In this document: piece after piece, positions 1 to 64,000 of the stretch
Layout of the letters: every line of letters begins with the position of its first letter
How positions within the stretch are numbered: position 1 is the stretch's first letter
IMG/VR virus record: IMGVR_UViG_3300031555_010338
From: a virus
Lineage: Duplodnaviria; Caudoviricetes
DNA length: 64,000 bases
Strand: one strand, 5' to 3'
Notes under the pieces: generated by a model
Database searches by the model: none
The model's input: only the letters and a program-made list of their open reading frames with translations
What the model was told of the DNA's origin: nothing
Program-made: the position numbers and the translations under genes

Positions 1-555
1 ATAAGTCTCGGCAGTTGCCTCACTGTCGTAATCATAGTAAACAACCACACGCTGATCTGCAGCAGCAGCGATAGTAAGCTCAGTGCCAGACAGAGTAGCG
101 CCGGTCATATCGAACAGAGCCTCTTCCTCGCAGTCAGAGTCGTAAGGATACACAAGCACCTTATCGGCAGTGGTGTTAGGAGCGAAAGCCAGGTTGATCT
201 TGCCGTCTGCATCAGCCTTCAGCGGATACAGCTTACCCTTGTTCTCGCCGTTCTCGTACTCAGTTACCTGTCTCATGCGGATGGTCTGTACGCCGACCTT
301 ACGAGCAATACCGGAAACAAGCTCCAGAGACTTAGGAGAAATCAGAGCGTCCTCGATAGTCAAAGTAGCTTCCTTATTGATTTCCCAAGTGATGAGCTTA
401 GGATTGCCCTTACCGCCTCGTGCGTAAACCTTCTCAGAAGTTACGCTAATGCTGGAAGTCTTCAAGCTGTCAAACTGAATAACGGGCTTGTCTGTCTCCA
501 TATCGTAGAGAACAACGTCCATGACTTCCTTTGCGCCAAATTTTGCGTTAGCCAT
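1..555 (-). CDS. Major tail tube protein (partial, runs off window start)
   Basis: Manually translated from ATG at 555 (RBS AGGAGG): MANAKFGAKEVMDVVLYDMETDKPVIQFDSLKTSSISVTSEKVYARGGKGNPKLITWE...; ARGG.GN.KL..W motif and position after head-tail genes. Confidence 0.7.
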   Translation of the reverse strand, partial: MANAKFGAKEVMDVVLYDMETDKPVIQFDSLKTSSISVTSEKVYARGGKGNPKLITWEINKEATLTIEDALISPKSLELVSGIARKVGVQTIRMRQVTEYENGENKGKLYPLKADADGKINLAFAPNTTADKVLVYPYDSDCEEEALFDMTGATLSGTELTIAAAADQRVVVYYDYDSEATAETY

Positions 556-610
556 TTATGTACCTCCTTATAAAAATAACAGCCTGGGACAAATCCAGAC
601 TGCCGTTCAT

Positions 611-1339
611 TTATTCTGCATCACGCTTTATCTTCGTGATCCAATGTGTCAAATTGACATCCTCTTTCTTAGCGCCGTGCAACAGCGCCTGTACGCTGAC
701 CTCATAATCATCCATGATTTTCAAGCGGTTAAATTGGTCGTTGAACTGATAAAGATCGTACTCCATTACTGCGTCCATAGACATACCAAGTCCACTCGCA
801 AGGATGCTTACCAGATCGGCCAGCGTGATTGCCGATTCCTCATCAGGCTCTTTAGCCTTTCTGCGCTTCATACGCTCTTCTTTTCTGCGTTGCAGCACTC
901 TTCGCGCCGCTTCATTGTCTGGATTTTCCTCTTCCTCGTTAATATCTTGCAATCCGTTCCGAAGCCGAATTACGGCCTGTACATCTTCAAAGTTGTCCTT
1001 TGTGATTTCAAAAGCACCACCAGAAAAGCACATTCTTTTCTGAGAAAAAGAAATACGGCTGCGCGTTACCTGCGACAGCCAAAACACCAGAGCATTCATG
1101 AACTCAGAATCGCTTAAAGCGCTTCCGACTAAATACGCATATATACCGACCTTGGAAATATCCTTGCCGGTCAACGCCTGAATGTCGCTTTCTGTCAAAC
1201 ATAAAAGCCGCATCTCAGCGTTAAAGCGTTTATATCCTATCTTCGCAATAGTCTTCAATGTAATCGGGAATACTGGAACGCCATCCACATAAACTGGATC
1301 TTTCGAGCAAAGCTGCAAACCAAGATCTTTTGTGTCCAT
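611..1339 (-). CDS. Virion morphogenesis protein (tail region, hypothetical)
   Basis: 242 aa ORF within the structural operon. Confidence 0.55.
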   Translation of the reverse strand: MDTKDLGLQLCSKDPVYVDGVPVFPITLKTIAKIGYKRFNAEMRLLCLTESDIQALTGKDISKVGIYAYLVGSALSDSEFMNALVFWLSQVTRSRISFSQKRMCFSGGAFEITKDNFEDVQAVIRLRNGLQDINEEEENPDNEAARRVLQRRKEERMKRRKAKEPDEESAITLADLVSILASGLGMSMDAVMEYDLYQFNDQFNRLKIMDDYEVSVQALLHGAKKEDVNLTHWITKIKRDAE

Positions 1340-1343
1340 TCCT

Positions 1344-1808
1344 TTACTCCCTATTGAAATCTACCGTTCGATAAACAAGAGATCTTCCGTGAAAATCCTC
1401 TGCCGGTGTGAATCTATCCCAAGTCATTAGCTCAACTCTGCCAAGGCCAAAACCTCGGCTTCCGTTGATAAGCTTGTCTAACTCGATTGTCAGAAGATCC
1501 GTTACCAACCCCTTTGGCGTTTTCATTCGTCTCTCGTGTGATATGATCCAAAAATCAATTCTGAAATCAGTAAAGTTGCGGTCTATAACCCTCGGAGCAA
1601 CAACATCGAAACAAATGTAAGTACCAACTTCCGTTGTTTTGTCGATGATATGTCCATACGGAAAAATATACTTGTAAGGCATCTCCGACGTTTTCATTGT
1701 TGGCTGTTCTTCTGGGCGCAACAGATCAATAATTGCATCACACTTACAGATACTCTCCATGATGGTATCTCTGTAATTAGGGATCTCTTCAAAATACATC
1801 AATACCAC
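1344..1808 (-). CDS. Putative tail completion/terminator protein
   Basis: ~150 aa, synteny between head-tail and tail tube genes. Confidence 0.5.
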   Translation of the reverse strand: MVLMYFEEIPNYRDTIMESICKCDAIIDLLRPEEQPTMKTSEMPYKYIFPYGHIIDKTTEVGTYICFDVVAPRVIDRNFTDFRIDFWIISHERRMKTPKGLVTDLLTIELDKLINGSRGFGLGRVELMTWDRFTPAEDFHGRSLVYRTVDFNRE

Positions 1809-2836
1809 CCCTTTACTCTCAGAATTACTTGCTCGGAAATACCGTGTTCTGCATTCTCAACAGCAACGGTAATTTCCTGTCCAATATAGTCTCGGTTATC
1901 AAGCGCCCGAACTATAAAATAGTCCTCCCCGATCTCCTTGAGTGTGCCGTACTCTAATCCATCTGTAATTGAAATATTCAGAGGAATAGCATCAGCAACA
2001 ACACCATTATTCATGAATGCGATTGCAACACGACATTCTTCACCAAACACGACTTCGCCGTTTTGATCGTCTGTGGTTATAGTCACACTATAACCAACTG
2101 CCGGCTCATCTGGCTTTGAATGCTCAGATACGCCATAGTAGTCGGCAACCATAAGTTCTCGGCTGTCTGTTTCTTCGTCAAACTGGCTCTCTACAACCGT
2201 CCATTGGATTACGCCATCATGTTCACCGCAGGCATACGAACCTGGGTCAACTTGCGCCAAGCGATAAGCAGTTGGTTTCTCATGGTTTTTATCAATCAAA
2301 AACCGAAACCCGCTATCAAGTCGAATGGTTTCTTCGTTGTAGGGGATATATACCAAGTGCTGAGCAGAACCAATCGTCATGTACTCCTTAGCAGTTTCAC
2401 CAGATCCGTACTGAGTGCTATTGATGTCATACACTGGATACTCCACAACTTTTCCAGTCAACGGGGAGATGAATCGAATGGAGTATTTGCACTGCCAAGC
2501 AACGGCTTTTTCGTACATCTTGTTATTATCAGGCTTAGAATAAATCATCCAAATCTGATCTCTTGCCTTGATGTACTGTCCACTACGAAGCGTACCGATA
2601 CGGCAAAGAAATTGGCGAAGCACACTATTGTTATAGGTGTCGCTTGTCGTACCTTGAATAACCGCTCTTGTAATAACAGGCTCTACACTCATTCGCTTTT
2701 CGTATATCTCGACATCCTCAGCAAGAAAAGATTCAAGCACTTCCTCAAAACCGTCCTGTGCGAATGCAGCAAACTCGTCGCCTTCAAACCCACTGTTGTA
2801 TAAAGGGCGTGTCATCAAATACCATTCAACAGGCAT
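1799..2836 (-). CDS. Putative head-tail adaptor/closure protein
   Basis: 345 aa, structural operon synteny. Confidence 0.5.
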   Translation of the reverse strand: MPVEWYLMTRPLYNSGFEGDEFAAFAQDGFEEVLESFLAEDVEIYEKRMSVEPVITRAVIQGTTSDTYNNSVLRQFLCRIGTLRSGQYIKARDQIWMIYSKPDNNKMYEKAVAWQCKYSIRFISPLTGKVVEYPVYDINSTQYGSGETAKEYMTIGSAQHLVYIPYNEETIRLDSGFRFLIDKNHEKPTAYRLAQVDPGSYACGEHDGVIQWTVVESQFDEETDSRELMVADYYGVSEHSKPDEPAVGYSVTITTDDQNGEVVFGEECRVAIAFMNNGVVADAIPLNISITDGLEYGTLKEIGEDYFIVRALDNRDYIGQEITVAVENAEHGISEQVILRVKGWY

Positions 2837-2847
2837 GGCACACCTCC

Positions 2848-3246
2848 TTATTCAAAACAATGCGTCTTCATCTTGTGAAGCATCTGATTTACACGACTAA
2901 TTTCATGCTCCAGCTCTTGCTTTGTTACTCGCTTGGTCGCATCCCCACCCGTAATCTGAATATCCTTACCATAGATACCATTCAAGGCCATAACCCTGCT
3001 CAGTTCTCTTTGTAGATAAGACACATACATCATGAGTGCGAGAATACGCACGGTGGGGCGATCAAGCTTTTCCGCAAATGCTTTGCTCTGCGTGTCATAT
3101 TTCAGATCGCAGCTCAATTCAAGCTCATAATCAGCAACAGCAGTTTTCAGCCATTCTTGCTCCAACTCCTGTGCGATTACATACTTGGTAAGAGGCATGG
3201 AGTGAAAGCTTGTCTCGATCTCCGTGAAAGTAGTAGGCTGATCCAT
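2848..3246 (-). CDS. Putative head-tail connector
   Basis: 132 aa helical protein downstream of capsid. Confidence 0.5.
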   Translation of the reverse strand: MDQPTTFTEIETSFHSMPLTKYVIAQELEQEWLKTAVADYELELSCDLKYDTQSKAFAEKLDRPTVRILALMMYVSYLQRELSRVMALNGIYGKDIQITGGDATKRVTKQELEHEISRVNQMLHKMKTHCFE

Positions 3247-3262
3247 ACCTCATCCTCCTTAC

Positions 3263-3739
3263 TTACAGTACAGTTGTTTCAGCCAGCTTATTGATAGCTT
3301 CCATCTTCCAGGCCGCTACATCATCTCCGCCAGCTTCCTTAGCAAGCTGCACGACCATCTTCTTCTCAGCGTCGGTCTTCACCAGCTCTTCAAGCTGACG
3401 ATTGAAGTCTTCCTTCTTCTTGACAGCCAGCAGCTTTGTAACGCTTTCGGCATTCAAAACAAGAGCATCGTCGCCGGTTTCCTCACCGTATCCCAGCAAC
3501 TCTTTACGCTGCTTATCGTCTACGATGAACAGTCTTGCATGATCGCCAGGACGCATCTCGTCATTGCCGATGAACAATTTATTTCCAGATTGGATCTGCA
3601 TCTGCACCTCAGCAACATCCAGCATGGCAAAGTTCTTTACTCTTGCGGGAACACGGATATCACCAACACCGTTCAAACGACGGAAGTACAGCGCCCAATC
3701 GCACAAATTATTGATTAAAACCTTATCGGTCAGTTCCAT
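3263..3739 (-). CDS. Hypothetical virion-associated protein
   Basis: 158 aa, RBS, follows capsid gene. Confidence 0.5.
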   Translation of the reverse strand: MELTDKVLINNLCDWALYFRRLNGVGDIRVPARVKNFAMLDVAEVQMQIQSGNKLFIGNDEMRPGDHARLFIVDDKQRKELLGYGEETGDDALVLNAESVTKLLAVKKKEDFNRQLEELVKTDAEKKMVVQLAKEAGGDDVAAWKMEAINKLAETTVL

Positions 3740-3814
3740 TTGCTTATCGCTCCTTATGATAAATTAGGAGGGAGAATATTATCTCCCTCCTTTTAAGATT
3801 GTTTAACTAATTTC

Positions 3815-4927
3815 TTACAGAGAAGGAACCTCGAAATTAGTGTCAGACAGAAGACCAATCTGATCCTCCATACCCTCGGCCACGCCTGCGCCGATCTCCA
3901 TATCGAAACGGGTCATGTGCTGACGAGTTACGATATCATCACCAGTCATAGTGGTCAGGCCGCCACGACGGAAGATCTGGAGAGGTGCAACATTGCCCTG
4001 AGGAATGAAGAAGAGCAGACCCTGAGGCATATACAGCTCATAGGAAGTCTTGTCCGCATTCATGCGGGTAAAGTCCAGAGCGTTAGGCAGCTCTACGATG
4101 TGAGAGCCGTTGTAGTAGCTCAGCAGGCCAGTCTTGCGGATCTCTTCTGCAACAACATCAGCACCGAAAGGAATGGTGTTTGCGCCGAAGGTCTTGTGAC
4201 CAGCGAACTCGTTGAGCTGAGAAACCACGGAATAATCACCGCAGATGTTCACACGGCCATAACGACGCATTGCCTTCAGCATGTCGTCAACGGCAGTCTG
4301 AGTAATACCCTGAGACTCAGCAAAATGCTTCACGCCCTTGGCGTTCTTCAGAGCGTCATACAGCTTGGCGATTACATAGTAAACAGCCTTGTTCTGCATG
4401 TCAGTCTGAACCTGAGCAATACCCTCGGCAATAGTGCCGTCAAAGTTACCGCTCTGCAGCTCACGGTAGTCGCAAGCATAACCGGCAGAGATGGTCTGTG
4501 TGCCGATTGGATACTCACGGAAGCTGTGAGTTGCAAAAGGTACGTCACCGCTTGAAGCCTGGAAACGAGAATCAATGCTCTCGTACTTGTAGGTCTTCAT
4601 CATAGGAACGGTGTCATATGGCAGGGACTTATATGTACCCATGAAATTGAAGATCTTGATAGCCTCGATCAGCTTAGGCTCGATAGTGAAACGCTGAATG
4701 GCGTTCAGCTCGGAAATTGCCTGATGATCGCCGTCGATTGCACGGCCAGCCAGATCCTTGATATGCTCAACGGACTTGTCAACAACCTTGCCGTCAATAC
4801 CGTTCAGACTCTTACCCTGAACCAGAGCAGAGAACACTTCGACAACGGGGGATGTTGCCTTTACCTTAGATGCGCCAACAGTATCTTTAACATTGTTGAC
4901 GGTATTCATTTCAAAAATGTTATCCAT
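3815..4927 (-). CDS. Major capsid protein
   Basis: 370 aa, strong codon bias, position after scaffold/decoration genes, followed by hairpin at 3767-3790. Confidence 0.75.
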   Translation of the reverse strand: MDNIFEMNTVNNVKDTVGASKVKATSPVVEVFSALVQGKSLNGIDGKVVDKSVEHIKDLAGRAIDGDHQAISELNAIQRFTIEPKLIEAIKIFNFMGTYKSLPYDTVPMMKTYKYESIDSRFQASSGDVPFATHSFREYPIGTQTISAGYACDYRELQSGNFDGTIAEGIAQVQTDMQNKAVYYVIAKLYDALKNAKGVKHFAESQGITQTAVDDMLKAMRRYGRVNICGDYSVVSQLNEFAGHKTFGANTIPFGADVVAEEIRKTGLLSYYNGSHIVELPNALDFTRMNADKTSYELYMPQGLLFFIPQGNVAPLQIFRRGGLTTMTGDDIVTRQHMTRFDMEIGAGVAEGMEDQIGLLSDTNFEVPSL

Positions 4928-4958
4928 TATCGTCTATCCTCCTTATACAACAAAACCC

Positions 4959-5420
4959 TTACAGAGATACGATCTCAGCAAGGATTCCATCATCCATATA
5001 TGCGGTCTTAGCAATTACCTTGAAGGAAACTGCATAACCAGTTGCGTCGTCAGCCTTCTTTACAAGGCCAGTAGTGTCAAACACCAGAGTATCGCCAACA
5101 GCGATATCAGCAGTGCCGCCAACGATCTCAAATGCGGCGAACTCGATCTCAAGACCGTTCACGGTTCTCAGATCATCTGCGCGTACATACTCGCCAGCAT
5201 TCACAACATAAGTCTCAGGGCTGTTATGCAGCTCAGGCTTGTCGTTGATGTTGGTTACGATATAAACTGCGGTCTTAGCCTCGTCCTCAGATGCAGGCAG
5301 AGCAGCGGTCTTGGCTACGCGGTCAAGAATAACGCCCATGCCAACATGAAGATCTACTGTTGCCTTGCAGTAAGGCACATTCTGTACATTCTTAAATGCA
5401 CCAATAGTCTTGTATTTCAT
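4959..5420 (-). CDS. Putative capsid decoration/cement protein
   Basis: 153 aa beta-rich protein between scaffold and capsid. Confidence 0.55.
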   Translation of the reverse strand: MKYKTIGAFKNVQNVPYCKATVDLHVGMGVILDRVAKTAALPASEDEAKTAVYIVTNINDKPELHNSPETYVVNAGEYVRADDLRTVNGLEIEFAAFEIVGGTADIAVGDTLVFDTTGLVKKADDATGYAVSFKVIAKTAYMDDGILAEIVSL

Positions 5421-5438
5421 TCTGTTGTCCTCCTTCGA

Positions 5439-6587
5439 TTAACCGAAAATGTCAACTTCGCCCTTGTCTTCGGGAGAGCTTACCCCGCCGAAAATATCAG
5501 GTGCGCTGTTCTGTTCATTGGTGTGTGCTTCTTTGTTCTTGCGTACCATTTCTACGCAAATCTTGCTGGTGATGCTATTCAACTCGACAGAGTTGGGGTC
5601 TGCCTTGAATGCGTCGATCTCTGCCTGTGCAAGAGCCTGTTCCTCAGCACTGAACTCAGACAGTGCAGAATTCAGCTCTGCCAGCTTCTTCTCCTTCTCC
5701 AGAGCGGCATTGGTATCCTTCAGACTATTCAGCTCAGTATTCTGTGCTTCGATGGTCTGATCCTTAGCCGCCACATCCGCCTGTGCTGCAGAAAGCTTCT
5801 CATTCAACTCAGCGATTTCTGCATCCTTAGCGGCCAACTGGCCGTTCAACTCAGAAATCTTACCCTCATACTCTTCGCTTTTATTGTTAAGCTCAGTAAT
5901 GGTCTGATTGACGGAAGTTTTCACAAGCTCGACGAACTGACCCATAATCTTTTCGTCCATAATTGTGTCCTCCTTGTTTTCTTCCAATTTATTATTTAAC
6001 TCCATGACGATTGCGGTATCATCTGCCGGTCTGATACCAAGAATGGCATATCCACTATAATCGTAGATTTGTGGTACTCTACCCTTCTCTTTCCAACCGC
6101 CATCGTAAATAATACGATTTTCGTATTCCGGACGACCAACAATTTCAACGCTGCCCTTAACGCCGTCCGTTTTCATCTTCTCTTGCAACCACGCAACAAA
6201 CTTCGGATATCGCATCTCATCGATATAGCCTTCAGCAACAAGAACCTTCTTTGTTTCGCCGTCGATTTCAACATCTGCGATGTAACCCTTTTCGCAATGA
6301 CCTACCACAGTTGCATCTTCCAAATACGGCATATTATCCCTAATCTCTGTCAGTCCGTGTCCATATGGCAGTCTGCGTTCTTCGCTCAAAAACTCAACGC
6401 ACAAGGACATGTTAGATACAGATTCAAGGTTCTGCGCTGTATAGGTTTCATCCCATGAGATACCGTTTGTTTGCCAGATATCACGGCTTGGATAGATCTC
6501 GTGCAAAATAAGCTTGATCTTTCTTCGGCCTGCAATCTGTCTGTCGTTCGAGAGTTCAAAAATGCGCCCCATAATTTCCTTGCTCAT
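5439..6587 (-). CDS. Prohead protease/scaffold protein
   Basis: Globular N-terminus plus long C-terminal coiled coil; between portal and capsid. Confidence 0.65.
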   Translation of the reverse strand: MSKEIMGRIFELSNDRQIAGRRKIKLILHEIYPSRDIWQTNGISWDETYTAQNLESVSNMSLCVEFLSEERRLPYGHGLTEIRDNMPYLEDATVVGHCEKGYIADVEIDGETKKVLVAEGYIDEMRYPKFVAWLQEKMKTDGVKGSVEIVGRPEYENRIIYDGGWKEKGRVPQIYDYSGYAILGIRPADDTAIVMELNNKLEENKEDTIMDEKIMGQFVELVKTSVNQTITELNNKSEEYEGKISELNGQLAAKDAEIAELNEKLSAAQADVAAKDQTIEAQNTELNSLKDTNAALEKEKKLAELNSALSEFSAEEQALAQAEIDAFKADPNSVELNSITSKICVEMVRKNKEAHTNEQNSAPDIFGGVSSPEDKGEVDIFG

Positions 6588-6599
6588 TCTCTCACCCCC

Positions 6600-8267
6600 T
6601 TATCCAGTTGATGGCTTGGGCTGCTGATTTGCTCCATTCGTCTTTTGCTGAACCGCCGCAGGATTGTCACTATCAGATGTTGGTCTTCCACCACCCTGAT
6701 TGTGATCCTCATGCTCTGGATCATCTTTGCCCGTAACAGTAAACGATGTTCTATGCACAGGATAGCGATTCTCAAAATCCTCCTGAAGCTCATATTCCAT
6801 AAGCGCAATGTAATTGTCTGGATTAAAGCCCGTAGATGCAATCCATGCGTACAGACTACCCTTACCACGAGCGTACAGATCGGACATGTATCCAACCATC
6901 TTGTCCTTGTTGACCATAGTTACAGGCAAAACATAGAACTCAACCCGACAACTGGAATCGTTGATAATGTTCTTGTTGATGCACTTATTCAGTTCTTCAA
7001 CAATATCTTCGATCCAGGTATAGATATTGGCTGCAACAAGCTCCAAGTTCAAGTTTGCAGTGGAGTAGTTGCCAGTGCTGCTGCCATCCAGCGCACTTGC
7101 GCTCACGCCAATATCCTTATTTACAGAATCCACAATGGAGTTCTCGTTTTTCTCATCAAGCAAAGAAACATCCAGCGAAATACTATTGAGCTTCGTTCCT
7201 GCTGCCAGTGAGAAGAAGGATGTGCCACCAGCATTTCTGCTCTTACTTGCAAGAGCGCTCTTAACCAAATCATGCTGTTGTCTCTGCTGTTTTTCAGTCA
7301 GTGCAGATGTTCCCTTTTCTTTGCCCTCAGGGAATGTCTCATACACAATCTGATTATTTACAGAGTCCAAAACATTTCTCTTGGTATCTACGAAATACTG
7401 AGCGTAGCTAATATCATCCAGCGCAGCGATTGCAAACGGGACACCATACGGATCTGAGATCTCGCTTTTTATCTTCGTCACAATCGTCTTATTGTTGTCC
7501 AATACAAGCCACGGCGCTGACATATCTCTGTTGTTGTATCTCAGCCACCCTTCTTGAATTTCCTTTGGGAAGCCTGCAAGCTTACGCTTACGCGCTTCGT
7601 CAGTAAGACCATCAAAATATCGCAAATCAAATGCGATTTGGTAGCTGTTGTTGCGTCGTCCCACAATTCTTACATAGTTGATAGGAAGTGGGATTACCAT
7701 AGCATTCATACCAATTGCATTGATCTCAGTGATATTGTGCATATCATAATCAGTCAAAGCCATCCTGTAATCTGGTGTAGAAGTGGCCGTCTCAAAATAA
7801 GCCGCGTACATACCGTCGTTTGCATCTTTGAAAATTGCATCACGGATTACCTGCTTATATCGAATTGTGTTCAGCGTTGCTTCCATCTTGGATTTATTCA
7901 TACGATAGTTACGGGGTCTGCTTCCGTCTGCCCTTTTCGACTTACACACAATAACACCGTCAAGGGTGTGCATTGTCTTCATATAGTCAATAGCACTTGC
8001 TACAACGCCATTTGTGTGATATGCCCACTGCGCCATACTTCTGATTTCGGCAATGTGCGCCAACGGATTTTTCGTAAACGCACGAATTTCTTGAATGGTG
8101 TATGGCATTTCTCCAGCACTTTGCAGCATTCGGATATATGCCGTTCCGATATCGGTATTGAATTCGTGAACCGGCTCTTCCGCAACAGCAATAGCCGAAT
8201 TCTCTTCAAATACATCGTCGCGTTTCCAAAACTGGAACCATTTTCGATTACTTGGCAATCTTCTCAC
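6600..8267 (-). CDS. Portal protein
   Basis: 555 aa, immediately downstream of large terminase. Confidence 0.7.
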   Translation of the reverse strand: MRRLPSNRKWFQFWKRDDVFEENSAIAVAEEPVHEFNTDIGTAYIRMLQSAGEMPYTIQEIRAFTKNPLAHIAEIRSMAQWAYHTNGVVASAIDYMKTMHTLDGVIVCKSKRADGSRPRNYRMNKSKMEATLNTIRYKQVIRDAIFKDANDGMYAAYFETATSTPDYRMALTDYDMHNITEINAIGMNAMVIPLPINYVRIVGRRNNSYQIAFDLRYFDGLTDEARKRKLAGFPKEIQEGWLRYNNRDMSAPWLVLDNNKTIVTKIKSEISDPYGVPFAIAALDDISYAQYFVDTKRNVLDSVNNQIVYETFPEGKEKGTSALTEKQQRQQHDLVKSALASKSRNAGGTSFFSLAAGTKLNSISLDVSLLDEKNENSIVDSVNKDIGVSASALDGSSTGNYSTANLNLELVAANIYTWIEDIVEELNKCINKNIINDSSCRVEFYVLPVTMVNKDKMVGYMSDLYARGKGSLYAWIASTGFNPDNYIALMEYELQEDFENRYPVHRTSFTVTGKDDPEHEDHNQGGGRPTSDSDNPAAVQQKTNGANQQPKPSTG

Positions 8268-8273
8268 CTCCTT

Positions 8274-10070
8274 TTAATTAAATAATGGTACATACTCATA
8301 CTCAGAGCTGTCAGAAAGCAAATCATGCTCCAACATCTGAGCAAAATAATTACCGTAAGAAACCGAAGTGTATCGGTCTTTACGGTCATTGTTGTTTATG
8401 ATCTTAATAAGTCCTGTCTGTTCACCGCGCTCATATTCCAAGTTAATCATCTCGTTAATCAGAGCTGCGGTTTCCAAATATGGACGCTCAAAGAAAAGCT
8501 GCGTATCCACATCCGCAGTTGCGTACTCAGGAATGAAGTTTGCAATCTCATCAACAGCCTCTGTATTGCTGATAAGCAGATCAATCATCCCAGAATTCAG
8601 TCCATTACGCATTGACTCAGCAATATTGCTGTTTGTCTCCAACTGAGCCTTGATAACATACACATTCTCTTCTGCGCCGGCAATTTGAATACGATTTGCA
8701 ACCTTATCGTCATTCATACATTTCCAGGGCTTATACTCTACATTACGCTCTTCATCAAACAAGACCTTCGCCAGCATGTCATAAACTGAAATACCAGCAT
8801 TTCGTCCGTCCAATACACAATAGTCTGCATTGAAGTCGGTATAGAGCTGCTTAATACGAATAGCCTGCTTGGTAGTCTCTCCGCCATGCACGGCTTCCAT
8901 ATAAACAATCTGTCTTCTATATCCACGCTTTACTTCGATATGCTCACCGGTAGTATCCATAACTTTGTACTCTTGGCTTTCTGGGAGCAAACGAATGCAC
9001 GAGAAAATGGAGTTATCTGTCGCATTACCGCCTTCCATAGCGATATCGCATGATAGGATACGGATTTCTCCAACTTGCTTTGGAATATCGTATTTGTTCC
9101 TTTGCTTCAAAAGCACCTCATCATTGCGACGAGGATAAAAAGCTCGTTTCAGTCTTCTATTGCGGTTCAACTGGTCATAGTTAAAGAACGATTTTGCATT
9201 TTCTGCAATCATCTGGTTCTCATACTCGATTGCCCAAGACATCGGATCGAGCTTCTTCCGCTCTTTAATCAAGAAGTTTCTCGTCTTAATGTTGTGCTTC
9301 AACGAAATACTGTAGTCCATTGCAATCACGCAAGAAGACTGATCGGTAAGCATATCCTTAACAAATCCACGAATCAGATTCCACATCCAATGGTTCTGAT
9401 ACCATGCAGAGCTGATATATACTTCCTTTGGCTCTTCTCTCATGTGTGCATACTCTTCGTATTTCAAGAAATCGGCCTGTCTGATATAAAGGAACGGAGA
9501 AAGAACACTATCAATAATGTTCTTAACGATCATACGGAACTCTTCGTAAATCATTACAGTAGCACGATAACCACGAGCATTTTCATTTGCAGCAACAACC
9601 ACAATAGAACTGCCGTTCTTAAATACAACCTCGATTTCATTCTGGTTATCCTTAAAACTATCGATCTCCGCTTCAAGCAATGGCGACTTTGGTATGAGTT
9701 CTTTTCTGATTTTCTCAGAAACAATAAGACGCGCCTGCTTTTTCGTTGCAGACGCGACAACAATCTTTGCACCAGGCCGCAGAATTGCTTCCTTACATGC
9801 AAACACAGCAATCAGGAATGACTTTGCTGCAGATCGAGCAGCAACAATACAAAAGCTTGGAAAAAACTCCATCAAATACAAAATCAAGTGCTGGTACAGA
9901 TGGAGTGTAATACCGAAATAGTGTTCCACAAACCTTGACGGGTTGCGTCTATAAAAAGTGATCCACAACATCAGCCGTTCAACATTTTCCCGTCTGCCCA
10001 AATAATGAGTGGAAGGATAATGCTCATGAATTTTCGCCTGACGCTCATCCATCAATTCTGCATAATTCAT
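8274..10070 (-). CDS. Terminase large subunit
   Basis: Walker A-like AARSAAKS, ARGYRA, Walker B IYEEF, nuclease SCDIA and KDRYTS motifs. Confidence 0.88.
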   Translation of the reverse strand: MNYAELMDERQAKIHEHYPSTHYLGRRENVERLMLWITFYRRNPSRFVEHYFGITLHLYQHLILYLMEFFPSFCIVAARSAAKSFLIAVFACKEAILRPGAKIVVASATKKQARLIVSEKIRKELIPKSPLLEAEIDSFKDNQNEIEVVFKNGSSIVVVAANENARGYRATVMIYEEFRMIVKNIIDSVLSPFLYIRQADFLKYEEYAHMREEPKEVYISSAWYQNHWMWNLIRGFVKDMLTDQSSCVIAMDYSISLKHNIKTRNFLIKERKKLDPMSWAIEYENQMIAENAKSFFNYDQLNRNRRLKRAFYPRRNDEVLLKQRNKYDIPKQVGEIRILSCDIAMEGGNATDNSIFSCIRLLPESQEYKVMDTTGEHIEVKRGYRRQIVYMEAVHGGETTKQAIRIKQLYTDFNADYCVLDGRNAGISVYDMLAKVLFDEERNVEYKPWKCMNDDKVANRIQIAGAEENVYVIKAQLETNSNIAESMRNGLNSGMIDLLISNTEAVDEIANFIPEYATADVDTQLFFERPYLETAALINEMINLEYERGEQTGLIKIINNNDRKDRYTSVSYGNYFAQMLEHDLLSDSSEYEYVPLFN

Positions 10071-10072
10071 GT

Positions 10073-11038
10073 TCAGTCCTCCTTAGAAAGACTGAACTCC
10101 TTATCCAGCTCCTTAGAACCGGTCAGAAGATTCTTCAAAGGTCTAAAAATAAATCTGCTTGCATATGAGCCAAGACCATCTGAGTCGTGATACAAACTTT
10201 TATCCTTGTAATACTCTGCCGGCGTATGTTTCTCAATATCAGATATCCATACACCAAGCGGATCTAACTTGACCGCATCTTCCTTTTTCTGCTTTCGATC
10301 TTCAAGCTCAGTCGTAGCAGCATTGATATACTCCTTATAAGTTTTAGCAAGAGCGCCAATACCAGTATCTCCATTCTGTACATACTTTTGGAGCTGGAGC
10401 TTCAAATAACAAATGCTTTTATAAAGCTCTTCTTGTCGCTTATCTTCTGGAATGCCATACTTTGCCGCCCAATCGTCATACTCATACTGAAGTGTTTCAT
10501 AATCCTGGTCGCTAAATCCAAGGCCAAATAGCTTAACCGTCTCAATCGGAGTGCCGATTGATGGGTTGTCTTGAACCTCTTGAATAGATGAAGCATTCTC
10601 CACCTTATTTGCCTCACGATAAAGAATTGTGTCCGCATAAGATGCGCCTTTTGTCTGAGACAAATTAAGCTTAGAGAAATAAACGCTTACCTTACTACGA
10701 TTGCTCTGCGGATGCTTCTTAGCATTCGCCCAGGCCGTCTCGTCAAAACAGGTGTTAATGGTAGCACACAAAAGCTCCATAGCCTTGTCTTGATCGCCAC
10801 CAAAAACCTCATCTCTGTAATATTCAAATGATTTATCCAAACAGCGTTTGCAAACATGAAGATAACCGCCGTTTTTCTCATAATACGGGGACGGAGATAC
10901 ATTGAAGTTGTCCTTCTGTCTCGTATATCCTTTGCCACATGCAGTACAGTGGTATGGATATTTGTCAACGCTGTCAAAAGTCAGCTTTTCAGATTTCGTC
11001 CCTTTTGCGCTACTGGTCTTTTTAACATCGCCTGCCAC
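10073..11038 (-). CDS. Putative terminase small subunit / Zn-finger protein
   Basis: GTG start with AAAGGAGG RBS; CxxC...CxxC; upstream of terL. Confidence 0.5.
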   Translation of the reverse strand: MAGDVKKTSSAKGTKSEKLTFDSVDKYPYHCTACGKGYTRQKDNFNVSPSPYYEKNGGYLHVCKRCLDKSFEYYRDEVFGGDQDKAMELLCATINTCFDETAWANAKKHPQSNRSKVSVYFSKLNLSQTKGASYADTILYREANKVENASSIQEVQDNPSIGTPIETVKLFGLGFSDQDYETLQYEYDDWAAKYGIPEDKRQEELYKSICYLKLQLQKYVQNGDTGIGALAKTYKEYINAATTELEDRKQKKEDAVKLDPLGVWISDIEKHTPAEYYKDKSLYHDSDGLGSYASRFIFRPLKNLLTGSKELDKEFSLSKED

Positions 11039-11094
11039 GCTCCGTCCTCCTTTCGTTTCAAAATAAAAAAAACACACGATTTCTCGTGTGTTGC

Positions 11095-11170
11095 TGGTGC
11101 GCCTGAAGGGAGTTGAACCCCCGACCATCGGCTTAAAAGGCCGCTACTCTACCAACTGAGTTACAGGCGC
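11095..11170 (-). tRNA. tRNA-Lys(TTT)
   Basis: Cloverleaf, loop CT-TTT-AA, CCA end. Confidence 0.93.
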
Positions 11171-11234
11171 ATACTTCCGGTTTGCACGGTTTCCCCCACT
11201 TATTTAACGTCCATTGGTGACTCTCTTTAGACAC

Positions 11235-11302
11235 AAGACATGACATATTTGACCAAAAATATGATTTGAAATGGTGGTTCAAGAAATTGCTGTACATGCC
11301 TT
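11235..11302 (-). ncRNA. ACAGCAA-module RNA copy M1
   Basis: AAGGCATG-TACAGCAA...CATGTCTT closing helix with inner hairpin CATATTT/AAATATG. Confidence 0.6.
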
Positions 11303-11305
11303 TAT

Positions 11306-11382
11306 TGGTGGATCGGGAAGGTAACGATCCTTCATCCTACGGTTTTTCAGACCGTCGCTCAGACCTCATAAGCTACCGATCC
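11306..11382 (-). tRNA. tRNA-Phe(GAA)
   Basis: ACGGT-CTGAAAA-ACCGT; atypical T-loop ATCGTTA; CCA. Confidence 0.88.
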
Positions 11383-11421
11383 ATATAAACCCAGAGCGCC
11401 GTAGCGCATCTGAGTATGATC

Positions 11422-11514
11422 TGGCGGCGGAAGTAGGACTCGAACCCACAAGCCGCTCATCACGGCCAACAGTTTTCAAGACTGCTCCCCGCACCTACTG
11501 GGGTCAATTCCGCC
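11422..11514 (-). tRNA. tRNA-Ser(TGA)
   Basis: Long variable arm, CT-TGA-AA, CCA. Confidence 0.9.
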
Positions 11515-11519
11515 ATATA

Positions 11520-11637
11520 TGGTGGGTGAGGGTGGATTTGAACACACCGAACGGTTGTCAACCGATCTCTTTTACGAAGTAGGGCGACACTCCTACTCTG
11601 CCGGCGAGACTCCTTTGACCTCTTGGTTACTACACCC
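11520..11637 (-). tRNA. tRNA-Tyr-like with hairpin inserted in anticodon loop
   Basis: Acceptor, D, variable and T arms and CCA present; anticodon loop expanded by AGTAGG/CCTACT hairpin before GTA. Confidence 0.6.
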
Positions 11638-11642
11638 ATATT

Positions 11643-11729
11643 TGGTAGGGGAGGTGGGAGTCGAACCCACTCAGCCCGAAAGCAACGGTTTTACAGACCG
11701 CCCCAGCTCTCCGACTCTGGCGCTCCCCT
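11643..11729 (-). tRNA. tRNA-Tyr(GTA)
   Basis: GCGGT-CTGTAAA-ACCGT, long variable arm, CCA. Confidence 0.9.
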
Positions 11730-11891
11730 ATATCAAGTGCGGCTTCATGACATTTCAGAGGCGCAAAGCCGCAACGCTTTCTCTCCTACTGCCAGCTATT
11801 TCTCCCATAGCCAGGGCGCACTATCCTTGCGAATAGCTAAATACGCCGAACATCCTATTGGAGCGCTTTCACCTTGCGGGACTTCTATTGC

Positions 11892-12737
11892 TTAATTGCC
11901 GGTAGAATTTGAACCATTAACCGTGGCGTATGCTTTTACTGTATTTTTCAGCAATGCAACTCTGGTCATCAGGCCAACGCCGCCAGGAACCGGAGTAATC
12001 GCACTACACTTCTCGCTTACCGATGCAAAATCAACATCACCGCAAAGCTTACTATCTTCGCCTCTATTGATTCCAACATCCACAACAACCGCGCCATCCT
12101 TTACCATATCAGCCATAAGGAAACCAGGCTTCCCAACTGCACAAACGATAATATCTGCGTTTCGTGTGTAAGTAGAAATGTCTTTTGTTTTTGAATGACA
12201 TGTCGTTACAGTGCCACCCATACTGGTCAGCAATGCAGACATAGGTTTTCCAACAACATCACTTCTGCCGATCACAACACAATTCTTTCCCTCGACTTTA
12301 ATATCAAAGGCTTCCAGCAGATCAACAATACCAGAAGGTGTACACGGCATAAACGTCGGCCTACCAAGAACCAGCTTGCCAACACTCTCAGCCCTAAAGC
12401 AGTCCACATCTTTTTCTGGGTGGATATGCTCAATTACTGCGTTCTTGTCGATATGCTGCGGAAGAGGAAGCTGCACCAAAATACCGTCAACATCGTTTCG
12501 ATGATTTAGCGTCTGTACAGCGACAATTAAATCGCTTTGAGCTACTGTATCGTCAAAACGATATACACGGCAATCAATACCGCATTCCTCGCAATCCTTC
12601 TCCTTACCTCTGACATAAGCCTGAGAAGCAGGATTGTTACCTACCATGATTACGGCAAGCTTTGGTGGTCTTGCGAAGTTAGATATCGTTCTTCTTATTT
12701 TTTCTTTTTCTCTTGCGGCAACTTCCTTGCCGCTCAT
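11892..12737 (-). CDS. folD: Bifunctional methylenetetrahydrofolate dehydrogenase/cyclohydrolase
   Basis: GILVQLPLP, EKDVD, PCTP, VIGRSDVVGKP, ITPVPGGVG motifs. Confidence 0.95.
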   Translation of the reverse strand: MSGKEVAAREKEKIRRTISNFARPPKLAVIMVGNNPASQAYVRGKEKDCEECGIDCRVYRFDDTVAQSDLIVAVQTLNHRNDVDGILVQLPLPQHIDKNAVIEHIHPEKDVDCFRAESVGKLVLGRPTFMPCTPSGIVDLLEAFDIKVEGKNCVVIGRSDVVGKPMSALLTSMGGTVTTCHSKTKDISTYTRNADIIVCAVGKPGFLMADMVKDGAVVVDVGINRGEDSKLCGDVDFASVSEKCSAITPVPGGVGLMTRVALLKNTVKAYATVNGSNSTGN

Positions 12738-12775
12738 CAGAATGTAACTAATAGAAATCAGTCCTTACATGAATT

Positions 12776-12867
12776 TGGTGCCGGCAGTAGGACTCGAACC
12801 CACAACCTGCCGCTTATCTGGCGCAACGGGGTATAATTCCGCTGCTCTACCATTGAGCTATGCCGGC
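12776..12867 (-). tRNA. tRNA-Ile-like with two anticodon arms (TAT and GAT)
   Basis: GCGGA-ATTATAC-CCCGT followed by TGCGC-CAGATAA-GCGGC-AGGTT, then T arm and CCA. Confidence 0.65.
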
Positions 12868-12874
12868 ATACAGT

Positions 12875-12949
12875 TGGTGCGGGTGGAGGGAATTGAACCC
12901 ACGACCTTGTGATTAAGAGTCACCTGCTCTACCGCTGAGCTACACCCGC
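12875..12949 (-). tRNA. tRNA-Lys(CTT)
   Basis: Cloverleaf, CT-CTT-AA, CCA. Confidence 0.92.
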
Positions 12950-12969
12950 AAACATGGATGAAAGAAGAC

Positions 12970-13074
12970 AAGACACATAAGAAAGGGAGGTGAATGAAAG
13001 AAAGGAGCTGCTTATGGAGAAAGCACATTGTAAAAAACATAGTTTTGATTTTGTTATTTTGCTGTGTGTGTCTT
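12970..13074 (-). ncRNA. ACAGCAA-module RNA copy M2 with anti-SD-like loop
   Basis: AAGACAC-ACACAGCAA...GTGTCTT; loop contains TCACCTCCCTTTCT. Confidence 0.6.
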
Positions 13075-13081
13075 TGTTGTT

Positions 13082-13156
13082 TGGCAGGAGCTGAAGGACT
13101 CGAACCCTCACGAACAGTTTTGGAGACTGTCATGCTACCGATTACATCAAGCTCCT
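13082..13156 (-). tRNA. tRNA-Trp(CCA)
   Basis: ACAGT-CTCCAAA-ACTGT, CCA. Confidence 0.92.
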
Positions 13157-13157
13157 A

Positions 13158-13235
13158 TGGGGTGGATGACGGAACTCGAATCCGCGACCTTTGGAGCCAC
13201 AATCCAACGCTCTAAGCCATCTGAGCTACATCCAC
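13158..13235 (-). tRNA. tRNA-His(GTG)
   Basis: TT-GTG-GC loop, C73, CCA; no encoded G-1. Confidence 0.9.
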
Positions 13236-13236
13236 A

Positions 13237-13313
13237 TGGCGACGCATACGGGACTTGAACCCGTGACCTCCGGCGTGACAGGCCGGCGTTCTACTCTTCT
13301 GAACTAATGCGCC
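13237..13313 (-). tRNA. tRNA-Asp(GTC)
   Basis: CCGGC-CTGTCAC-GCCGG, CCA. Confidence 0.92.
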
Positions 13314-13317
13314 ATAT

Positions 13318-13394
13318 TGGTGATGCGTATGGGGCTTGAACCCATAAATTCCAGCGTGAAAGGCTGGTGACTCTACCAATTCGTCCAACGCACC
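13318..13394 (-). tRNA. tRNA-Glu(TTC)
   Basis: CCAGC-CTTTCAC-GCTGG, CCA. Confidence 0.92.
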
Positions 13395-13398
13395 ATAT

Positions 13399-13485
13399 TG
13401 GTACTGCTAATGGGACTTGAACCCATACGAGATTTCTCCCACCAGCCCCTCAAGCTGGCGTGTCTGCCTATTCCACCATAGCAGC
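13399..13485 (-). tRNA. tRNA-Leu(GAG)
   Basis: CCAGC-TTGAGGG-GCTGG, long variable arm, CCA. Confidence 0.9.
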
Positions 13486-13490
13486 ATATT

Positions 13491-13745
13491 TTATTCATTC
13501 CAATCAATTAGGGGATATAGATCGTAGGGTGAATTACCAGTTACCAACTTCTCATATCCTCCATCCACAATGCGCCAAAGCGTATGCTTTTTCTTTTCTG
13601 GATTTTGACTGATCTGATATTGCTTACCAGACTTTGTTTTACACAACACACCAGTACCGCATTCAGAAGCTGGAAGTTTCTTGACAACCTTTGATGTCTT
13701 TTCTTTTACAACATTTGCTGCCTTTCTCGGCATATATTCACCCAC
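13491..13745 (-). CDS. Small basic hypothetical protein
   Basis: ~80 aa ORF filling the gap between tRNAs. Confidence 0.55.
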   Translation of the reverse strand: MGEYMPRKAANVVKEKTSKVVKKLPASECGTGVLCKTKSGKQYQISQNPEKKKHTLWRIVDGGYEKLVTGNSPYDLYPLIDWNE

Positions 13746-13861
13746 TTATATATAATGGCAAGGCGCTTCCAGTTGGAAGCCTTATTACGGCAAGCGGGTC
13801 ATGAATCCGCAATTTCTGCTATAACAACTTGTGCGCACAAGCCCCTTCGCAGATCCACCTC

Positions 13862-13938
13862 TGGTACTCCCAACGGGACTCGAACCCGTATTACCGGCTT
13901 GAGAGGCCAGCCTCCTATTCCAGTTAGAGGATGGGAGC
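13862..13938 (-). tRNA. tRNA-Glu(CTC)
   Basis: CT-CTC-AA loop, CCA. Confidence 0.9.
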
Positions 13939-13949
13939 ATATAAACAAA

Positions 13950-14040
13950 TGGCTGGGGTAGCAGGACTCGAACCTGCGGACGAGGGTAAACCTCTTGTCG
14001 GAGTCAAAGTCCGATGCCTTACCAACTTGGCGATACCCCA
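13950..14040 (-). tRNA. tRNA-Gln(TTG) with unusually long variable arm
   Basis: TCGGA-CTTTGAC-TCCGA, T1-A72, variable hairpin GAGG/CCTC, CCA. Confidence 0.85.
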
Positions 14041-14047
14041 ATATAAA

Positions 14048-14124
14048 TGGTACGCCAGAGAGGACTCGAACCCCCAACCGTAGGATTAGAAATCCCATGC
14101 TCTGTCCAGTTGAGCTACTGGCGC
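14048..14124 (-). tRNA. tRNA-Arg(TCT)
   Basis: TT-TCT-AA loop, CCA. Confidence 0.92.
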
Positions 14125-14127
14125 ATA

Positions 14128-14201
14128 TGGAGATACCGATAGGATTTGAACCTATGATCCTGGGGTTGCAACCCAGAGCCTTCCCACTTGGCTACGGTAT
14201 C
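14128..14201 (-). tRNA. tRNA-Cys(GCA)
   Basis: TT-GCA-AC loop, T73, CCA. Confidence 0.92.
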
Positions 14202-14205
14202 ATAT

Positions 14206-14282
14206 TGGTACGCCTGGGAAGACTCGAACTCCCGACACATCGGTTCGTAGCCGATTGCTCTATTCCACTGAGCTACAGGCGC
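14206..14282 (-). tRNA. tRNA-Arg(ACG)
   Basis: ATCGG-CTACGAA-CCGAT, CCA. Confidence 0.92.
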
Positions 14283-14399
14283 ATAAAAGAAGGAGCCTAA
14301 ACAGCGCCAACAATGCCTTACACATCGGCTGTCGCCATCCAATAGGAAGTCTCAGGGTTACTGGTTTGCTCCTTGGCCTACTAAAAACCCTTGTTCGGT

Positions 14400-14487
14400 T
14401 GGTGCTGGCGGTGGGACTTGAACCCACACGGTATTGCTACCAACGGATTTTGAGTCCGCCGCGTCTGCCGATTCCGACCACGCCAGC
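14400..14487 (-). tRNA. tRNA-Leu(CAA)
   Basis: CT-CAA-AA, long variable arm, CCA. Confidence 0.92.
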
Positions 14488-14495
14488 ATAAAAAC

Positions 14496-14562
14496 AGAGC
14501 GCCTTGTTTTGGTTGTATCAGTTAAAAGTTGATTCCAGAAAGAAAGTTGCTGTAAGCGCTCT
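14496..14562 (-). ncRNA. ACAGCAA-module RNA copy M3 carrying Lys(UUU) anticodon stem-loop mimic
   Basis: AGAGCGC-TTACAGCAA...ATCAA-CTTTTAA-CTGAT...GCGCTCT. Confidence 0.65.
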
Positions 14563-14566
14563 TGAA

Positions 14567-14653
14567 TGGTACAGGAGACAGGACTTGAACCTGCACGACC
14601 TTGCGGCCAATAGACTCTGAATCTACCGCGTCTGCCAATTCCGCCACACCTGC
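14567..14653 (-). tRNA. tRNA-Leu(CAG)
   Basis: TT-CAG-AG, long variable arm, CCA. Confidence 0.9.
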
Positions 14654-14659
14654 ATATTG

Positions 14660-14735
14660 TGGAGTAGATGACGAGACTTGAACTCGCAACAGCCAGCTTG
14701 GAAGGCTGGAACTCTACCAGTTGAGCTACATCTAC
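14660..14735 (-). tRNA. tRNA-Gly(TCC)
   Basis: CCAGC-CTTCCAA-GCTGG, T73, CCA. Confidence 0.92.
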
Positions 14736-14738
14736 AAA

Positions 14739-14814
14739 TGGTACACGATGACGGGATCGAACCGCCGACATCATCCTTGTAAGGGACGCGCTCTCCCTGC
14801 TGAGCTAATCGTGC
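14739..14814 (-). tRNA. tRNA-Val(TAC)
   Basis: CT-TAC-AA, CCA. Confidence 0.92.
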
Positions 14815-14977
14815 GTATTGGCCTACTCACACCGCAGGCCGTGGTGTCGGCTCGTACTTCGCCCACCGATTTGCGTCGGTTTTACTCCCAAAACCTTGTA
14901 AAAGTCATCACTGCCAGATGTGAAGGTTTCCATTTCCCATTCAGTTTACAGTCTCCGCTCTGTTTGTGGGACGGGCA

Positions 14978-15052
14978 TGGTTGCGGGGGTGGGACTCGAA
15001 CCCACGATTCCCAGCTTATGAGGCTGGTGAGATGCCGCTTCTCTACCCCGCA
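14978..15052 (-). tRNA. tRNA-Met(CAT), initiator-like acceptor/D arm
   Basis: TGCGGGG acceptor, CT-CAT-AA; lacks the three G-C anticodon pairs. Confidence 0.85.
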
Positions 15053-15175
15053 ATATATACCGTGGATAGACCACGGGCATACGGCGTTGCGCCTAATGTG
15101 TTTGATGACAGTTCTAAAATCAGCACCAGTGCAGGCACTGGCCTCTTCTAAACTCCCTGTCATGTTTTGTTCTGC

Positions 15176-15251
15176 TGGCTGGCATGGTGGGACTCGAACC
15201 CACGACATACGGATTAACAGTCCGCCGTTCTACCAACTGGACTACACGCCA
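15176..15251 (-). tRNA. tRNA-Asn(GTT)
   Basis: CT-GTT-AA, G73, CCA. Confidence 0.92.
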
Positions 15252-15260
15252 ATATCTAAC

Positions 15261-15371
15261 GAGACGCATCAATTCCATTTTGTGAAAACACCTCGGCGTT
15301 TACCGCCGAAACTTGATAAATTCAAACTTACCTTTTTTCTTCATCATATAGAAAGTTGCTGTTCGCGTCTC
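15261..15371 (-). ncRNA. ACAGCAA-module RNA copy M4
   Basis: GAGACGC-GAACAGCAA...GCGTCTC; inner hairpin TCGGCG/CGCCGA. Confidence 0.6.
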
Positions 15372-15382
15372 TATGTATGTTC

Positions 15383-15438
15383 AAGGCACATCATCTTCTT
15401 TTACCGCAAAAAGTATGTAGTGTTGCTGTTCGTGCCTT
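15383..15438 (-). ncRNA. ACAGCAA-module RNA copy M5
   Basis: AAGGCAC-GAACAGCAA...GTGCCTT; inner hairpin CTTTT-TGCGGT-AAAAG. Confidence 0.6.
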
Positions 15439-15463
15439 TGTTATTTTGCGCGGAATTTCCGCG

Positions 15464-15539
15464 TGGTCTGAGTGGTGGGGATCAAACCCACGGCCTCGTG
15501 ATCCCAAATCACGCGCTCTATCATCTGAGCTACACCCAG
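15464..15539 (-). tRNA. tRNA-Pro(TGG)
   Basis: CGTGA-TTTGGGA-TCACG, C1-G72, CCA. Confidence 0.9.
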
Positions 15540-15544
15540 ATATT

Positions 15545-15965
15545 TGGTGGAGTAGGCGGGAATCGAACCCGCGTCCGAAATTCCTACATGTACAAAACAT
15601 TCTTACGCAATAGTCGATAGTTTCTGCATTTACCGAATGGAAGGCTGCTTAGATGATCGACACAACAAATGCCCAGGGCGCACCGGTTTAGTGGCCTCCA
15701 CCACCTTGTTTCTTTTCACAGTGACAAGGAAAACTGCAATGCTGGCTGAATCATTATCCTCAGACGCTCACCCAACCAGAGGTGCGTCGTTTTGGTATCC
15801 GAACTGCTGTTAAGCAGCAACCCTCTCTGCCACACAAGCGGCCAGTGCAGGATGGATCATAACGAAAACTTCAGTGTTGTCATTTCATTTTTGTTTGAGC
15901 CGTAAGGAGGACTCATACCTGCGTGTTTTGCACTCTCAAAACCCCGTCGAACCCATTACTACCCC
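15545..15965 (-). ncRNA. ssrA: tmRNA
   Basis: 5' GGGGTAGTAATGGGTTCGACGGG; 3' GGACGCGGGTTCGATTCCCGCCTACTCCACCA with G3.U70; tag ORF DNTEVFVMIHPALAACVAERVAA*. Confidence 0.92.
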
Positions 15966-15979
15966 ATATTAAATTGTAG

Positions 15980-16055
15980 TGGTCGAGACGAATGGGATTG
16001 AACCATTGACCTTTCGATTATCAATCGAATGCTCTACCAACTGAGCTACGCCTCG
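15980..16055 (-). tRNA. tRNA-Ile(GAT)
   Basis: TTCGA-TTGATAA-TCGAA, CCA. Confidence 0.92.
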
Positions 16056-16172
16056 ATATTAGGCCATGCGTCCGAAAAACCTCGTCTGCAGCCGATAGGT
16101 TTTTAGCTGAGATAGCAGTAAAAGTAATGAGCTGAACCGCACAAACGCTAACATAACCAACATGGCACATTC

Positions 16173-16248
16173 TGGTGGAACTGATGGGGGTCGAACCCAC
16201 GACCTCCTGCTTGCAAGGCAGGCGCTCTCCCAACTGAGCTACAGCCCC
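16173..16248 (-). tRNA. tRNA-Ala(TGC)
   Basis: GGGGCTG acceptor, CT-TGC-AA, CCA. Confidence 0.93.
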
Positions 16249-16293
16249 AGGTATTCCCGCCCCTTTCGGGGCAGGAGTTTTTAGGTTATAAGG

Positions 16294-17097
16294 TTAGCAA
16301 CAGAAGCCGAAGGACACGCCACAACTGGTGCCGGCGCCGTTAAGGTTGGCGTCGCCGCCGCTGGAAACAGAACAGAAACTCGCGGAGATGCTGGAAAGAG
16401 GAGAACGCAGAAAATTCCATCGTCGATCTCCAAAATCGTCTTCCTTGTAGTATGGGACATCTTCCTGTTTATAGAACTCATACCACTTACCCTCTCCAGG
16501 GACAGAGTAAAAACATCTACCGTATAATTCCTTCTCGCTTTTCAACCACAGTTTACAGACACTCTTGACGATTTCCTTGCTACAGTTACCAGCGCTGGTC
16601 AACTTAATAACAGGCTTAATAATCGCCTGAATATCATCAGAACACAAATTGATAATCTCATCGTTTAACCTACGATTCATATCACAGGCATCCCAACCAC
16701 CACGATTCGTGCAGTCTTGATTCATCCGCATGTCTTCTTTGTAAATATTCACCATATCCCAAGAAATGGGAGCCTTACCGGAGCCATCAGCAAGATCGTC
16801 GTGGTCAAAACCAATAATCTGCCATACAGCAACGAAGCCGTTCTTCATGTAGTCCTTCTTCTGAGCGCCAAGAGCAAATGTCTCTCGCGCCTTACCAGAA
16901 CGACCAACATCATCAATTTTATCCCACGAAAGATGGTTGAGATCCTTCATTGGAAGCGCCATAGGCGCAACAAACCCAATGTCCAGCGGCTCATGCTTCA
17001 TCTCCGAACCAAAGTCGAATGTCACGACACCATTGTTACACGAGATATTCAAAGAGCCAAACCTTCCGATATCTTTCTCACTGATACTGACCTGCAT
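16294..17097 (-). CDS. DUF6273-like protein with C-terminal CLec-like region (candidate DGR target)
   Basis: WQIIGFDHD, KLWLKSEKE, WNFLRSP...FCSV...GVSFGFC C-terminus. Confidence 0.6.
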   Translation of the reverse strand: MQVSISEKDIGRFGSLNISCNNGVVTFDFGSEMKHEPLDIGFVAPMALPMKDLNHLSWDKIDDVGRSGKARETFALGAQKKDYMKNGFVAVWQIIGFDHDDLADGSGKAPISWDMVNIYKEDMRMNQDCTNRGGWDACDMNRRLNDEIINLCSDDIQAIIKPVIKLTSAGNCSKEIVKSVCKLWLKSEKELYGRCFYSVPGEGKWYEFYKQEDVPYYKEDDFGDRRWNFLRSPLSSISASFCSVSSGGDANLNGAGTSCGVSFGFCC

Positions 17098-17130
17098 TCA
17101 TTAACACTCCCTTGTGTTGTTTAGTTACTT

Positions 17131-17766
17131 CCTTGAAAAATTCAATATCTCAATCACACTCATCATTCGGCCTTCGCCGTACCTCCATTACCTTCTTCCA
17201 ATCTTCTGCCACCAGGGAGACAAGTCTGAGCTTCGGGGAGCGACCCCTAACTTCTTGCCCCAGTCCCCGCCCTAAAAGAGCCGAACCACGAGTCCTGTGC
17301 GGGATTGTTTACCCGCAAATTTCACCGTTCGTTCAGAAATTGTTACTTTTACAATAACGCACCCAATTTGCATTATAGAAAGATCATCTTCTTCTCCGTC
17401 CTACGGCTACTTTAACCGGCGACTTTCGTTATAGCCGAATTTCTTCGACATCAAGACGGAAACGCATTGCTGGCTTTACCTCCGTCATTATGGCTGCCAC
17501 ACCATAACCCCATAGGCTTATTCTTCCACCGGAAGCGTCTATTGCTGCGCCCGAAAGTTCCGTGCATTTTGTAGCGATAACTCTTAGCACCACACATTTT
17601 TGTTGGCGGTTTCCGCCTCCCCACAATACATCGCTGCATCGCAGCCGCCCAGCAATAAAAGGTATCCCTCGTAAGCCAAACGGAAATTACTGCGTGTCTC
17701 TGAGTGCTGACGCACTTTGTTCACAGAGTTAATAATAAGCATGATTCAGATATTGAATTTTCAAGG
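17131..17766 (-). ncRNA. Large ornate ncRNA (ROOL/GOLLD-class candidate)
   Basis: ~635 nt closed by 19-20 bp terminal inverted repeat CCTTGAAAATTCAATATCT; many internal hairpins; no good ORF; among tRNAs. Confidence 0.65.
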
Positions 17767-17771
17767 TTCTT

Positions 17772-17847
17772 TGGAGCTGGTGACAGGAATCGAACCCGCA
17801 ACCCACTGATTACAAATCAGTTGCGCTACCTGTTGCGCTACACCAGC
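17772..17847 (-). tRNA. tRNA-Thr(TGT)
   Basis: ACTGA-TTTGTAA-TCAGT, CCA. Confidence 0.92.
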
Positions 17848-17880
17848 AGATTGTTTAGTTAGTTCCTCTTGACAAGTATT

Positions 17881-17909
17881 ACTATACCAGACAGAAACCG
17901 ATTTGTCAA
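17881..17909 (-). promoter_or_regulatory. sigmaA-type promoter for tRNA/ncRNA array
   Basis: TTGACA-17bp-TATAGT. Confidence 0.75.
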
Positions 17910-17940
17910 TAGGAATTAGCAAAATAATTTCAAAAATTTT

Positions 17941-18016
17941 TGGTGGCTGGGATCGGACTCGAACCGATGTCTCCAGCTTATGAGGCTGGCAAGAAAACCA
18001 ACTTCTCCACCCAGCC
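17941..18016 (-). tRNA. tRNA-Met or Ile2 (CAT)
   Basis: CCAGC-CTCATAA-GCTGG, CCA. Confidence 0.85.
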
Positions 18017-18045
18017 ATAATTAGGCGGGGCGGATGCCCCACCTA

Positions 18046-18330
18046 TTATGCGTCTCTTACAGAGCGTGTAAGCTCGTCTCCAGGACGGAACACCACATTC
18101 TGAAAACTTGGAACCATAATGCGTTCCTTGGTTTCTGGATGCACCGCAGGATGAGCCTTAAACTCTTTTACTTCAAATGTACCAAATCCACGGATCGTCA
18201 CCTTTTCACCTCGGATAAGTGCCGCCTGGATTTCGTCAAAAATGTCGTCAATTACATTCTTGACAATATACTTCTTATTGCCCTGCTTACCAGCAACGGC
18301 ATTGATAAGATCCGTTTTATTCATACTCAC
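18046..18330 (-). CDS. hup: HU/IHF-family DNA-binding protein
   Basis: MNKTDLI, VTIRGFGTFEV, HPETKE, VFRPG motifs. Confidence 0.9.
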   Translation of the reverse strand: MSMNKTDLINAVAGKQGNKKYIVKNVIDDIFDEIQAALIRGEKVTIRGFGTFEVKEFKAHPAVHPETKERIMVPSFQNVVFRPGDELTRSVRDA

Positions 18331-19571
18331 GCCGCTTTGTCGCTCCTTTGCGGACGATAAGCACTGGTATCAAAATCAACATCGCAAAACGCTTTTACTC
18401 CGGTATAACTACATACGCAAATAAGCTGCTGCTGAGCGCCATAAATGCGCTTTCCTACGCAATAGTCATCCATACCAAGAAAGCTTCCTGCCATGATTGT
18501 TTTTACACCCTGTACATTGTCGATTTTGTTATGATGCAAATGGCCTGACAGAATTGCATATACTGGCTCTTTCGCCATTGTCTGCAAAGACTGAACTTTG
18601 CTTGCAGATCCATCATAATCGCCATGTACACCAAGATAGGTCTTCCCTCTGATGTCGAGCAGATACATAGTATCGTCTATCTTGCGATAGTGGTCAAACA
18701 CAATGTTCTCAAAATTCTGCAACCTTGCTTTCAGATACCACTCAACCAGATCATCCATTCGTTCATGCGGTGAAGCAAGCTCCTTCTCTTCCAATCTGGA
18801 ATGATTTCCAGCAACAGAAGAGAAATACACATGGCGGAAATGTTTGCTCAGTTCTGCAAGGAATTCAGAAATCAACTCAGAAACTCCTACAACCTGCTCA
18901 ATCACATTTTCTCGGTTAGATACCGCAATAGACTTATGAATATTGCCACTGATTAAGTCTCCATTTGCCCAAACATAGCAATTCTCTGCTCCATATCGTT
19001 CTGCCGTCTCAACAATGCTGACAAGATACTCTTGCAGCAACTGCCGGCACACATCAGAATTATAATAATTCCAGTAATTGTCTACACATGCGCCAAAATG
19101 CAGATCATTCAAGCTGACAAGCAAATCGCTGTCAGAAGCTTCAACAGAATTAGGCGCATATACAAGCTGAGGGATCACGCCATTCGTGATTGCTCGTTCC
19201 AGGATATCTGCATTCTCATCTTCACGAGCCATCTTACGCACAACCTTATTCAGCGCATTGCGCTGGTCAAAGAATCGCTGACGCTCCTTCTGGAATTCAA
19301 GCATCTTACGATCAAGCTCACTCAGATACGATGTCTCATCACCACTCTGGGCATACTTTGTTTTGAAATACTTCATCACATTGTAACCGGAATACGGTGT
19401 GACGTTCGCAGCCTTACGCAAGCTGTCATAGTGGATATTCAGGCCAAGCAGATCTACAATATCAGACCATTCAAGATCTGTTGGGTTTTGCTCAACCTTT
19501 GTTTCAATCAGGCGAAGACCGTACTCATACTCGCTTTCGTTTTCAAGCCGATTATATTTTGGATTCATCAT
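18327..19571 (-). CDS. Calcineurin-like metallophosphoesterase
   Basis: DLH, GD, GNH, HGD, GHLHH motifs. Confidence 0.8.
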   Translation of the reverse strand: MMNPKYNRLENESEYEYGLRLIETKVEQNPTDLEWSDIVDLLGLNIHYDSLRKAANVTPYSGYNVMKYFKTKYAQSGDETSYLSELDRKMLEFQKERQRFFDQRNALNKVVRKMAREDENADILERAITNGVIPQLVYAPNSVEASDSDLLVSLNDLHFGACVDNYWNYYNSDVCRQLLQEYLVSIVETAERYGAENCYVWANGDLISGNIHKSIAVSNRENVIEQVVGVSELISEFLAELSKHFRHVYFSSVAGNHSRLEEKELASPHERMDDLVEWYLKARLQNFENIVFDHYRKIDDTMYLLDIRGKTYLGVHGDYDGSASKVQSLQTMAKEPVYAILSGHLHHNKIDNVQGVKTIMAGSFLGMDDYCVGKRIYGAQQQLICVCSYTGVKAFCDVDFDTSAYRPQRSDKAA

Positions 19572-19765
19572 TCGTCCCTCCCGTCTGGTGGTATAGGGAC
19601 GATTCTGTGAATTGACAGCGTAATACCTACTACACCGTCCCATCGTTTCAAAAACTCGGTCAGACTATAACTTCTAACAAAATCTTTTCCGTACTCCGTT
19701 ATCGTCATGTCTTTTGTGTCAATGATGGCGTTTGTAAAGCTTTCACTTTTCAACGTCTGCGCCAT
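19568..19765 (-). CDS. YonK-like small protein
   Basis: 65 aa with pattern SF.NA.ID...TITE.....YSL...L..WDG; SPbeta-like synteny. Confidence 0.55.
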   Translation of the reverse strand: MAQTLKSESFTNAIIDTKDMTITEYGKDFVRSYSLTEFLKRWDGVVGITLSIHRIVPIPPDGRDE

Positions 19766-19766
19766 C

Positions 19767-20000
19767 TCATTGACCTCTCTGCTGAATCAGGCGCTTACGC
19801 TTCAATTCTCGCTCACGATCAATTCTCGCTACGATCTCAGCCGCCGCATGGTTTGTACCAGCAATCGCCCTCATCATACTCTCATTCTCTGTTGCATAGT
19901 AATGATGCCGCTTGGAGTCCTGCATCATCGTTCTCGTTACTTTGTACTCAGGATACAGTTCCCGAAGCACACGAGCCTCTTCCTTTGTCACTGGAATCAT
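19767..20000 (-). CDS. Hypothetical protein
   Basis: 77 aa ORF in operon. Confidence 0.55.
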   Translation of the reverse strand: MIPVTKEEARVLRELYPEYKVTRTMMQDSKRHHYYATENESMMRAIAGTNHAAAEIVARIDRERELKRKRLIQQRGQ

Positions 20001-20257
20001 GTAATTTTCAGTCCTTCTTTATAAGATGTCCCAGGCTGTGAGGATAAACCCCACAGCCATACGGACGGGAGATGCCGATTATCTTAATAAAAACGGTTTT
20101 CTTCCCTTATAGGTATTTATCGTTTTGGGACAGAAAACATCGTTGATGAACGACCACAACTAAGCCAAAAGTCAATTTTTATCGACTTATTTGTGCGCTT
20201 TAACAAGCGTTGTTCAACGGCATTTTGTCAAAGCCGGACTTCAAAATAAAAACCGTC

Positions 20258-23035
20258 TTAATTCTTATGACTTTGGTAATATCTGGCGTTTCGCTTAGCT
20301 CTTTTCTCCTTATCCCGCACATCTTGACAAGCGTCGCAGCGCTTCTTGTTCTTCACAATTCCATCGACCTCGAAATCCTTTCCGCAATCAATACAGCGAA
20401 TGGTCTTTTTGACAATAGGATGATAGACGGCGCAATTATTACAAAGCTTCTGCTGCGCAGTCATCGGAACAAAGCGCTCTCCGCATTTCTTACACTGGAT
20501 AGATCCATCTGGCAGATTATTCCGAAGGTTGGTCAAAACCATATCGCCAAAACACATCCAGAAAACATTTTTCCGTTTACTCTGTTTGGTGTGGAAAAGA
20601 TACTTTACGAGAACATCACATACATCCTTCATGTCGTACCCAAGAGCGGCGAATCGCTCCAAAATCATATCTCGCACATATGCAAGGTTTGTCATATCGT
20701 CATAGAAGCTGATTGCGTAACGATACTGTTTTTCGATTTCGTTATATAAGTCAACAACGTCCTGTAACATACTCACCTTCAAGGAAGGATTATTGAGCAT
20801 GTACTGATATCGAAAAACACCAATGTTCCTTGCAGAAAAGGACATACGCTTGTTTGGAACGATTGCTTCCAGACGGTTTACTGCACTGTAATTCAACCGC
20901 TGTACTCTGCCGCCATCCTTTTTCTTCGCATATACAAAGAAATGTGGGGCTTTCATGCTGGTAATTCTCGCCAGTCTTGCGTTTACATCGTCCGGACGAG
21001 TTGGCTTAAACAAAGTCTTCGCATAGTCAATACAGAAGTTGTTCTCCATACACAAGATCTTAATAGCGTCGATATCTACATCGTCGCTGTTCCAGATTTT
21101 CGTGATGTCGTTGCTGATAACACCGATATTGCCTCCAGTCCAGGCCGCACGAAGACCTTTGAATATCTCTTCATTTGTTATGGTGACAGCGCCGGCCTTT
21201 GCCATCTCATAATACAGAGGGACAATGCCTTCCATGTTTCGCTCCGCGATTTCTACCAAAAGACGATCCGCGCATACAAGGCTCTTATCTCCATCGCAGT
21301 CAAACTGCAAAATCTTTGAAATAAGATCATGACAACTCGTATAAATAGCGTTTGGAGTAAACCACTTTCTTGTCATTGGTGTAACGACATTACGCCGTAC
21401 TGCATGTTCTCTATACAAATGTGGCGAACGCAAACAATCCAGCTTCTCAATATTGCGATAAAGATAGCAAGATACCTCGCCATCAGCCAGCAAACCCTTT
21501 GGATCTCGATTACCAAGGAAAAGCCACTCGCAAAATGCGTACAAATCAGGAATTAAGAACATATACTTCGCAGACAAATCCAGCTTTGCTGCCTTTGCCT
21601 CTTGCACCAGGTTCTTTTTTATCTGTCGAAGCATTTCCTTTGTGTACGGATCAGAAAGAAGCTCTGGATAAATCTGCAAACACTCCTGAAAGGCATTTTT
21701 GTTTTTGAACTGAGAAGAAGCACCGAAAACATCAAGCATGGTTTCACGATCAGACGCGATCCTAACAATCTTGTCAACGGACTTCTCAGCAAGTGACTGC
21801 AGCTCTTCTTCCGTAATATCTGTCAGTGTCTGAAGCATCTGATAATTCAGCTTTGCGTCAGGAAGAAAGTCTTCTTCCTCATTGCACTTGCCAGCCGTGC
21901 ATCCATTTTCAAGATACATCGCAATATACTCATTCCAACTTTCGTAGTATTTGTACATCTTGAACTGGCTTTTAGTAAAAATTACCTCAATGCCCTCAGC
22001 AATGATATCATGCTCTTTCCCGTAAATATCCTTTACAACGCCATGGCTTACACTCGGATCGTTCTGATCTGCCTCTCTTATAAATCGGTCAAACGGGAAT
22101 ACCGCAAGAAGACCTTTTACCCAAGGCAAACGAACCATTGTGTTTTTGGGACAGCAGGTAGGTAGCACCATGCCGCACCCATCTGTATGTGTGATTGGGA
22201 TATCCATTTGCTTTCGCTCTGTCTGATATGTTCGGTGGTCAATAAAATCCACTGTGCCAGCAACCAATGTTTCCATATCATCGACTACGATAGACTTTTG
22301 AATATCAAAACCATCCCAAGGATCTGTTGCACTATTGCAAAGAGCAAGGTAAGCAAGATATTTATTGATGTTAATACCTCCGCGCTCATTGATGCTATCA
22401 ACTGTCAGGCCACACATCAGAGTTTTTTGATACTTCTCCCAAACCTTCTCTTTGATGAACACTGTTTTCTTTGTTCGGATCTGGCCGGCAGAAGCAGTAA
22501 AGCAAATATAACGCTCTCCGTTGTAGGTATATCCATTCAGAATCATATCTTCAATGACATCGAAGTAATATGTACGAATAACCATGAAATCGTCATACAG
22601 CTTGCCGGTTTGCATACCAAGGGTTCTTGTCAACATCGACTCAAACACAGAGATGATGTTCTTATCGATTACATACTCGCTTCTCAACTCTCTCGTCTCC
22701 CTATGTTTCTGCAACAGAGAAACAAGCTCATCCTTATACAGCTTCATCGCTGTATTTTTGCCCTTCAGCTCTTTGTTGATCTGGCGAATACGATCCTTGT
22801 CGCCTATTTCTACCTGCTCATCACGGCGAATCTTATACAGCGCACGATACTGAGACTGAGCCTTTTCGAGTGAAAGTCCGCCGTAGTGATAGCTTGATAG
22901 TATTTCCCGCTCTGCCTTCAACTTGTTCTTTTCGTTGCAGAGCTTGTTTATTTCAATCTCCAGCTTGCGCTCTTCGTCCGTATAAAACGCACTGGTATCA
23001 AAGCTGTAGATATGGATTTGCTTATCGAGACTTAT
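20258..23035 (-). CDS. YonO-like single-subunit (double-psi barrel) RNA polymerase
   Basis: Catalytic QFDCDGD, SAGQIRTKK, TDGCG, LRSPHL motifs; frame extends to ATA at 23035 with AAGGAGG RBS. Confidence 0.85.
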   Translation of the reverse strand: MSLDKQIHIYSFDTSAFYTDEERKLEIEINKLCNEKNKLKAEREILSSYHYGGLSLEKAQSQYRALYKIRRDEQVEIGDKDRIRQINKELKGKNTAMKLYKDELVSLLQKHRETRELRSEYVIDKNIISVFESMLTRTLGMQTGKLYDDFMVIRTYYFDVIEDMILNGYTYNGERYICFTASAGQIRTKKTVFIKEKVWEKYQKTLMCGLTVDSINERGGININKYLAYLALCNSATDPWDGFDIQKSIVVDDMETLVAGTVDFIDHRTYQTERKQMDIPITHTDGCGMVLPTCCPKNTMVRLPWVKGLLAVFPFDRFIREADQNDPSVSHGVVKDIYGKEHDIIAEGIEVIFTKSQFKMYKYYESWNEYIAMYLENGCTAGKCNEEEDFLPDAKLNYQMLQTLTDITEEELQSLAEKSVDKIVRIASDRETMLDVFGASSQFKNKNAFQECLQIYPELLSDPYTKEMLRQIKKNLVQEAKAAKLDLSAKYMFLIPDLYAFCEWLFLGNRDPKGLLADGEVSCYLYRNIEKLDCLRSPHLYREHAVRRNVVTPMTRKWFTPNAIYTSCHDLISKILQFDCDGDKSLVCADRLLVEIAERNMEGIVPLYYEMAKAGAVTITNEEIFKGLRAAWTGGNIGVISNDITKIWNSDDVDIDAIKILCMENNFCIDYAKTLFKPTRPDDVNARLARITSMKAPHFFVYAKKKDGGRVQRLNYSAVNRLEAIVPNKRMSFSARNIGVFRYQYMLNNPSLKVSMLQDVVDLYNEIEKQYRYAISFYDDMTNLAYVRDMILERFAALGYDMKDVCDVLVKYLFHTKQSKRKNVFWMCFGDMVLTNLRNNLPDGSIQCKKCGERFVPMTAQQKLCNNCAVYHPIVKKTIRCIDCGKDFEVDGIVKNKKRCDACQDVRDKEKRAKRNARYYQSHKN

Positions 23036-23053
23036 AATGCAACCCTCCTTGGG

Positions 23054-23392
23054 TTATTCTTCTACCTTAATGAGATCGCCTGTCCAGAACAACCAAGTAG
23101 GCTCTTCTTTCAAACTTACGACGGTTTTCAACTTTCCGCCGCGTTCATCACGACTTACCGTAAAAATCTGTTCCGTATTATTTTCTACGAACTGCTTATA
23201 TTGTTCTGACAGCCTATCGTAATCGGCGTGTCCCTGGATAGCCTTCAAGTTCAGTCTTACTTTGTCGCCGTCTTCCAGATCCACTGGAGACACATCCATT
23301 TCTTTCAGCCGCAAATATACGTCAGCGATGCGCTTATCTACGCCCTTCTTTTTCGCAGCCTTCACGAAATTTCTCTTCTGCTTTCGATTCAT
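23054..23392 (-). CDS. Hypothetical protein
   Basis: 112 aa ORF. Confidence 0.6.
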   Translation of the reverse strand: MNRKQKRNFVKAAKKKGVDKRIADVYLRLKEMDVSPVDLEDGDKVRLNLKAIQGHADYDRLSEQYKQFVENNTEQIFTVSRDERGGKLKTVVSLKEEPTWLFWTGDLIKVEE

Positions 23393-23946
23393 CAGGCAAC
23401 TCCCTTTTGGTTCAGATAGGTTTCCAGAGAGTCCAAAATCTCTTCAACAAATGCGATCCAGTTGGGATCGATGCGAATCTCATTCTTATGGATGCGGTAA
23501 TACTGCGGAGCAGAGTCGCCCATGACATAGCCCATTGCCTGCCAGTCACAAATCATCTCCAGATATGCGCACAGCTTCTCATCAACACCGCCATAGTTAA
23601 TGAAAGTGCCGTCCTCTGCCACCCAATACTGCCAATGGTGGTCGTTTCGGGAGTAATGGCATCTCCACGCCTGCTCATACGCAGCTTCATTTACAGTCTC
23701 ACCATCAATGGGGTAGAAATGCTGACGATACGGCAGGAACTCTTCCTCGCTCATCTTACTGTCATCATGCCGGCGCACACGCCAATTCATTTCGTTAATA
23801 ATACAGTCTCTCTGCAGCAGAGGGATATCCTTCAGTGCCTCTTTCAGCTCAGCCCACGCAAGAATAATGTTCTTCTTGTGCTGCTCGATATAGGCCATAT
23901 ACTCGCTTGTCTTTTCCATCCAAGCACCCTTATTAAACTCGCTCAT
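23392..23946 (-). CDS. DUF5662-like HD-fold protein
   Basis: HDDSK, HYSRNDHHWQYW, EMICDW motifs. Confidence 0.65.
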   Translation of the reverse strand: MSEFNKGAWMEKTSEYMAYIEQHKKNIILAWAELKEALKDIPLLQRDCIINEMNWRVRRHDDSKMSEEEFLPYRQHFYPIDGETVNEAAYEQAWRCHYSRNDHHWQYWVAEDGTFINYGGVDEKLCAYLEMICDWQAMGYVMGDSAPQYYRIHKNEIRIDPNWIAFVEEILDSLETYLNQKGVA

Positions 23947-23959
23947 ACCGTTCTCCTTC

Positions 23960-25123
23960 CTATGCGAACATAGATCTTAACTTTTTGATGTTTTTGGCAA
24001 GCAGCAACGCCGCAGTCTCTACATCGTCGCTCGTATTGCTTGAACCAAAAGAAATCCGTATCGTGCAATGCGCATCTTTAGCGCTCATACCGATGGCCGT
24101 TAAAACATGGCTTGGCTCCAAAGAACCTGCGGAGCAAGCAGAAGCCGCAGAAATGCAAACTCCATCCGCATCCATAAGTCGTAACAACGCTTCCGCTTCA
24201 ATTCCAGTGTTTGTTATGCTCAAAATATTCGGCAGGCACATACCATCGAAATCCGAATTGACGCGGTACATACACCCGTTATCTTCCATAGCCTTAACAA
24301 ACGTGCTTTTAAGATATGCGTATCTTCGGATATATTCAGAAAGATAATCCTGCGTATTACGCGCCGCTGCACCAAGTCCAACAATAGCAGCCACGCTCTC
24401 TGTGCCAGAACGCATTCCTCGTTCCTGACCTCCACCGATGATAATTGGTGAGATATTCTTCATAACAGAAGCCTTGACATATAGTGCGCCGATACCCTGT
24501 ACTGTACCAAACTTATGTCCGCTCATGGACAGCAGATCAACGCCAAGCGACTTCACATCTACCACCATATGTCCAACCGCCTGTACAGCATCTGTATGTA
24601 CCAAGCAATCACACTGATGGCAGATAGATGAAATAACAGACATTTTCTGTACCACACCAATCTCATTATTTGCAAGCATCACGCTTACAAGGCCGACATC
24701 ACCAACCTGCAAATACTCATGGAGAACAGACACATTTACTCTTCCAAACTGGTCAACTGGTAAAATCTTTACTGTCATACCAGCATCGGCCAGCGGCTTT
24801 TGCAAGTTTAGAATCGCATGATGTTCGATGGCGCTTATCACAACGGTTGTCTTGCCAATCCTTTTCAAATATGGAACCATACCCATAATCGCCATATTGT
24901 CTGACTCAGTTCCACCAGAAGTAAAGATGATTTCTTCCTTCTTGTCGGCGTTAATGAGCCGCATTACATCATGCCTCGCTCCTTCGATTGCTTCTTTTGC
25001 GGCTCTTCCTGCCGAATGCAGCGTACTCGGATTGCCAAAATGTTCCCCATCCAACCACGGCAGCATTGCCATGCGAACGGAAGGGAGAACTCTGGTTGTA
25101 GCTGCATGATCCAAATAAATCAT
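23960..25123 (-). CDS. iscS: Cysteine desulfurase (IscS/NifS)
   Basis: IYLDHAATT, HTDAVQ, SGHKF, RSGTE, SAASACSAG motifs. Confidence 0.93.
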   Translation of the reverse strand: MIYLDHAATTRVLPSVRMAMLPWLDGEHFGNPSTLHSAGRAAKEAIEGARHDVMRLINADKKEEIIFTSGGTESDNMAIMGMVPYLKRIGKTTVVISAIEHHAILNLQKPLADAGMTVKILPVDQFGRVNVSVLHEYLQVGDVGLVSVMLANNEIGVVQKMSVISSICHQCDCLVHTDAVQAVGHMVVDVKSLGVDLLSMSGHKFGTVQGIGALYVKASVMKNISPIIIGGGQERGMRSGTESVAAIVGLGAAARNTQDYLSEYIRRYAYLKSTFVKAMEDNGCMYRVNSDFDGMCLPNILSITNTGIEAEALLRLMDADGVCISAASACSAGSLEPSHVLTAIGMSAKDAHCTIRISFGSSNTSDDVETAALLLAKNIKKLRSMFA

Positions 25124-25393
25124 AAATCTCACCATCCTCGGCTGGGACGGGCGTTAGCCCGTCCGTAGCCATCGATAACAAAAATATTGGATACTAACAA
25201 CTGGTTTGTTAGTGTTTAGCCATTTGCCTCTTGGACAACAGAACGATATTCTTCGTCGTTCTCCTTCAAGATGTTTTGATAATATAGAATGTCGCTCTCC
25301 TGATTTGTCGGAGTGTAGTCCTCACATCGGGCGCTTGACTTGCAACTGTCTTCCCAGAGACATCCGCGACATGTATTCTCGTCATGTTTCATA

Positions 25394-25723
25394 CTAAATC
25401 GATTCCTTTCCTTGACCTACATGCGCATTCTCATCTCCAATCTTCTCTAATCGTTTCTTCCTGCCCTGTTCAAGACGCGCCTTTGACGCTTCTATCTGCG
25501 CCTGTGTAAGACAAACTTTCTTTTTGGGTTTTACCTTGAACCACGATGCTGGGATATGAGCCAACAGACTGCCATCTTCGTTGACATGTCTGATCTCTAC
25601 CTCGTCGGGATACTGCTCTTTCAGCTTCCAAATGAGATTGATCCACTTCTTCTCACTGCTGTAAAAACTTGCGTAATCCTCGCCAGCTACATGGTCGATT
25701 GCTGTTTCTCTGATTTCGCTCAA
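25394..25723 (-). CDS. Hypothetical protein
   Basis: 109 aa ORF. Confidence 0.55.
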   Translation of the reverse strand: MSEIRETAIDHVAGEDYASFYSSEKKWINLIWKLKEQYPDEVEIRHVNEDGSLLAHIPASWFKVKPKKKVCLTQAQIEASKARLEQGRKKRLEKIGDENAHVGQGKESI

Positions 25724-25927
25724 ACTGATTCCTCAATTACACGCTGATTCAGAAACGCCACGATTTTTTCCTTGCAGATCTCACGACCAGTCTTACGGAA
25801 CCCATCGACTGCGGAACAATCGCCACCACAAATCAATACACATGGCGGCAGCACCACACGATCTGCTAAAAATTCAGCCATAGCTTCTGGCGAAGAAGAA
25901 ATTTTCTGGAATAATGTTGCATTGCTG

Positions 25928-26500
25928 TTATCCATCGAAGCCCTCCATTCGCTCAAAAGTTACGACCCATACAAATGGGTTATTTGTCCAGCCATACTTT
26001 TCTCGCTTAGCTTCTGATAATGAACCATCCCACATTTCTGCGAATGTCACCTCTGGGAGCAATGTGCCTCTCAACCAAACACCCTCACGAGCAATATCCA
26101 GCATGGAAATATCGTGAAGCTTTTCAAATCCAACGTGAGTAACTTTCAAATAAAGACGAACCGCGTCTTTTGGCATATGAACAGATGACTTCCAGGCTGT
26201 CAAATGCCAACCAGCCGGCATTGCGTCATCCGCCTTATACACATACTCTCCATCAAGCTCTGCCCAGGTTTCTTTTACACCAATAACATCTCCGATTTCA
26301 TACGGCGGCTTAATGACCTCGCCTCCGATATTCGGTGAATCTTGGATACCCGCAAACAAACCGGCTGCGGTCATCGTGCCACCTAAAATATCCTGTTTCT
26401 TCAAGGCGAATCGCATTTGAGTTTTTCTACCTTCCAGTATTCCACTCACCGCTTCGCCATTAAGCCGTATGTACTTTACTTCCCTGTCAATCATCGGCAA
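25928..26500 (-). CDS. ASCH/PUA-like domain protein
   Basis: ILEGRKTQMR, PYEIGDVIGVKETW, NPFVWVVTFER. Confidence 0.6.
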   Translation of the reverse strand: MPMIDREVKYIRLNGEAVSGILEGRKTQMRFALKKQDILGGTMTAAGLFAGIQDSPNIGGEVIKPPYEIGDVIGVKETWAELDGEYVYKADDAMPAGWHLTAWKSSVHMPKDAVRLYLKVTHVGFEKLHDISMLDIAREGVWLRGTLLPEVTFAEMWDGSLSEAKREKYGWTNNPFVWVVTFERMEGFDG

Positions 26501-27242
26501 GCACTTCGATCCAAGGACGGTATGCCGGCATCGGCATCATCTTAAAAGCATTTGCATGATGAAGATTATCAATCTTGGCCTTAACTGCCTCATCGTCGCA
26601 TTTTCCAGTTCGGATGTAGGTATCAAGCGCAGCATATGTGAAGCCAAAATTATCCTCATCGGTCTTTCCGCTCAATCCATCAGACGGAACCTTATGGATA
26701 AGATCATCTGGCAGGCCAAGAACCTCGCCAATCTGAACAACCTCACCAACCGTCAACTGAGAAATCGGAGCAAATTGGCCTACACTGTCTCCAAACAAAG
26801 TGGAGTATCCAATCCAGTCCTCAGACAAATTACAGGTGTTTGCCACCCTGCCGTTGCAGCTCTGAGATACCGCAAATAAAGTTGCCATACGGATTCGCGC
26901 CGGCAGCTTTACTCTGGTTTGATGACTGGTAATAATACCAGTATTTCGCATACCACCAAGCACTTCCATAACCGCGTCTCGGATATTGATTTCAAAATGC
27001 TTAATGTTAAGGTGTTGCACAAGCGCATAGCTGGCAGAAATATCAGATTGAACGCCCTGTGGCATCAAAACACCAATCACACGATCTTTACCAAGAGCTT
27101 CTACACACAATGCGGCAACAACTGACGAATCTTTACCACCAGAAATACCGACGATTGCGTTACACGTTGCGCCATTCTTCTCAAAATAGTCTCTGATCCA
27201 TGCAACACACTCGTTTTTCACTTTCTCCGCATCAAAGCCCAT
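26487..27242 (-). CDS. nadE: NH3-dependent NAD+ synthetase
   Basis: GISGGKDSS, ARIRM, NLSEDWIGYST, KVPSDGL, TDEDNFG. Confidence 0.93.
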   Translation of the reverse strand: MGFDAEKVKNECVAWIRDYFEKNGATCNAIVGISGGKDSSVVAALCVEALGKDRVIGVLMPQGVQSDISASYALVQHLNIKHFEINIRDAVMEVLGGMRNTGIITSHQTRVKLPARIRMATLFAVSQSCNGRVANTCNLSEDWIGYSTLFGDSVGQFAPISQLTVGEVVQIGEVLGLPDDLIHKVPSDGLSGKTDEDNFGFTYAALDTYIRTGKCDDEAVKAKIDNLHHANAFKMMPMPAYRPWIEVLADD

Positions 27243-28735
27243 CAGAACCCTCCATTCTCAGCATGGAGACGGTTTCTGATTTCGCTCAGCGTGTATTCCT
27301 TAGTAATCGCACCATCACGGAACACAGTCTCCAGCATGTTTTCTCCGCTCACTGTTGCGGGTGTCAGCCCGTCTTCATATACGATCTGTCCGTCTGTATC
27401 GTGGTACACTCTACAAACCCCGCGCTGGCTCTTCTTGAATCTTCCAGTATCGGTCTTAGGATTTTTGAAAATCTCAAATCCCTTGCCGTTGACCTCTCCA
27501 TATGTCGCCTTAACCGCAATGCCAAACGTATCTCTGGTAAAGGGGTTAAGGATCGTTTCGTCCTTATCGTTGACTGTCTCGACGCACTGCATGGAAAAGC
27601 TGCCAACACCAAGAGAGACATTGTTGCAGGCAAATCCAGCCTCAATCAGTCTGCGGTAGATTTCAGCACAGCGATTTACGGTAATAGAATCACCGTACAA
27701 AGCCTTCACATGGGGGTCGAGAACCTTGTATCCCTTACTGTTTACGGTTCCTCCGAAAATGTCCCACAGATGAAATACAGTCTCAGTCACGATTTCAACA
27801 GGATCGCCGCTATCGCCGCGAACCAGAAGACATCCGTTATGGTTCATGATTTCATCCTTGAGCTGAGGAAGAATCTCATCAACCAAGTGCCAGTAGTCGT
27901 AGCTATCGGACACCATAGAGAAGTTGTGATTGGGATAAATCTCAGTCAGAAGTCGGCGCACGAAGGAGATCTCATCACCGTCGATGGCGTAGTTACTGCA
28001 CATCACGCTATGCTCCGTAGAGATTGCGCCGTATGCAACCGGCTCCTTAGTACAGTCGCAGTTATACATCTTTTCAAGGTACGGAATTGCGGGGACAGTT
28101 GCCGTATTGAGGAAAGACAGACAAAAACCAGCGCTGCTCTTAACGGCTGACTGCAAGCTCTCCTGACCACGGAAGGAGAAATCGCCCAGCGCACGACTGC
28201 GAGGAATATTGTCATCCACGGAAATGTCGTATGCACGATTGACGATCTCACGATACCAATAGCCAACATTGGCGGAAATCATCGGATGCCACAGCTCAGC
28301 GGACATCAAAGACTCAATGGTGTTCACCAGCCACGCAAAATCGGGGTGTGTATTGCTGATCTCGATCATAGGAACCTTGATAGGAACACGGGTTCCCTCA
28401 GGAATCGCCTTAATCTCCAAGGGCAGATACCCAAGCTTGTGCAGATCGACAATCTTACCAAGGTCATAAGTACCAACGCCAAGCGTACTGTCGAGAACTC
28501 TCTGATACTCAGCAGCGACCTCTTCACGACTACGGTTGAAGAAATACTTGTTGAAGTAGTCCACAAGATATGTCTTCAAAAACGCCTGCAAGCTGAACAT
28601 GACAAGCTTATCCTGACCGCCAATTCTGCTCATACGAGGTGTCAGATAAGACACCAGCTTTGTCAGGCCACTCGGATACTGCTCGTGGTGAGTAGTCTTG
28701 TAAAAATCCAGCAAAAGCAAAGGATTAGTTTCCAT
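27242..28735 (-). CDS. nadV: Nicotinamide/nicotinate phosphoribosyltransferase family (NadV/Namat-like)
   Basis: DFYKTTH, DFSFRG, TEHSVM, VSDSYD, VRGDSGDP, YGDSI motifs. Confidence 0.85.
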   Translation of the reverse strand: METNPLLLLDFYKTTHHEQYPSGLTKLVSYLTPRMSRIGGQDKLVMFSLQAFLKTYLVDYFNKYFFNRSREEVAAEYQRVLDSTLGVGTYDLGKIVDLHKLGYLPLEIKAIPEGTRVPIKVPMIEISNTHPDFAWLVNTIESLMSAELWHPMISANVGYWYREIVNRAYDISVDDNIPRSRALGDFSFRGQESLQSAVKSSAGFCLSFLNTATVPAIPYLEKMYNCDCTKEPVAYGAISTEHSVMCSNYAIDGDEISFVRRLLTEIYPNHNFSMVSDSYDYWHLVDEILPQLKDEIMNHNGCLLVRGDSGDPVEIVTETVFHLWDIFGGTVNSKGYKVLDPHVKALYGDSITVNRCAEIYRRLIEAGFACNNVSLGVGSFSMQCVETVNDKDETILNPFTRDTFGIAVKATYGEVNGKGFEIFKNPKTDTGRFKKSQRGVCRVYHDTDGQIVYEDGLTPATVSGENMLETVFRDGAITKEYTLSEIRNRLHAENGGF

Positions 28736-29528
28736 ATTTTAATTCCTCCACATCAAATACTGTAATCAGAGGGTGGTTCTTGCGGAAAATAGAGTTGGTG
28801 GTATAAATACCGGCCAAAAGTCCACTGTTGATAAGCTCCCCCTCAAGGATCGTGTTCTCGCAATGCGTTACATACAGAAACACATTCTCAACGCCCAGGC
28901 TCTTCAAAGCCCGTGCGGTATGTAAGAAAGTTCCGCCTTTACTACAAATATCATCGCAGATCAGCGCCGACTTCTTACCATTTAGGCCGTTGCCCATGAT
29001 TTCCAGCCCCTCGATTGCTCCGGTACTCCAATCACGCTTCTTTACGCCAAATGCGTATGGAATTCGGAACATGTCAGAGTAGCGCTTCATCGCACCCTCA
29101 TCTGGATACACCATAGCAATTTCAGACTGCATAATGTCATTCAGCGCCGCACTGACGAACTTATTTGGAGTAAAAACCTGAACTCTGTCGATCAGAGCAG
29201 CGGAAACGCTGGAATGAGGATCAAGTACATAGACGTTCTGGAAATGAAGGCTGTTGATAATGTCAGCAAAATACTTCAGCGTAAACACCTCATTATCCGC
29301 CTTTACACGATCCATCCTCGCATTCGGGATGTATGGCATATACAGGTTGATTGGGAAGCAACCATACTGGCGAAGATGGGACACAATATAGATCAGCGCA
29401 GGCAGCTCATGTTCGCCATCATACATCCATGTGACATTTTTAGCCTCGCCGCTAACACCGACCTTCAGCAGCGGAGTTCCATCCGGAAAATGTCTTAACT
29501 GAATTTCTTGTCCATTGACCTTAATCAT
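28725..29528 (-). CDS. Ribose-phosphate pyrophosphokinase family (Prs/Adps-like)
   Basis: FPDG, YIPNARMDR, DPHS, PDEGA, DDICSKGGTF. Confidence 0.85.
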   Translation of the reverse strand: MIKVNGQEIQLRHFPDGTPLLKVGVSGEAKNVTWMYDGEHELPALIYIVSHLRQYGCFPINLYMPYIPNARMDRVKADNEVFTLKYFADIINSLHFQNVYVLDPHSSVSAALIDRVQVFTPNKFVSAALNDIMQSEIAMVYPDEGAMKRYSDMFRIPYAFGVKKRDWSTGAIEGLEIMGNGLNGKKSALICDDICSKGGTFLHTARALKSLGVENVFLYVTHCENTILEGELINSGLLAGIYTTNSIFRKNHPLITVFDVEELKYGN

Positions 29529-30066
29529 GACTTTCCTCCATATTCAGAATTTCAATCTGACAAGCCTTCATTGCATTCAGTGCATTGTTATGACTCTCAG
29601 GAGTTACACCAGCGCAGCAGGCCGCATCAACCATCACAGGGGTTTCAGGGCAAAAAGCCTTGATTACCATCGCATTGGAGATCACGCAAATATCCGTACA
29701 GACACCAACCAGCTCTACACTGTCGATAGTACCCTTCATAAACTGCTCCGTCACAAAAAGGCCAAGCTGTACAGAACCAAACGTGTACTTCTCAACGGTA
29801 AAGCATCTGTCTTTGTATGCCTCCAGCTCCGGTACAAGACGATGACCGTCAGTGCCGCGAATGCAATGCTTGACAGGGAGGTTCTTTCCCTCCTGAGTAT
29901 TCAGATAGTCTTCATTGTGAGTGTCGAAGGTAAAGATAACCATTTCGGTATTGGCAACCTTACTCACAATGCCATTTACCACGGAAGCGGCTTCCTTTGA
30001 GCCAAGCACACCATCCACGAAATCTCGCTGCATATCCACAACGACCAAAAGTTTTTTACTATCCAT
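29521..30066 (-). CDS. pncA: Nicotinamidase / isochorismatase family
   Basis: VVDMQRDF, DTH, HCIRGT, GVCTDICV. Confidence 0.85.
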   Translation of the reverse strand: MDSKKLLVVVDMQRDFVDGVLGSKEAASVVNGIVSKVANTEMVIFTFDTHNEDYLNTQEGKNLPVKHCIRGTDGHRLVPELEAYKDRCFTVEKYTFGSVQLGLFVTEQFMKGTIDSVELVGVCTDICVISNAMVIKAFCPETPVMVDAACCAGVTPESHNNALNAMKACQIEILNMEESHD

Positions 30067-30079
30067 GTTCAAATTCCTC

Positions 30080-30673
30080 CTAAACATGAGTCCATATTGT
30101 TCCCTTAATGATTTTCGAGATCAGATTTGCCGAAACGCCGAATTGTTCAGCGAGTTCTTGTCTATTGCACTTCTGCCCCTTCCCTTTCGGGATATAAACG
30201 CTGCGGATATAAAGGACATCCGCCTCGCTTAGCTTTGACATACCATTACAGCTACCAGAGTAAACCCCCATCTGAGAGTAATATCCAAGCTGGTAAGGCA
30301 CATCGTAATCAATCAATTCAAGATCTACGGCGTGAAAGTAGTTCTCTCTTCTCGTACACCACTCCAGATTTGCAACATCGTTATGTTGCTTACATCCGTC
30401 CATATGGTTCACGATCTCATAGTTCGCTACATTCGGAAGATAAGTCTCCGCGACACAACGATGCACATGTACATTGATCCGTTTTCCATTGACAGAGATA
30501 CAGGCTTGCAAATATCCGCCATCTCCATAGCCGAACGAATAGATACGCTTAGTCTTAGCGTTTCGCAGTCTACCCCAGGTAGACACCTCAAATCTCCATG
30601 AATAGTCGATACCTTGATAAACTGCGCCAGTCCATTCTTCTGGAATCTGGTTTCTAATCGTTTCCTCGCTCAC
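30080..30673 (-). CDS. NUMOD4/HNH homing endonuclease
   Basis: EVSTWGR, VHRCVA, VNHMDGCKQHNDVANLEWCT. Confidence 0.85.
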   Translation of the reverse strand: MSEETIRNQIPEEWTGAVYQGIDYSWRFEVSTWGRLRNAKTKRIYSFGYGDGGYLQACISVNGKRINVHVHRCVAETYLPNVANYEIVNHMDGCKQHNDVANLEWCTRRENYFHAVDLELIDYDVPYQLGYYSQMGVYSGSCNGMSKLSEADVLYIRSVYIPKGKGQKCNRQELAEQFGVSANLISKIIKGTIWTHV

Positions 30674-32339
30674 AGAACATTTGATGGAACATCAACCGCC
30701 TTTCTTTTCTCTGCACTTCTTCGTCAGCCGGTATTCTACGGATGCAGTTCTCGCCAGGTTCACATCCACGCATCTTTCCCGTCACCAGAAGATAGTGACA
30801 ACAGAAGCACATACCAGCATCTCTCCAATAGTGACAGCCTTCGCAGGGGTGATTTTCCACTGCTTGAGCTATTTGCAAGTCCATAATGATTACCTCCCGT
30901 AATTGTTTAGCTAATTGCTTATTGCGATAGCCGCGATTTTCTGATAATATTGCTGCCAGATAGCATCCACGATCATCATCCGCCGCTCATCCGTATCGGC
31001 ATTCTTCAGAGCAGTCAGTACAGTTTGGATTGCATCGTTCTTTCGGTCAACAACCTGCATAACCTTCCATACTTCGTTACCAACCGCATCACCGAATTCA
31101 CTCCGTAGCGCTTTCGGCATGATGGCCTCTTGTGTGGCCTGTTTGATATCACCCATGACAAGCACCACCCGAACGACGAGGACACCAACTTGGAATCTCG
31201 CATTCTTTCCTTAGTTGATATGGACGGCAAGCACATGTCACAATTCGCTCGGCATCGCCATGCCGACATAAAACTTTCTCATCATCGTCGCAAAACCAGT
31301 CATGCGGATCAGGATCGGGTAACACAACATGGTCTGGACAATCCATACAATTATCAATCATGATAGCTACTTTGCTCATTTAACTCGCCTCGCTTTCACA
31401 TCGAATTTCCATACCTGGCTGAATAAGTGATACTCCACGCCGGCACTCTGGCGGACATGTACAATCCTTCGCACGAGAGCCAACAATATGCCGATTACAT
31501 TCAGAGAAATCATGCTCTTTGCCGCAAAACAGATCACATTTCAAGCAGTTCGTCTCCACAAGAGCCTTGGTAATTAGCTGATTGTTCGGCGTGTCTACTT
31601 TCAACCCTTTGTATTTGGCGGGGTGTACATATTTCATTACTTCCAAACTCCCCTCTCCAAATACTCACCGACGAACTCTTCTTTCACCTGATACACATCC
31701 ATATGACAGGCATTGCATACACCGAAGATGTCTTTACCATCAAACTCGTAATGGTAACAGTTGGAGCCGCAGCCACACGGATTTCCTTGCTTCGCAACAT
31801 AGTAAGTCCAAATATTCTGTTCGCCGTCCGAATGGCAGAGGATCTTTCTGCGCGGCGGATGCTGATGCACTTCATTGGAAGGAATTCTGGATCGTAACAC
31901 ATCGATTGCGTAGTTTGCAGCTTCTCGAAGAACGCCGCCAAGGTTCGCACTTTCCAGGATATCGATTGCTCTTTGGTCAGTCATCTCCATCCAAACTCAC
32001 CTCCCGCGTTCGGAGTGCATCCATCGCCATCTTGTAAGCTTTCTCAAATCGACTGCCTTCGCCATTCTCTTCAACCCACTTAATTGGCATCAGCGCTCCG
32101 CAGAAAAGAAGGTGGGAAATCAGCTCTCGCTCGGCCTCTTCACTTGTCATACCGTCTACGGTGTACGGCTCAAGTCTCCTACCGCACTCTGGGCAGAACT
32201 TGAACTGCTGCTCTTTGGGAAATCTGGTTGACCCGCCTGCCATTAGCATGTGTGCGCCATATTTGTCGATGTCGCATCGGATCGTCCCAAAGTCAAAATC
32301 CTTACAGAATTTGCACATTTCGGCCTCCTTGAATGTCAT
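30654..32339 (-). CDS. Cluster of ~6 small Cys-rich hypothetical genes
   Basis: Abutting ORFs at 30654, 30911, 31149, 31380, 31637, 31977, several with CxxC motifs. Confidence 0.5.
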
Positions 32340-32360
32340 TTAGTTAATTCCTTAGTATCG

Positions 32361-33569
32361 TTAAAACGATACTTCATCAAGCCACTCGATCAGAAGCGTT
32401 CTCATTCGCTGGCTTGGAATATAGATTTGAATTTCGTGGCCGTCTCTGATGGCCGAACGCCAAATCCACTGGATCATCTCACTCAGCGCATAGCGATCCT
32501 CGTTTACCATACAGCCATGTTCCTCAAAGTACCGTTTCAAAAACGGATTGAAGAAGATATTGACGCAGTACGCCAGGTTCTTTCGGTCACGATATTCGTT
32601 CGTGGCTCTGCAGCTACACGGAATGAAGCATCGGCTGTAATTCGGCGGGGCGATCTTGTCTTTCTGAGCCTTAAAAGAAGTCCACATACTATCTCCGCCC
32701 TTACCACCACAATAATGCCGCAGAGCGTTATAGATGTTATTTCGCATTTTGCTTGCCATCTTTGGGTTGTTGAACTGCCGCTCAGACCAACTGGAAGACA
32801 GCGCGAACTTCTCATCGCCAATACTATTCAGCTTCTTGTTGTCCAGAATGTGAACCCGATCCCGCAGGCCAGCAATTTTCGTAAACTGGTTGCGGGTTTC
32901 AGAAAACACATACTGTCCGTCCGGTGTTACCTCAACGCCGATGTACTTGTAATCGAAGCCGTTAATGTCGAAGTAATACTTCTGGAGCTGCGCATCAAAG
33001 AGATATGTAAGGACGATCACTTCATCGAATGCCTGAAATACCTCAGGTGGAAACATCCAGAATAGGAATGTATCGTTATAGTAGAGAAGTGTGCCAGCCT
33101 TAGCTCGGAGCATCAGATCTTGGAAGGTGGTTCCTACATAGGAGTCGTTCAGCCAACGAACGCGGCACGTTTCCTTATCGACTTCGATATAGCCGCTGTT
33201 CATGAGATCCTGAACGTCTCCCTTAGAGATATTGATTTCCTTCACGATCTCGAATACCTCATCCATAACTAAGGTGTAGTGTCCTTCTCGGATCAACCGT
33301 ACCGTATCTTCATTATAGCTGGCGAAGAGAGCGTGGGTACTGGAGATATTGAACTTCTTATCCAGTAGGAAATGCAGATTGTACAGCTTGCTTCGTGGTT
33401 TGTCCTTAGGAGATTTGAACTCCTTGATTGGGCAGCTATCGATAATGCGATCACACTCATTGAGATATGGTGTAATGAAAATGAAGTTCCCATCTGAGGC
33501 ATTCATGTAGTTAATCGCAGCACTCGTCTTGCCAGCACCCATGATTGCATCGCAGATTTTGATATCCAT
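32361..33569 (-). CDS. SF2 helicase-like P-loop protein
   Basis: DAIMGAGKT, FITPYL, LVMDE, RATNEY, QWIWRSAIR. Confidence 0.7.
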   Translation of the reverse strand: MDIKICDAIMGAGKTSAAINYMNASDGNFIFITPYLNECDRIIDSCPIKEFKSPKDKPRSKLYNLHFLLDKKFNISSTHALFASYNEDTVRLIREGHYTLVMDEVFEIVKEINISKGDVQDLMNSGYIEVDKETCRVRWLNDSYVGTTFQDLMLRAKAGTLLYYNDTFLFWMFPPEVFQAFDEVIVLTYLFDAQLQKYYFDINGFDYKYIGVEVTPDGQYVFSETRNQFTKIAGLRDRVHILDNKKLNSIGDEKFALSSSWSERQFNNPKMASKMRNNIYNALRHYCGGKGGDSMWTSFKAQKDKIAPPNYSRCFIPCSCRATNEYRDRKNLAYCVNIFFNPFLKRYFEEHGCMVNEDRYALSEMIQWIWRSAIRDGHEIQIYIPSQRMRTLLIEWLDEVSF

Positions 33570-33722
33570 ATTTGTCTCTCCTAAAAAAGTTCCTAATTTG
33601 GGTAGGCAAAACGCCTCCGACAAGGGGCAGAAAACACCGTTGAACAAAGGGTTTCGGAAAAGGCTTCCCTTTTAGATGGGTGGGGAAATAATGTATTTAA
33701 TTTCCCATTGTCTTATGGGAAA

Positions 33723-34511
33723 TTACCGCCCGTTTCCAGTTCCCATACAATCATGATTTCCAAAATCCTTGTCTGAAACAACATGAATACACATGTTATG
33801 GTACAAGGCTTTGTCTTCCTCATCGGTGATTCCCAAGTATCTGAGTGTCACTTCCGGAGAACTATGGCCGAAAGCTCTCTGTAGCATGGTGATGTCCATG
33901 TTTGCCTTATCGCTATTGTACTTGTACTGATGCCATCCCCATGTCTTGCGGCAGGTGTGGGTTCCAACATTCTGTTTTACTCCACAAGCCTTAGCCGCTT
34001 CTTTCAGAGCCTTACGAAAAGTCCCGACTTGAATAAAGTCACCTTCTCTGCTGGGGAACAGGTATCCATCACAATGTAAATAAGCCCCCTGCTCTGGAAA
34101 GCACCATTCCAGTACATCCTTACAAGCCTGGTTGAGAAAGACCGCACGATACTTGCCAGTCTTACTTTGCAGGATCTCAATGGCATCTGAGGTATCGTCA
34201 AGATCTTCGATCAACCTTACAGATCCATTGGGTGCAAACACTTGGTTCATCCTTAGCGAAAGGAGTTCGTTGGCTCTCAGGCCAACATTAACACCAAGGG
34301 TAAACGCTAAGACATACTTCTTGCCCTTATGCTCAAGCAGCCAGTTTGCCATAGCAATAATTTCATCATGCTTTTTCAAAGGATAAACTGTCTGGCGCTC
34401 ACCCTCTTTGTAGTTCTTGGGGCGGCTTTTCTGCTTAATGAGCTTTTCCAGATCAGGATGCAGCACCACTTGAGAAATTACAACTTCGGGAGTCTGTTCC
34501 ATTTCGTTCAC
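33723..34511 (-). CDS. Tyrosine recombinase/integrase
   Basis: GLRANE, KTGK, HTCRKT, FGHSS, TLRY catalytic residues. Confidence 0.88.
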   Translation of the reverse strand: MNEMEQTPEVVISQVVLHPDLEKLIKQKSRPKNYKEGERQTVYPLKKHDEIIAMANWLLEHKGKKYVLAFTLGVNVGLRANELLSLRMNQVFAPNGSVRLIEDLDDTSDAIEILQSKTGKYRAVFLNQACKDVLEWCFPEQGAYLHCDGYLFPSREGDFIQVGTFRKALKEAAKACGVKQNVGTHTCRKTWGWHQYKYNSDKANMDITMLQRAFGHSSPEVTLRYLGITDEEDKALYHNMCIHVVSDKDFGNHDCMGTGNGR

Positions 34512-34596
34512 CTCTCAAACTTGTTTAGCTAATTACTTTAGCTTTTGAATAAGCCGTTGATCTTCGGTGAAAATCGTTGGCTTCCTTACATGCTTT

Positions 34597-34625
34597 ATTA
34601 TAGCAGATTGCGGCACTAATGTCAA
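34597..34625 (-). promoter_or_regulatory. sigmaA-type promoter (leftward operon)
   Basis: TTGACA-17bp-TATAAT. Confidence 0.78.
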
Positions 34626-35039
34626 TAGAATTTGTGCGAAAAGTTATATAGTTAGTTCCTTACGGGGTGATGGTTTCGGGGAGATCCCGATGGTCAACGG
34701 TGATTTCTCTTCCAAAATACTAAAGCTAAACATATTTTGTAAGGTCATAAAAAATGAGAAGTCATCGTTGGTGAACGGTGGGTCGTCGAGGCGGTGTCTC
34801 GAAATATTTGAGGCGTGGAGAAGGGGGTACAAGGCGAACATTTTGTGAGCTGAAGGGGCGTGAAAATGTAAACTATCCCCCGTCTTGGAGCTGGCAAAAA
34901 TGCCCGTTATTCAAGGTAGTTCCGCATACTCCACAAAAGCGGAATTGATTCCAGGCATTTGGCGGGGCTTCTCTGCTGTCCAGCTTCTGCCGGTGCTATC
35001 TGCTGGCCTGGGCTGTAGCTTCGGGCAGGGCGGGGAAAA

Positions 35040-35465
35040 TGGCGGCTTTTTCTGTCTTTTTCCTGTCGCTCCCTCTCTTCTCTTCCCTCTCTTCTCTCTT
35101 GTCTCACATGCTCCAGCCGTGTCTCCCTGCTGTCTGTTTCCCTCTCTGCTATGGGCTACAGTGCCGCGCTTGCGGCTGTCTCTCCCTCTGCTGATCTGGG
35201 GCGGCTTCTCTCTGGCTCCTGCTGGCCGTGTCTCCAGTGCCGCGCCTCTGGCGCTGGCGCTCTTCCCTCTGTCCTTGCTTCTCTCCCTCTTCTCTCTGCT
35301 ACGGGTCGTCGCTGCGGGGCGCTGTCTGTCCTTGCCTTGCGTCCGGTGTCTGTCCTCCTGCTGGCCGTGGCCGTCTGTCCGTCTCTCTGGCCGTCATGAT
35401 CTCCACCGCCTGCGCCCTCTGTCCTCTGTCTATCTCTCCGGCTCTGGCGGCTGTCTGGCCGTCTA
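35040..35465. repeat. Pyrimidine-rich low-complexity tract at strand switch
   Basis: CTCT/CTGTC/CTGGCCG degenerate repeats, almost no A on + strand. Confidence 0.6.
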
Positions 35466-35561
35466 TCCAGGCCAATTCTGTATGGTCAAATTGCACAAAA
35501 ACCGCCTTGCGAATTTGGTTATAATTTAAGTGAGAAGCGAGAAAATTTTAGCGGTTTTATA

Positions 35562-35590
35562 TTGACAGCGGGAAAATAGTATGGTACAAT
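35562..35590 (+). promoter_or_regulatory. sigmaA-type promoter (rightward early operon)
   Basis: TTGACA-17bp-TACAAT with overlapping operator-like GCGGGAAAATAGT. Confidence 0.72.
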
Positions 35591-35703
35591 AATACCAGAG
35601 TTAAGGAGATAGCAAAACAACCTTGACGAGATCGCCGCAGCCGTGAGGGTTGCGGATTGGAAGCCCTAAAGGAATTAGCTAAATAATCGGAGGTAATGAG
35701 AAA

Positions 35704-36048
35704 ATGAAGCTTGCAAACATGATTCCCCTGAATAGCAAAATTACCGTGTATGTCCCCGCTACGGTTGACATTAACAAGGAGATCGACAACGGCGCATATG
35801 TTGAGCGCGTGGCGCGTACCCTCTCCAATGCGTTCGGCGGCGCGACTGCTACCCAGGCCGCTGGCTATTGGGTTGCCGCTGATAACTCCCTTGTGGCTGA
35901 GCGTACAACAATGGTTTTCGCGTACTGCTCCACCGCTGACGCTGAAAAGTACATTGATGATATTGTCCGCATGTGCTACGAGCTGAAGCACGAGATGGGA
36001 CAAGAAGCAATCGCCCTTGAATATAACGGCGGTATGTACTTTATCTAA
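35704..36048 (+). CDS. Hypothetical early protein
   Basis: 114 aa, RBS GGAGG. Confidence 0.65.
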   Translation: MKLANMIPLNSKITVYVPATVDINKEIDNGAYVERVARTLSNAFGGATATQAAGYWVAADNSLVAERTTMVFAYCSTADAEKYIDDIVRMCYELKHEMGQEAIALEYNGGMYFI

Positions 36049-36122
36049 GGACTTAACTAAACAAGCGGCAGCGGCGGCGACTTTGCCGCCCTGCCCATAC
36101 AAAAGAAAGCGAGGGCGCAAAC

Positions 36123-36410
36123 ATGAAAGCAACGCGGCAGCAGATAAAGAAAGCGAACGAGATCGCCGCACGGTTTAGCGGATGGCACGAGCCGCACGAG
36201 ATCGCGGCCATGTATGACGAATTGGAAAAGATCGGCGTTACTACCGGTGCAATTACTAACCGCCGCGACTTCCCAAATCTGGGATGCTGGCAAGGCTCTT
36301 GCGAATGGTACATAAACGGCGAAGAGGTCGAAAACAGCCGCTTTATTTATAGCGTGTACGAGGGGAACCCGAACATTACCCGCAACGATTACAACATTTA
36401 TTTTAGCTGA
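36123..36410 (+). CDS. Hypothetical early protein
   Basis: 95 aa. Confidence 0.6.
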   Translation: MKATRQQIKKANEIAARFSGWHEPHEIAAMYDELEKIGVTTGAITNRRDFPNLGCWQGSCEWYINGEEVENSRFIYSVYEGNPNITRNDYNIYFS

Positions 36411-36412
36411 AG

Positions 36413-36471
36413 CCCGCCTGATGATGGTTAGCCGGTCACTAACCGAAACGGCCACAAATGGCCGTCGCGGG
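36413..36471 (+). ncRNA. Hammerhead ribozyme, type I
   Basis: CCCGC-CTGATGA-tGGTTAG..CTAACC-GAAA-CGGCCA..TGGCCG-TC-GCGGG. Confidence 0.88.
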
Positions 36472-36539
36472 AAACCGTAAAACAGAAGTATAAACGGCGC
36501 ACGGTGAAGCGCCTGGACAAATTGAAGGGAGTTTGAACA

Positions 36540-37322
36540 ATGAGCAAGTACAATCTGAAGGCCGTTATGGTCAAGGCGTGGGAGATTTACCACGCAGCCG
36601 ATGAGGGCGACGGCATCCGCCCTATCTTCTCCCTGTGCCTGTCTATGGCGTGGGCGCATGTGAAGAATCAGCCGGCCAACATCATCGAACAGTGGGCGAA
36701 CATGGGCGCAGATCAGCAGTATAACATGCTGAAGGCGAATGTGAAACGCGCCGCAAAGGACGAAATCCGGTACAGCGTCGAAGATCGTTACAACGAGTAT
36801 AACGAGTCTGTCGCCTGGGTTATCAATAGTCACGGCCTGGATGGTTTTGTCAATGATGCTTGGTTGAAGCTGGCCGAAATGCTGGATGCTGACTATCTGG
36901 AACAGCTCAACGAGCGCCGCGCCGCCTCTGGCAAGCTGAATATTTCCCTTGTGTCTCTGGTTTATCGTGCCTGCCTGTATTCCATCAATGCGGTTTATCG
37001 TGCTGAAGTGAAGCATGTCCGCGCCCGTGTCCATACCGTCATCGACAAGAACGGCGACGAGGTGGAGTATATCGACACTATGGCAACGAGCCGCAAGGAC
37101 AACACCGAAGCGGCGGCAATGGCTGAAGTTATGCTGGATGCGTTCATGAACAGCCGCGACGAGATCGACAGAATCATCATCGAGGGCAAGCGTGACGGAT
37201 ACACCAGCAAGGAGATCGCCGCGATGGTTGGTATCTCTGAGCCGGCAATCTGCAAGCGGCTGAAGAAGATCAAGGCCGCAGGCGTGGCCGCTGGACTGAC
37301 AAGCGCCGATGTTGCAGCGTAA
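36540..37322 (+). CDS. Sigma-70-like factor / C-terminal HTH regulator
   Basis: DEIDRIII...GYTSKEIAAMVGISEPAICKRLKKI region-4-like HTH. Confidence 0.6.
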   Translation: MSKYNLKAVMVKAWEIYHAADEGDGIRPIFSLCLSMAWAHVKNQPANIIEQWANMGADQQYNMLKANVKRAAKDEIRYSVEDRYNEYNESVAWVINSHGLDGFVNDAWLKLAEMLDADYLEQLNERRAASGKLNISLVSLVYRACLYSINAVYRAEVKHVRARVHTVIDKNGDEVEYIDTMATSRKDNTEAAAMAEVMLDAFMNSRDEIDRIIIEGKRDGYTSKEIAAMVGISEPAICKRLKKIKAAGVAAGLTSADVAA

Positions 37323-37442
37323 GGAATTAACCAAACAATGCGCCGCCCTGGTTCTGGATGGGCCGGGGCGGCTGAGAAAAAAAGACAAACAGCGGTTAAT
37401 TTCTGGTTGTCTGGATGATGGATTGATAAGGGAGGGTGAAAA

Positions 37443-38572
37443 ATGGAATGGCACGAGATCCCCGAAAAGCTGGAAGCTGGGCGCGTGGTATTCGTTACGG
37501 ATGGAACAGTAACGCGGCGAGTGCTGAAGGCTGAATGGCACGGGCTGGAACTCCAGCTCATGTTGGATAACGGAAAATCTCTCTGGCTATCCGCTGATGA
37601 GTTTGAGAACAGCGGAGATCAGAAGATCGGAATAATGGACAGCACGGACGGCCTTTATATTGCGCCGCTCTGGTGGATTAACTTGGGAGGTAAACAGAAT
37701 GAGTAAACGGATGAGACGGCGCTTGATGCTCAAACAGAAATTGTATGGGCTGCTGATGCTGGCGCTGTGTGGCCTGGTGCTGTGGATGTGTTCCACTGGC
37801 ACGACTCCGGAAGATCAGGATGCAACGGCTGTGCTGCTGATTGCTCCGCTGGGCATTTGGATGATTTTTTCCAGGCATATTTTAATTTATGGTTAAATTT
37901 TCCAATAGGAGGATAAACAATGGAAAGACTTACTAAAATCGAGGTTCAATGGATTGTTGGCGAGCTGGAAAATCTGGCTGCTACATATCGAAATGCTGCG
38001 AAACAGTCAGCGGAAGTTGAAAGCTTTGAAAGAAGTCTATGTAATTTGAAGGCTGAACAGTATGACGCGCTGGCTAAAAAACTTTCTGCGTCTGTTCAGA
38101 ACGGGAACAAGCGCATAGCTATCGACTACTAACAGTGGATAAATAAGGGAGGAAAAATATCATGGCAAGTTGTACCAAAGATCAGGTTATGAAGTGGAAC
38201 GAAAAGCTGCAGAACGGTTTCCGGTTTGATCTGCGTTGCTTCCTAATGCGGAACGACAAAACGGCGGTCAAGGTGCTGGATTTGTCGGATGGCCGTAAAC
38301 TCCAGGCAAAGCTGGAATACCGCGAAGAGCGCGAGAACTGGAAGACGATTGGACAGCAGCCGGTGCTTCACCTCTCCATCTGGGAAGTCTGCGAGAACAG
38401 CGACTTTATGAGATCGAGCGGTATGGGCGTGGATGTCCGGATGGGCGCGATGCAGAGCAAGAAGAATTACAATGTGCTGTGCAATCTGTCTGGAACCGTA
38501 ACGGATGAACAGATTCTGAACCTGGCGAACGAACACATGGGGCGGCTCAATAATCCTTTTATCCTGGGATAA
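37443..38572 (+). CDS. Four small hypothetical genes (one predicted membrane protein)
   Basis: ORFs at 37443, ~37699, 37920, 38162 with RBSs. Confidence 0.55.
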
Positions 38573-38582
38573 ACAGAACAGA

Positions 38583-38614
38583 ACGGCGGGGCTTTTCTCC
38601 CCGCCGTTTTTTTT
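38583..38614 (+). terminator. Rho-independent terminator
   Basis: ACGGCGGGG/CCCCGCCGT hairpin plus U-tract. Confidence 0.75.
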
Positions 38615-38679
38615 GCTTCAGTGGTTAATTTCTGGTTGCCTGAACGATTAGATATAATAGGAAGACTGAATGGCGCTAC

Positions 38680-39054
38680 TCAGCTTATATGGTTGATGTA
38701 GTGAGTTTTGCAGTAATCGCTTTTGGCGTATCTGTATTTTGGAGCATAGCACTCAGGCTCAATACAAGTCAATTCGTCCTCATGTTTATCGCAATATTCA
38801 AACATCGTGTTAGCGTTGGATTGGCTATAACAGCCGTCTTCCGAGCATGTATGACGGATACAGTATCTGCTTCCGCTTGCTTTCGTTCCATTGCATGAAC
38901 CATATGTACATTCATTTTCGATATGCGTATATCGAATTGTATCGTCATCAGTTTTGAATACATAATTCAATGTGCCACGCAAACAGGCTGATAATCCAAT
39001 CAAAAAGAAAACGAGTACAATAGCGGATAGGATGATGTGATATTTATTTTTCAT
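38680..39054 (-). CDS. Cys-rich putative lipoprotein (moron-like)
   Basis: Signal peptide with LSAC lipobox; repeated C-x4-C...YC..H; own promoter TTGACA-17-TATAAT at 39091-39119. Confidence 0.6.
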   Translation of the reverse strand: MKNKYHIILSAIVLVFFLIGLSACLRGTLNYVFKTDDDTIRYTHIENECTYGSCNGTKASGSRYCIRHTCSEDGCYSQSNANTMFEYCDKHEDELTCIEPECYAPKYRYAKSDYCKTHYINHIS

Positions 39055-39209
39055 CTTGCTGTAAACCTTTACAAGTAAATATTACCTCTTATTATATAAG
39101 GCCGTAATTCTGCTGTCAAACGGCAGTGGATTTTTTGTTTTCCGGTTAATTTTTGCTGTCCAGGATGATTAGTTATAATAGGAAATTCAATATACGGAGG
39201 TTTTTCAAA

Positions 39210-42200
39210 ATGGCTGAGACTGCAAATAAGCGTTATGCGGTTTGTATCACCGATGATGACGGTGGAACCGGCGAGGCGGTCTTCTGCGTGAAGAACAAAA
39301 CGGAAGCACGAGCCAGAGGTCGCCTGTATATCCGTCAGTGGCAGCTTCCTAACGGGAAGATCGAGTATATCCGCGAATTGGCGGACGGTGAAGAGCCTGT
39401 CAGATTTGGCAAGGCCGCTGGATATTAAGGAGGTAAATTATCATGATGGAATATCATGTCAAGATGCGGTTAAACGCTGAGCAAGTCAAGGATGATACAT
39501 ACATCATCCACCTATCCAATGGCAAAACGGTTGAGATAGTGGAACAGCCGGAATATAACGGAACCGTTTGGAGTTGGAAGATCGACTCTCAGTATTTTGG
39601 CAATGATGCACATGCGCTGGATTATCTGAAGCGGTTGATTGCGGAAAAGCTGACCGGCGTTCGTGTAATCTATCACGAGAAGAAGAATGCCCCCAGCATT
39701 TGCGGCGAGGATGGACGGGGCTGCCGTCGGCCTGGTGAATGCAACAGCAATCTTTGCATGGGTTGTCCTATTGCGGATGCGTTCTTTGCTGAACGGGACG
39801 GCGTAAAGCTGGTGTATGCAATCTAAGATCGAGAGGCGGGGACAATTTCTGTCCCCGCTTTTTTTTGCTTTTCTGGTTAATTTTTCTTCCCTTCGATGAT
39901 TAGTTGTAATAGGAGGTGCAAAACACATGATTAAACTGGAAGTCAACAACGGTGGTCGTCTGGAAGTCAAGTATGACGAGAAGAGCGGATGGACAGTCGT
40001 TGAGAAATATGACGGCGCTGGCAAGTTGGAAGAGCGCTACGGCATCGAAGATCACGACTTTGTTTCTATGCTCAACTGGTACAGATACCAGAAAGAAAAC
40101 GGAAATGAGGCGCTGCTGTTCGACGGCGTTGGTATCGGTGAGGTGCAGTGCGTCCGTTCTTTCGATGAGGATGGCGAAGAGTATTTCAGCAAGAGATGCT
40201 ACTACACCATTATCAGCAAGGACAGTGTTGGATACCGTATCAAAAACAATTTCAACGGTGTCAGCATGATCTACACTGAGGACTTTGCAGACTATTTCAA
40301 GGAGGTTTGACGGATGAGCAAGCATGTATGCCCCAAGTGTGGTGGAAAGCAGTTTGAAACGACTGCACATGTTATGCAGTCATGGAAAGTGGATGAAAAT
40401 GGCGAGTTTATCGAGGTTCTGGATGACTGCCTGGAAACTACCCATGAGCCTGACGATGGCAACATCTGGACTTGCTTGAATTGCGGTGCTGAAGGCGTTG
40501 TTGTGGAGGATTGACCATGAATAAAGAGCATGTTTCTTTTCGTTGTCCGCACTGCGGAAAGCTGCTGATTGCTTCGGAGTTACTCGAATATGTCTATCAG
40601 TGCATGGAGTGCGATGAGGACTTTTACGCATTCGAGGCGGTCAAGATCGTATCTGTTTTCAGTGAGCCGACGCTGGAAGAACAGCGCAAGTATGATGATG
40701 ACGGCTTTTGTGTTGATCTGAGCCAGACGGTCAAGGTAAGTGTCTCCGATGAGTGGAATCGTCGCGGCTATTGTTATATGGCAAAGGCAGACGTTGAACG
40801 GCTTGGCCTGGACTATATCAAAGATCATGTTCGGCTGGAGTATTCCGCTGCGCTGGAAGAGTATTTTGTTCGGATGTCTCAGAACGACTGGTACAACGAT
40901 ACCCAGCGCAATCCTGAAAAGACTATCCCCGTTTCTTTTGTTGGCATTGAGAACGGAACAGGCCGACAGATTTACAAGGGCTTGGAGTCTGGCTGCTATT
41001 ATCTGCGCGAGGTTTCCAGCCGTGAGAAGTTTGCCAAGTGGCTGATCGGAGGAAAGCGCCGTTTGCCCGATGATGGCAATGAGCCGAGGGCAAATCTGGT
41101 TTTTCTGTGTGATGGACAAACAGAAAAGGTCACATATGATGACTGGAACGGCGTTTGTGCTTACAGCAACACCTTCAACGAGCATTTCAAGCCCAAAATG
41201 CAAGAGCGATGAAGTAATCTTGCATAATTATTCATAACTATTCGGTTAATTTTTGCCGACAAGCGTGATTAGTTGTAATAGGAGGTGAAAAAGTGGTCAG
41301 TTGGCAAAAGAAAGGTGTCAATGTGGATGTCCGTTACGCGGTTGAGTACATCGACAATCAAAAGGACTGGAACTATGTATGCAGCGGCTCAAACAAGAAT
41401 GGAGAGCCAGGAGATCGTTATAAGGTCAAGCATTTTTCCAATCTGGATGAAGCTATGACATCGTACTTGATCGGCTTTTTCTGCATGTGCAGCGAAGGTC
41501 AGACACACAACACGATTTATGATGTAAAGCTGTTTGAGCAGGTGCTTTTGGATGGTGAAGTCGTGCGAGAAAGCTGGATTGAACCGTCTTCCACAGTTTT
41601 GCATAGTTTGCACCAGACTTTTGGTGTGGAGCATACCAGCGAACTTTATAATCTGCGTCGGCAAAAGCAAAGCCAGATGGAAATGCTGGAAAAATACGAG
41701 GCGTTTATCAAGACGTATCACGCCGAGGAAAATTTCAAAAAGTTCGTCGATCAAGGTTAATTTCTGCACCCGTACATGATTAGTAGTAATGGGTGGACAA
41801 CCCAACAAATATTAAGGAGGATTTTCAAATGAGTAATCAGAAGCGTTCTAACCTGGGTAAGTATGAGCATCTGCGCGGCACTACCGTCAAGCGTGAGGTT
41901 GGCGCTGCCAATCCCAGCAAGGGCATCATCGGCAAGGGCGGCGGCAAAACCTGCAATGCTCCGATGGACTCCGACGCTGAATTCGAGAAGCGTCTGAAGC
42001 GCTATCAGCGTCAGCAGCAGGCCGCAGCCGCTAAGCACGAGGAAGCCAAGGCGGACGAGCCTGCCGAGGCCATTCCCGCATGAGGTAATCGATATGATGT
42101 ATGAAGGCAAGCCTGTTTTTCAGCAGGGCGAGTTCGATACCAGTAAGGCGCAGATTGGTGACTATGTTTCCAAAGATATTGTGGATGACTTCATGGACTG

Positions 42201-43005
42201 TGTGCCGCCTGCCTGTTTGAGAAGCGACTGTTCCCAGATGGGTGAGCCTTATTCCATGAAGGAAGATCCCGATACCGGAAAATGGCGCAATACCTATCTC
42301 ACCTTTAAGCGTGTTGCTGCTGGCGTTTGGATGTACTGCGGCCACTGTTTCCGTGGTGAGAATGTGGAGCGCGGCAAAGAACCGGTATATGTATAAGGAG
42401 GTGCTGGAAATGAAGAAGTTCCGTTTCTGGTAATCCATAGCGGTTTTAGAGGGTATCCGCTCACCAAAAACCCTACCCCATAAAAATTACATATTTAGGT
42501 TAATTATTTCCGCTTCGGATGATTAGTTGTAATAGGAGGTGCGAAGCACATGAGTAAGATTTGTAAGACTTGCGGCAAGGCTATCGACGAGATCAAAGAG
42601 GTCGCTACTATTGTTAATGAAGGACTGGACTCCGAGTTTGCAATCTGCGAGGATTGTGCGCTCAACGACAACGACAAGTATCATATTTGCGATGCTTGCG
42701 GAAGTTGGTTTACCGGCGATGTTATCCATGACGAGGTGCTGAGTAAGCGCATCACCTTTACTCCCTGTCCATCCTGCGGCAAGGATATTGTGGATTGCAT
42801 GACCCGCGAGGAAATGCTGAGAGAGGCCGAGCCTTACCGCTTCGCCGTGATTGTCACATATACCAACGGCTACAATCGTGGGTACATGGTGGAAGCCGAT
42901 GACCGCGTAGAAGTGATGAAGAAACTTCTTGCTAATATCGACAATGTAGGTATTAGCAATATCGCAATTTCTGAAATCTTGGTGGAAGGAGATATTATCA
43001 GATGA
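39210..43005 (+). CDS. Run of ~9 small hypothetical early genes
   Basis: ORFs at 39210, 39443, 39927, 40314, 40511, 41293, 41829, 42094, 42550, most with RBS; several Zn ribbons. Confidence 0.55.
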
Positions 43006-43568
43006 TGTTGCTTTATAAAAAGGCTTTTGAAATTGCCGTTCGTTGTGGGAGGGAGTTGTCTGGTACGCCCGACCTAATTGGAGTGTATGATAGCGCTCAA
43101 AGAGATAATAGGGCGCTTCATACCTTCACTGATTTTTGCATTGAAAAAGCCAAACAGGAACTTGGCTGGTGCGATTTAAGTATTAGCGATAAAGAAAAGG
43201 CAAAGATTTTTGCCGTTGCCGCTCCGAAGATCATTGGCCTGCCTGAACGCGGAAGCCTGGAAACCAAACACAATGACGATGAAGATTTTATGGTCGTTTC
43301 TGTTTGGGAACTTGATGCTGCTCTGGAAGAGGCGTATCGCCTTGGACTTTCCAATAGTAAAAACACCGATATTCTGAAGTCTTCCATTGTCAAGGCATTG
43401 GATGCTTCTGGAAAACCGATGGAGTTTAACGAGATCGTGGAGGCGCTTGGTGCTAATGCTAACCGACTTACTCTGCATGAAGCGCTGGCCGTAATGGTTG
43501 CAAGAAAACGGCTCGTCTCTTATGTGGACGATGATGGCCGTGTTGTCTATGAGATCGCGGAGGTGTGA
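43002..43568 (+). CDS. DUF6900-like domain protein with C-terminal wHTH
   Basis: SLETKHNDDEDFMVVSVWELDAALEEAYRLG. Confidence 0.55.
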   Translation: MMLLYKKAFEIAVRCGRELSGTPDLIGVYDSAQRDNRALHTFTDFCIEKAKQELGWCDLSISDKEKAKIFAVAAPKIIGLPERGSLETKHNDDEDFMVVSVWELDAALEEAYRLGLSNSKNTDILKSSIVKALDASGKPMEFNEIVEALGANANRLTLHEALAVMVARKRLVSYVDDDGRVVYEIAEV

Positions 43569-43943
43569 AATGGGAAAAGAGTTTACCCTGCGCAACAAAA
43601 TCGCAGAGTCGAGATCGTGGCATTTGCAGCACTTTGGAGAACTGAATTGGCAGTGGACGGACGAGGGTTTGCCCAATGCGATTCTTGACTACCACTCCAG
43701 CAAAGGCTCTGTTCTTGACTTTACCGCCGACGATGAAGCGGTGTGTCTGGAAAATGGCTGGACGATGGAAGAAGTCATTGATCTTTGTGAGCGTGAGCCA
43801 GATACCGGCGTGACGATTGAAACATATCGTCAAGTTCAAGCAGAAAAACTTTTGAAATAGGTTAATTTCTGCCCTTCTCCGTTATTAGTTGTAATAGGAG
43901 ATCAAAAAAAACAAAACCAATTACTTTATGGGAGGATACAACA

Positions 43944-44870
43944 ATGGCAGCGAATGTTGAGACTATGTTTTATGTGCGCGAGGTTCCCTGGCACGGCCTG
44001 GGTACGATGGTGCAGGAAGCCCCTACCAGCGCGGATGCGTTGCGTCTGGCCGGTCTTGATTGGGAGGTCAGACAGAAGAATATCCAGGTGTGCGGCGGTG
44101 CTAAGATCGAGAATTTCAAAGCCAATGTCCGAAGCACTGATGGCAAGGTGCTGGGCGTGGTCAGTGACCGGTATCAGATCGTACAGAATGCGGATGCGTT
44201 CAGCTTCACCGATGAGTTGATCGGCGGCGATGTCCGCTACGAAACCGCAGGAAGTCTTCAGGAGGGCAAGAAGATTTGGCTGCTTGCCAAGATGCCTGCT
44301 CGTAAGATCGTTGGTGATGATGTGGAGCCTTACCTGTGCTTCTCCAATACTCACGACGGCAGCGGTTCTATCCGCGTTTGCATGACTCCCATCCGTGTTG
44401 TCTGCAATAACACCCTGAATATCGCTCTGAACACTGCTCAGCGTCAGTGGTCTACCAAGCATGTCGGCAACATCAACCAGAAGATGCAGGAGGCGCGTAT
44501 GTGTCTTGAACTGGCGGATGCCTACATGGGTGAGCTGGCTGAGTATGCGGACAAGCTGGCGAACAAGAAGATCACCGACGAACAGCTTGATAAGCTGCTG
44601 GATGAGATGTTCCCCGTAGATGAAGATGACTCTGATCGCAAGAAGAACAGCGTCCAGAAAGCTAAGGACGAGTTCATGGTGTGCTACCTGCGCCCTGACA
44701 TCGCCATGTTCATGAACACCGCCTGGGGCGTTGTGAACGCAATGAGCGATATGGTGTCCCATTCCACTCCCCGCCGCATGACTCAGAACTACCGCGAAAA
44801 CAACTGGGGTCGTATCATGGACGGTCACAAGATGCTTGATCGCGTTACTCAGTTGGTGGGGGTGCGCTGA
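43944..44870 (+). CDS. DUF932-family phage/plasmid protein
   Basis: MAANVETMF..RE.PWHGLG, ETAGSL, NTHDGSG, TPIRVVCNNTL. Confidence 0.85.
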   Translation: MAANVETMFYVREVPWHGLGTMVQEAPTSADALRLAGLDWEVRQKNIQVCGGAKIENFKANVRSTDGKVLGVVSDRYQIVQNADAFSFTDELIGGDVRYETAGSLQEGKKIWLLAKMPARKIVGDDVEPYLCFSNTHDGSGSIRVCMTPIRVVCNNTLNIALNTAQRQWSTKHVGNINQKMQEARMCLELADAYMGELAEYADKLANKKITDEQLDKLLDEMFPVDEDDSDRKKNSVQKAKDEFMVCYLRPDIAMFMNTAWGVVNAMSDMVSHSTPRRMTQNYRENNWGRIMDGHKMLDRVTQLVGVR

Positions 44871-47800
44871 TGCACTCTGTCGAGAGCATGAACAAAACAT
44901 TCATGAAAAGAAGAAGGAGAACTCGTATGAAAACTTTCGCAACTATGGTCGGCTACATCTTCCTTGGCTTGCTGCTAATCGCCGCTGTCGGCTTCCTGAT
45001 GGCGCTTCTCATCTCTCTGGTGTGGAACACCGTTATGCCTCAGATCTTCAATCTGCCTGAGATCACATACTGGCAGGCGTATCTTCTCTACCTGCTCAGC
45101 TACCTTCTCTTCCATAACAATGTGTCTGTAAGTTCCAGCAAGTAAACAATCCGGACAAGCCGCCTGGGGAAACCTGGGCGGCTATTTTTATGAGGTGACA
45201 ATATGTATTTGACAAAAGAAACGCTGAACAGCATTGTTCAGAAGTACAACATTACCTTTCTCACCGAGGATGATGTCGTGAACGCATTCAATTTCGTTCA
45301 TGATGTGATGGTTGCAGAGGCTGATGCTATCAAGGCAAAGGAGCCGACTGCTACGGCCAGTATCTCCAGATTGGAGAGCGCTGCATACGAGGTTTTCAGT
45401 GTCGGCGGTGAGATCGAGAACGAAGAGTTCGACGAAGGGAGTAATTGATATGACAAAGGTTATCATTCGAGTTGAGGGCGGTCTTGTTCAGGCCGTTTAC
45501 TCCGATGGCGATGTCGATGTGGAGGTTGTTGATCTGGATGTCTCCGACTTCCCCGAAGATGGCGAACAGGAAGCCGCAGACAAGCGCAGAGAAGAGATGG
45601 AAGCTACCGTCTCGCAGCCTGGTTGGAAATGCGTCTGGTAAGCCGCACTGATGAGTCGTAAACGACGAAACCGCCGAGAGGCGGTCTGCGGATTTTTCTT
45701 TCCGCCTGGTTAAGATTTTCTATTCTACATGATTAGATATAATAGGAGGCGATAATATGTCATGTCCGAATTTCAAATCGATGCAAAACTTTTCTCTGTT
45801 CGTGAGAACGGATGACGAGCTTGATGAAGCTTATTTCATTGGTCGTGAGATCGAGTGTTCTCTGAAAGATATAAACGAAGGTCTGATGTTCCACAAGATT
45901 ATTGTGGATGGCGGTCATTATTACGGTCTTCAGTTCTTTGTGGAAGAGAACCACGATCCTAACGAGATGGATAATTACGACTGTCAATACTACTTTGACA
46001 TGTTCCGTAGCGTTGCCATTCGCCGCTACAACAGCGAGATCAATAAGATTAACCGTATGCTCCGCAGGATGGCAAAGGAATGGGGCTTTGAGGAAATCTA
46101 TTGCGCCGCCGTATTTGGTAATGGCGAGGCGGTGTATGCGCCGGTGCGGAATAACCCACGCGCACGGATTGCCCAGGCGGTTTGCCCTACCTACTAAGAA
46201 ATGGAGGCGACGATGAAGCTTTATAAGATCATTGATTCTGTTATCCCCACAATGTTTAACAAGCCTTGCAAGATAGCTATCTTTACGGATGGCCGTCGCT
46301 GCAAGGTTTTTCAAAAAGACTTCGGGTTTTGGCAGCGGAACTACTGTCTTGAGGCGTATATTACTCCGCAAAGAATTGAACGGAAGATTTACGCGATTGA
46401 AGAAGAAGGAAAGATGCGTGAGGCGTTGCGTAAACGCCTCCGTGAGAACGGACTATTGTAAATCAAAGATATAACTGATATAATTGGAGGCACTATGAAC
46501 GATAACAAGGTGATTCGGATGAATTTTCAGAATAACGATATGGGCAATCGCATTGAAGCTGCCAAACAGCAGGCCGAAGCTGACTTCCAGGCAAAAGTGG
46601 AGCGCTCCCGCGAGTGTGATGTAGATGTCCGCGACTTCTTCACTCCGGACGAACTGGACAGAATTTTAGCGGACGATTACTTTAACGGCAAGATCGCTGA
46701 TCTGACCGTGATGCAGCGATATGAGAAGGTAAAGCAGGCGGCTTTGTGGATGGACGCACACTGCATGGAGGTTGCTTGTGTGGAGATCGAGCCTCTGTCC
46801 AGTTCCCGCCCGAATGCCGTCATCTCCATTGAAATTCGCCGGCTTGCTTCTCTCCGTGGAAAGGAACTGCGCGTGTTTACTGCGATGGGTGTGCTGTCTG
46901 ACAGCGTATTCCTGAGTGGCCTGAAAGACTCCACCATTCGCTTCACCTTTGGATTAGAAGGAGTGTGGCAGTAATGTTTAATATGCAATTTTCTTCTGTC
47001 TCTGAACTGCGTAGGTGGCTGGAAAAGAAAAACTACGAGAGCGGAAGCGGCGAGGCATTCAGCGAATGGCTGACCGACTTCTTTGACAATGGTAATACCG
47101 TTTCGGTTGGCGACGAAGAGTACGACTTCTGGGCTTGCTGGGAACTGATCTAACATATCGACAACGAAGACGCTGGATTTTTCCAGCGTCTTTTTTTTGC
47201 AAAATCTTAGATGGTTGGTTAATTTTCGACGCTGACCGTTATTAAGTATAGTGAAAAGACTACTTGGAGGTGCAACATGAATATCACTCATGACAAATCT
47301 TATATCAGTGCTTCCTCTTTGGATTTCGTTCAGCGCGGATACGCCATTGAGGATTTGCATTCTCTACGTCTCAGATATGAGTACACTGAGGAAGAAAAGC
47401 AGGCTAACAAAGCCTTTGCCGACAGCCATACTCGTGAAGAGTGGAGCGCCCACTGCGATGACGCGGTACAAATCAGAAGTAACGCAATGCGCCCCGTTAT
47501 GGAGGCTCTTGCCAGAAAGTTTGTCTGCTATCAGTTCGAGCCTGACTGCGGCGTGGATTACGGAAGCGACAAATGGGATTTGTTTTTCTGGTGCAATGAC
47601 TTCTACCAGACCACCTGCGGCAAGTTCTCTGGTCGTGATTTCTCCTATTTCACGCTTACCTTTAATGACAGAATGACTGCGGATCAGCGGTTGGATGTCT
47701 GCAATCGCGTGTTGGCATTTCTGGTTGATCGATTTGAAGATCATACCCATCTGAACGTAGCTGTTCAGTACAAGGTTACGATGGATGACAAGAAGATCGC

Positions 47801-48203
47801 AGAAGATGCAAAGGCGGCTCTTCCCTCTCTGGTCGGTCAGAAATGCACCTACGGTCATATGGACGGTAAGATCGTCGAGACAGAGCGCGGCGTATTCTTT
47901 GTCAAGAAGTATGCCAGAAACAAAGGATACAAACTTTCGGACACCGATGTACTTCGGTTGAGCTGGAAGCTTGGTGTGGCCTGATGGAAAGGAGATAAAC
48001 GCATGAAAAATCCGTATCGTATTCGACTGCGTAAGGATGGCCGATGGGAGATGTTTCGAGTGAAGTTTCCCGCTCTCCCCTATCCCCGCAGTGTTGGTAC
48101 TAAGGACCACGCATTCGACTATATGGCGGCGAAGCTCAATGTGACTCCAAAGGAGCTGCGGCAGGCCGCAAGGGATGGTACTCTTGAACCCATCGTAGCA
48201 TAG
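44870..48203 (+). CDS. Run of ~9 small hypothetical early genes
   Basis: ORFs at 44870, 45203, 45450, 45757, 46201, 46495, 46965, 47277, 48003. Confidence 0.5.
45643..45691 (+). ncRNA. Hammerhead ribozyme, type I (minimal)
   Basis: CCGCA-CTGATGA-GTCG..CGAC-GAAA-CCGCC-GAGA-GGCGG-TC-TGCGG. Confidence 0.88.
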
Positions 48204-48541
48204 GTGGTGATTTGTTTATGACCAAATACAGAATCGACATTTATGCGGGATGGAGTGTTTATGATGGTCTAATATCCCGTGAGTACAAGTCGTTCAAATG
48301 CGTGGATGACGCAAAAATTTATGCTTACAGTAAGATCGTTGGAACCAAAAATGGTTATTCGATTTTAGAAGTACATCGATAGGAGATTGCCTATGACTTT
48401 ACTATTTTTCACCTTGCTCATGTGTAAGCTGATCTGGGATGGCGTGAAGACTTTCTATGCTCAGGCAGTTGTTGATACACATAATCCCTACCGCGAGTAT
48501 CGCAAAGCACTTGCGGAACAGAACAAAACGGAGGTACAAAA

Positions 48542-49441
48542 ATGAGCCTTTTGGATAAATTCAACAGCGTGGAGATCACCGCTGACACCAGGATTTCCGA
48601 AGCTGACCGGAAGTTCTGTCAGACGCAGAAAGAGGCATACGATCATGCCCGTACCGCTCTGAAGTTTCTGGCCGAACACAGCCAGAAATATCTTGACGAA
48701 CAGACTGCCATTTTGGAGCGTTGCGAGAACGAGTCTTACGGCACTTACCTTGGAGATTTTAAGCCTTCCAAATACACCGAGGAACTGCGCGAGTCTCATG
48801 ACCGCTTCATCTCCAGAATTTTCTGGTACTTCCAGCATAAGTACAAAGTCACCATCGATTCTTCGGATGCGGATGATGTGTTGCTCCCCAAGAAGCCTGA
48901 AGGCGGATGGCGGTACAACGAAGAAGAGTGGAAAGCCTACAATAAAACGATGGCTGAACTGTCGTTGGACTATCAAGCCGTTCTGGATCAGATTTTCATT
49001 CAGCTTGGTGGCTTCTCCTTCCAGGATAAGGCCGTGCAAGAGCTGAAGCAAAAGGCTCATGATGCGGCGTGGAACAGCTATCGCGGCAATAAGACTTACG
49101 AGCAGAAAAAGGCAGTCATTTCCTTCACCGGATATGCCTGCAGCTTTGATAGCTGGCACGAAGAATATCACAAGGGCGAACACCAGATCAAGTTGTCGGA
49201 TAGCATGAAAAATGTCATTCGCGCTCTCGTCCATTTCGAGTATAACAGCACCGACCACACTCCTTACAGTCTCAGCGTTCTCCTTGGTTATGATTGGAAG
49301 ACATATGATACTGAGATGCCGGTTGGTTTGGAAAAGATCAAGAGCATCAAGTGCTTCAAGAATGGTCGTGTGGACATTCGCTTTACCAGCGAAGCTTTTG
49401 CCCGTCAGTTTGTGGAGGATTATTTGGGGACTGCCATATGA
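48542..49441 (+). CDS. Hypothetical protein
   Basis: 299 aa, RBS GGAGG, C-terminal IKCFKNGRVDIRF. Confidence 0.6.
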   Translation: MSLLDKFNSVEITADTRISEADRKFCQTQKEAYDHARTALKFLAEHSQKYLDEQTAILERCENESYGTYLGDFKPSKYTEELRESHDRFISRIFWYFQHKYKVTIDSSDADDVLLPKKPEGGWRYNEEEWKAYNKTMAELSLDYQAVLDQIFIQLGGFSFQDKAVQELKQKAHDAAWNSYRGNKTYEQKKAVISFTGYACSFDSWHEEYHKGEHQIKLSDSMKNVIRALVHFEYNSTDHTPYSLSVLLGYDWKTYDTEMPVGLEKIKSIKCFKNGRVDIRFTSEAFARQFVEDYLGTAI

Positions 49442-50058
49442 AACAAATGATTATTGAAGACAAGGCGTATAGCCCAGAAGAAGTATTTTCTCTGATTGGC
49501 GAGGAATATCTACTGCGTAAAACAGACGCTTACAAACACACTTCTGATATGGTTGTGGATGGCTTTAATGTCCGTCCGGTGTCTCTGAGATATATGTTGT
49601 TTTATCAGAAGGGAACGACATGTGTTTGCTGTGGCAAAACCGGAACGCATTTCAAGCTTTGTGGAGATCCAGATACTAACCGTCGTCATTTCAATCTCTT
49701 TGCGGACGATGGTTCTTTGCTGACGAAAGATCACATTGTTCCCAAGAGCAAGGGCGGAAGAGATCATGTGGACAATATGCAAACCATGTGCGAAGCCTGT
49801 AATCACAAAAAGGGGAACTACCACGATACGATCAAGATTGATTATATCGTTGCGACCAGGGTGGATAGCGGAAAATCTACCTCTTTCCGAGACATTAACA
49901 AGGCCGCATTTCATATGGTTCAGAATTACTTGCATCCACCCAAGAAAGATTACAGCAATATCATTCAGTGTTCCATTAGTGCGGTATTGTCTATTCAGAA
50001 CGCACTTAATACCGGAGTTCCTTATTGTGGATATGTCTGGACTGTTGAGAGCAGATAG
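49438..50058 (+). CDS. HNH endonuclease
   Basis: CVCCG, TKDHIVPKSKGG, NMQTMCEACNHKKG. Confidence 0.85.
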   Translation: MKQMIIEDKAYSPEEVFSLIGEEYLLRKTDAYKHTSDMVVDGFNVRPVSLRYMLFYQKGTTCVCCGKTGTHFKLCGDPDTNRRHFNLFADDGSLLTKDHIVPKSKGGRDHVDNMQTMCEACNHKKGNYHDTIKIDYIVATRVDSGKSTSFRDINKAAFHMVQNYLHPPKKDYSNIIQCSISAVLSIQNALNTGVPYCGYVWTVESR

Positions 50059-50125
50059 TAAACACCAAGAAGTTAGCTAAACAACTCGCATCGTGGGCGG
50101 TTGTGAATACAAACAGGAGGTAAAC

Positions 50126-53100
50126 ATGAAATACAAAAACATGCAGCAGGAAATCCCGCAGGAAAGTCGCCAGGGATTGAACGATAAGATTCTCTACCTG
50201 ATCGACAATGACTTGGCGGAATCCTCTGGTATCACCTGCGAAGATATTTACAACGCCTACACCGGCGATGGTGGATTGCACGGTCTGAAATACAGTGACT
50301 TTGACAACTACCATGAGTATTCCAGCGCAAAGAAAGAGTTGGAGAACGGACAGTTCTTCACCCCTCATGCGGTGTGTGAGTTCATCATGGACTGCTTGGC
50401 ACTGGATGATACGGACATCGTTGCCGATCTCACTTGCGGAATGGGTACATTCTTCAACTTTGCTCCGATGGAAAGCAATGTCTATGGGTGCGAACTGGAT
50501 GCCAAGGCTTACAAGGTTGCAAAGTATCTCTATCCGAAGGCAAATCTCACTTGCGGAGACATTCGTTCGTACAATCCTGGTATCAAGCTGGATTATGTGG
50601 TCGGCAATCCTCCCTTCAATCTGCGCTGGTGGGTGGATGGCGCACAGGTTCTGTCTCAGCTCTACTACTGCCAGAAGGCGGCAGAGCTTCTGAAGCCTAT
50701 GGGAATTATGGCTTTGGTTGTTCCTTCCTCTTTCCTTGCAGATGATTTTTCGGACGGTGGACTGATTAAGGAAATGGAGAAACACTTCAGCTTCCTTGGT
50801 CAATTCACTCTGGATGCAAACACCTTCTCTGGCCTGGGTGTCACCGGATACCAGACGAAGGTACAGTTCTGGCAGCGTAACAGCGATATGTCTGGTTGGA
50901 AGCCTCTTCCCTACACCACCTATGTACATGAGAATGTCGGGCTGAACGGAAGCGGCAAAGAGTATGTTCGCACTTTCTTTTTGAACGCGGCGCAGGAGCA
51001 ACTTCGGAAGAATAGATCTCACATCTTACTGGAACTCTCAAGAGATCGAGATTCGTCTGCCGACTTTACATACAAGGTGAAGAAATACCTGTATGATATC
51101 AAGTCTCATCCTCGTCTGAAAGAAAAGTATGTGAAATGCTGCGAATACATCAATCGCTACTACACACAGAAACAGCCCGAGGATATGTCCTACGAGGAAT
51201 GGTGTCGTGTCCGTATCACGGAAGCCAAGGTACTGGCGTATCTGCGAAACACGGTGCGCAAACAGCATCCCGTACAGTACAAGGACGAAATTCGGATGGT
51301 CAAGCGTGACTACTCCATTGGGTTTAAGGCTTATAGCCCGAAAATGGCACGGCAGATGACCGGCGCAATGAAAACCGATACTCCGATCTATCAGATCGTG
51401 TCGGATGAGCTGAATGCTTCTGAGTTTGGAAGCTACGCAAGAATGATTCGCCGTCGCCAGCGTGAATATCAGATCGAACAGCAGCAGTTCTCCGATATGG
51501 AACCGAATGCTGAGATCGCTACATGGCTGGATGAATTCATGCTCTACGACTCAGAAAACGAGGAAGAAATTCGTCTGAACGACTTGCAGAAACACGATAT
51601 TAACCTCGTATTGCAGAAGCGGTACACACTTCTTCAGTGGGAGCAAGGCAGTGGTAAAACGCTGGCTGGTATTGCTACAGGCTTGTATCGGATGGAACGG
51701 CAGGGTGCTTTTTGCACCTGGGTTCTCTCCCCCGCAATTTCTATCAAGAACAACTGGAACGATGTCCTTCCGAACTACGGACTTTCTTATGTCATGGTGG
51801 AAAAGCTGTCTGATCTGGAACGCATCCAGCGTGGAGATTTTATTCTCGTCACGATGAACAAGCTTTCCAAATATCGTAAGCAAATCAAGAACTGGATCAA
51901 GCAGCACGGTCAGAAGGTTGCGTTCTGCTTCGATGAAAGCGATGAGATTACCAATCCTTCCAGCATTCGAGCAAAGGCAACACTGGATGATTTCAGACGC
52001 TGTAAGTTTAAGCTTCTCATGACCGGAACCAGCACCAGAAACAATATCAGTGAGTTTGCCCCTCAGTTGGAGCTTGCATATAACAACTCTGCGAATATGA
52101 TTTCCTGGTGTAACACCATTTACCACTACGAACGGGCAAGTAAGAAGGATGGAAAGGAAGCAGAGCTTACTTGTACAAACAATCCGTATTATGGACAGCC
52201 TATCCCCGCATACAAGGCTGGATACTCCCTCTTTTCTGCAAGCCATCTGCCTGAGCGTATCACCGTGTTTGGTGTCGGTCAGAAAACGCAGGATATTTAC
52301 AATGCGGATGAGCTGAGCGATATCCTTGGTCGGTTTGTAATTACTCGTACTTTCGAGGAAATTTCTGGAAAAGACATCAAGCGCATCCATCAGGTTCCCG
52401 TTCGCTTTACGGAAGATGAACGCGCAGTGTATCAGAAAGCGATCAACGAGTTCCACGCTATGCGGAGTCATTACTTCGCTTCCACTGGAAACTCCCGCAA
52501 GGATTCTATGATGAAGCTTATCCAGCAGATTACCTTGCTTTTGCGGATCAGCGCTGCGCCGAATACTGTTGTTGAGTATTGCGGCGATACTCCGACAAAG
52601 ATCCGTACTGTCGTAGAAATGCTGCAGTCGATGGATAACAAGATCGTGGCAGTTGGTGTACGTCATAAGGTTGTTGTCAACGCATACGCCGAGGCTATTC
52701 GGAAAGCTATGCCTGATCGTCCGCTCTTCATTGTTACCGGCTCCACCACAACGCTGGCGAAGCGCCGCGCCCTTCGGAAAACCCTGCGTGAAAGCAAGAA
52801 CGGCATCTTGCTCTGTACTCAGCAGAGCTTGCCAAGTAGTGTGAACTTTGAGTTTGTGGATAATGTCATCATTCCGGAACTACACTACAACAATTCCAGA
52901 ATGAGCCAGTTCTACTTCCGCTTTATTCGCTATAACTCTGTCAATGTGAAGAATATCTACTTTGTCACCTACCTTGGAAGCATTGAATCTAATCAGATGC
53001 AGATGGTGTTGGCAAAAGAGAAGCTTAATCTTTTCATGCGCGGCCAAAATACCGATTTGGATGAAATCTACGAACGGTTTGGCGTTGATTACGATCTGCT

Positions 53101-53176
53101 GTCTATGTTGATGTCCCGCGAAGTGGATGAGAATGGCAAGTTCTACATTCGTTGGGGCGAACAAGAGATCGCATAA
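50126..53176 (+). CDS. N6-adenine methyltransferase fused to SNF2-like helicase
   Basis: GQFFTP, DLTCGMG, GNPPF; WEQGSGKT, FDESD, MTGT. Confidence 0.82.
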   Translation: MKYKNMQQEIPQESRQGLNDKILYLIDNDLAESSGITCEDIYNAYTGDGGLHGLKYSDFDNYHEYSSAKKELENGQFFTPHAVCEFIMDCLALDDTDIVADLTCGMGTFFNFAPMESNVYGCELDAKAYKVAKYLYPKANLTCGDIRSYNPGIKLDYVVGNPPFNLRWWVDGAQVLSQLYYCQKAAELLKPMGIMALVVPSSFLADDFSDGGLIKEMEKHFSFLGQFTLDANTFSGLGVTGYQTKVQFWQRNSDMSGWKPLPYTTYVHENVGLNGSGKEYVRTFFLNAAQEQLRKNRSHILLELSRDRDSSADFTYKVKKYLYDIKSHPRLKEKYVKCCEYINRYYTQKQPEDMSYEEWCRVRITEAKVLAYLRNTVRKQHPVQYKDEIRMVKRDYSIGFKAYSPKMARQMTGAMKTDTPIYQIVSDELNASEFGSYARMIRRRQREYQIEQQQFSDMEPNAEIATWLDEFMLYDSENEEEIRLNDLQKHDINLVLQKRYTLLQWEQGSGKTLAGIATGLYRMERQGAFCTWVLSPAISIKNNWNDVLPNYGLSYVMVEKLSDLERIQRGDFILVTMNKLSKYRKQIKNWIKQHGQKVAFCFDESDEITNPSSIRAKATLDDFRRCKFKLLMTGTSTRNNISEFAPQLELAYNNSANMISWCNTIYHYERASKKDGKEAELTCTNNPYYGQPIPAYKAGYSLFSASHLPERITVFGVGQKTQDIYNADELSDILGRFVITRTFEEISGKDIKRIHQVPVRFTEDERAVYQKAINEFHAMRSHYFASTGNSRKDSMMKLIQQITLLLRISAAPNTVVEYCGDTPTKIRTVVEMLQSMDNKIVAVGVRHKVVVNAYAEAIRKAMPDRPLFIVTGSTTTLAKRRALRKTLRESKNGILLCTQQSLPSSVNFEFVDNVIIPELHYNNSRMSQFYFRFIRYNSVNVKNIYFVTYLGSIESNQMQMVLAKEKLNLFMRGQNTDLDEIYERFGVDYDLLSMLMSREVDENGKFYIRWGEQEIA

Positions 53177-53195
53177 ATAGAAAGGGGTAAGATTT

Positions 53196-54350
53196 ATGAC
53201 CAGAAGAATTATTGCGCTGAAAGGGCGCGACGGATACTACATTTCCCAAGAGTTTAACGGAGATCGTGACGAGGCGATGCAGCTTCGTGGGTTTGCCGTA
53301 GTTCAGGCCAACTGGAGCGATATTGTTCCTTTGTTCAATGGTGTGTCTGGTCTTAGCATGTTTTCCAGTGCTGTAAAGAAGGCGGAAAATCTTTTCGGAT
53401 ACGAAAATCTTCCCTTGGAAGTCGTTAGTGAGCTTCCGTCCGAAGAAGAAATTTGGATCGTAGATAGAGAAGAACTTGTGCTTTTCTCCAAATACGGAGA
53501 GGTGGTCGATCAGAATGGATGAAGAGATCAGTTTGATTTATGAAGAGCTTTTTCTGAGCGGTTCTTGCGTGATCGGCAAACGTCGCAAGGATGGAAAGTG
53601 GGACGCAAAAACATATCGCATTCTGAATGGCCTGTGCGAGATTGCCAAGCGTTATGGACGAGTAGTGAAATTCAATAAAATCGATGGCTCTGTCGAACTG
53701 GATTACGAACTGTTCGAGGTCGATATCGACGGAAAGCATATTGTAGCTTACAAGGCAATCAACGGACGCGATTTGCTCCCTGGCGATTTGTATATCGCAA
53801 AGCGGAACACCGGATGGCATCTTGCAAAGTGTTTGTATGTTGACAAGAGCGGCGGCTGGGTAATGCCCGATCCTCCTGCATCGATTTACTCTTACGACTG
53901 TCATGAATGCTTCAAAGTAAAAGAGGTTACAAGCATATAGTTAAACAACCGGAGGTGTGTATGAACTATTCGTTTAACAATCGCGGCGGGCATATTGAAG
54001 TCCTCGATGATGCTGGACGATTCATGTTTTCTGCGGATACTGTTAGTGAAGCATACCGTGAGCTGGCAGACATGGATCGTGAAGAAAGCAAGAGAGAATA
54101 AAAAAAAGCTCCCCATAAAGGGGAGCTAAGTTGAGAGGTGTTGTGGATGATTGAAAAGTTTGTGTCGTATAAGGAACGCAATGGAATTATTGAGCGAGAT
54201 CGGGATGTATGGACGGTCAAGATCGCCAATGGGAAATATTATATTTCGTGCAATGGAAATCCTATCTGCTATGGCACTGCTCAGCCTGGAATGACTTGCG
54301 AGCGCGTACTCCGCAACTGCTCTGGGAAACAGTTTATGAAAGTGAGTTGA
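53196..54350 (+). CDS. Small hypothetical genes
   Basis: ORFs at 53196, ~53515, ~53961, ~54138. Confidence 0.5.
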
Positions 54351-54972
54351 TCTGGCGGCTTTGCATCAAAACTCTTCGCATGTCATTTTCCCATGCAGTC
54401 TTTCTTCTGTACTTCTGCCACTTCAAATATTCATCCCATCGGTGGATGGAAGCTTCCGTAGAAAGGCCAAACACTTTCTTGATGTCGGACGGGGAGGCAA
54501 CTCCAAGCATTTGAAATAGCGGCATAGGGCATAACAGGGTAGCTGCAAACTGATCTGCTTCTGCCTCAAACTCTGGGGCGGTTAGATTGTTAAATCCATT
54601 TTCCGCAAGCATTGGTTCCGCCACAAGTGGAAGGTGTTTTAGGATGACATGTCCAAGCTCGTGTGCCTTAGTCCACCGTCGTCTACCCTCCACATTGTTT
54701 TCGGAGTGGTCGTCATTCCATAAGATCAGATACCGATCATTGGCAATGTCGTAGTGTGTGCAGCCAGACTTACTTTCGCAGAGCACAATCACATCTCGTA
54801 TTGTACATTGGTTAATTTCTGCGAACTTGTCATATGTCAAGATCCTGCAATTAGAAAGGCTTGAAATAATATCGCCTGGTTCAATAGGAAACGTGATGCT
54901 TCCCATCTGCCTATATAGCTGCAGAACTTGGTTGTAGATATACGGGTATCGAATCACGGAATACACCTCCAT
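54334..54972 (-). CDS. ImmA/IrrE-family metallopeptidase (anti-repressor)
   Basis: RRRWTKAHELGH, EAEADQFAATLLCP. Confidence 0.88.
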   Translation of the reverse strand: MEVYSVIRYPYIYNQVLQLYRQMGSITFPIEPGDIISSLSNCRILTYDKFAEINQCTIRDVIVLCESKSGCTHYDIANDRYLILWNDDHSENNVEGRRRWTKAHELGHVILKHLPLVAEPMLAENGFNNLTAPEFEAEADQFAATLLCPMPLFQMLGVASPSDIKKVFGLSTEASIHRWDEYLKWQKYRRKTAWENDMRRVLMQSRQINSLS

Positions 54973-55013
54973 TCTGCTGTATTATATCAAGTTTACTGTC
55001 CAATAAAAAGGAC

Positions 55014-55370
55014 TTATTCTCCGTTCCCCTCGTCACTGAATGCGTAGTCAAATCCCAGGCGGATCATCTTCATCATTTTCTCGCGGTCAGTCGGAGACAT
55101 TTTGTTTCTTGCTCTTTGCAGCGACACAAAATCATCGTCGCTCATAAGCTTTTCTGCCGGTTCTTCCACATTGGACAGGCCAATCAAATAATCGGTAGAA
55201 ACATCAAAATACTCAGCAATCAACTTGACCTTATCAATGGACGGGGAGGAAGTCTGCTTCCATTTACGGATCAAAGATGTGCCGATACCAAGATCGGTTG
55301 CCATCTTAGTAATTGTAATGCCTCTTGCTTTGCACAAGCCAGATATTCTCTCATATAAAATCGAGTCCAT
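55014..55370 (-). CDS. XRE-family HTH repressor (ImmR-like)
   Basis: RISGLCKARGITITKMATDLGIG...PSIDKVKLIAEYFDVSTDYLIG. Confidence 0.88.
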   Translation of the reverse strand: MDSILYERISGLCKARGITITKMATDLGIGTSLIRKWKQTSSPSIDKVKLIAEYFDVSTDYLIGLSNVEEPAEKLMSDDDFVSLQRARNKMSPTDREKMMKMIRLGFDYAFSDEGNGE

Positions 55371-55412
55371 AATATATCCTCCAGAAAAGATAAAATTTTC
55401 TCGCTTTCCCTA

Positions 55413-55506
55413 TTGACACCGCCACTATTTTCCGCTATACTTATACCCGTCGAGAAAATAGTAGCGCTTGCTACTTAATTATAAGTCAAATTTTCGCACT
55501 TGTCAA
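55413..55506. promoter_or_regulatory. Face-to-face sigmaA promoters with operator repeats
   Basis: + TTGACA-17-TATACT (55413-55441); - TTGACA-17-TATAAT (55478-55506); CG(A)GAAAAT-type repeats. Confidence 0.75.
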
Positions 55507-55532
55507 CACAATAATCCAACTGGAGGCGGAAC

Positions 55533-55988
55533 ATGATTTTCAAGAATGGTGTAACGAACGAGCCTGTACTGGCTGCTGACTTCGATATGGTCAGCACAGA
55601 TAATAAGCGTGTTGTTCTGAAGTACAACGGAAAGCTTTGGGATGATGTTCTGTTTGAGGCAATGCGTATGGCCTGTGAGGTCATCAACAATCCTGCTATT
55701 GATATGGATAGCTTTGAAAGTGTTGTTGCTGACATCTCCATGTGTGTTGGATTCAGTATTCAGTTGGCATCTATCCGTACTTACGCAGATCTATCCGTTA
55801 CAACTACATCCGGAAAAATTGCAAAGCGTCGGTTCCTTGTCTATGGAGAAACGGAAGAGGTTGTAAATATCCTCACACGTTTCTTTTCTGAGGGTTGCCA
55901 GGGTGTCTACCCTTCTTTTGCAGATCACTTTGCGGCGTTCTTTGCCGCATGGCGATCCTCAGAAAAAAATCAAAAATTATTTTGCTAA
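55533..55988 (+). CDS. Hypothetical protein
   Basis: 151 aa, RBS GGAGG. Confidence 0.55.
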   Translation: MIFKNGVTNEPVLAADFDMVSTDNKRVVLKYNGKLWDDVLFEAMRMACEVINNPAIDMDSFESVVADISMCVGFSIQLASIRTYADLSVTTTSGKIAKRRFLVYGETEEVVNILTRFFSEGCQGVYPSFADHFAAFFAAWRSSEKNQKLFC

Positions 55989-55994
55989 TTCCTA

Positions 55995-56023
55995 TTGACA
56001 AATGCCCAGCAATCGTGTATAGT
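55995..56023 (+). promoter_or_regulatory. sigmaA-type promoter
   Basis: TTGACA-17bp-TATAGT. Confidence 0.72.
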
Positions 56024-56075
56024 ATTGCTTGTAAGGAACGAACTAAACAATTCTCTTGAATATGGAGGGGTGTGC

Positions 56076-57023
56076 GTGGATAACAGTAGTTACCGTAACC
56101 TTTATATTGCAGAGCTAACGGAAAAGAGACAGCTTTCCGAGGCTTCCGTTCAGACAATCCAGAACTTCTGGAAGCGTGTGCAGCGCTTTGAGGAAGAGAA
56201 TGGAAATACTTTGGAGGACGGATACACGAAGGAAGAGTTTGTGAAACTCATTTCCAGCTTTAATATAAGCAATGTGTCTGGCTTCTTGGGTGATAAGAGT
56301 AGACTAAGGAAATACCTTGAGTGGCTTGTTGAGACGAAAGGTTTCGATCCGAACATTGTTTCTGTTCTTACTTCCGTAGGATATGACGATATTGATGCAA
56401 GTCGGTTGTTTGAGTTGAAGTTCTTCAAAGACTTTCAGGACTTGCAGGACACGATTGCGACTACCTTGGTAGTCGCAGACAAGGTTGACGAGCGCATCTT
56501 TGCAACTCAGATTACAGCCATTTATATGGCCTGGTGTGGATTGCAGATGGAGGAAGCCTTGCAGATCAGAAAAGCCGATGTCAAAGACGATCATATCTGT
56601 GTCGGAGATCGTGTGATTTATCCAAATGCGACAATTATGCAGTTCATCAAAGACTACCGTGATGCAACTGAGTATCAGTCTGCAGCAAGAGCAATCATCA
56701 CACTAAAATATACTCCGTCCGAGATGCTATTCCGCACTGCGAGATCCGGATATGTTGACTCCCCTAAGACTATGCGCATCTTCATCCGAAACTTCGGAAA
56801 GAGCGGCGGCGAGGACAGCAACATGTTCCATTACGACAAGGTTTATTGGTCTGGCGTGTATAACAGAGCATATCTTTATGAGTGTGCGAATGGCCTAATT
56901 CGTCAGGGCGATATGGAAACCATCAGCAAACTTTTTAACGAAAACTACACCTCTATTTCCGTAGCAAATAAGCGTCTCCAGGCATATCGGAAGTTCGTGC
57001 AGTATTTCTTCCCTTCCAAATGA
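56076..57023 (+). CDS. Integrase-fold protein lacking catalytic motifs (MrpR/YopR-like repressor candidate)
   Basis: SAM-like N-terminus, WCGL.MEEALQIRKADV and VYWSG motifs, no HxxR tetrad. Confidence 0.55.
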   Translation: MDNSSYRNLYIAELTEKRQLSEASVQTIQNFWKRVQRFEEENGNTLEDGYTKEEFVKLISSFNISNVSGFLGDKSRLRKYLEWLVETKGFDPNIVSVLTSVGYDDIDASRLFELKFFKDFQDLQDTIATTLVVADKVDERIFATQITAIYMAWCGLQMEEALQIRKADVKDDHICVGDRVIYPNATIMQFIKDYRDATEYQSAARAIITLKYTPSEMLFRTARSGYVDSPKTMRIFIRNFGKSGGEDSNMFHYDKVYWSGVYNRAYLYECANGLIRQGDMETISKLFNENYTSISVANKRLQAYRKFVQYFFPSK

Positions 57024-57695
57024 AAAGCTTAAAAAGGCGAAAGCCTTTTAAGCCTCAAAAGGAATTAGCTAAACAACACTATATGTCCGAACAGTTACCG
57101 GTGGAACGCCATATGGAGAGCGGGTTCGACTCCCGAACGGATAACGATGCTAATTCAATAAGTTGGGAGGTGGTGCTATTGAGTGGGTGTCATTACTGCC
57201 GCAGGCAGAGAACATTTTGGGCATCTGAGCCATCTGGAAAGCCAGATGCTTCGCAGGATCTTCAAAACGCGCATATTCTTGCCGGCACGAACATCTTTTC
57301 GGATACGGCTGGTCGTCAGATACGCTTCATGTATTGCCCCATGTGTGGTGAGCCGTTGCTGAAGCCACCCGACGATGGGGGGGGTAAAGTTGGTATTCTT
57401 GCCGCCCTATTTCCCCCGAAATTTTGCAATAGCATAACAAAATTACAAGGAGCGTGTAAATCATGGGCAAAGTGAAAAATGACAGCGGTTACTATTGGGT
57501 TGACAAGGCGATTACCTGTAACGGCTGCAAGTTTCTAAACTTCTACAAGTGCGGTTGCCGCAGAAACCAGCCGCCTGGAACCGTTCGTCCCCTGTCGTCC
57601 TATATCAACGGCGACAATTATGTGGCAGTTCTCAAGCCTACCGACTGTGATTATCAGAAGGAGCAGAAAGAAGCTGTCTCCAGCACCAAGGTATC

Positions 57696-58439
57696 ATGAA
57701 GAAGATAGCTGGTGTTTTAGCCTTACTCCTAATTTGGCAAGTAGGATCGACGATGACAACCCCATTGTTCGTTCCCTCTCCAATGTCAGTGCTTGAAGCA
57801 CTTGTAGGACTGGTTGAAACAGGACAGTTGCTTCCAGGGTTGGCTTACTCTTTCTCCAGAATCACTATCGCAGCACTACTTTCCATGTCCGTAGCCGTTC
57901 CTCTGGCTTTGTTGGTATGTGCATTCAAGCCAATCAAGGACATGGTTCACCCTGTCGTATCTGCTATGCGATACATTCCAGTTACCGCATTTTCTCCACT
58001 GCTTATTTTGTGGTTTGGAATCGATGAGACAATGAAGATCTCCTTCCTTTTTCTGGCGACCTTTGTTTATCTGCTTCCATCAACAATTATGTGTCTGGAA
58101 GATGTGCCGCAAGACCTAATTGATACCGGCAAGTCCATCGGAATGCGTTCTCACGAAATCATTTCGGAAATCCTACTTCCCGCAGCTCTACCGTCAATTA
58201 TGAACTCATTTCTCATGATGTATGGTATTGGCTGGACGTATGTAGCAGTGATTGAAGCTGTTAATGCTAAGTTTGGCCTGGGCTTCATTATCAATGTGGG
58301 AGCTGCGAGAGGGAAAACGGCTATCGTATTCGCCTCAATTCTGGTGATCGTCATTTTCAGCTATCTATTCGATTGCGTTGGAAAGAAACTGATCCGTCGA
58401 GCGTTTAGATGGAGGTATTTGAATGATAACCTTGAATGA
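57696..58439 (+). CDS. ABC transporter permease (NitT/TauT type)
   Basis: RYIPVTAFSPLLILWFGI, EILLPAALP, multiple TM segments. Confidence 0.88.
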   Translation: MKKIAGVLALLLIWQVGSTMTTPLFVPSPMSVLEALVGLVETGQLLPGLAYSFSRITIAALLSMSVAVPLALLVCAFKPIKDMVHPVVSAMRYIPVTAFSPLLILWFGIDETMKISFLFLATFVYLLPSTIMCLEDVPQDLIDTGKSIGMRSHEIISEILLPAALPSIMNSFLMMYGIGWTYVAVIEAVNAKFGLGFIINVGAARGKTAIVFASILVIVIFSYLFDCVGKKLIRRAFRWRYLNDNLE

Positions 58440-59007
58440 TCTTGTGGTTGGGTACGATAAGCCACTTATGAAACCCATCAACTTCACATTTGAAGACGGC
58501 AAGATATACGGAATTTTGGGCAAGTCTGGTTGTGGCAAAAGCACACTGCTGAAAACAATCGCAAAGCTGCATAAGCCGATTTCCGGTAGTGTTAAGCGCG
58601 ATGGTAGTAAGCAAATCTACATGATGCACCAGCGATACACCAATTTTAATTGGCTGAATTGCTTGGATAATGTGCTGATTGCAGAACGCAACCGCCGTAA
58701 GCGCAAAGAGCTTATTCCAGTAGCAAAGACCATTTTGGAACAAGTTGGTCTTGGAGAATATCTTGACCGTTATCCCACCGAGCTTTCCGGTGGAATGCAG
58801 CAGAGATTGGCGTTAGCGCGTGTGTTATTCGTCAAGCCCTCTTGTCTGCTAATGGATGAACCATTATCAGCTCTGGATGATACGACAAGATCAAAAATGC
58901 AGAAGCTGATTATGGATATACACAAAGAAACCAACAGCACCATAATCATGGTCACACATAGCGAAGAAGAAGCAAAGAAAATGTGCGACCACATCTTGAA
59001 ACTTTAA
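58423..59007 (+). CDS. ABC transporter ATP-binding protein
   Basis: GKSGCGKST, LSGGMQQR, LMDEPLSALD, VTH. Confidence 0.92.
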   Translation: MITLNDLVVGYDKPLMKPINFTFEDGKIYGILGKSGCGKSTLLKTIAKLHKPISGSVKRDGSKQIYMMHQRYTNFNWLNCLDNVLIAERNRRKRKELIPVAKTILEQVGLGEYLDRYPTELSGGMQQRLALARVLFVKPSCLLMDEPLSALDDTTRSKMQKLIMDIHKETNSTIIMVTHSEEEAKKMCDHILKL

Positions 59008-59023
59008 GGGAGGTTTTTACATT

Positions 59024-59557
59024 ATGAGTTGGTTGGAAAAGATTGGCCTCGTCGAGCGTGATGCGGCTGAAACCCCGCTGGCAGTTGAAGAGCTGCCTAC
59101 AGAATCCGAGATTCTGGTTGATGCGGAAATTGCGTCCACGGATAACATCGTGGATGAGATTTACGGTCAGAACGAGCTTTCTGACAAAAGCAATTCTATC
59201 TACACTGTCCAGGCATTGATTGCCACTCTCCCCGCCGAGATGACCACTGCTAAGAAGCAGGCCACCGTTGCCGGTATTCTCGCTGTGTCTGGCAAGACCA
59301 TCTCCGCACTGCTGGAAGATGCAGAAAAGCGTCTGGAAGTTCTGAGTGCAGCGCAAAACAAGATCGTTGCTGAGCGCACTGCCGAGATCGAGACTGCGAA
59401 TGCTGATATCGAAACGCTGAAAGGCGCTATTGAGGCTGCGAATATCAAGATTAAAGAGGGCGAGGATATTATCGCAGCAACAAAAAAGTCCGTAGAGGAC
59501 GAGGCAACCGTAATTTCTGATCTGGTTGAGTTCTGTAACGGAATGGAGGGCAAGTAA
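59024..59557 (+). CDS. Coiled-coil hypothetical protein
   Basis: 177 aa, helical heptads. Confidence 0.65.
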   Translation: MSWLEKIGLVERDAAETPLAVEELPTESEILVDAEIASTDNIVDEIYGQNELSDKSNSIYTVQALIATLPAEMTTAKKQATVAGILAVSGKTISALLEDAEKRLEVLSAAQNKIVAERTAEIETANADIETLKGAIEAANIKIKEGEDIIAATKKSVEDEATVISDLVEFCNGMEGK

Positions 59558-60300
59558 TGAAGTTCGTTGTAGGTGCAATTATCGTAGTTGTTCTTCTGGC
59601 GCTCATCATTTTCCCCGAATTTCGTAAGAAGCTGAAAGTCCTGGTCGGCGGTTTTCTGAATGTCTTTGTCGAGGATGCTGCCAAGACTCCTGAGGGTGCA
59701 AACGCCGTTTTCAATCAGGCTATCGAAGAAATGCAGGACAAATACAACCGTGCCGCAAATACTCTGAATAAGCTGTCTGGTGAGCTGAAACATGCCGAAG
59801 CAGCGGTTGACAGCATTACCAAGGAGATCAAAGAGGTGGAGGCAACCTGCGAACGACTGGTAAAGGCTGGTCAGTTGAACGATGCCGAGGTTTATGCTTC
59901 CCGCCGTGCCGAGCTTATTACCGAGCTTGAGCAGAAGAAAGAGTGTATTGTTCGCCTGAAGCCTATGGTTGCGGATGCGACCCAGATCTATGACACTCTT
60001 GGCAAGAAGCTCCGTGAGCTGAAGCGCAACAAGAAGGAAACCGTTGAGAAGCTGAAGATGAACGGTCAGTTGAAGGATCTGCTGGGTGATCTGGATGAGC
60101 TGAAAAAGGATACCGCAACGGCCAAGATGCTGGATGCTGTCATGGATGGCTCTAAGGATCTCCAGAAAGAGGTCGATGGCGCTCGTGTTGTTCACGAGAA
60201 CCGCGCATCTACCAAGATTGCTCGTGCGGAGCAAAAGGCCGCTCAGTTGAAGAGCGACGAATACCTTGAATCTCTCAAGAAGAAGTACGGAGGAAAGTAA
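59557..60300 (+). CDS. PspA/IM30-family protein with N-terminal TM
   Basis: TM segment, TPEGA..FNQAIEE, long coiled coil. Confidence 0.7.
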   Translation: MKFVVGAIIVVVLLALIIFPEFRKKLKVLVGGFLNVFVEDAAKTPEGANAVFNQAIEEMQDKYNRAANTLNKLSGELKHAEAAVDSITKEIKEVEATCERLVKAGQLNDAEVYASRRAELITELEQKKECIVRLKPMVADATQIYDTLGKKLRELKRNKKETVEKLKMNGQLKDLLGDLDELKKDTATAKMLDAVMDGSKDLQKEVDGARVVHENRASTKIARAEQKAAQLKSDEYLESLKKKYGGK

Positions 60301-60302
60301 AG

Positions 60303-61889
60303 ATGAAACTGAGACTTACTAAGGCCGGTCGTGCCGTCCTGTTCATTGCCATTATCGTTGTGTTGGGTGTGGGTGGCTTCTTTGGCTATCAGCATTTCGC
60401 CGGTGACGGCGCAAGCCTGATCGACCAGTTCCAGAGCGATAAGCTTCCCAGCAACGATACAAATGCTGGTGTTACCGACACCGCAAAGCCCAATAATAAC
60501 ACCGCTCAGAATATCGACACCAATGACACCACCATCAATCTGTCTCTGGACGAGTGGATTGGTTGGAAGCCCATTATTGATGCCAATCAGGGCTTGACTA
60601 CCCAGCCTGGTTCTATCTTTGATAAGCTTGGTCTGAAGGTCAATATCAATATTATCAACGATGCAGATGCTTCCAGCAATGCTCTGATTAAGGGTGATCT
60701 GAATGCAGCCGGCTATACGCTTAACCGTACCGCATTCCTTTCTGGTAAGTTCAGTGATGCCGGCCTGGATGTTGTGATGCCCGTGTTCACCAATTACTCT
60801 GATGGCGGCGATGGCATTATCGCTCTGAGCAAGTACAACACCATTGAGAGCCTTGTTGATGCCAAGATCGGTGTACCCAAGTTCAGTGAGGCACAGTCCC
60901 TTGTTATCTGGTTTGTGAATAAGTCCGATCTGCCCGATGCAGATAAGCAGAAGATTATCGACAATCTGATCCTGCTGGACGATGCTGAGCAGACCGGCCA
61001 GGCATTCTTCGCAGGCAGTCTGGACGTTGCTGCAACTTGGCAGCCCTACTTGTCCAACGCAGAGAATAGCACCAATTCCCACATTCTGTTCGATACCACT
61101 TCCTCTAACAAGCTGATTATGGACGGCATTTTGTTCCGCTCCGATTTTGCACAGGCACATCCCGACATGATTTCCGCCTTTATCGATGGCATTTTCCAGG
61201 CCGAGGATATGTACGAAACCGAGTTTAAGTATATCCGTAAGGTAATGCCTATGTTCGCTGACTCTTCTGATGAAGACATTCTGAGCATGTGCGGTGACGC
61301 TGGCCTGATGGGTTATACCGAGAATGTAAACGCTCTGGAAAACGACTGCCCCACCGTGTATGCAGACATGTGTGCAATCTGGGAGAGCATTGGCGAGACT
61401 GTTGACAGAACTCTTGGTGCAACTCTGTTTGACACCAGCTATGTAAAGACCCTTTCCAATAACTATTCTTCTCTGCCCCAGCAGTCTACCTTTGAGATTA
61501 CCGAAGAGCAGAAGGAAAGTATCAAGGATGTTGCTGCTCTTCTGACCAAGAGCGCCACCATCAACTTTATCCCCGATACTGCGAAGTTCCTGGATAATGC
61601 AGAGGCTGATGCTGTTCTGAGCGAGTTCGTTGAGATGGCTAAGACTCTGGATGGTACTATCATCCAGATCGAGGGCAATATCAACTCCAACAGCAACACC
61701 GAGGGCGGTATGAAGCTGTCCGAGGAACGCGCAAAGACCGTTAAGAACTACTTTGTGGCAAACGGCATTGATCCCAACCGCATTATCGTAGTCGGTAACG
61801 GCAATACAAAGATGGTCGCTGATCCCAATGGCCCCAATGCGGAGCAGAACCGAAGAACCGATATCTTCTTCAAGACGATTGAAAACTAA
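60303..61889 (+). CDS. ABC substrate-binding protein fused to OmpA-like domain
   Basis: NMT1/SsuA-like DEWIGW, SDGGDGI, ATWQPY; C-terminal IQIEGN..LSEERAKTVKNY..NRRTDI. Confidence 0.82.
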   Translation: MKLRLTKAGRAVLFIAIIVVLGVGGFFGYQHFAGDGASLIDQFQSDKLPSNDTNAGVTDTAKPNNNTAQNIDTNDTTINLSLDEWIGWKPIIDANQGLTTQPGSIFDKLGLKVNINIINDADASSNALIKGDLNAAGYTLNRTAFLSGKFSDAGLDVVMPVFTNYSDGGDGIIALSKYNTIESLVDAKIGVPKFSEAQSLVIWFVNKSDLPDADKQKIIDNLILLDDAEQTGQAFFAGSLDVAATWQPYLSNAENSTNSHILFDTTSSNKLIMDGILFRSDFAQAHPDMISAFIDGIFQAEDMYETEFKYIRKVMPMFADSSDEDILSMCGDAGLMGYTENVNALENDCPTVYADMCAIWESIGETVDRTLGATLFDTSYVKTLSNNYSSLPQQSTFEITEEQKESIKDVAALLTKSATINFIPDTAKFLDNAEADAVLSEFVEMAKTLDGTIIQIEGNINSNSNTEGGMKLSEERAKTVKNYFVANGIDPNRIIVVGNGNTKMVADPNGPNAEQNRRTDIFFKTIEN

Positions 61890-61914
61890 CATAGCCTAAA
61901 CAGGCATGGAAGTA

Positions 61915-61975
61915 ACGGCACTTACAGCAACTTTACTACACATAATTTGGGTTTATGATCGTGAAAATGTGCCGT
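61915..61975 (+). ncRNA. ACAGCAA-module RNA P1 with Pro(UGG) anticodon stem-loop mimic
   Basis: ACGGCAC-TTACAGCAA...CATAA-TTTGGGT-TTATG...GTGCCGT. Confidence 0.68.
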
Positions 61976-61996
61976 GTTGGAATACGAAATATAATA

Positions 61997-62053
61997 AAGG
62001 CGCTAACAGCAATGTTACAAAACATGGACTTGAAATCTATTCAAATGCGCCTT
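61997..62053 (+). ncRNA. ACAGCAA-module RNA P2 with Ser(UGA) anticodon stem-loop mimic
   Basis: AAGGCGC-TAACAGCAA...ATGGA-CTTGAAA-TCTAT...GCGCCTT. Confidence 0.68.
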
Positions 62054-62064
62054 GCAAAGAAAAT

Positions 62065-62157
62065 GGAGCAGTAAGCCTAACTGGTAAGATAGTCGCCTGC
62101 TAAGCGACGAGTAGCCGCGTAAGCGGTGTGCAGGTTCGAGTCCTGTCTGCTCCGCCA
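62065..62157 (+). tRNA. tRNA-Ser(GCT)
   Basis: GTCGC-CTGCTAA-GCGAC, long variable arm, GCCA. Confidence 0.88.
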
Positions 62158-62161
62158 TCAA

Positions 62162-62327
62162 GAGCAAGTAGGCAAAGAGAAAGCCTATTCATATCGACGA
62201 GCAATAACTGTAACACCTCCCTTTACTCACCATACATCCCCCTCCCTATCTCCTTTGTTCCCTGCTTCGTCGCATGAATACAAAATAGATTCGTCTATTG
62301 CATAGGAGCGTTGCCTATGCCTTGCTC
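62162..62327 (+). ncRNA. Structured RNA with large CU-rich (anti-SD-like) loop
   Basis: GAGCAAG-TAGGCAA/TTGCCTA-CTTGCTC outer stem; TATTCAT/ATGAATA and CGACGA-GCA/TGC-TCGTCG inner stems. Confidence 0.55.
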
Positions 62328-62340
62328 GATAAAAAAATCT

Positions 62341-62427
62341 GCTGGTGTGGTGGAATTGGCAGACACATCGGACTTAAGTTCCGATGCTCGTAAGGGCGTG
62401 TGGGTTCAAGTCCCACCGCCAGCACCA
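62341..62427 (+). tRNA. tRNA-Leu(TAA)
   Basis: TCGGA-CTTAAGT-TCCGA, long variable arm, CCA. Confidence 0.9.
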
Positions 62428-62432
62428 AACAC

Positions 62433-62546
62433 GGGAGCGTCTGGGCGGCAGCTTTTTACAGTGTATAGGACGGCGGACACTTACAGCAACTTTACAAAAA
62501 GAGTTATGGAAAAACTTAGCTTGCGGTTCGATTCCGCAGCTCCCCA
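62433..62546 (+). ncRNA. Degenerate tRNA-like RNA P3 with ACAGCAA insert (GGA loop)
   Basis: GGGAGC/GCTCCC-CA acceptor, T arm TGCGG-TTCGATT-CCGCA, GACAC-TTACAGCAA, GAGTT-ATGGAAA-AACTT. Confidence 0.55.
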
Positions 62547-62613
62547 AAGCCGTTAATTTTCTTCAAAGTCCGGTTAATTTTATTGGCAGTCGATGATAAG
62601 ACATAATAGACAT

Positions 62614-62732
62614 GCGGAAGTAGCTCAGTCGGTAGAGCAACAGTAAAAAAAATGTGTCGTGTATATGACGCACACAGCAATTTCAAATATGGGAACTGCG
62701 TGTCGGAGGTTCGAGTCCTCCCTTCCGCGCGA
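62614..62732 (+). ncRNA. tRNA-Pro(TGG)-like RNA P4 with 43-nt ACAGCAA insert
   Basis: Acceptor, D and T arms intact; insert TGTGTCG..TGACGCA-CACAGCAA in anticodon loop. Confidence 0.7.
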
Positions 62733-62736
62733 ATAT

Positions 62737-62855
62737 GCCAGGGTAGCTCAGTTGGATAGAGCGCGTAAATAACGCGACTTGTACAAGACGCTAACAGCAA
62801 TTTCTTTTGGTCTGTTAAACCCGTGGTCGTGGGTTCGAGTCCCACCCCTGGCGCA
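62737..62855 (+). ncRNA. tRNA-Asn(GTT)-like RNA P5 with 43-nt ACAGCAA insert
   Basis: Removing 62766-62808 gives perfect CGGGT-CTGTTAA-ACCCG arm. Confidence 0.75.
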
Positions 62856-62860
62856 TTTAT

Positions 62861-62977
62861 ACGGTGGTCGTCAAGTGGTAAGACAGCGGCCATATAAAAT
62901 GTGACCGTAAGGCTCACTAACAGCAAAGTTATGAAGCCAAGCCGCCACCGCAGGTTCGATTCCTGCCCACCGTTCCA
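62861..62977 (+). ncRNA. tRNA-Gly(GCC)-like RNA P6 with 43-nt ACAGCAA insert
   Basis: GCGGC/GCCGC stem, T73, CCA; insert GTGA-CC-GTAA-GG-CTCAC-TAACAGCAA. Confidence 0.72.
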
Positions 62978-63202
62978 CGGGGATAAGCTGACTTCGCCAT
63001 TCAAACAGCCCCTTATTAAACTGGTAGAAATGGCCTCTGGTACAGCAGAAGTAAAGAGGTATAGCCGGCGATGAGTCGTAGTAACCGGCGAGGTTAAGAG
63101 CTGACGCATGGGAACTGTAACTCCCTGGGCATCGTGAAAAGTCATCCACGGCCACACGGATGGTACGATGTACCGCTCCTGCATAGGTGCGCATATGCAA
63201 AT

Positions 63203-63277
63203 CGAGACACTTACAGCAACATTAAAGGTTAAAGTAGTTGGTAGCATTGCCGATGCGAGAAGGTTCAAGTCCTTCAC
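63203..63277 (+). ncRNA. ACAGCAA-module RNA P7 enclosing Gly(GCC) loop and T arm
   Basis: CGAGACAC-TTACAGCAA...GCA-TTGCCGA-TGC..GAAGG-TTCAAGT-CCTTC..GTGTCTCG. Confidence 0.65.
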
Positions 63278-63299
63278 TCGTGTCTCGTAAACCTCCTTT

Positions 63300-63405
63300 A
63301 AGACACCTGCAGCAAATAACAATGGGAGTCGTTTTAATTGGTAAAGACGGCTGGATACCAGTCATGCGGGTTCGAGTCCCGTCTTCTATTAAAATGGCGT
63401 GTCTT
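63300..63405 (+). ncRNA. ACAGCAA-module RNA P8 enclosing an anticodon-less tRNA
   Basis: AAGACAC-CTGCAGCAA...acceptor-like, D arm, GCTGG-ATA-CCAGT, T arm...GTGTCTT. Confidence 0.65.
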
Positions 63406-63462
63406 GGGGAATCGCGTTTCTTTTATTGGAATTAGCAAAACAATTTAAGGAGGAACTAAGAA

Positions 63463-64000
63463 ATGAGCAATTTTATGTCTGCGGTCAAGAACACTCTGAA
63501 CAATGAGTGTAACTACTCCATGACGGAGAATGGTGCGCTGGGCTATCGCACCACCGGCAAGGAGCTGTTGGATCTCAACTTTGCGGTTGCTTCTCTGCGC
63601 CGCGCAACTCCCAGCGAAATCGCAAACCGATTTACAAAGGCTTTCTTTGAGGACAAGATCGTTGCGATGAAGTGGCTGTTCTTCGCCCGTGATGTTCGTG
63701 GTGGCCTGGGTGAGCGCCGCCTGTTCAGAACCATCCTGTCTAATATGGCTCACACAAACCCCGAATACATCGTACCTCTGCTGGAACTCGTTCCTGAGTA
63801 TGGCCGCTACGATGATCTGTGGTGTCTGCTCGATACCGAGCTGCAGAAGGATGTTCTGGATGTGATTTCCAAGCAGCTTACCGAAGACATCCAGAACTTG
63901 AAGGAAGGCAAGGGTATTTCCCTGCTGGCAAAATGGCTTCCTTCTCCCAATGCTTCTTCTAAGACTACCAAGCGGTATGCCAAGAAGATTTACAAGCACA
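63463..64000 (+). CDS. DUF2828-family (TROVE/Ro60-like) protein, partial
   Basis: Manual translation MSNFMSAVK...TENGALGYRTTGKELLDL...LFFARDVRGGLGERRLFR...PEYGRYDDL...SLLAKWLPS; RBS AGGAGG. Confidence 0.8.
   Translation, partial: MSNFMSAVKNTLNNECNYSMTENGALGYRTTGKELLDLNFAVASLRRATPSEIANRFTKAFFEDKIVAMKWLFFARDVRGGLGERRLFRTILSNMAHTNPEYIVPLLELVPEYGRYDDLWCLLDTELQKDVLDVISKQLTEDIQNLKEGKGISLLAKWLPSPNASSKTTKRYAKKIYKH

Follow-up and report, generated by a model that had tools for sequence, protein, structure and literature searches.

Cleavage of tRNAs at the anticodon is a widespread bacterial defence, and the known answers of phages are repair enzymes and nuclease-resistant replacement tRNAs. The 3′ETS-leuZ RNA of E. 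coli is a sponge cut from a tRNA precursor spacer that base-pairs with small RNAs, and the thrS operator is a cis-acting mRNA element that mimics the anticodon arm of tRNA-Thr for a tRNA-recognising protein. YrlA-type Y RNAs, which occur with Ro60/Rsr and are also found in phages, join an effector domain that mimics tRNA to a terminal stem, to which a Ro60-type ring binds (PMC4201824). Among the nucleases, PARIS AriB has Lys(UUU), Thr(UGU) and Asn(GUU) tRNAs as its main published targets; AriB reads U36-A-A-U and requires D-loop contacts as well (PMC11464382; bioRxiv 10.1101/2025.02.04.636281).

The locus described here is part of a single 143.8-kb virus record, of which the 64,000-nt stretch that was analysed (the window) covers a portion. 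Coordinates are quoted on the plus strand; the module and the tRNAs are read on the minus strand. A minus-strand array at 11.1-18.0 kb holds 27 tRNA genes, a tmRNA and a ROOL RNA, and the gene of the terminase large subunit (TerL) is situated at 8274-10070. The ROOL RNA is full length (17149-17752, minus strand, 384 bits) and the tmRNA (15545-15965, minus strand) scores 98 bits. A complete FolD gene (methylene-tetrahydrofolate dehydrogenase/cyclohydrolase; 11892-12737, minus strand) is found in the middle of the tRNA array. The spacer between tRNA-Leu(CAG) and tRNA-Leu(CAA) is 79 nt long and is filled by an RNA module. On the tRNA strand the spacer consists of 4 nt, AGAGCGC, UU, ACAGCAA, a U-rich stretch, UGG-A, the hairpin, an A/C-rich linker, GCGCUCU, G and 7 nt. 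The features of the locus, together with the distant genes that enter the comparison, are as follows.

14567-14653, minus strand: tRNA-Leu(CAG), the upstream neighbour, whose CCA end is 4 nt before the module
14495-14562, minus strand: the whole RNA module, 68 nt, made up of a handle and a Lys-type anticodon-arm look-alike
14556-14562, minus strand: 5′ strand of the closing stem P1, AGAGCGC, with its partner at 14496-14502
14554-14555, minus strand: UU spacer after P1
14547-14553, minus strand: ACAGCAA motif, 2 nt 3′ of P1, 99% column identity
14535-14537, minus strand: UGG, possibly the 5′ half of a 3-bp helix P3, for which a CCA, UCA or UUA partner is available in 18 of 20 orthologs
14529-14533, minus strand: hairpin 5′ strand AUCAA, tRNA positions 27-31 by analogy, 95% conserved
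14522-14528, minus strand: 7-nt loop CUUUUAA, the same as the anticodon loop of tRNA-Lys(UUU)
14517-14521, minus strand: hairpin 3′ strand CUGAU, whose first C lies opposite A as a mismatch
14510-14512, minus strand: CCA in the A/C-rich linker, possible 3′ strand of P3
14496-14502, minus strand: P1 3′ strand GCGCUCU, which pairs with AGAGCGC
14495, minus strand: unpaired G 3′ of P1, present in 20 of 20 orthologs and in 9 of 9 stand-alone modules of the window
14400-14487, minus strand: tRNA-Leu(CAA), the downstream neighbour, 8 nt past P1 and 7 nt past the unpaired G
11095-11170, minus strand: the real tRNA-Lys(UUU) of the phage, with an identical loop and an unrelated G+C-rich stem, GCGGC/GCCGA
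63463-64000, plus strand: start of the DUF2828/DUF7788 gene (Pfam), which codes for 505 aa and extends past the end of the window

An earlier, sequence-only reading had described ATCAA-CTTTTAA-CTGAT as a hairpin inside AGAGCGC/GCGCTCT of an ACAGCAA module and had equated its loop with that of the tRNA-Lys(TTT) gene at 11095. The minus-strand sequence matches this description and the two CUUUUAA loops are identical. AUCAA-CUUUUAA-CUGAU has the layout of an anticodon arm, namely a 5-bp stem, a 7-nt loop, U33 and a purine at position 37; since the loop-closing pair is an A.C mismatch, only four of the hairpin pairs form in this copy. The module scores 82 bits under a covariance model trained on its 20 orthologs. 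No promoter- or terminator-like site was found within 14300-14700. The module and its neighbours share a strand, the gaps between them are 4 and 8 nt, and they are separated by nothing resembling a promoter or terminator; they are therefore almost certainly carried on one transcript, which supports the co-transcription with the tRNA operon that the earlier reading had proposed.

A search of Rfam showed no family at gathering score for the module, the only match being a weak one to RF01414, and GenBank phages yielded no close relative, with matches to tRNAs only. The module is not a tRNA (RF00005): the D and T arms of the cloverleaf are absent. For the acceptor, the 7-bp stem and an invariant G are present and CCA is unencoded. 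Neither is it a YrlA-type Y RNA (RF02553), for its 68 nt contain no GNCGAA motif and no T-arm or D-arm look-alikes, and no RF02553 match was obtained at the module locus. The likeness to YrlA (RF02553; Chen et al. 2014) is one of organization, i.e. a modular RNA present in several copies that adjoin a protein gene, with the protein having a Ro60 fold. The handle here consists of a stem, NN and ACAGCAA in place of the GNCGAA Ro-binding motif, and the cargo is an anticodon arm, whereas that of YrlA is a T arm plus a D arm. YrlA genes are found less than 4 kb from the Ro60 gene and on the same strand. This is true of eight sister modules and of a Lys-type module in L145, a contig of another phage, but not of the present module, which is on the opposite strand at a distance of about 49 kb. 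The earlier reading had given 47 kb for this distance; the start of the DUF2828 gene at 63463 gives about 49 kb.

The partner protein also differs from that of YrlA in that DUF2828 is not recognisable as Ro60 by sequence, and a sequence search of the DUF2828 protein against solved structures gave no match. A structural model (pLDDT 75), in contrast to the sequence search, gave 12 best solved-structure matches that are all Ro60/TROVE proteins, over the full length and with E-values of 1e-8 to 3e-5. Thus the DUF2828 protein, as modelled, folds like Ro60, and by analogy with the Y RNAs it is the probable partner of the handle. In the way it would work, the module comes closest to a Y RNA, its cargo being the unusual part.

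The weak Rfam match is to the dictyostelid Class I RNAs (RF01414; Kjellin et al. 2021, PMC7919456), which are multi-copy RNAs of about 60 nt, as compared with 68 nt for the module. Both have a covarying short terminal stem and a variable remainder. Directly after the 5′ strand the Class I RNAs carry the motif CCUUACAGCAA; the module has GCUUACAGCAA at this place, and 10 of 11 positions match. The Class I ends are 5′ AAG and 3′ C-U-G-U, those of the module AAG and CUCUGU. A handle stem followed by CUUACAGCAA, an AAG start and a CUCUGU end together form a close resemblance to Class I RNA. However, the module reaches only 21.4 bits in Rfam, where the gathering score is 41.5, and the match is limited to this module, as the sister modules at 61900-63420 fail an E-value of 10. 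Class I RNAs have their own DUSE promoter about 60 nt upstream in a dictyostelid genome, whereas the module is situated in a phage tRNA operon, 4 nt after a tRNA. They are known from social amoebae and thought to be unique to them, whereas the module belongs to a phage and thus to another domain of life, and neither hairpins of the anticodon type nor a Ro60-like partner protein are known for them.

Similarity to the remaining systems is found in the cargo or in the origin of the RNA. The T5 tRNA-Lys, tRNA-Thr and tRNA-Asn that meet PARIS AriB share with the module family the same three loops, the U36-A-A-U site and a location in a phage tRNA cluster, but the T5 tRNAs are complete, functional, cleavage-resistant replacements for cleaved host tRNAs (PMC11464382; bioRxiv 10.1101/2025.02.04.636281). 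As the module has no D or T arm, it could act only as bait and not as a replacement tRNA. Like 3′ETS-leuZ, the module would be a functional RNA cut from a tRNA precursor, which for the module is a proposal, but the sponge acts by pairing with small RNAs. Like the thrS operator it is an anticodon-arm look-alike, but the operator acts in cis. Both of these lack a shared handle and a Ro60-like partner.

The window contains two hairpins that have a CUUUUAA loop and form 4 or more of the 5 pairs, one in the module and one in the real tRNA-Lys, where a Markov null gives 0.33 ± 0.54 per window. With two against an expected 0.33 the window alone cannot decide on chance, and the fold of the single spacer sequence is mildly better than that of its shuffles (z = −1.98). 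A search of public viral contigs with TerL gave 77 loci, and in about 45 of these the same module is found directly upstream of tRNA-Leu(CAA). It is absent at the tRNA-Leu(CAA) site in two relatives, L015 and L036. Twenty distinct syntenic copies, from phages whose TerL sequences are 65-91% identical, were aligned. Covariation supports both helices: for P1, which pairs in 100% of cells, there are 5 covarying pairs, and for the hairpin, which pairs in 84% of cells, there are 2. Slid-partner controls are all below 37% paired. The G.U pairs in P1 are compatible with the tRNA strand only. Column identity is 0.99 for ACAGCAA, 0.96 for UGGA, 0.96 for the loop and 0.95 for the hairpin 5′ strand, and is lower in the closing stem (0.82) and the linkers (0.57-0.73). 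The sequence-only reading had listed an unconserved loop among the outcomes that would speak against it, and the loop proved to be 96% conserved over the 20 orthologs. Thus the module is a conserved RNA element consisting of a handle and an anticodon-arm look-alike.

The hairpin itself is weak. The loop-closing pair is A-U in 9 of 20 orthologs and unpaired in 11, and RNAalifold predicts P1 but does not recover the hairpin, which shows that the hairpin is weak on its own. This weakness counts against a purely structural reading. When G.U and compensated variants are included, UGG can pair in 18 of 20 orthologs with a CCA that follows the hairpin after 3-4 nt, and a short extension helix P3 beyond the hairpin is therefore possible. 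In one relative, L059, the hairpin stem is AUAGA/UCUAU, with two compensatory pairs and the Lys loop kept. An independent Lys-type module (1436-1495) with the stem UCGA/UCGA and a 5-bp equivalent of P3 is found in L250, which is a second phage-like contig from a Treponema bin. In L145 the handle and linkers differ, yet the hairpin sequence is identical, stem included. A chance hairpin in an A+T-rich spacer would be consistent with the window count, where one extra hairpin is not significant, and with the failure of RNAalifold to predict it; however, the conservation and covariation over 20 distinct orthologs and the independent recurrence in L145 and L250 refute this explanation, and we give it practically no credence. 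A D stem formed between ACAG and CUGG was also considered, but its 3′ partner shows no conservation and the idea was dropped.

The loop varies in a restricted way. The equivalents of U33, U36, A37 and A38 are invariant in the 20 orthologs and changes are confined to positions 32, 34 and 35. The loop is CUGUUAA (Asn GUU) in L039 and L060, and UUUGUAA (Thr UGU) in L072 and the L010 group. These are the loops of real tRNAs in the same set of phages. CUUUUAA is found in almost every tRNA-Lys(UUU), the exception being that of L059, CUGUUAA in every listed tRNA-Asn(GUU), and UUUGUAA is the commonest tRNA-Thr(UGU) loop, in which U32 also accompanies UGU. The probability that random substitution turns the Lys loop into a common real loop is 0.24 for a single change and 0.08 for a double one, jointly about 0.02. 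That the swaps land on real anticodon loops is suggestive and not proof. Loop-proximal stem pairs can also follow the tRNA, as in the modules of L059 and L250 three such pairs are those of the tRNA-Lys of the same phage. In L059 the tRNA-Lys(UUU) of the phage (L059:4725) has C for U at loop position 33, giving CCUUUAA, while the module (6538-6599) keeps the canonical loop together with the three loop-proximal pairs of that tRNA-Lys. The presence of escape-type tRNA-Lys genes in phages with a Lys-type module is a lead only, as the numbers are small and some of the phage tRNA-Lys are Treponemataceae-like.

The handle is not restricted to this spacer. A 7-bp stem, NN, ACAGCAA, a variable interior, the partner strand and G are common to about 13 RNAs of the phage. 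ACAGCAA occurs 27 times in the window, compared with 11.5 expected, and is clustered in the tRNA regions. The nine stand-alone modules of the window follow one design, with GCAGCAA replacing ACAGCAA in the copy at 63300-63406, and eight modules (61915-63406) are found directly upstream of the DUF2828 gene. The fetched loci together yielded 124 distinct stand-alone modules, which fall into 44 clusters. The hairpin loop is a real anticodon loop in 8 of the 44 clusters (Lys, Pro UGG, Ser UGA, Met CAU, Gln UUG and Thr UGU are represented), as against 0.40 ± 0.64 for shuffled interiors, and other modules of the family carry T arms. The Lys look-alike is thus one case of a general design in which a handle displays pieces of tRNA.

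The window also contains three tandem tRNA genes on the plus strand (62614-62730, 62737-62854 and 62861-62977) that have the module element within them. Their acceptor, D and T arms are intact and they score 45-50 bits with the Rfam tRNA model. The anticodon arm of each is longer by about 35-45 nt, which carry a hairpin followed by NN-ACAGCAA. ARAGORN detects these genes only when introns are allowed, and two of the three have no encoded CCA.

The arrangement in L145 (L145:4180-7802), a contig of an uncultured Treponema bin, brings the parts together. Six or seven ACAGCAA modules, several of them with T arms, are followed by the DUF2828/DUF7788 gene, a minimal 40-nt module, the Lys-type module and an RNA ligase gene. 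The ligase has a PHA02142 OB domain and an RNA_ligase domain and belongs to phrog_968. A phrog_968 RNA ligase is also present in the phage studied here, about 10 kb past the end of the window (G000:C1:105695-107101, the same as L312:514-1920), and is followed by a nucleotidyltransferase-like gene (phrog_388). RtcB was not found in this phage genome. A 438-aa metallophosphoesterase adjoining the array was considered as Pnkp, but it is an SbcD/Mre11-like exonuclease.

These observations may be combined as follows. The 68-nt spacer RNA would be freed by processing of the flanking tRNAs, and its handle would bind the Ro60-like DUF2828 protein of the phage, by analogy with the Y RNAs. The cargo hairpin appears to copy the anticodon arm of ANN-reading tRNAs, Lys UUU in this phage and Asn GUU or Thr UGU in relatives, and would most likely mimic it as a competitive decoy, or bait, aimed at some protein by which this anticodon loop is recognised. 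The best candidate for that protein would be an anticodon nuclease of the host that resembles PrrC or PARIS AriB, and the decoy would spare tRNAs needed in phage translation, perhaps with the help of the Ro60-like protein and the RNA ligase. The release of the RNA, the binding of the handle and the decoy action are what we infer from the structure and the genomic links. That the RNA baits or diverts an anticodon nuclease of the host is rated the most likely reading, tentatively held, and the anti-defence decoy that the earlier reading had inferred is to this extent plausible. It is ranked first because the Lys, Asn and Thr loops of the locus are the main AriB target set and because the cargo switches between specific anticodons; the UAAU that AriB reads is present in 9 of 20 orthologs. 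A fuller version is possible and distinctly less secure: the Ro60-like DUF2828 ring would read the conserved handle, exchangeable anticodon-arm baits would be swapped between Lys, Asn and Thr in an arms race with nucleases, and the linked ligase would reseal nicked baits or tRNAs.

Several results bear on the decoy reading from the other side. The module has no D arm, which counts against an AriB decoy, and the thermodynamic weakness of the hairpin counts against a decoy in general, as does the lack of a match between the module stem and the tRNA-Lys of this phage. The Treponemataceae, the family of the only bacterial bin that holds such phage contigs, were compared; their tRNA-Lys(UUU) (23/26 genomes searched) has a G+C-rich stem unlike that of the module. 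An exact scan for the 17-nt hairpin in one genome per bacterial and archaeal species gave scattered matches, and of 80 loci read none was in a tRNA gene and one was another module. Mimicry of a host stem was accordingly rejected, no readable tRNA-Lys with the stem of the module being found in the phage itself, the Treponemataceae or the 80 scan loci. The tRNA-Lys of the phage-bearing bin itself was looked for and not found, and, of 201 Treponemataceae genomes searched, the other 200 showed no TerL relative. The cargo loops of the wider family represent many tRNA species, Ser and Met included, which suggests a role broader than defeating one nuclease.

The main rival to the decoy is an adaptor of the Y RNA kind, in which the handle would sit on the Ro60-like ring and the anticodon arm would recruit an enzyme that acts on anticodon arms, e.g. 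the phrog_968 ligase. The resulting particle would serve tRNA repair or quality control, and a parallel exists in Deinococcus, where Rsr is tethered to PNPase by a Y RNA. Such an adaptor is in keeping with the Ro60 fold of the DUF2828 model, with the eight modules directly upstream of its gene in the window, and with the order in L145, where the Lys-type module has the Ro60-like gene on one side and the RNA ligase gene on the other. Published Y RNAs likewise combine a protein-binding stem with a tRNA-like effector domain, and in jumbo phages the combination of Ro/TROVE and a tRNA-like partner is seen as a platform for RNA repair. However, it is not obvious why an adaptor for one general enzyme should need loops specific to an anticodon and switching among Lys, Asn and Thr, and the present copy is 49 kb from the protein gene and on the other strand. 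The adaptor is possible, though we consider it unlikely. Less likely again is a relic of tRNA, i.e. a hairpin from a tRNA-Lys gene that was captured by or fused to the ACAGCAA element, with a loop that has no target of its own, and that would now be no more than a structured spacer aiding the processing or stability of the polycistronic tRNA transcript. The fixed position directly upstream of tRNA-Leu(CAA), the three tRNA genes of the window that have the same element inside the anticodon arm, the loop-proximal pairs that some module hairpins share with the tRNA-Lys of their own phage, and the absence of the module from the site in L015 and L036 would all suit this origin. But a relic would not be expected to conserve its loop and hairpin 5′ strand nearly as well as ACAGCAA and better than P1, nor to show covarying stems, and the changes in the loop reach other canonical loops with no sign of drift.

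A minimal armless tRNA, CCA-tailed, charged with lysine and used in translation, is disfavoured and must be called highly improbable. The 7-bp terminal stem, the one unpaired base and the 5-bp/7-nt anticodon-arm look-alike are what such a molecule would show, but both the D arm and the T arm are absent. A 96-nt search gave no Rfam tRNA match up to an E-value of 10, and ARAGORN made no sense-strand call under bacterial, intron, mitochondrial or 70% settings. CCA is unencoded, whereas the listed canonical tRNAs of the phage encode it. Furthermore, modules with different cargo anticodons share one stem pattern and the 3′ G, so that no acceptor identity is carried.

If the decoy reading is true, an RNA that displays only the target anticodon arm would be a third phage answer to anticodon cleavage, as decoy or bait. 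The natural Lys/Asn/Thr swaps at one locus would then give direct access to nuclease specificity. The module also adds a defined type of cargo to an undescribed Y-RNA-like family, the partner of which would be a Ro60-shaped DUF2828 protein that is present in eukaryotes too. Under the fuller version given above, the likeness of the handle to that of the dictyostelid Class I RNAs would point to a shared principle of protein-RNA recognition.

Two further elements on the minus strand of the window deserve mention. The module at 12969-13074 and its relatives (L003:7888 and L004:7780) have a C/U-rich interior in which ACCUCCCUUUCU is conserved. ACCUCCCUUUCU resembles the 3′ end of 16S rRNA (the anti-Shine-Dalgarno region), and this interior could be another look-alike of a translation RNA, or it could be complementary to a ribosome-binding site of the opposite strand. 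An 887-aa open reading frame (20258-22921) matches PF05183, the cellular-type RNA-dependent RNA polymerase, with an E-value of 1e-13, and may be a single-subunit RNA polymerase of the YonO/crAss-like type.

What the first reader, a model, noticed from the sequence alone, without database searches (positions are those of the whole stretch)
62614..62977. Three tandem tRNA genes, each interrupted by exactly 43 extra nt carrying the ACAGCAA hairpin
Seen: Pro-, Asn- and Gly-like tRNAs have intact acceptor, D and T arms but a circularly permuted module (hairpin then ACAGCAA) in the anticodon arm. For Asn, deleting 62766-62808 (43 nt) restores a perfect CGGGT-CTGTTAA-ACCCG arm. For Pro (62645-62689) and Gly (62891-62935), 45 nt lie between positions 31 and 34, again 43 extra, although the inserts differ in sequence. 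Excision would leave A33 rather than U33 in Pro and Gly. The inserts are far too short for group I/II introns. Inference: either a new protein-dependent mini-intron class (a conditionally activated tRNA reserve) or permanent tRNA-handle chimeras under a length constraint.
Basis: partly seen in the sequence, partly recalled or inferred. Interest (0 to 1): 0.9.

Follow-up and report, generated by a model that had tools for sequence, protein, structure and literature searches.

The report
tRNA mimics carrying Ro60-type handle
Three tRNA-shaped genes in this gut-bacterial prophage each carry a conserved 43-base side arm that is most likely a permanent docking handle for the Ro60-like ring protein encoded next door, not an intron, which places them in a widespread and apparently undescribed relative of the Ro60/Y-RNA particles.

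Summary
Three tandem tRNA-like genes (62614-62729, 62737-62853, 62861-62974) have complete acceptor, D and T arms. Each has 43 extra nt in the anticodon arm: a hairpin followed by ACAGCAA.

The insert is a conserved RNA module. Its helix covaries, with G-U pairs. It also occurs free-standing, with the helix closed the other way, between this phage's tRNAs.

The gene just downstream (DUF2828 + vWA) folds like Ro60. In 80 bacterial loci chosen only by that protein, 98 of 102 module hits lie within 2 kb upstream on the same strand. In 151 related genomes, hits occur only where DUF2828 is present.

The evidence is against an intron:
- The insert site differs between genes (28/29, or after 31).
- Removal leaves A33 in two of the three genes.
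- There is no BHB motif, EndA or RtcB.
- Encoded CCA is mostly missing.
- Intact Pro and Asn tRNAs exist elsewhere in the phage.

"Exactly 43" is only the mode (16 of 80; range 33-58).

Best reading: these are unspliced tRNA-shaped partner RNAs, an inside-out analogue of YrlA Y RNAs, belonging to a Ro60-like particle linked to RNA repair or counter-defence. Binding and function are inferred, not shown.

This scan reached the same reading on other genomes. I found no paper describing it.

The parts
62614..62729 (+). tRNA-shaped RNA A. The body is Pro-like and TGG-G-A is kept 5' of the 3' strand of the anticodon stem. There is no encoded CCA.
   Evidence: Rfam tRNA 49.8 bits; sequence; parse; 3' end.
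62645..62687 (+). 43-nt insert of A, placed after position 31 (class 2). It consists of an A-rich linker, an 8-bp hairpin, ACAGCAA (62674-62680) and a linker.
   Evidence: Model R1 hit at 62645-62685, 43.9 bits; fold; parse.
62737..62853 (+). tRNA-shaped RNA B. It is Asn-type with an intact CTGTTAA loop on the lower anticodon stem. There is no encoded CCA.
   Evidence: Rfam tRNA 45.2 bits; parse; 3' end.
62766..62808 (+). 43-nt insert of B, placed between positions 28 and 29 of the anticodon stem (class 1). It is a hairpin with one A-A mismatch followed by ACAGCAA (62794-62800).
   Evidence: R1 hit at 62765-62805, 37.0 bits; sequence; parse.
62861..62977 (+). tRNA-shaped RNA C. It is Gly-type: GCC-A-A is kept, the discriminator is U73 and CCA is encoded.
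   Evidence: Rfam tRNA 44.8 bits; ARAGORN in intron mode; 3' end.
62891..62933 (+). 43-nt insert of C, placed after position 31 (class 2). It is a hairpin with a bulge and a GTAA loop followed by ACAGCAA (62920-62926).
   Evidence: R1 hit at 62892-62931, 29.7 bits; parse.
61915..62053 (+). Two free-standing handle RNAs (61915-61975 and 61997-62053). Each has a closing helix, then ACAGCAA, then a small anticodon-like hairpin as cargo.
   Evidence: Sequence context; folds; weaker R1 hits.
62433..62546 (+). A fourth handle-bearing tRNA-like RNA. It keeps the acceptor stem and T arm, has a degenerate D region, and carries ACAGCAA at 62483.
   Evidence: Sequence; fold; R1 21.1 bits.
63203..63395 (+). 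Two further handle RNAs with T-arm-like cargo. Their cores are ACAGCAA at 63213 and the variant GCAGCAA at 63309.
   Evidence: Sequence; folds; motif list.
63463..64000 (+). Start of the DUF2828 + DUF7788/vWA gene, the Ro60-like proposed protein partner. The full gene encodes 505 aa and runs past the end of the window.
   Evidence: Pfam; AlphaFold2 model; Foldseek top 13 hits all Ro60/TROVE; invariant MIDAS motif DxSxS.

Best explanation
A, B and C are not interrupted tRNA genes waiting to be spliced. They are mature, unspliced tRNA-shaped RNAs of about 115-120 nt.

Proposed roles of the parts:
- The tRNA body gives RNase P/RNase Z-type processing, stability and tRNA mimicry. This is inferred.
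- The 43-nt side arm (A-rich linker, 7-8 bp helix, NN-ACAGCAA, linker) is a docking handle for the Ro60-like ring protein (DUF2828 + vWA) encoded directly downstream. This is inferred from co-location.
- The handle sits 7-16 nt 5' of retained anticodon nucleotides. The particle would therefore present an anticodon, or a whole anticodon loop, next to the bound protein.

Together with the free-standing handle RNAs, these genes would form a Y-RNA-like set of partner RNAs. The topology is inverted relative to YrlA: the RNA ends lie at the acceptor stem and the protein site lies in the anticodon arm.

The likely role is in tRNA-directed RNA repair or counter-defence, for example as a decoy or sensor for enzymes that attack or read anticodon loops. 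The phage also carries an RNA ligase and a kinase/phosphatase. This functional step is speculative.
For: Shown:
1. Complete tRNA bodies with a 43-nt insert.
2. The insert is a conserved structured RNA. In 53 distinct copies, 91.8% of helix cells pair against 67% in shuffles. There are 109 double-sided changes against 40 expected, with 0 of 500 shuffles as high. Slid controls pair at 32-50%, and G-U pairs are present.
3. The same module occurs free-standing with the helix closed the other way, so it has no exons there.
4. The A-B-C trio is syntenic in IMG/VR phages whose DUF2828 protein is 65-74% identical.
5. The DUF2828 protein has a Ro60 fold. The top 13 PDB matches are all Ro60/TROVE rings over the full length, E 7.5e-9 to 7e-5, and the vWA MIDAS motif is invariant.
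6. The module tracks the gene:
   - 98 of 102 model hits in 80 bacterial loci picked by protein alone lie within 2 kb upstream on the same strand.
   - In 9.7 Mb of three whole genomes, 7 of 9 hits abut a DUF2828 gene and the other 2 lie about 40 kb from one, each on its contig.
   - In 151 genomes of one family there are hits in 3 of 8 DUF2828-positive genomes and 0 of 143 negative ones.
   - With a sensitive local search the positive count rises to 6 of 8.
   - In distant AT-rich phages the module sits just downstream of the gene instead.
7. Evidence against splicing:
   - Two insertion classes exist: 28/29, and after position 31.
   - U33 is present in only 14 of 48 class-2 copies, and A33 in 27.
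   - There is no strict BHB motif.
   - The phage has no EndA or RtcB.
   - CCA is encoded in 16 of 80 copies against 126 of 171 canonical tRNAs in the same loci. All 29 canonical tRNAs of this phage encode CCA.
   - Intact Pro-UGG and Asn-GUU tRNAs exist elsewhere in the phage.
8. An RNA ligase and a PNK/HD gene lie 9-12 kb downstream here. In 9 related loci the ligase lies about 1.3-5.8 kb beyond the end of the DUF2828 gene, about 1.3 kb in 8 of them.
Against: - There are no expression, binding or end-mapping data. Protein-RNA binding rests only on co-location.
- For the Asn-type gene B, precise removal of the insert gives a perfect tRNA, so splicing is formally possible.
- The Gly-type lineage C keeps U73, the 2:71 and 3:70 acceptor pairs and often CCA. 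It may therefore still be aminoacylated.
- Five handle copies lie about 47 kb from the DUF2828 gene, in the other tRNA cluster.
- One DUF2828-positive genome gave no model hit and another only non-significant ones. One viral locus showed none within 4 kb.
- The fold match has modest TM-scores (0.36-0.49) on a model of mean pLDDT 75.7. There is no sequence-level match to Ro60.
- The sequences compared are related to one another, so the P-values are inflated.
Confidence: 0.65

Rival explanations
1. The insert is a new protein-dependent mini-intron. A nuclease recognises the hairpin plus ACAGCAA and excises the insert, and the phage RNA ligase and kinase/phosphatase reseal the halves. This would activate a reserve of tRNAs, for example after host anticodon-nuclease attack.
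For: - Exact removal of 43 nt from B restores a canonical Asn anticodon arm.
- Class-1 copies keep a 7-nt loop with U33 in 26 of 32 cases, with a covarying lower stem.
- The phage encodes an RNA ligase and a PNK/HD end-healing enzyme.
Against: - The lower stem and loop can form without splicing.
- A and C would keep A33.
- The insertion site is not fixed.
- There is no BHB motif, no EndA or RtcB, and no group I intron model hit.
- The same module stands alone without exons.
- Encoded CCA is mostly absent although all 29 canonical tRNAs of this phage have it.
- Intact Pro and Asn tRNAs already exist in the phage.
- The anticodon loop has degenerated in some C-type orthologues.
Confidence: 0.12
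2. The module is a functional RNA element that does not work through the DUF2828 protein. It could be a processing or stability signal for a host or phage ribonuclease, or a site for another protein. Its position beside DUF2828 would then reflect shared operon history only.
For: - Copies also sit directly 3' of ordinary tRNAs in the distant tRNA cluster.
- No binding data exist.
- ACAGCAA contains ACA- and GCA-type sites of the kind that some toxin RNases cut. This last point is my own knowledge, not tested here.
Against: - The positional link to DUF2828 holds across loci with 42-77% protein identity, on the same strand within 2 kb.
- It holds even when the order flips to downstream of the gene.
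- Whole-genome searches find the module only in DUF2828-positive genomes.
- The Ro60 family is known to pair with adjacent small RNAs (PMC4201824, PMC12135203).
Confidence: 0.15
3. The three genes are decaying tRNA pseudogenes disrupted by a small mobile or repetitive element.
For: - The insert is repeated in the genome.
- One orthologue (L031:5178-5283) has lost the 3' half of its handle.
Against: - The trio is syntenic and conserved across divergent phages.
- The helix shows compensatory changes.
- The tRNA bodies still score 45-50 bits.
- No uninterrupted B-type anticodon arm was found in 2.9 million viral contigs.
- Inserts differ in sequence between copies, unlike transposed repeats.
Confidence: 0.03

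Closest known systems
YrlA-type Y RNAs with Ro60/Rsr in bacteria and mycobacteriophages (Rfam RF02553; PMC4201824), and Yrl1/Yrl2 of Thermus phage phiLo (PMC12135203)
   Same: - Small RNAs are encoded in tandem directly beside a Ro60-fold ring protein with a vWA domain.
- The RNAs contain tRNA-like D and T arms.
- The setting links to RNA repair genes.
- The free-standing copies have a terminal stem next to a conserved unpaired motif, like the stem-bulge-stem of Y RNAs.
   Different: - The protein is Pfam DUF2828 + DUF7788, not TROVE, and has no sequence-level match to Ro60.
- The conserved motif is ACAGCAA, not GNCGAA.
- The Rfam YrlA model scores 27.9 and 18.8 bits against a gathering score of 69.
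- In A-C the RNA ends are at a normal open acceptor stem and the protein site is a hairpin in the anticodon arm. This is the reverse of YrlA.
- Anticodon nucleotides are retained.
Protein-spliced tRNA introns of archaea and eukaryotes (BHB motif, EndA endonuclease), including non-canonical positions and split or permuted tRNA genes
   Same: A short insert of tens of nt lies in the anticodon arm of an otherwise intact tRNA gene. In B, exact removal restores the arm.
   Different: - No BHB motif.
- No EndA or RtcB in the phage.
- The host is bacterial.
- The positions are 28/29 and after 31, not 37/38.
- Removal leaves A33 in A and C.
- The module also occurs without exons.
Group I introns in bacterial and phage tRNA genes
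   Same: They interrupt the anticodon loop of bacterial or phage tRNA genes.
   Different: Group I introns are more than 200 nt long with a P1-P9 core. Here the insert is 43 nt, and no intron family is matched in Rfam.
Engineered 'tRNA scaffold' for expressing structured RNAs (an insert replaces the anticodon arm). This comes from my own knowledge of Ponchon and Dardel 2007; I did not check the paper here.
   Same: A tRNA body carries a foreign structured RNA in its anticodon arm and supplies processing and stability.
   Different: That is a laboratory design. Here the arrangement is natural, conserved and retains the anticodon.
Phage T4 Pnkp/Rnl1 tRNA repair against anticodon nucleases. This comes from established knowledge and was not tested here.
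   Same: The phage carries many tRNAs together with an RNA ligase and an end-healing kinase/phosphatase.
   Different: T4 has no Ro60-like protein and no handle-bearing tRNA mimics. A link between the ligase and these RNAs is inferred from gene proximity only.

Membership tests
tRNA (Rfam RF00005) | Cloverleaf with acceptor, D and T arms scoring above the gathering score | tested here: met
   49.8, 45.2 and 44.8 bits against a gathering score of 29. U8, A14, G18-G19 and the T-loop TTCGA are visible in the sequence.
tRNA (Rfam RF00005) | Contiguous 5-bp anticodon stem closing a 7-nt loop with U33 | tested here: not met
   All three genes have 43 extra nt. After removal in silico, B is canonical (CTGTTAA) but A (TATGGGA) and C (AAGCCAA) have A33. 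Family-wide, U33 occurs in 14 of 48 class-2 copies.
tRNA (Rfam RF00005) | 3' CCA and aminoacylation | not testable with these tools
   CCA is encoded in C only. A and B lack it, while all 29 canonical tRNAs of the phage encode it. CCA addition and charging need experiments.
YrlA / Y RNA (Rfam RF02553) | Reaches the family's gathering score | tested here: not met
   The best hits score 27.9 and 18.8 bits against 69. Both span the T arm of one gene and the D arm of the next.
YrlA / Y RNA (Rfam RF02553) | Ro-binding stem formed by the RNA's 5' and 3' ends, carrying the GNCGAA motif (PMC4201824) | tested here: not met
   There is no CGAA in the inserts of A-C. The conserved motif is ACAGCAA, 3' of a hairpin. 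The RNA ends are at the acceptor stem.
YrlA / Y RNA (Rfam RF02553) | Encoded beside a Ro60/Rsr gene | tested here: met
   The adjacent gene has a Ro60 fold, and the module tracks it across genomes. It is met at fold level only; Pfam calls the protein DUF2828/DUF7788, not TROVE.
YrlA / Y RNA (Rfam RF02553) | Physically bound by the Ro60 protein | not testable with these tools
   This needs RIP/CLIP or gel shift. The complex-prediction tool takes proteins only.
BHB-type protein-spliced tRNA intron | Bulge-helix-bulge motif at the two junctions | tested here: not met
   There are 0 strict hBHBh' candidates in A, B or C; shuffles give 0.4-1.3 by chance. Relaxed forms were not scanned.
BHB-type protein-spliced tRNA intron | Splicing endonuclease (EndA, PF01974) and RtcB-type ligase available | tested here: not met
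   The only PF01974 hit (12 bits, E 0.025) lies in a FolD-like ORF. There is no RtcB. This covers the phage genome only; the host was not examined.
Group I intron | Core of more than 200 nt matching the Rfam intron models | tested here: not met
   The inserts are 43 nt. No intron family is matched even at E up to 10.
Ro60/TROVE protein (the proposed partner) | HEAT-repeat ring plus a vWA domain with a MIDAS motif | tested here: met
   The Foldseek top 13 hits are all Ro60/TROVE structures over about 500-570 columns. D298-x-S300-x-S302 is invariant in 17 homologues. The model is of medium confidence, mean pLDDT 75.7.
Ro60/TROVE protein (the proposed partner) | Matches Pfam TROVE or Ro60 by sequence | tested here: not met
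   Pfam gives DUF2828, DUF7788 and VWA_2 only, at E up to 0.001. A profile search of PDB sequences finds no Ro60.

The most novel reading that the evidence does not exclude
The DUF2828 ring and its handle RNAs form a programmable 'anticodon display' particle. Each RNA holds a chosen anticodon (Pro, Asn or Gly here; Ile, Thr, Lys, Arg or Ser in relatives) 7-16 nt from the protein handle. The particle would act as a decoy, sensor or repair guide against host anticodon nucleases. That would be a new class of phage counter-defence built on tRNA mimicry, possibly coupled to the phage RNA ligase and kinase/phosphatase.
Probability: 0.25. Interest if true: 0.85.

Novelty: new variant of a known kind. 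Interest (0 to 1): 0.66.

Why it matters
Ro60/Y-RNA particles are conserved from bacteria to humans, and their function is still poorly understood. Here a very large gut-microbiome protein family (DUF2828; more than 8000 related proteins in one search) turns out to have a Ro60 fold. It comes with its own recognisable RNA handle.

That handle is grafted onto whole tRNA bodies or onto bare anticodon hairpins. If binding is confirmed:
- many 'tRNAs with odd introns' in phage and prophage annotation would be explained;
- a clean sequence signature would be available for finding the partner RNAs of a Ro60-like protein;
- the link between Ro60-type particles, tRNA mimicry and RNA repair or phage counter-defence would become directly testable, since the displayed anticodon is an obvious variable to manipulate.

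It also warns annotators that these genes should not be counted as decoding tRNAs.

Tried and rejected
- YrlA membership. The Rfam YrlA hits (27.9 and 18.8 bits) only bridge the T arm of one gene and the D arm of the next. Rejected.
- Splicing endonuclease. The weak PF01974 hit lies in a FolD-like ORF inside the tRNA cluster. Rejected. There is no RtcB.
- BHB motif. None was found.
- DNA-level promoter reading of GRCRC-NNN-CAGCAA. I considered this because the motif is contiguous and strand-specific. I rejected it because the helix partner covaries with G-U pairs, which only make sense in RNA. The sigma-70 and terminator scan of 61700-63600 was uninformative.
- Known self-cleaving ribozymes. 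No Rfam family is matched even at E up to 10.
- blastn of 61900-63460 against deposited phage genomes found only ordinary tRNA-Leu similarity.
- A search for an uninterrupted B-type anticodon arm in IMG/VR found nothing.
- The strict motif regex missed distant loci whose helices are AT-rich or whose core is ACTGCAA, ACCGCAA or GCAGCAA. The MAFFT alignment of the handles had register shifts, so pair counts were made on the model-fitted alignment, which leans towards the structure.
- One R1 hit of 27.7 bits lies inside a 1238-aa ORF and looks like a chance match. I therefore treat only hits of about 29 bits or more, or hits in the right place, as reliable.
- A-rich 5' linker pairing with the 3' linker. 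This is not conserved across homologues, judged by inspection.
- Literature. Four full-text searches for a description of DUF2828 as a Ro60-like RNA partner or of this handle found none.

Full report
**Setting.** The window is positions 31572-95571 of a 143,788-bp provirus record with 45% G+C. The phage carries 27 canonical tRNAs, a tmRNA and a ROOL RNA on the minus strand at 11-18 kb. Two more canonical tRNAs lie on the plus strand at 62.0-62.4 kb. The closest bacterial copies of the neighbouring gene are in Oscillospiraceae and other gut Clostridia.

- Rfam's tRNA model matches 62614-62729, 62737-62853 and 62861-62974 at 45-50 bits. Acceptor, D and T arms are complete, and 49-56 nt replace the anticodon-arm positions.
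- Default ARAGORN does not report them. In intron mode it does, but its intron boundaries are unreliable.
Each gene has 43 extra nt, and B is restored exactly by deleting 62766-62808. In A and C the two bases before the anticodon would be TA and AA, so position 33 would be A.
- The genes are 7 nt apart. A and B lack an encoded CCA and C has one, whereas all 29 canonical tRNAs of this phage encode CCA.
- Intact Pro(UGG), Asn(GUU) and Gly(UCC) tRNAs exist in the other cluster.

**The insert is a conserved RNA module.**
- Each insert has an A-rich linker, a 7-8 bp hairpin, two or three bases, ACAGCAA, and a second linker.
- ACAGCAA is over-represented in the window, 27 copies against 11.5 expected.
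- Of 15 relaxed matches to the extended motif in the whole genome, 12 lie in the two tRNA regions on the tRNA strand.
- Between tRNAs the module is free-standing. The same helix closes the RNA, ACAGCAA follows its 5' strand, and the A-rich stretch precedes its 3' strand. The cargo is a small hairpin.
- A covariance model of the hairpin form (R1) scores A, B and C at 43.9, 37.0 and 29.7 bits.
- On 53 distinct copies from phages and bacterial genomes the helix is 91.8% paired, against 67% in shuffles. There are 109 double-sided changes against 40 expected, with 0 of 500 shuffles as high. Slid controls pair at 32-50%.
- The three pairs nearest ACAGCAA are G-C, Y-R, G-C, and the distal four vary freely.
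- G-U pairs in the hairpins show that the structure acts in RNA, not DNA.
- That alignment was fitted to the model, so the counts lean towards the structure. The slid controls still argue that the effect is real.

**The arrangement is conserved.**
- Twenty-three IMG/VR loci encode a relative of the downstream protein. Those at 65-74% identity carry the same syntenic trio of long tRNA-like genes.
- I parsed 80 distinct handle-bearing tRNA-likes from these loci and from 80 bacterial loci. Insert length is 33-58 nt with a mode of 43 (16 of 80) and a second cluster at 51-52. 'Exactly 43' is therefore a preferred length, not a rule.
- There are two insertion classes.
  - Class 1 (32 copies, including B) has the insert between positions 28 and 29. 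A normal 7-nt loop with U33 follows in 26 of 32 copies.
  - Class 2 (48 copies, including A and C) has the insert after position 31. 'Position 33' is T in only 14 copies and A in 27.
- The anticodon lies 7-16 nt 3' of ACAGCAA in most copies.
- Within one body lineage the displayed anticodon can change. B-type bodies carry GTT, TGT, TTT, GAT, GGT or TCT.

**The neighbouring protein has a Ro60 fold.**
- The gene starting at 63463 encodes 505 aa with Pfam DUF2828, DUF7788 and a weak VWA_2 match.
- An AlphaFold2 model built from 17 homologues has mean pLDDT 75.7.
- Its best 13 Foldseek matches in the PDB are all Ro60/TROVE rings: Thermus phage phiLo, Xenopus, human and Deinococcus. They cover the full length, with E 7.5e-9 to 7e-5 and TM-scores 0.36-0.49.
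- The vWA MIDAS motif is invariant.
- A sequence profile finds no Ro60 in the PDB, so the relationship is visible only at fold level.
- The family is very large in gut metagenomes.

**The module tracks this gene.**
- In 80 bacterial-genome loci selected only by the protein (42-77% identity), R1 gave 102 hits at E up to 0.05. Of these, 98 lie within 2 kb upstream on the gene's strand. That zone is about 9% of the searched space.
- In three whole genomes (9.7 Mb), 7 of 9 hits abut a DUF2828 gene. The other 2 lie about 40 kb from one, each on its contig.
- In 151 genomes of one family, hits occurred in 3 of 8 DUF2828-positive genomes and 0 of 143 negative ones. A sensitive local search raised the positives to 6 of 8, each hit immediately upstream on the same strand.
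- In distant AT-rich phages the module lies just downstream of the gene instead.
- The sequences are related to one another, so the P-values overstate independence. The pattern is nevertheless consistent.

**Intron or handle?** The evidence against an intron:
- The insertion site varies, and most class-2 copies would keep a non-U33 loop.
- There is no strict BHB motif.
- The phage has no EndA or RtcB, and no group I or ribozyme family is matched.
- CCA is encoded in 16 of 80 handle-bearing genes against 126 of 171 canonical tRNAs in the same loci.
- Some C-type orthologues have a degenerate loop.
- The identical module occurs where there are no exons to join.
- No uninterrupted B-type anticodon arm exists in IMG/VR, so these look like dedicated scaffolds rather than recently invaded tRNA genes.

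The evidence for an intron:
- Removal from B and other class-1 copies is exact, and the lower stem covaries. That stem can also form in the unspliced RNA.
- The phage has an RNA ligase and a PNK/HD enzyme.

I put the intron model at about 0.12.

**Most likely mechanism.**
- Shown: tRNA-shaped bodies, a covarying handle, a Ro60-fold neighbour, and a strong genomic association between handle and gene.
- Inferred: the RNAs stay unspliced, the handle binds the DUF2828 ring, and the tRNA body provides processing and mimicry.
- Speculative: the particle presents anticodon loops to enzymes that read or cut them, as part of RNA repair or counter-defence. In support, an RNA ligase and a PNK/HD gene lie 9-12 kb downstream here. 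In 9 related loci the ligase lies about 1.3-5.8 kb beyond the end of the DUF2828 gene, about 1.3 kb in 8 of them. In addition, bacterial Ro60 operons are known to include RNA repair enzymes and tRNA-like Y RNAs (PMC4201824, PMC7790460, PMC7824862).

**Comparison with what is known.** The system works like Ro60 with YrlA-type Y RNAs, including the phage example phiLo (PMC12135203). It fails the membership tests for YrlA on Rfam score, on the GNCGAA motif and on RNA ends at the protein-binding stem. The protein is not a Pfam TROVE member. I therefore file it as a new variant of a known kind. Four full-text searches found no description of it.

**Earlier notes from this scan.** Other agents reached the same reading on this genome and on at least a dozen others. 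I had stated the Y-RNA/DUF2828 hypothesis before opening those notes, and I re-tested the fold, the association, the covariation and the intron criteria independently here. Their agreement is not independent evidence.

Noticed in passing
window 12776-12867 (-) and 13950-14040 (-): Two otherwise canonical tRNAs with encoded CCA are 91-92 nt long. The 'Ile(UAU)' gene can be read in two ways: with a long variable arm, or as an Ile(GAU)-type arm (CGC-CAGATAA-GCG) with a 17-nt insert at 28/29 that has no ACAGCAA. The Gln(UUG) gene has a hairpin-bearing long variable arm, which is unusual for Gln.
   Followed up: partly
window 11892-12737 (-): A 281-aa FolD-like ORF (methylene-tetrahydrofolate dehydrogenase/cyclohydrolase, judged from its sequence) sits inside the tRNA cluster. 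It caused a spurious weak tRNA-intron-endonuclease hit.
   Followed up: partly
window 15545-15965 (-) and 17149-17752 (-): A phage-encoded tmRNA (97.8 bits) and a full-length ROOL RNA (384 bits) are embedded in the same tRNA cluster.
   Followed up: no
L001:5737-6933 (genome 99136-100332): An adenylosuccinate-synthetase-like gene (Pfam E 1.3e-40) lies 2.6 kb downstream of the DUF2828 gene. It could be a PurZ-type enzyme for 2-aminoadenine DNA. This was not examined.
   Followed up: no
L001:12296-13702 and L001:14959-15909: An RNA-ligase-like gene (weak Pfam RNA_ligase match plus a PHA02142 OB fold) and an AAA_33 kinase + HD phosphohydrolase gene form an RNA end-healing and sealing pair. The ligase lies about 1.3-5.8 kb downstream of DUF2828 in 9 related loci, about 1.3 kb in 8 of them.
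   Followed up: partly
L020:3699-3805, L027:674-777, L033:5699-5805: These tRNA-like genes lie within the same arrays but carry a different insert of about 33 nt (two small hairpins, no ACAGCAA) at the same place in the anticodon stem, followed by a CATTTAA loop. They may carry a second kind of arm.
   Followed up: no
L034:4057, L039:5339, L053:4817, L058:5260, L068:5583, L097:5614 and L097:5763: Some lineages carry core variants of the handle (ACTGCAA, ACCGCAA, ACCCGCAA). GCAGCAA occurs at window 63309 and in L024. The invariant part seems to be GCAA preceded by AC-N.
   Followed up: partly
L031:5178-5283 compared with L032:5157-5283: In one orthologue a 21-nt deletion has removed the 3' strand of the handle helix and the core, while the tRNA body is intact. 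This is a natural handle-loss variant.
   Followed up: no
genome 18602-18640 (-), outside the window: A 27.7-bit match to the handle model lies inside a 1238-aa ORF. It is probably a chance match and it sets a practical score floor for the model.
   Followed up: yes
window 61960-62017: The 3' strand of the first free-standing handle can also pair with the 5' strand of the next one, because all helices share the GYGYC/GRCRC base. Neighbouring modules could therefore fold in alternative registers.
   Followed up: no
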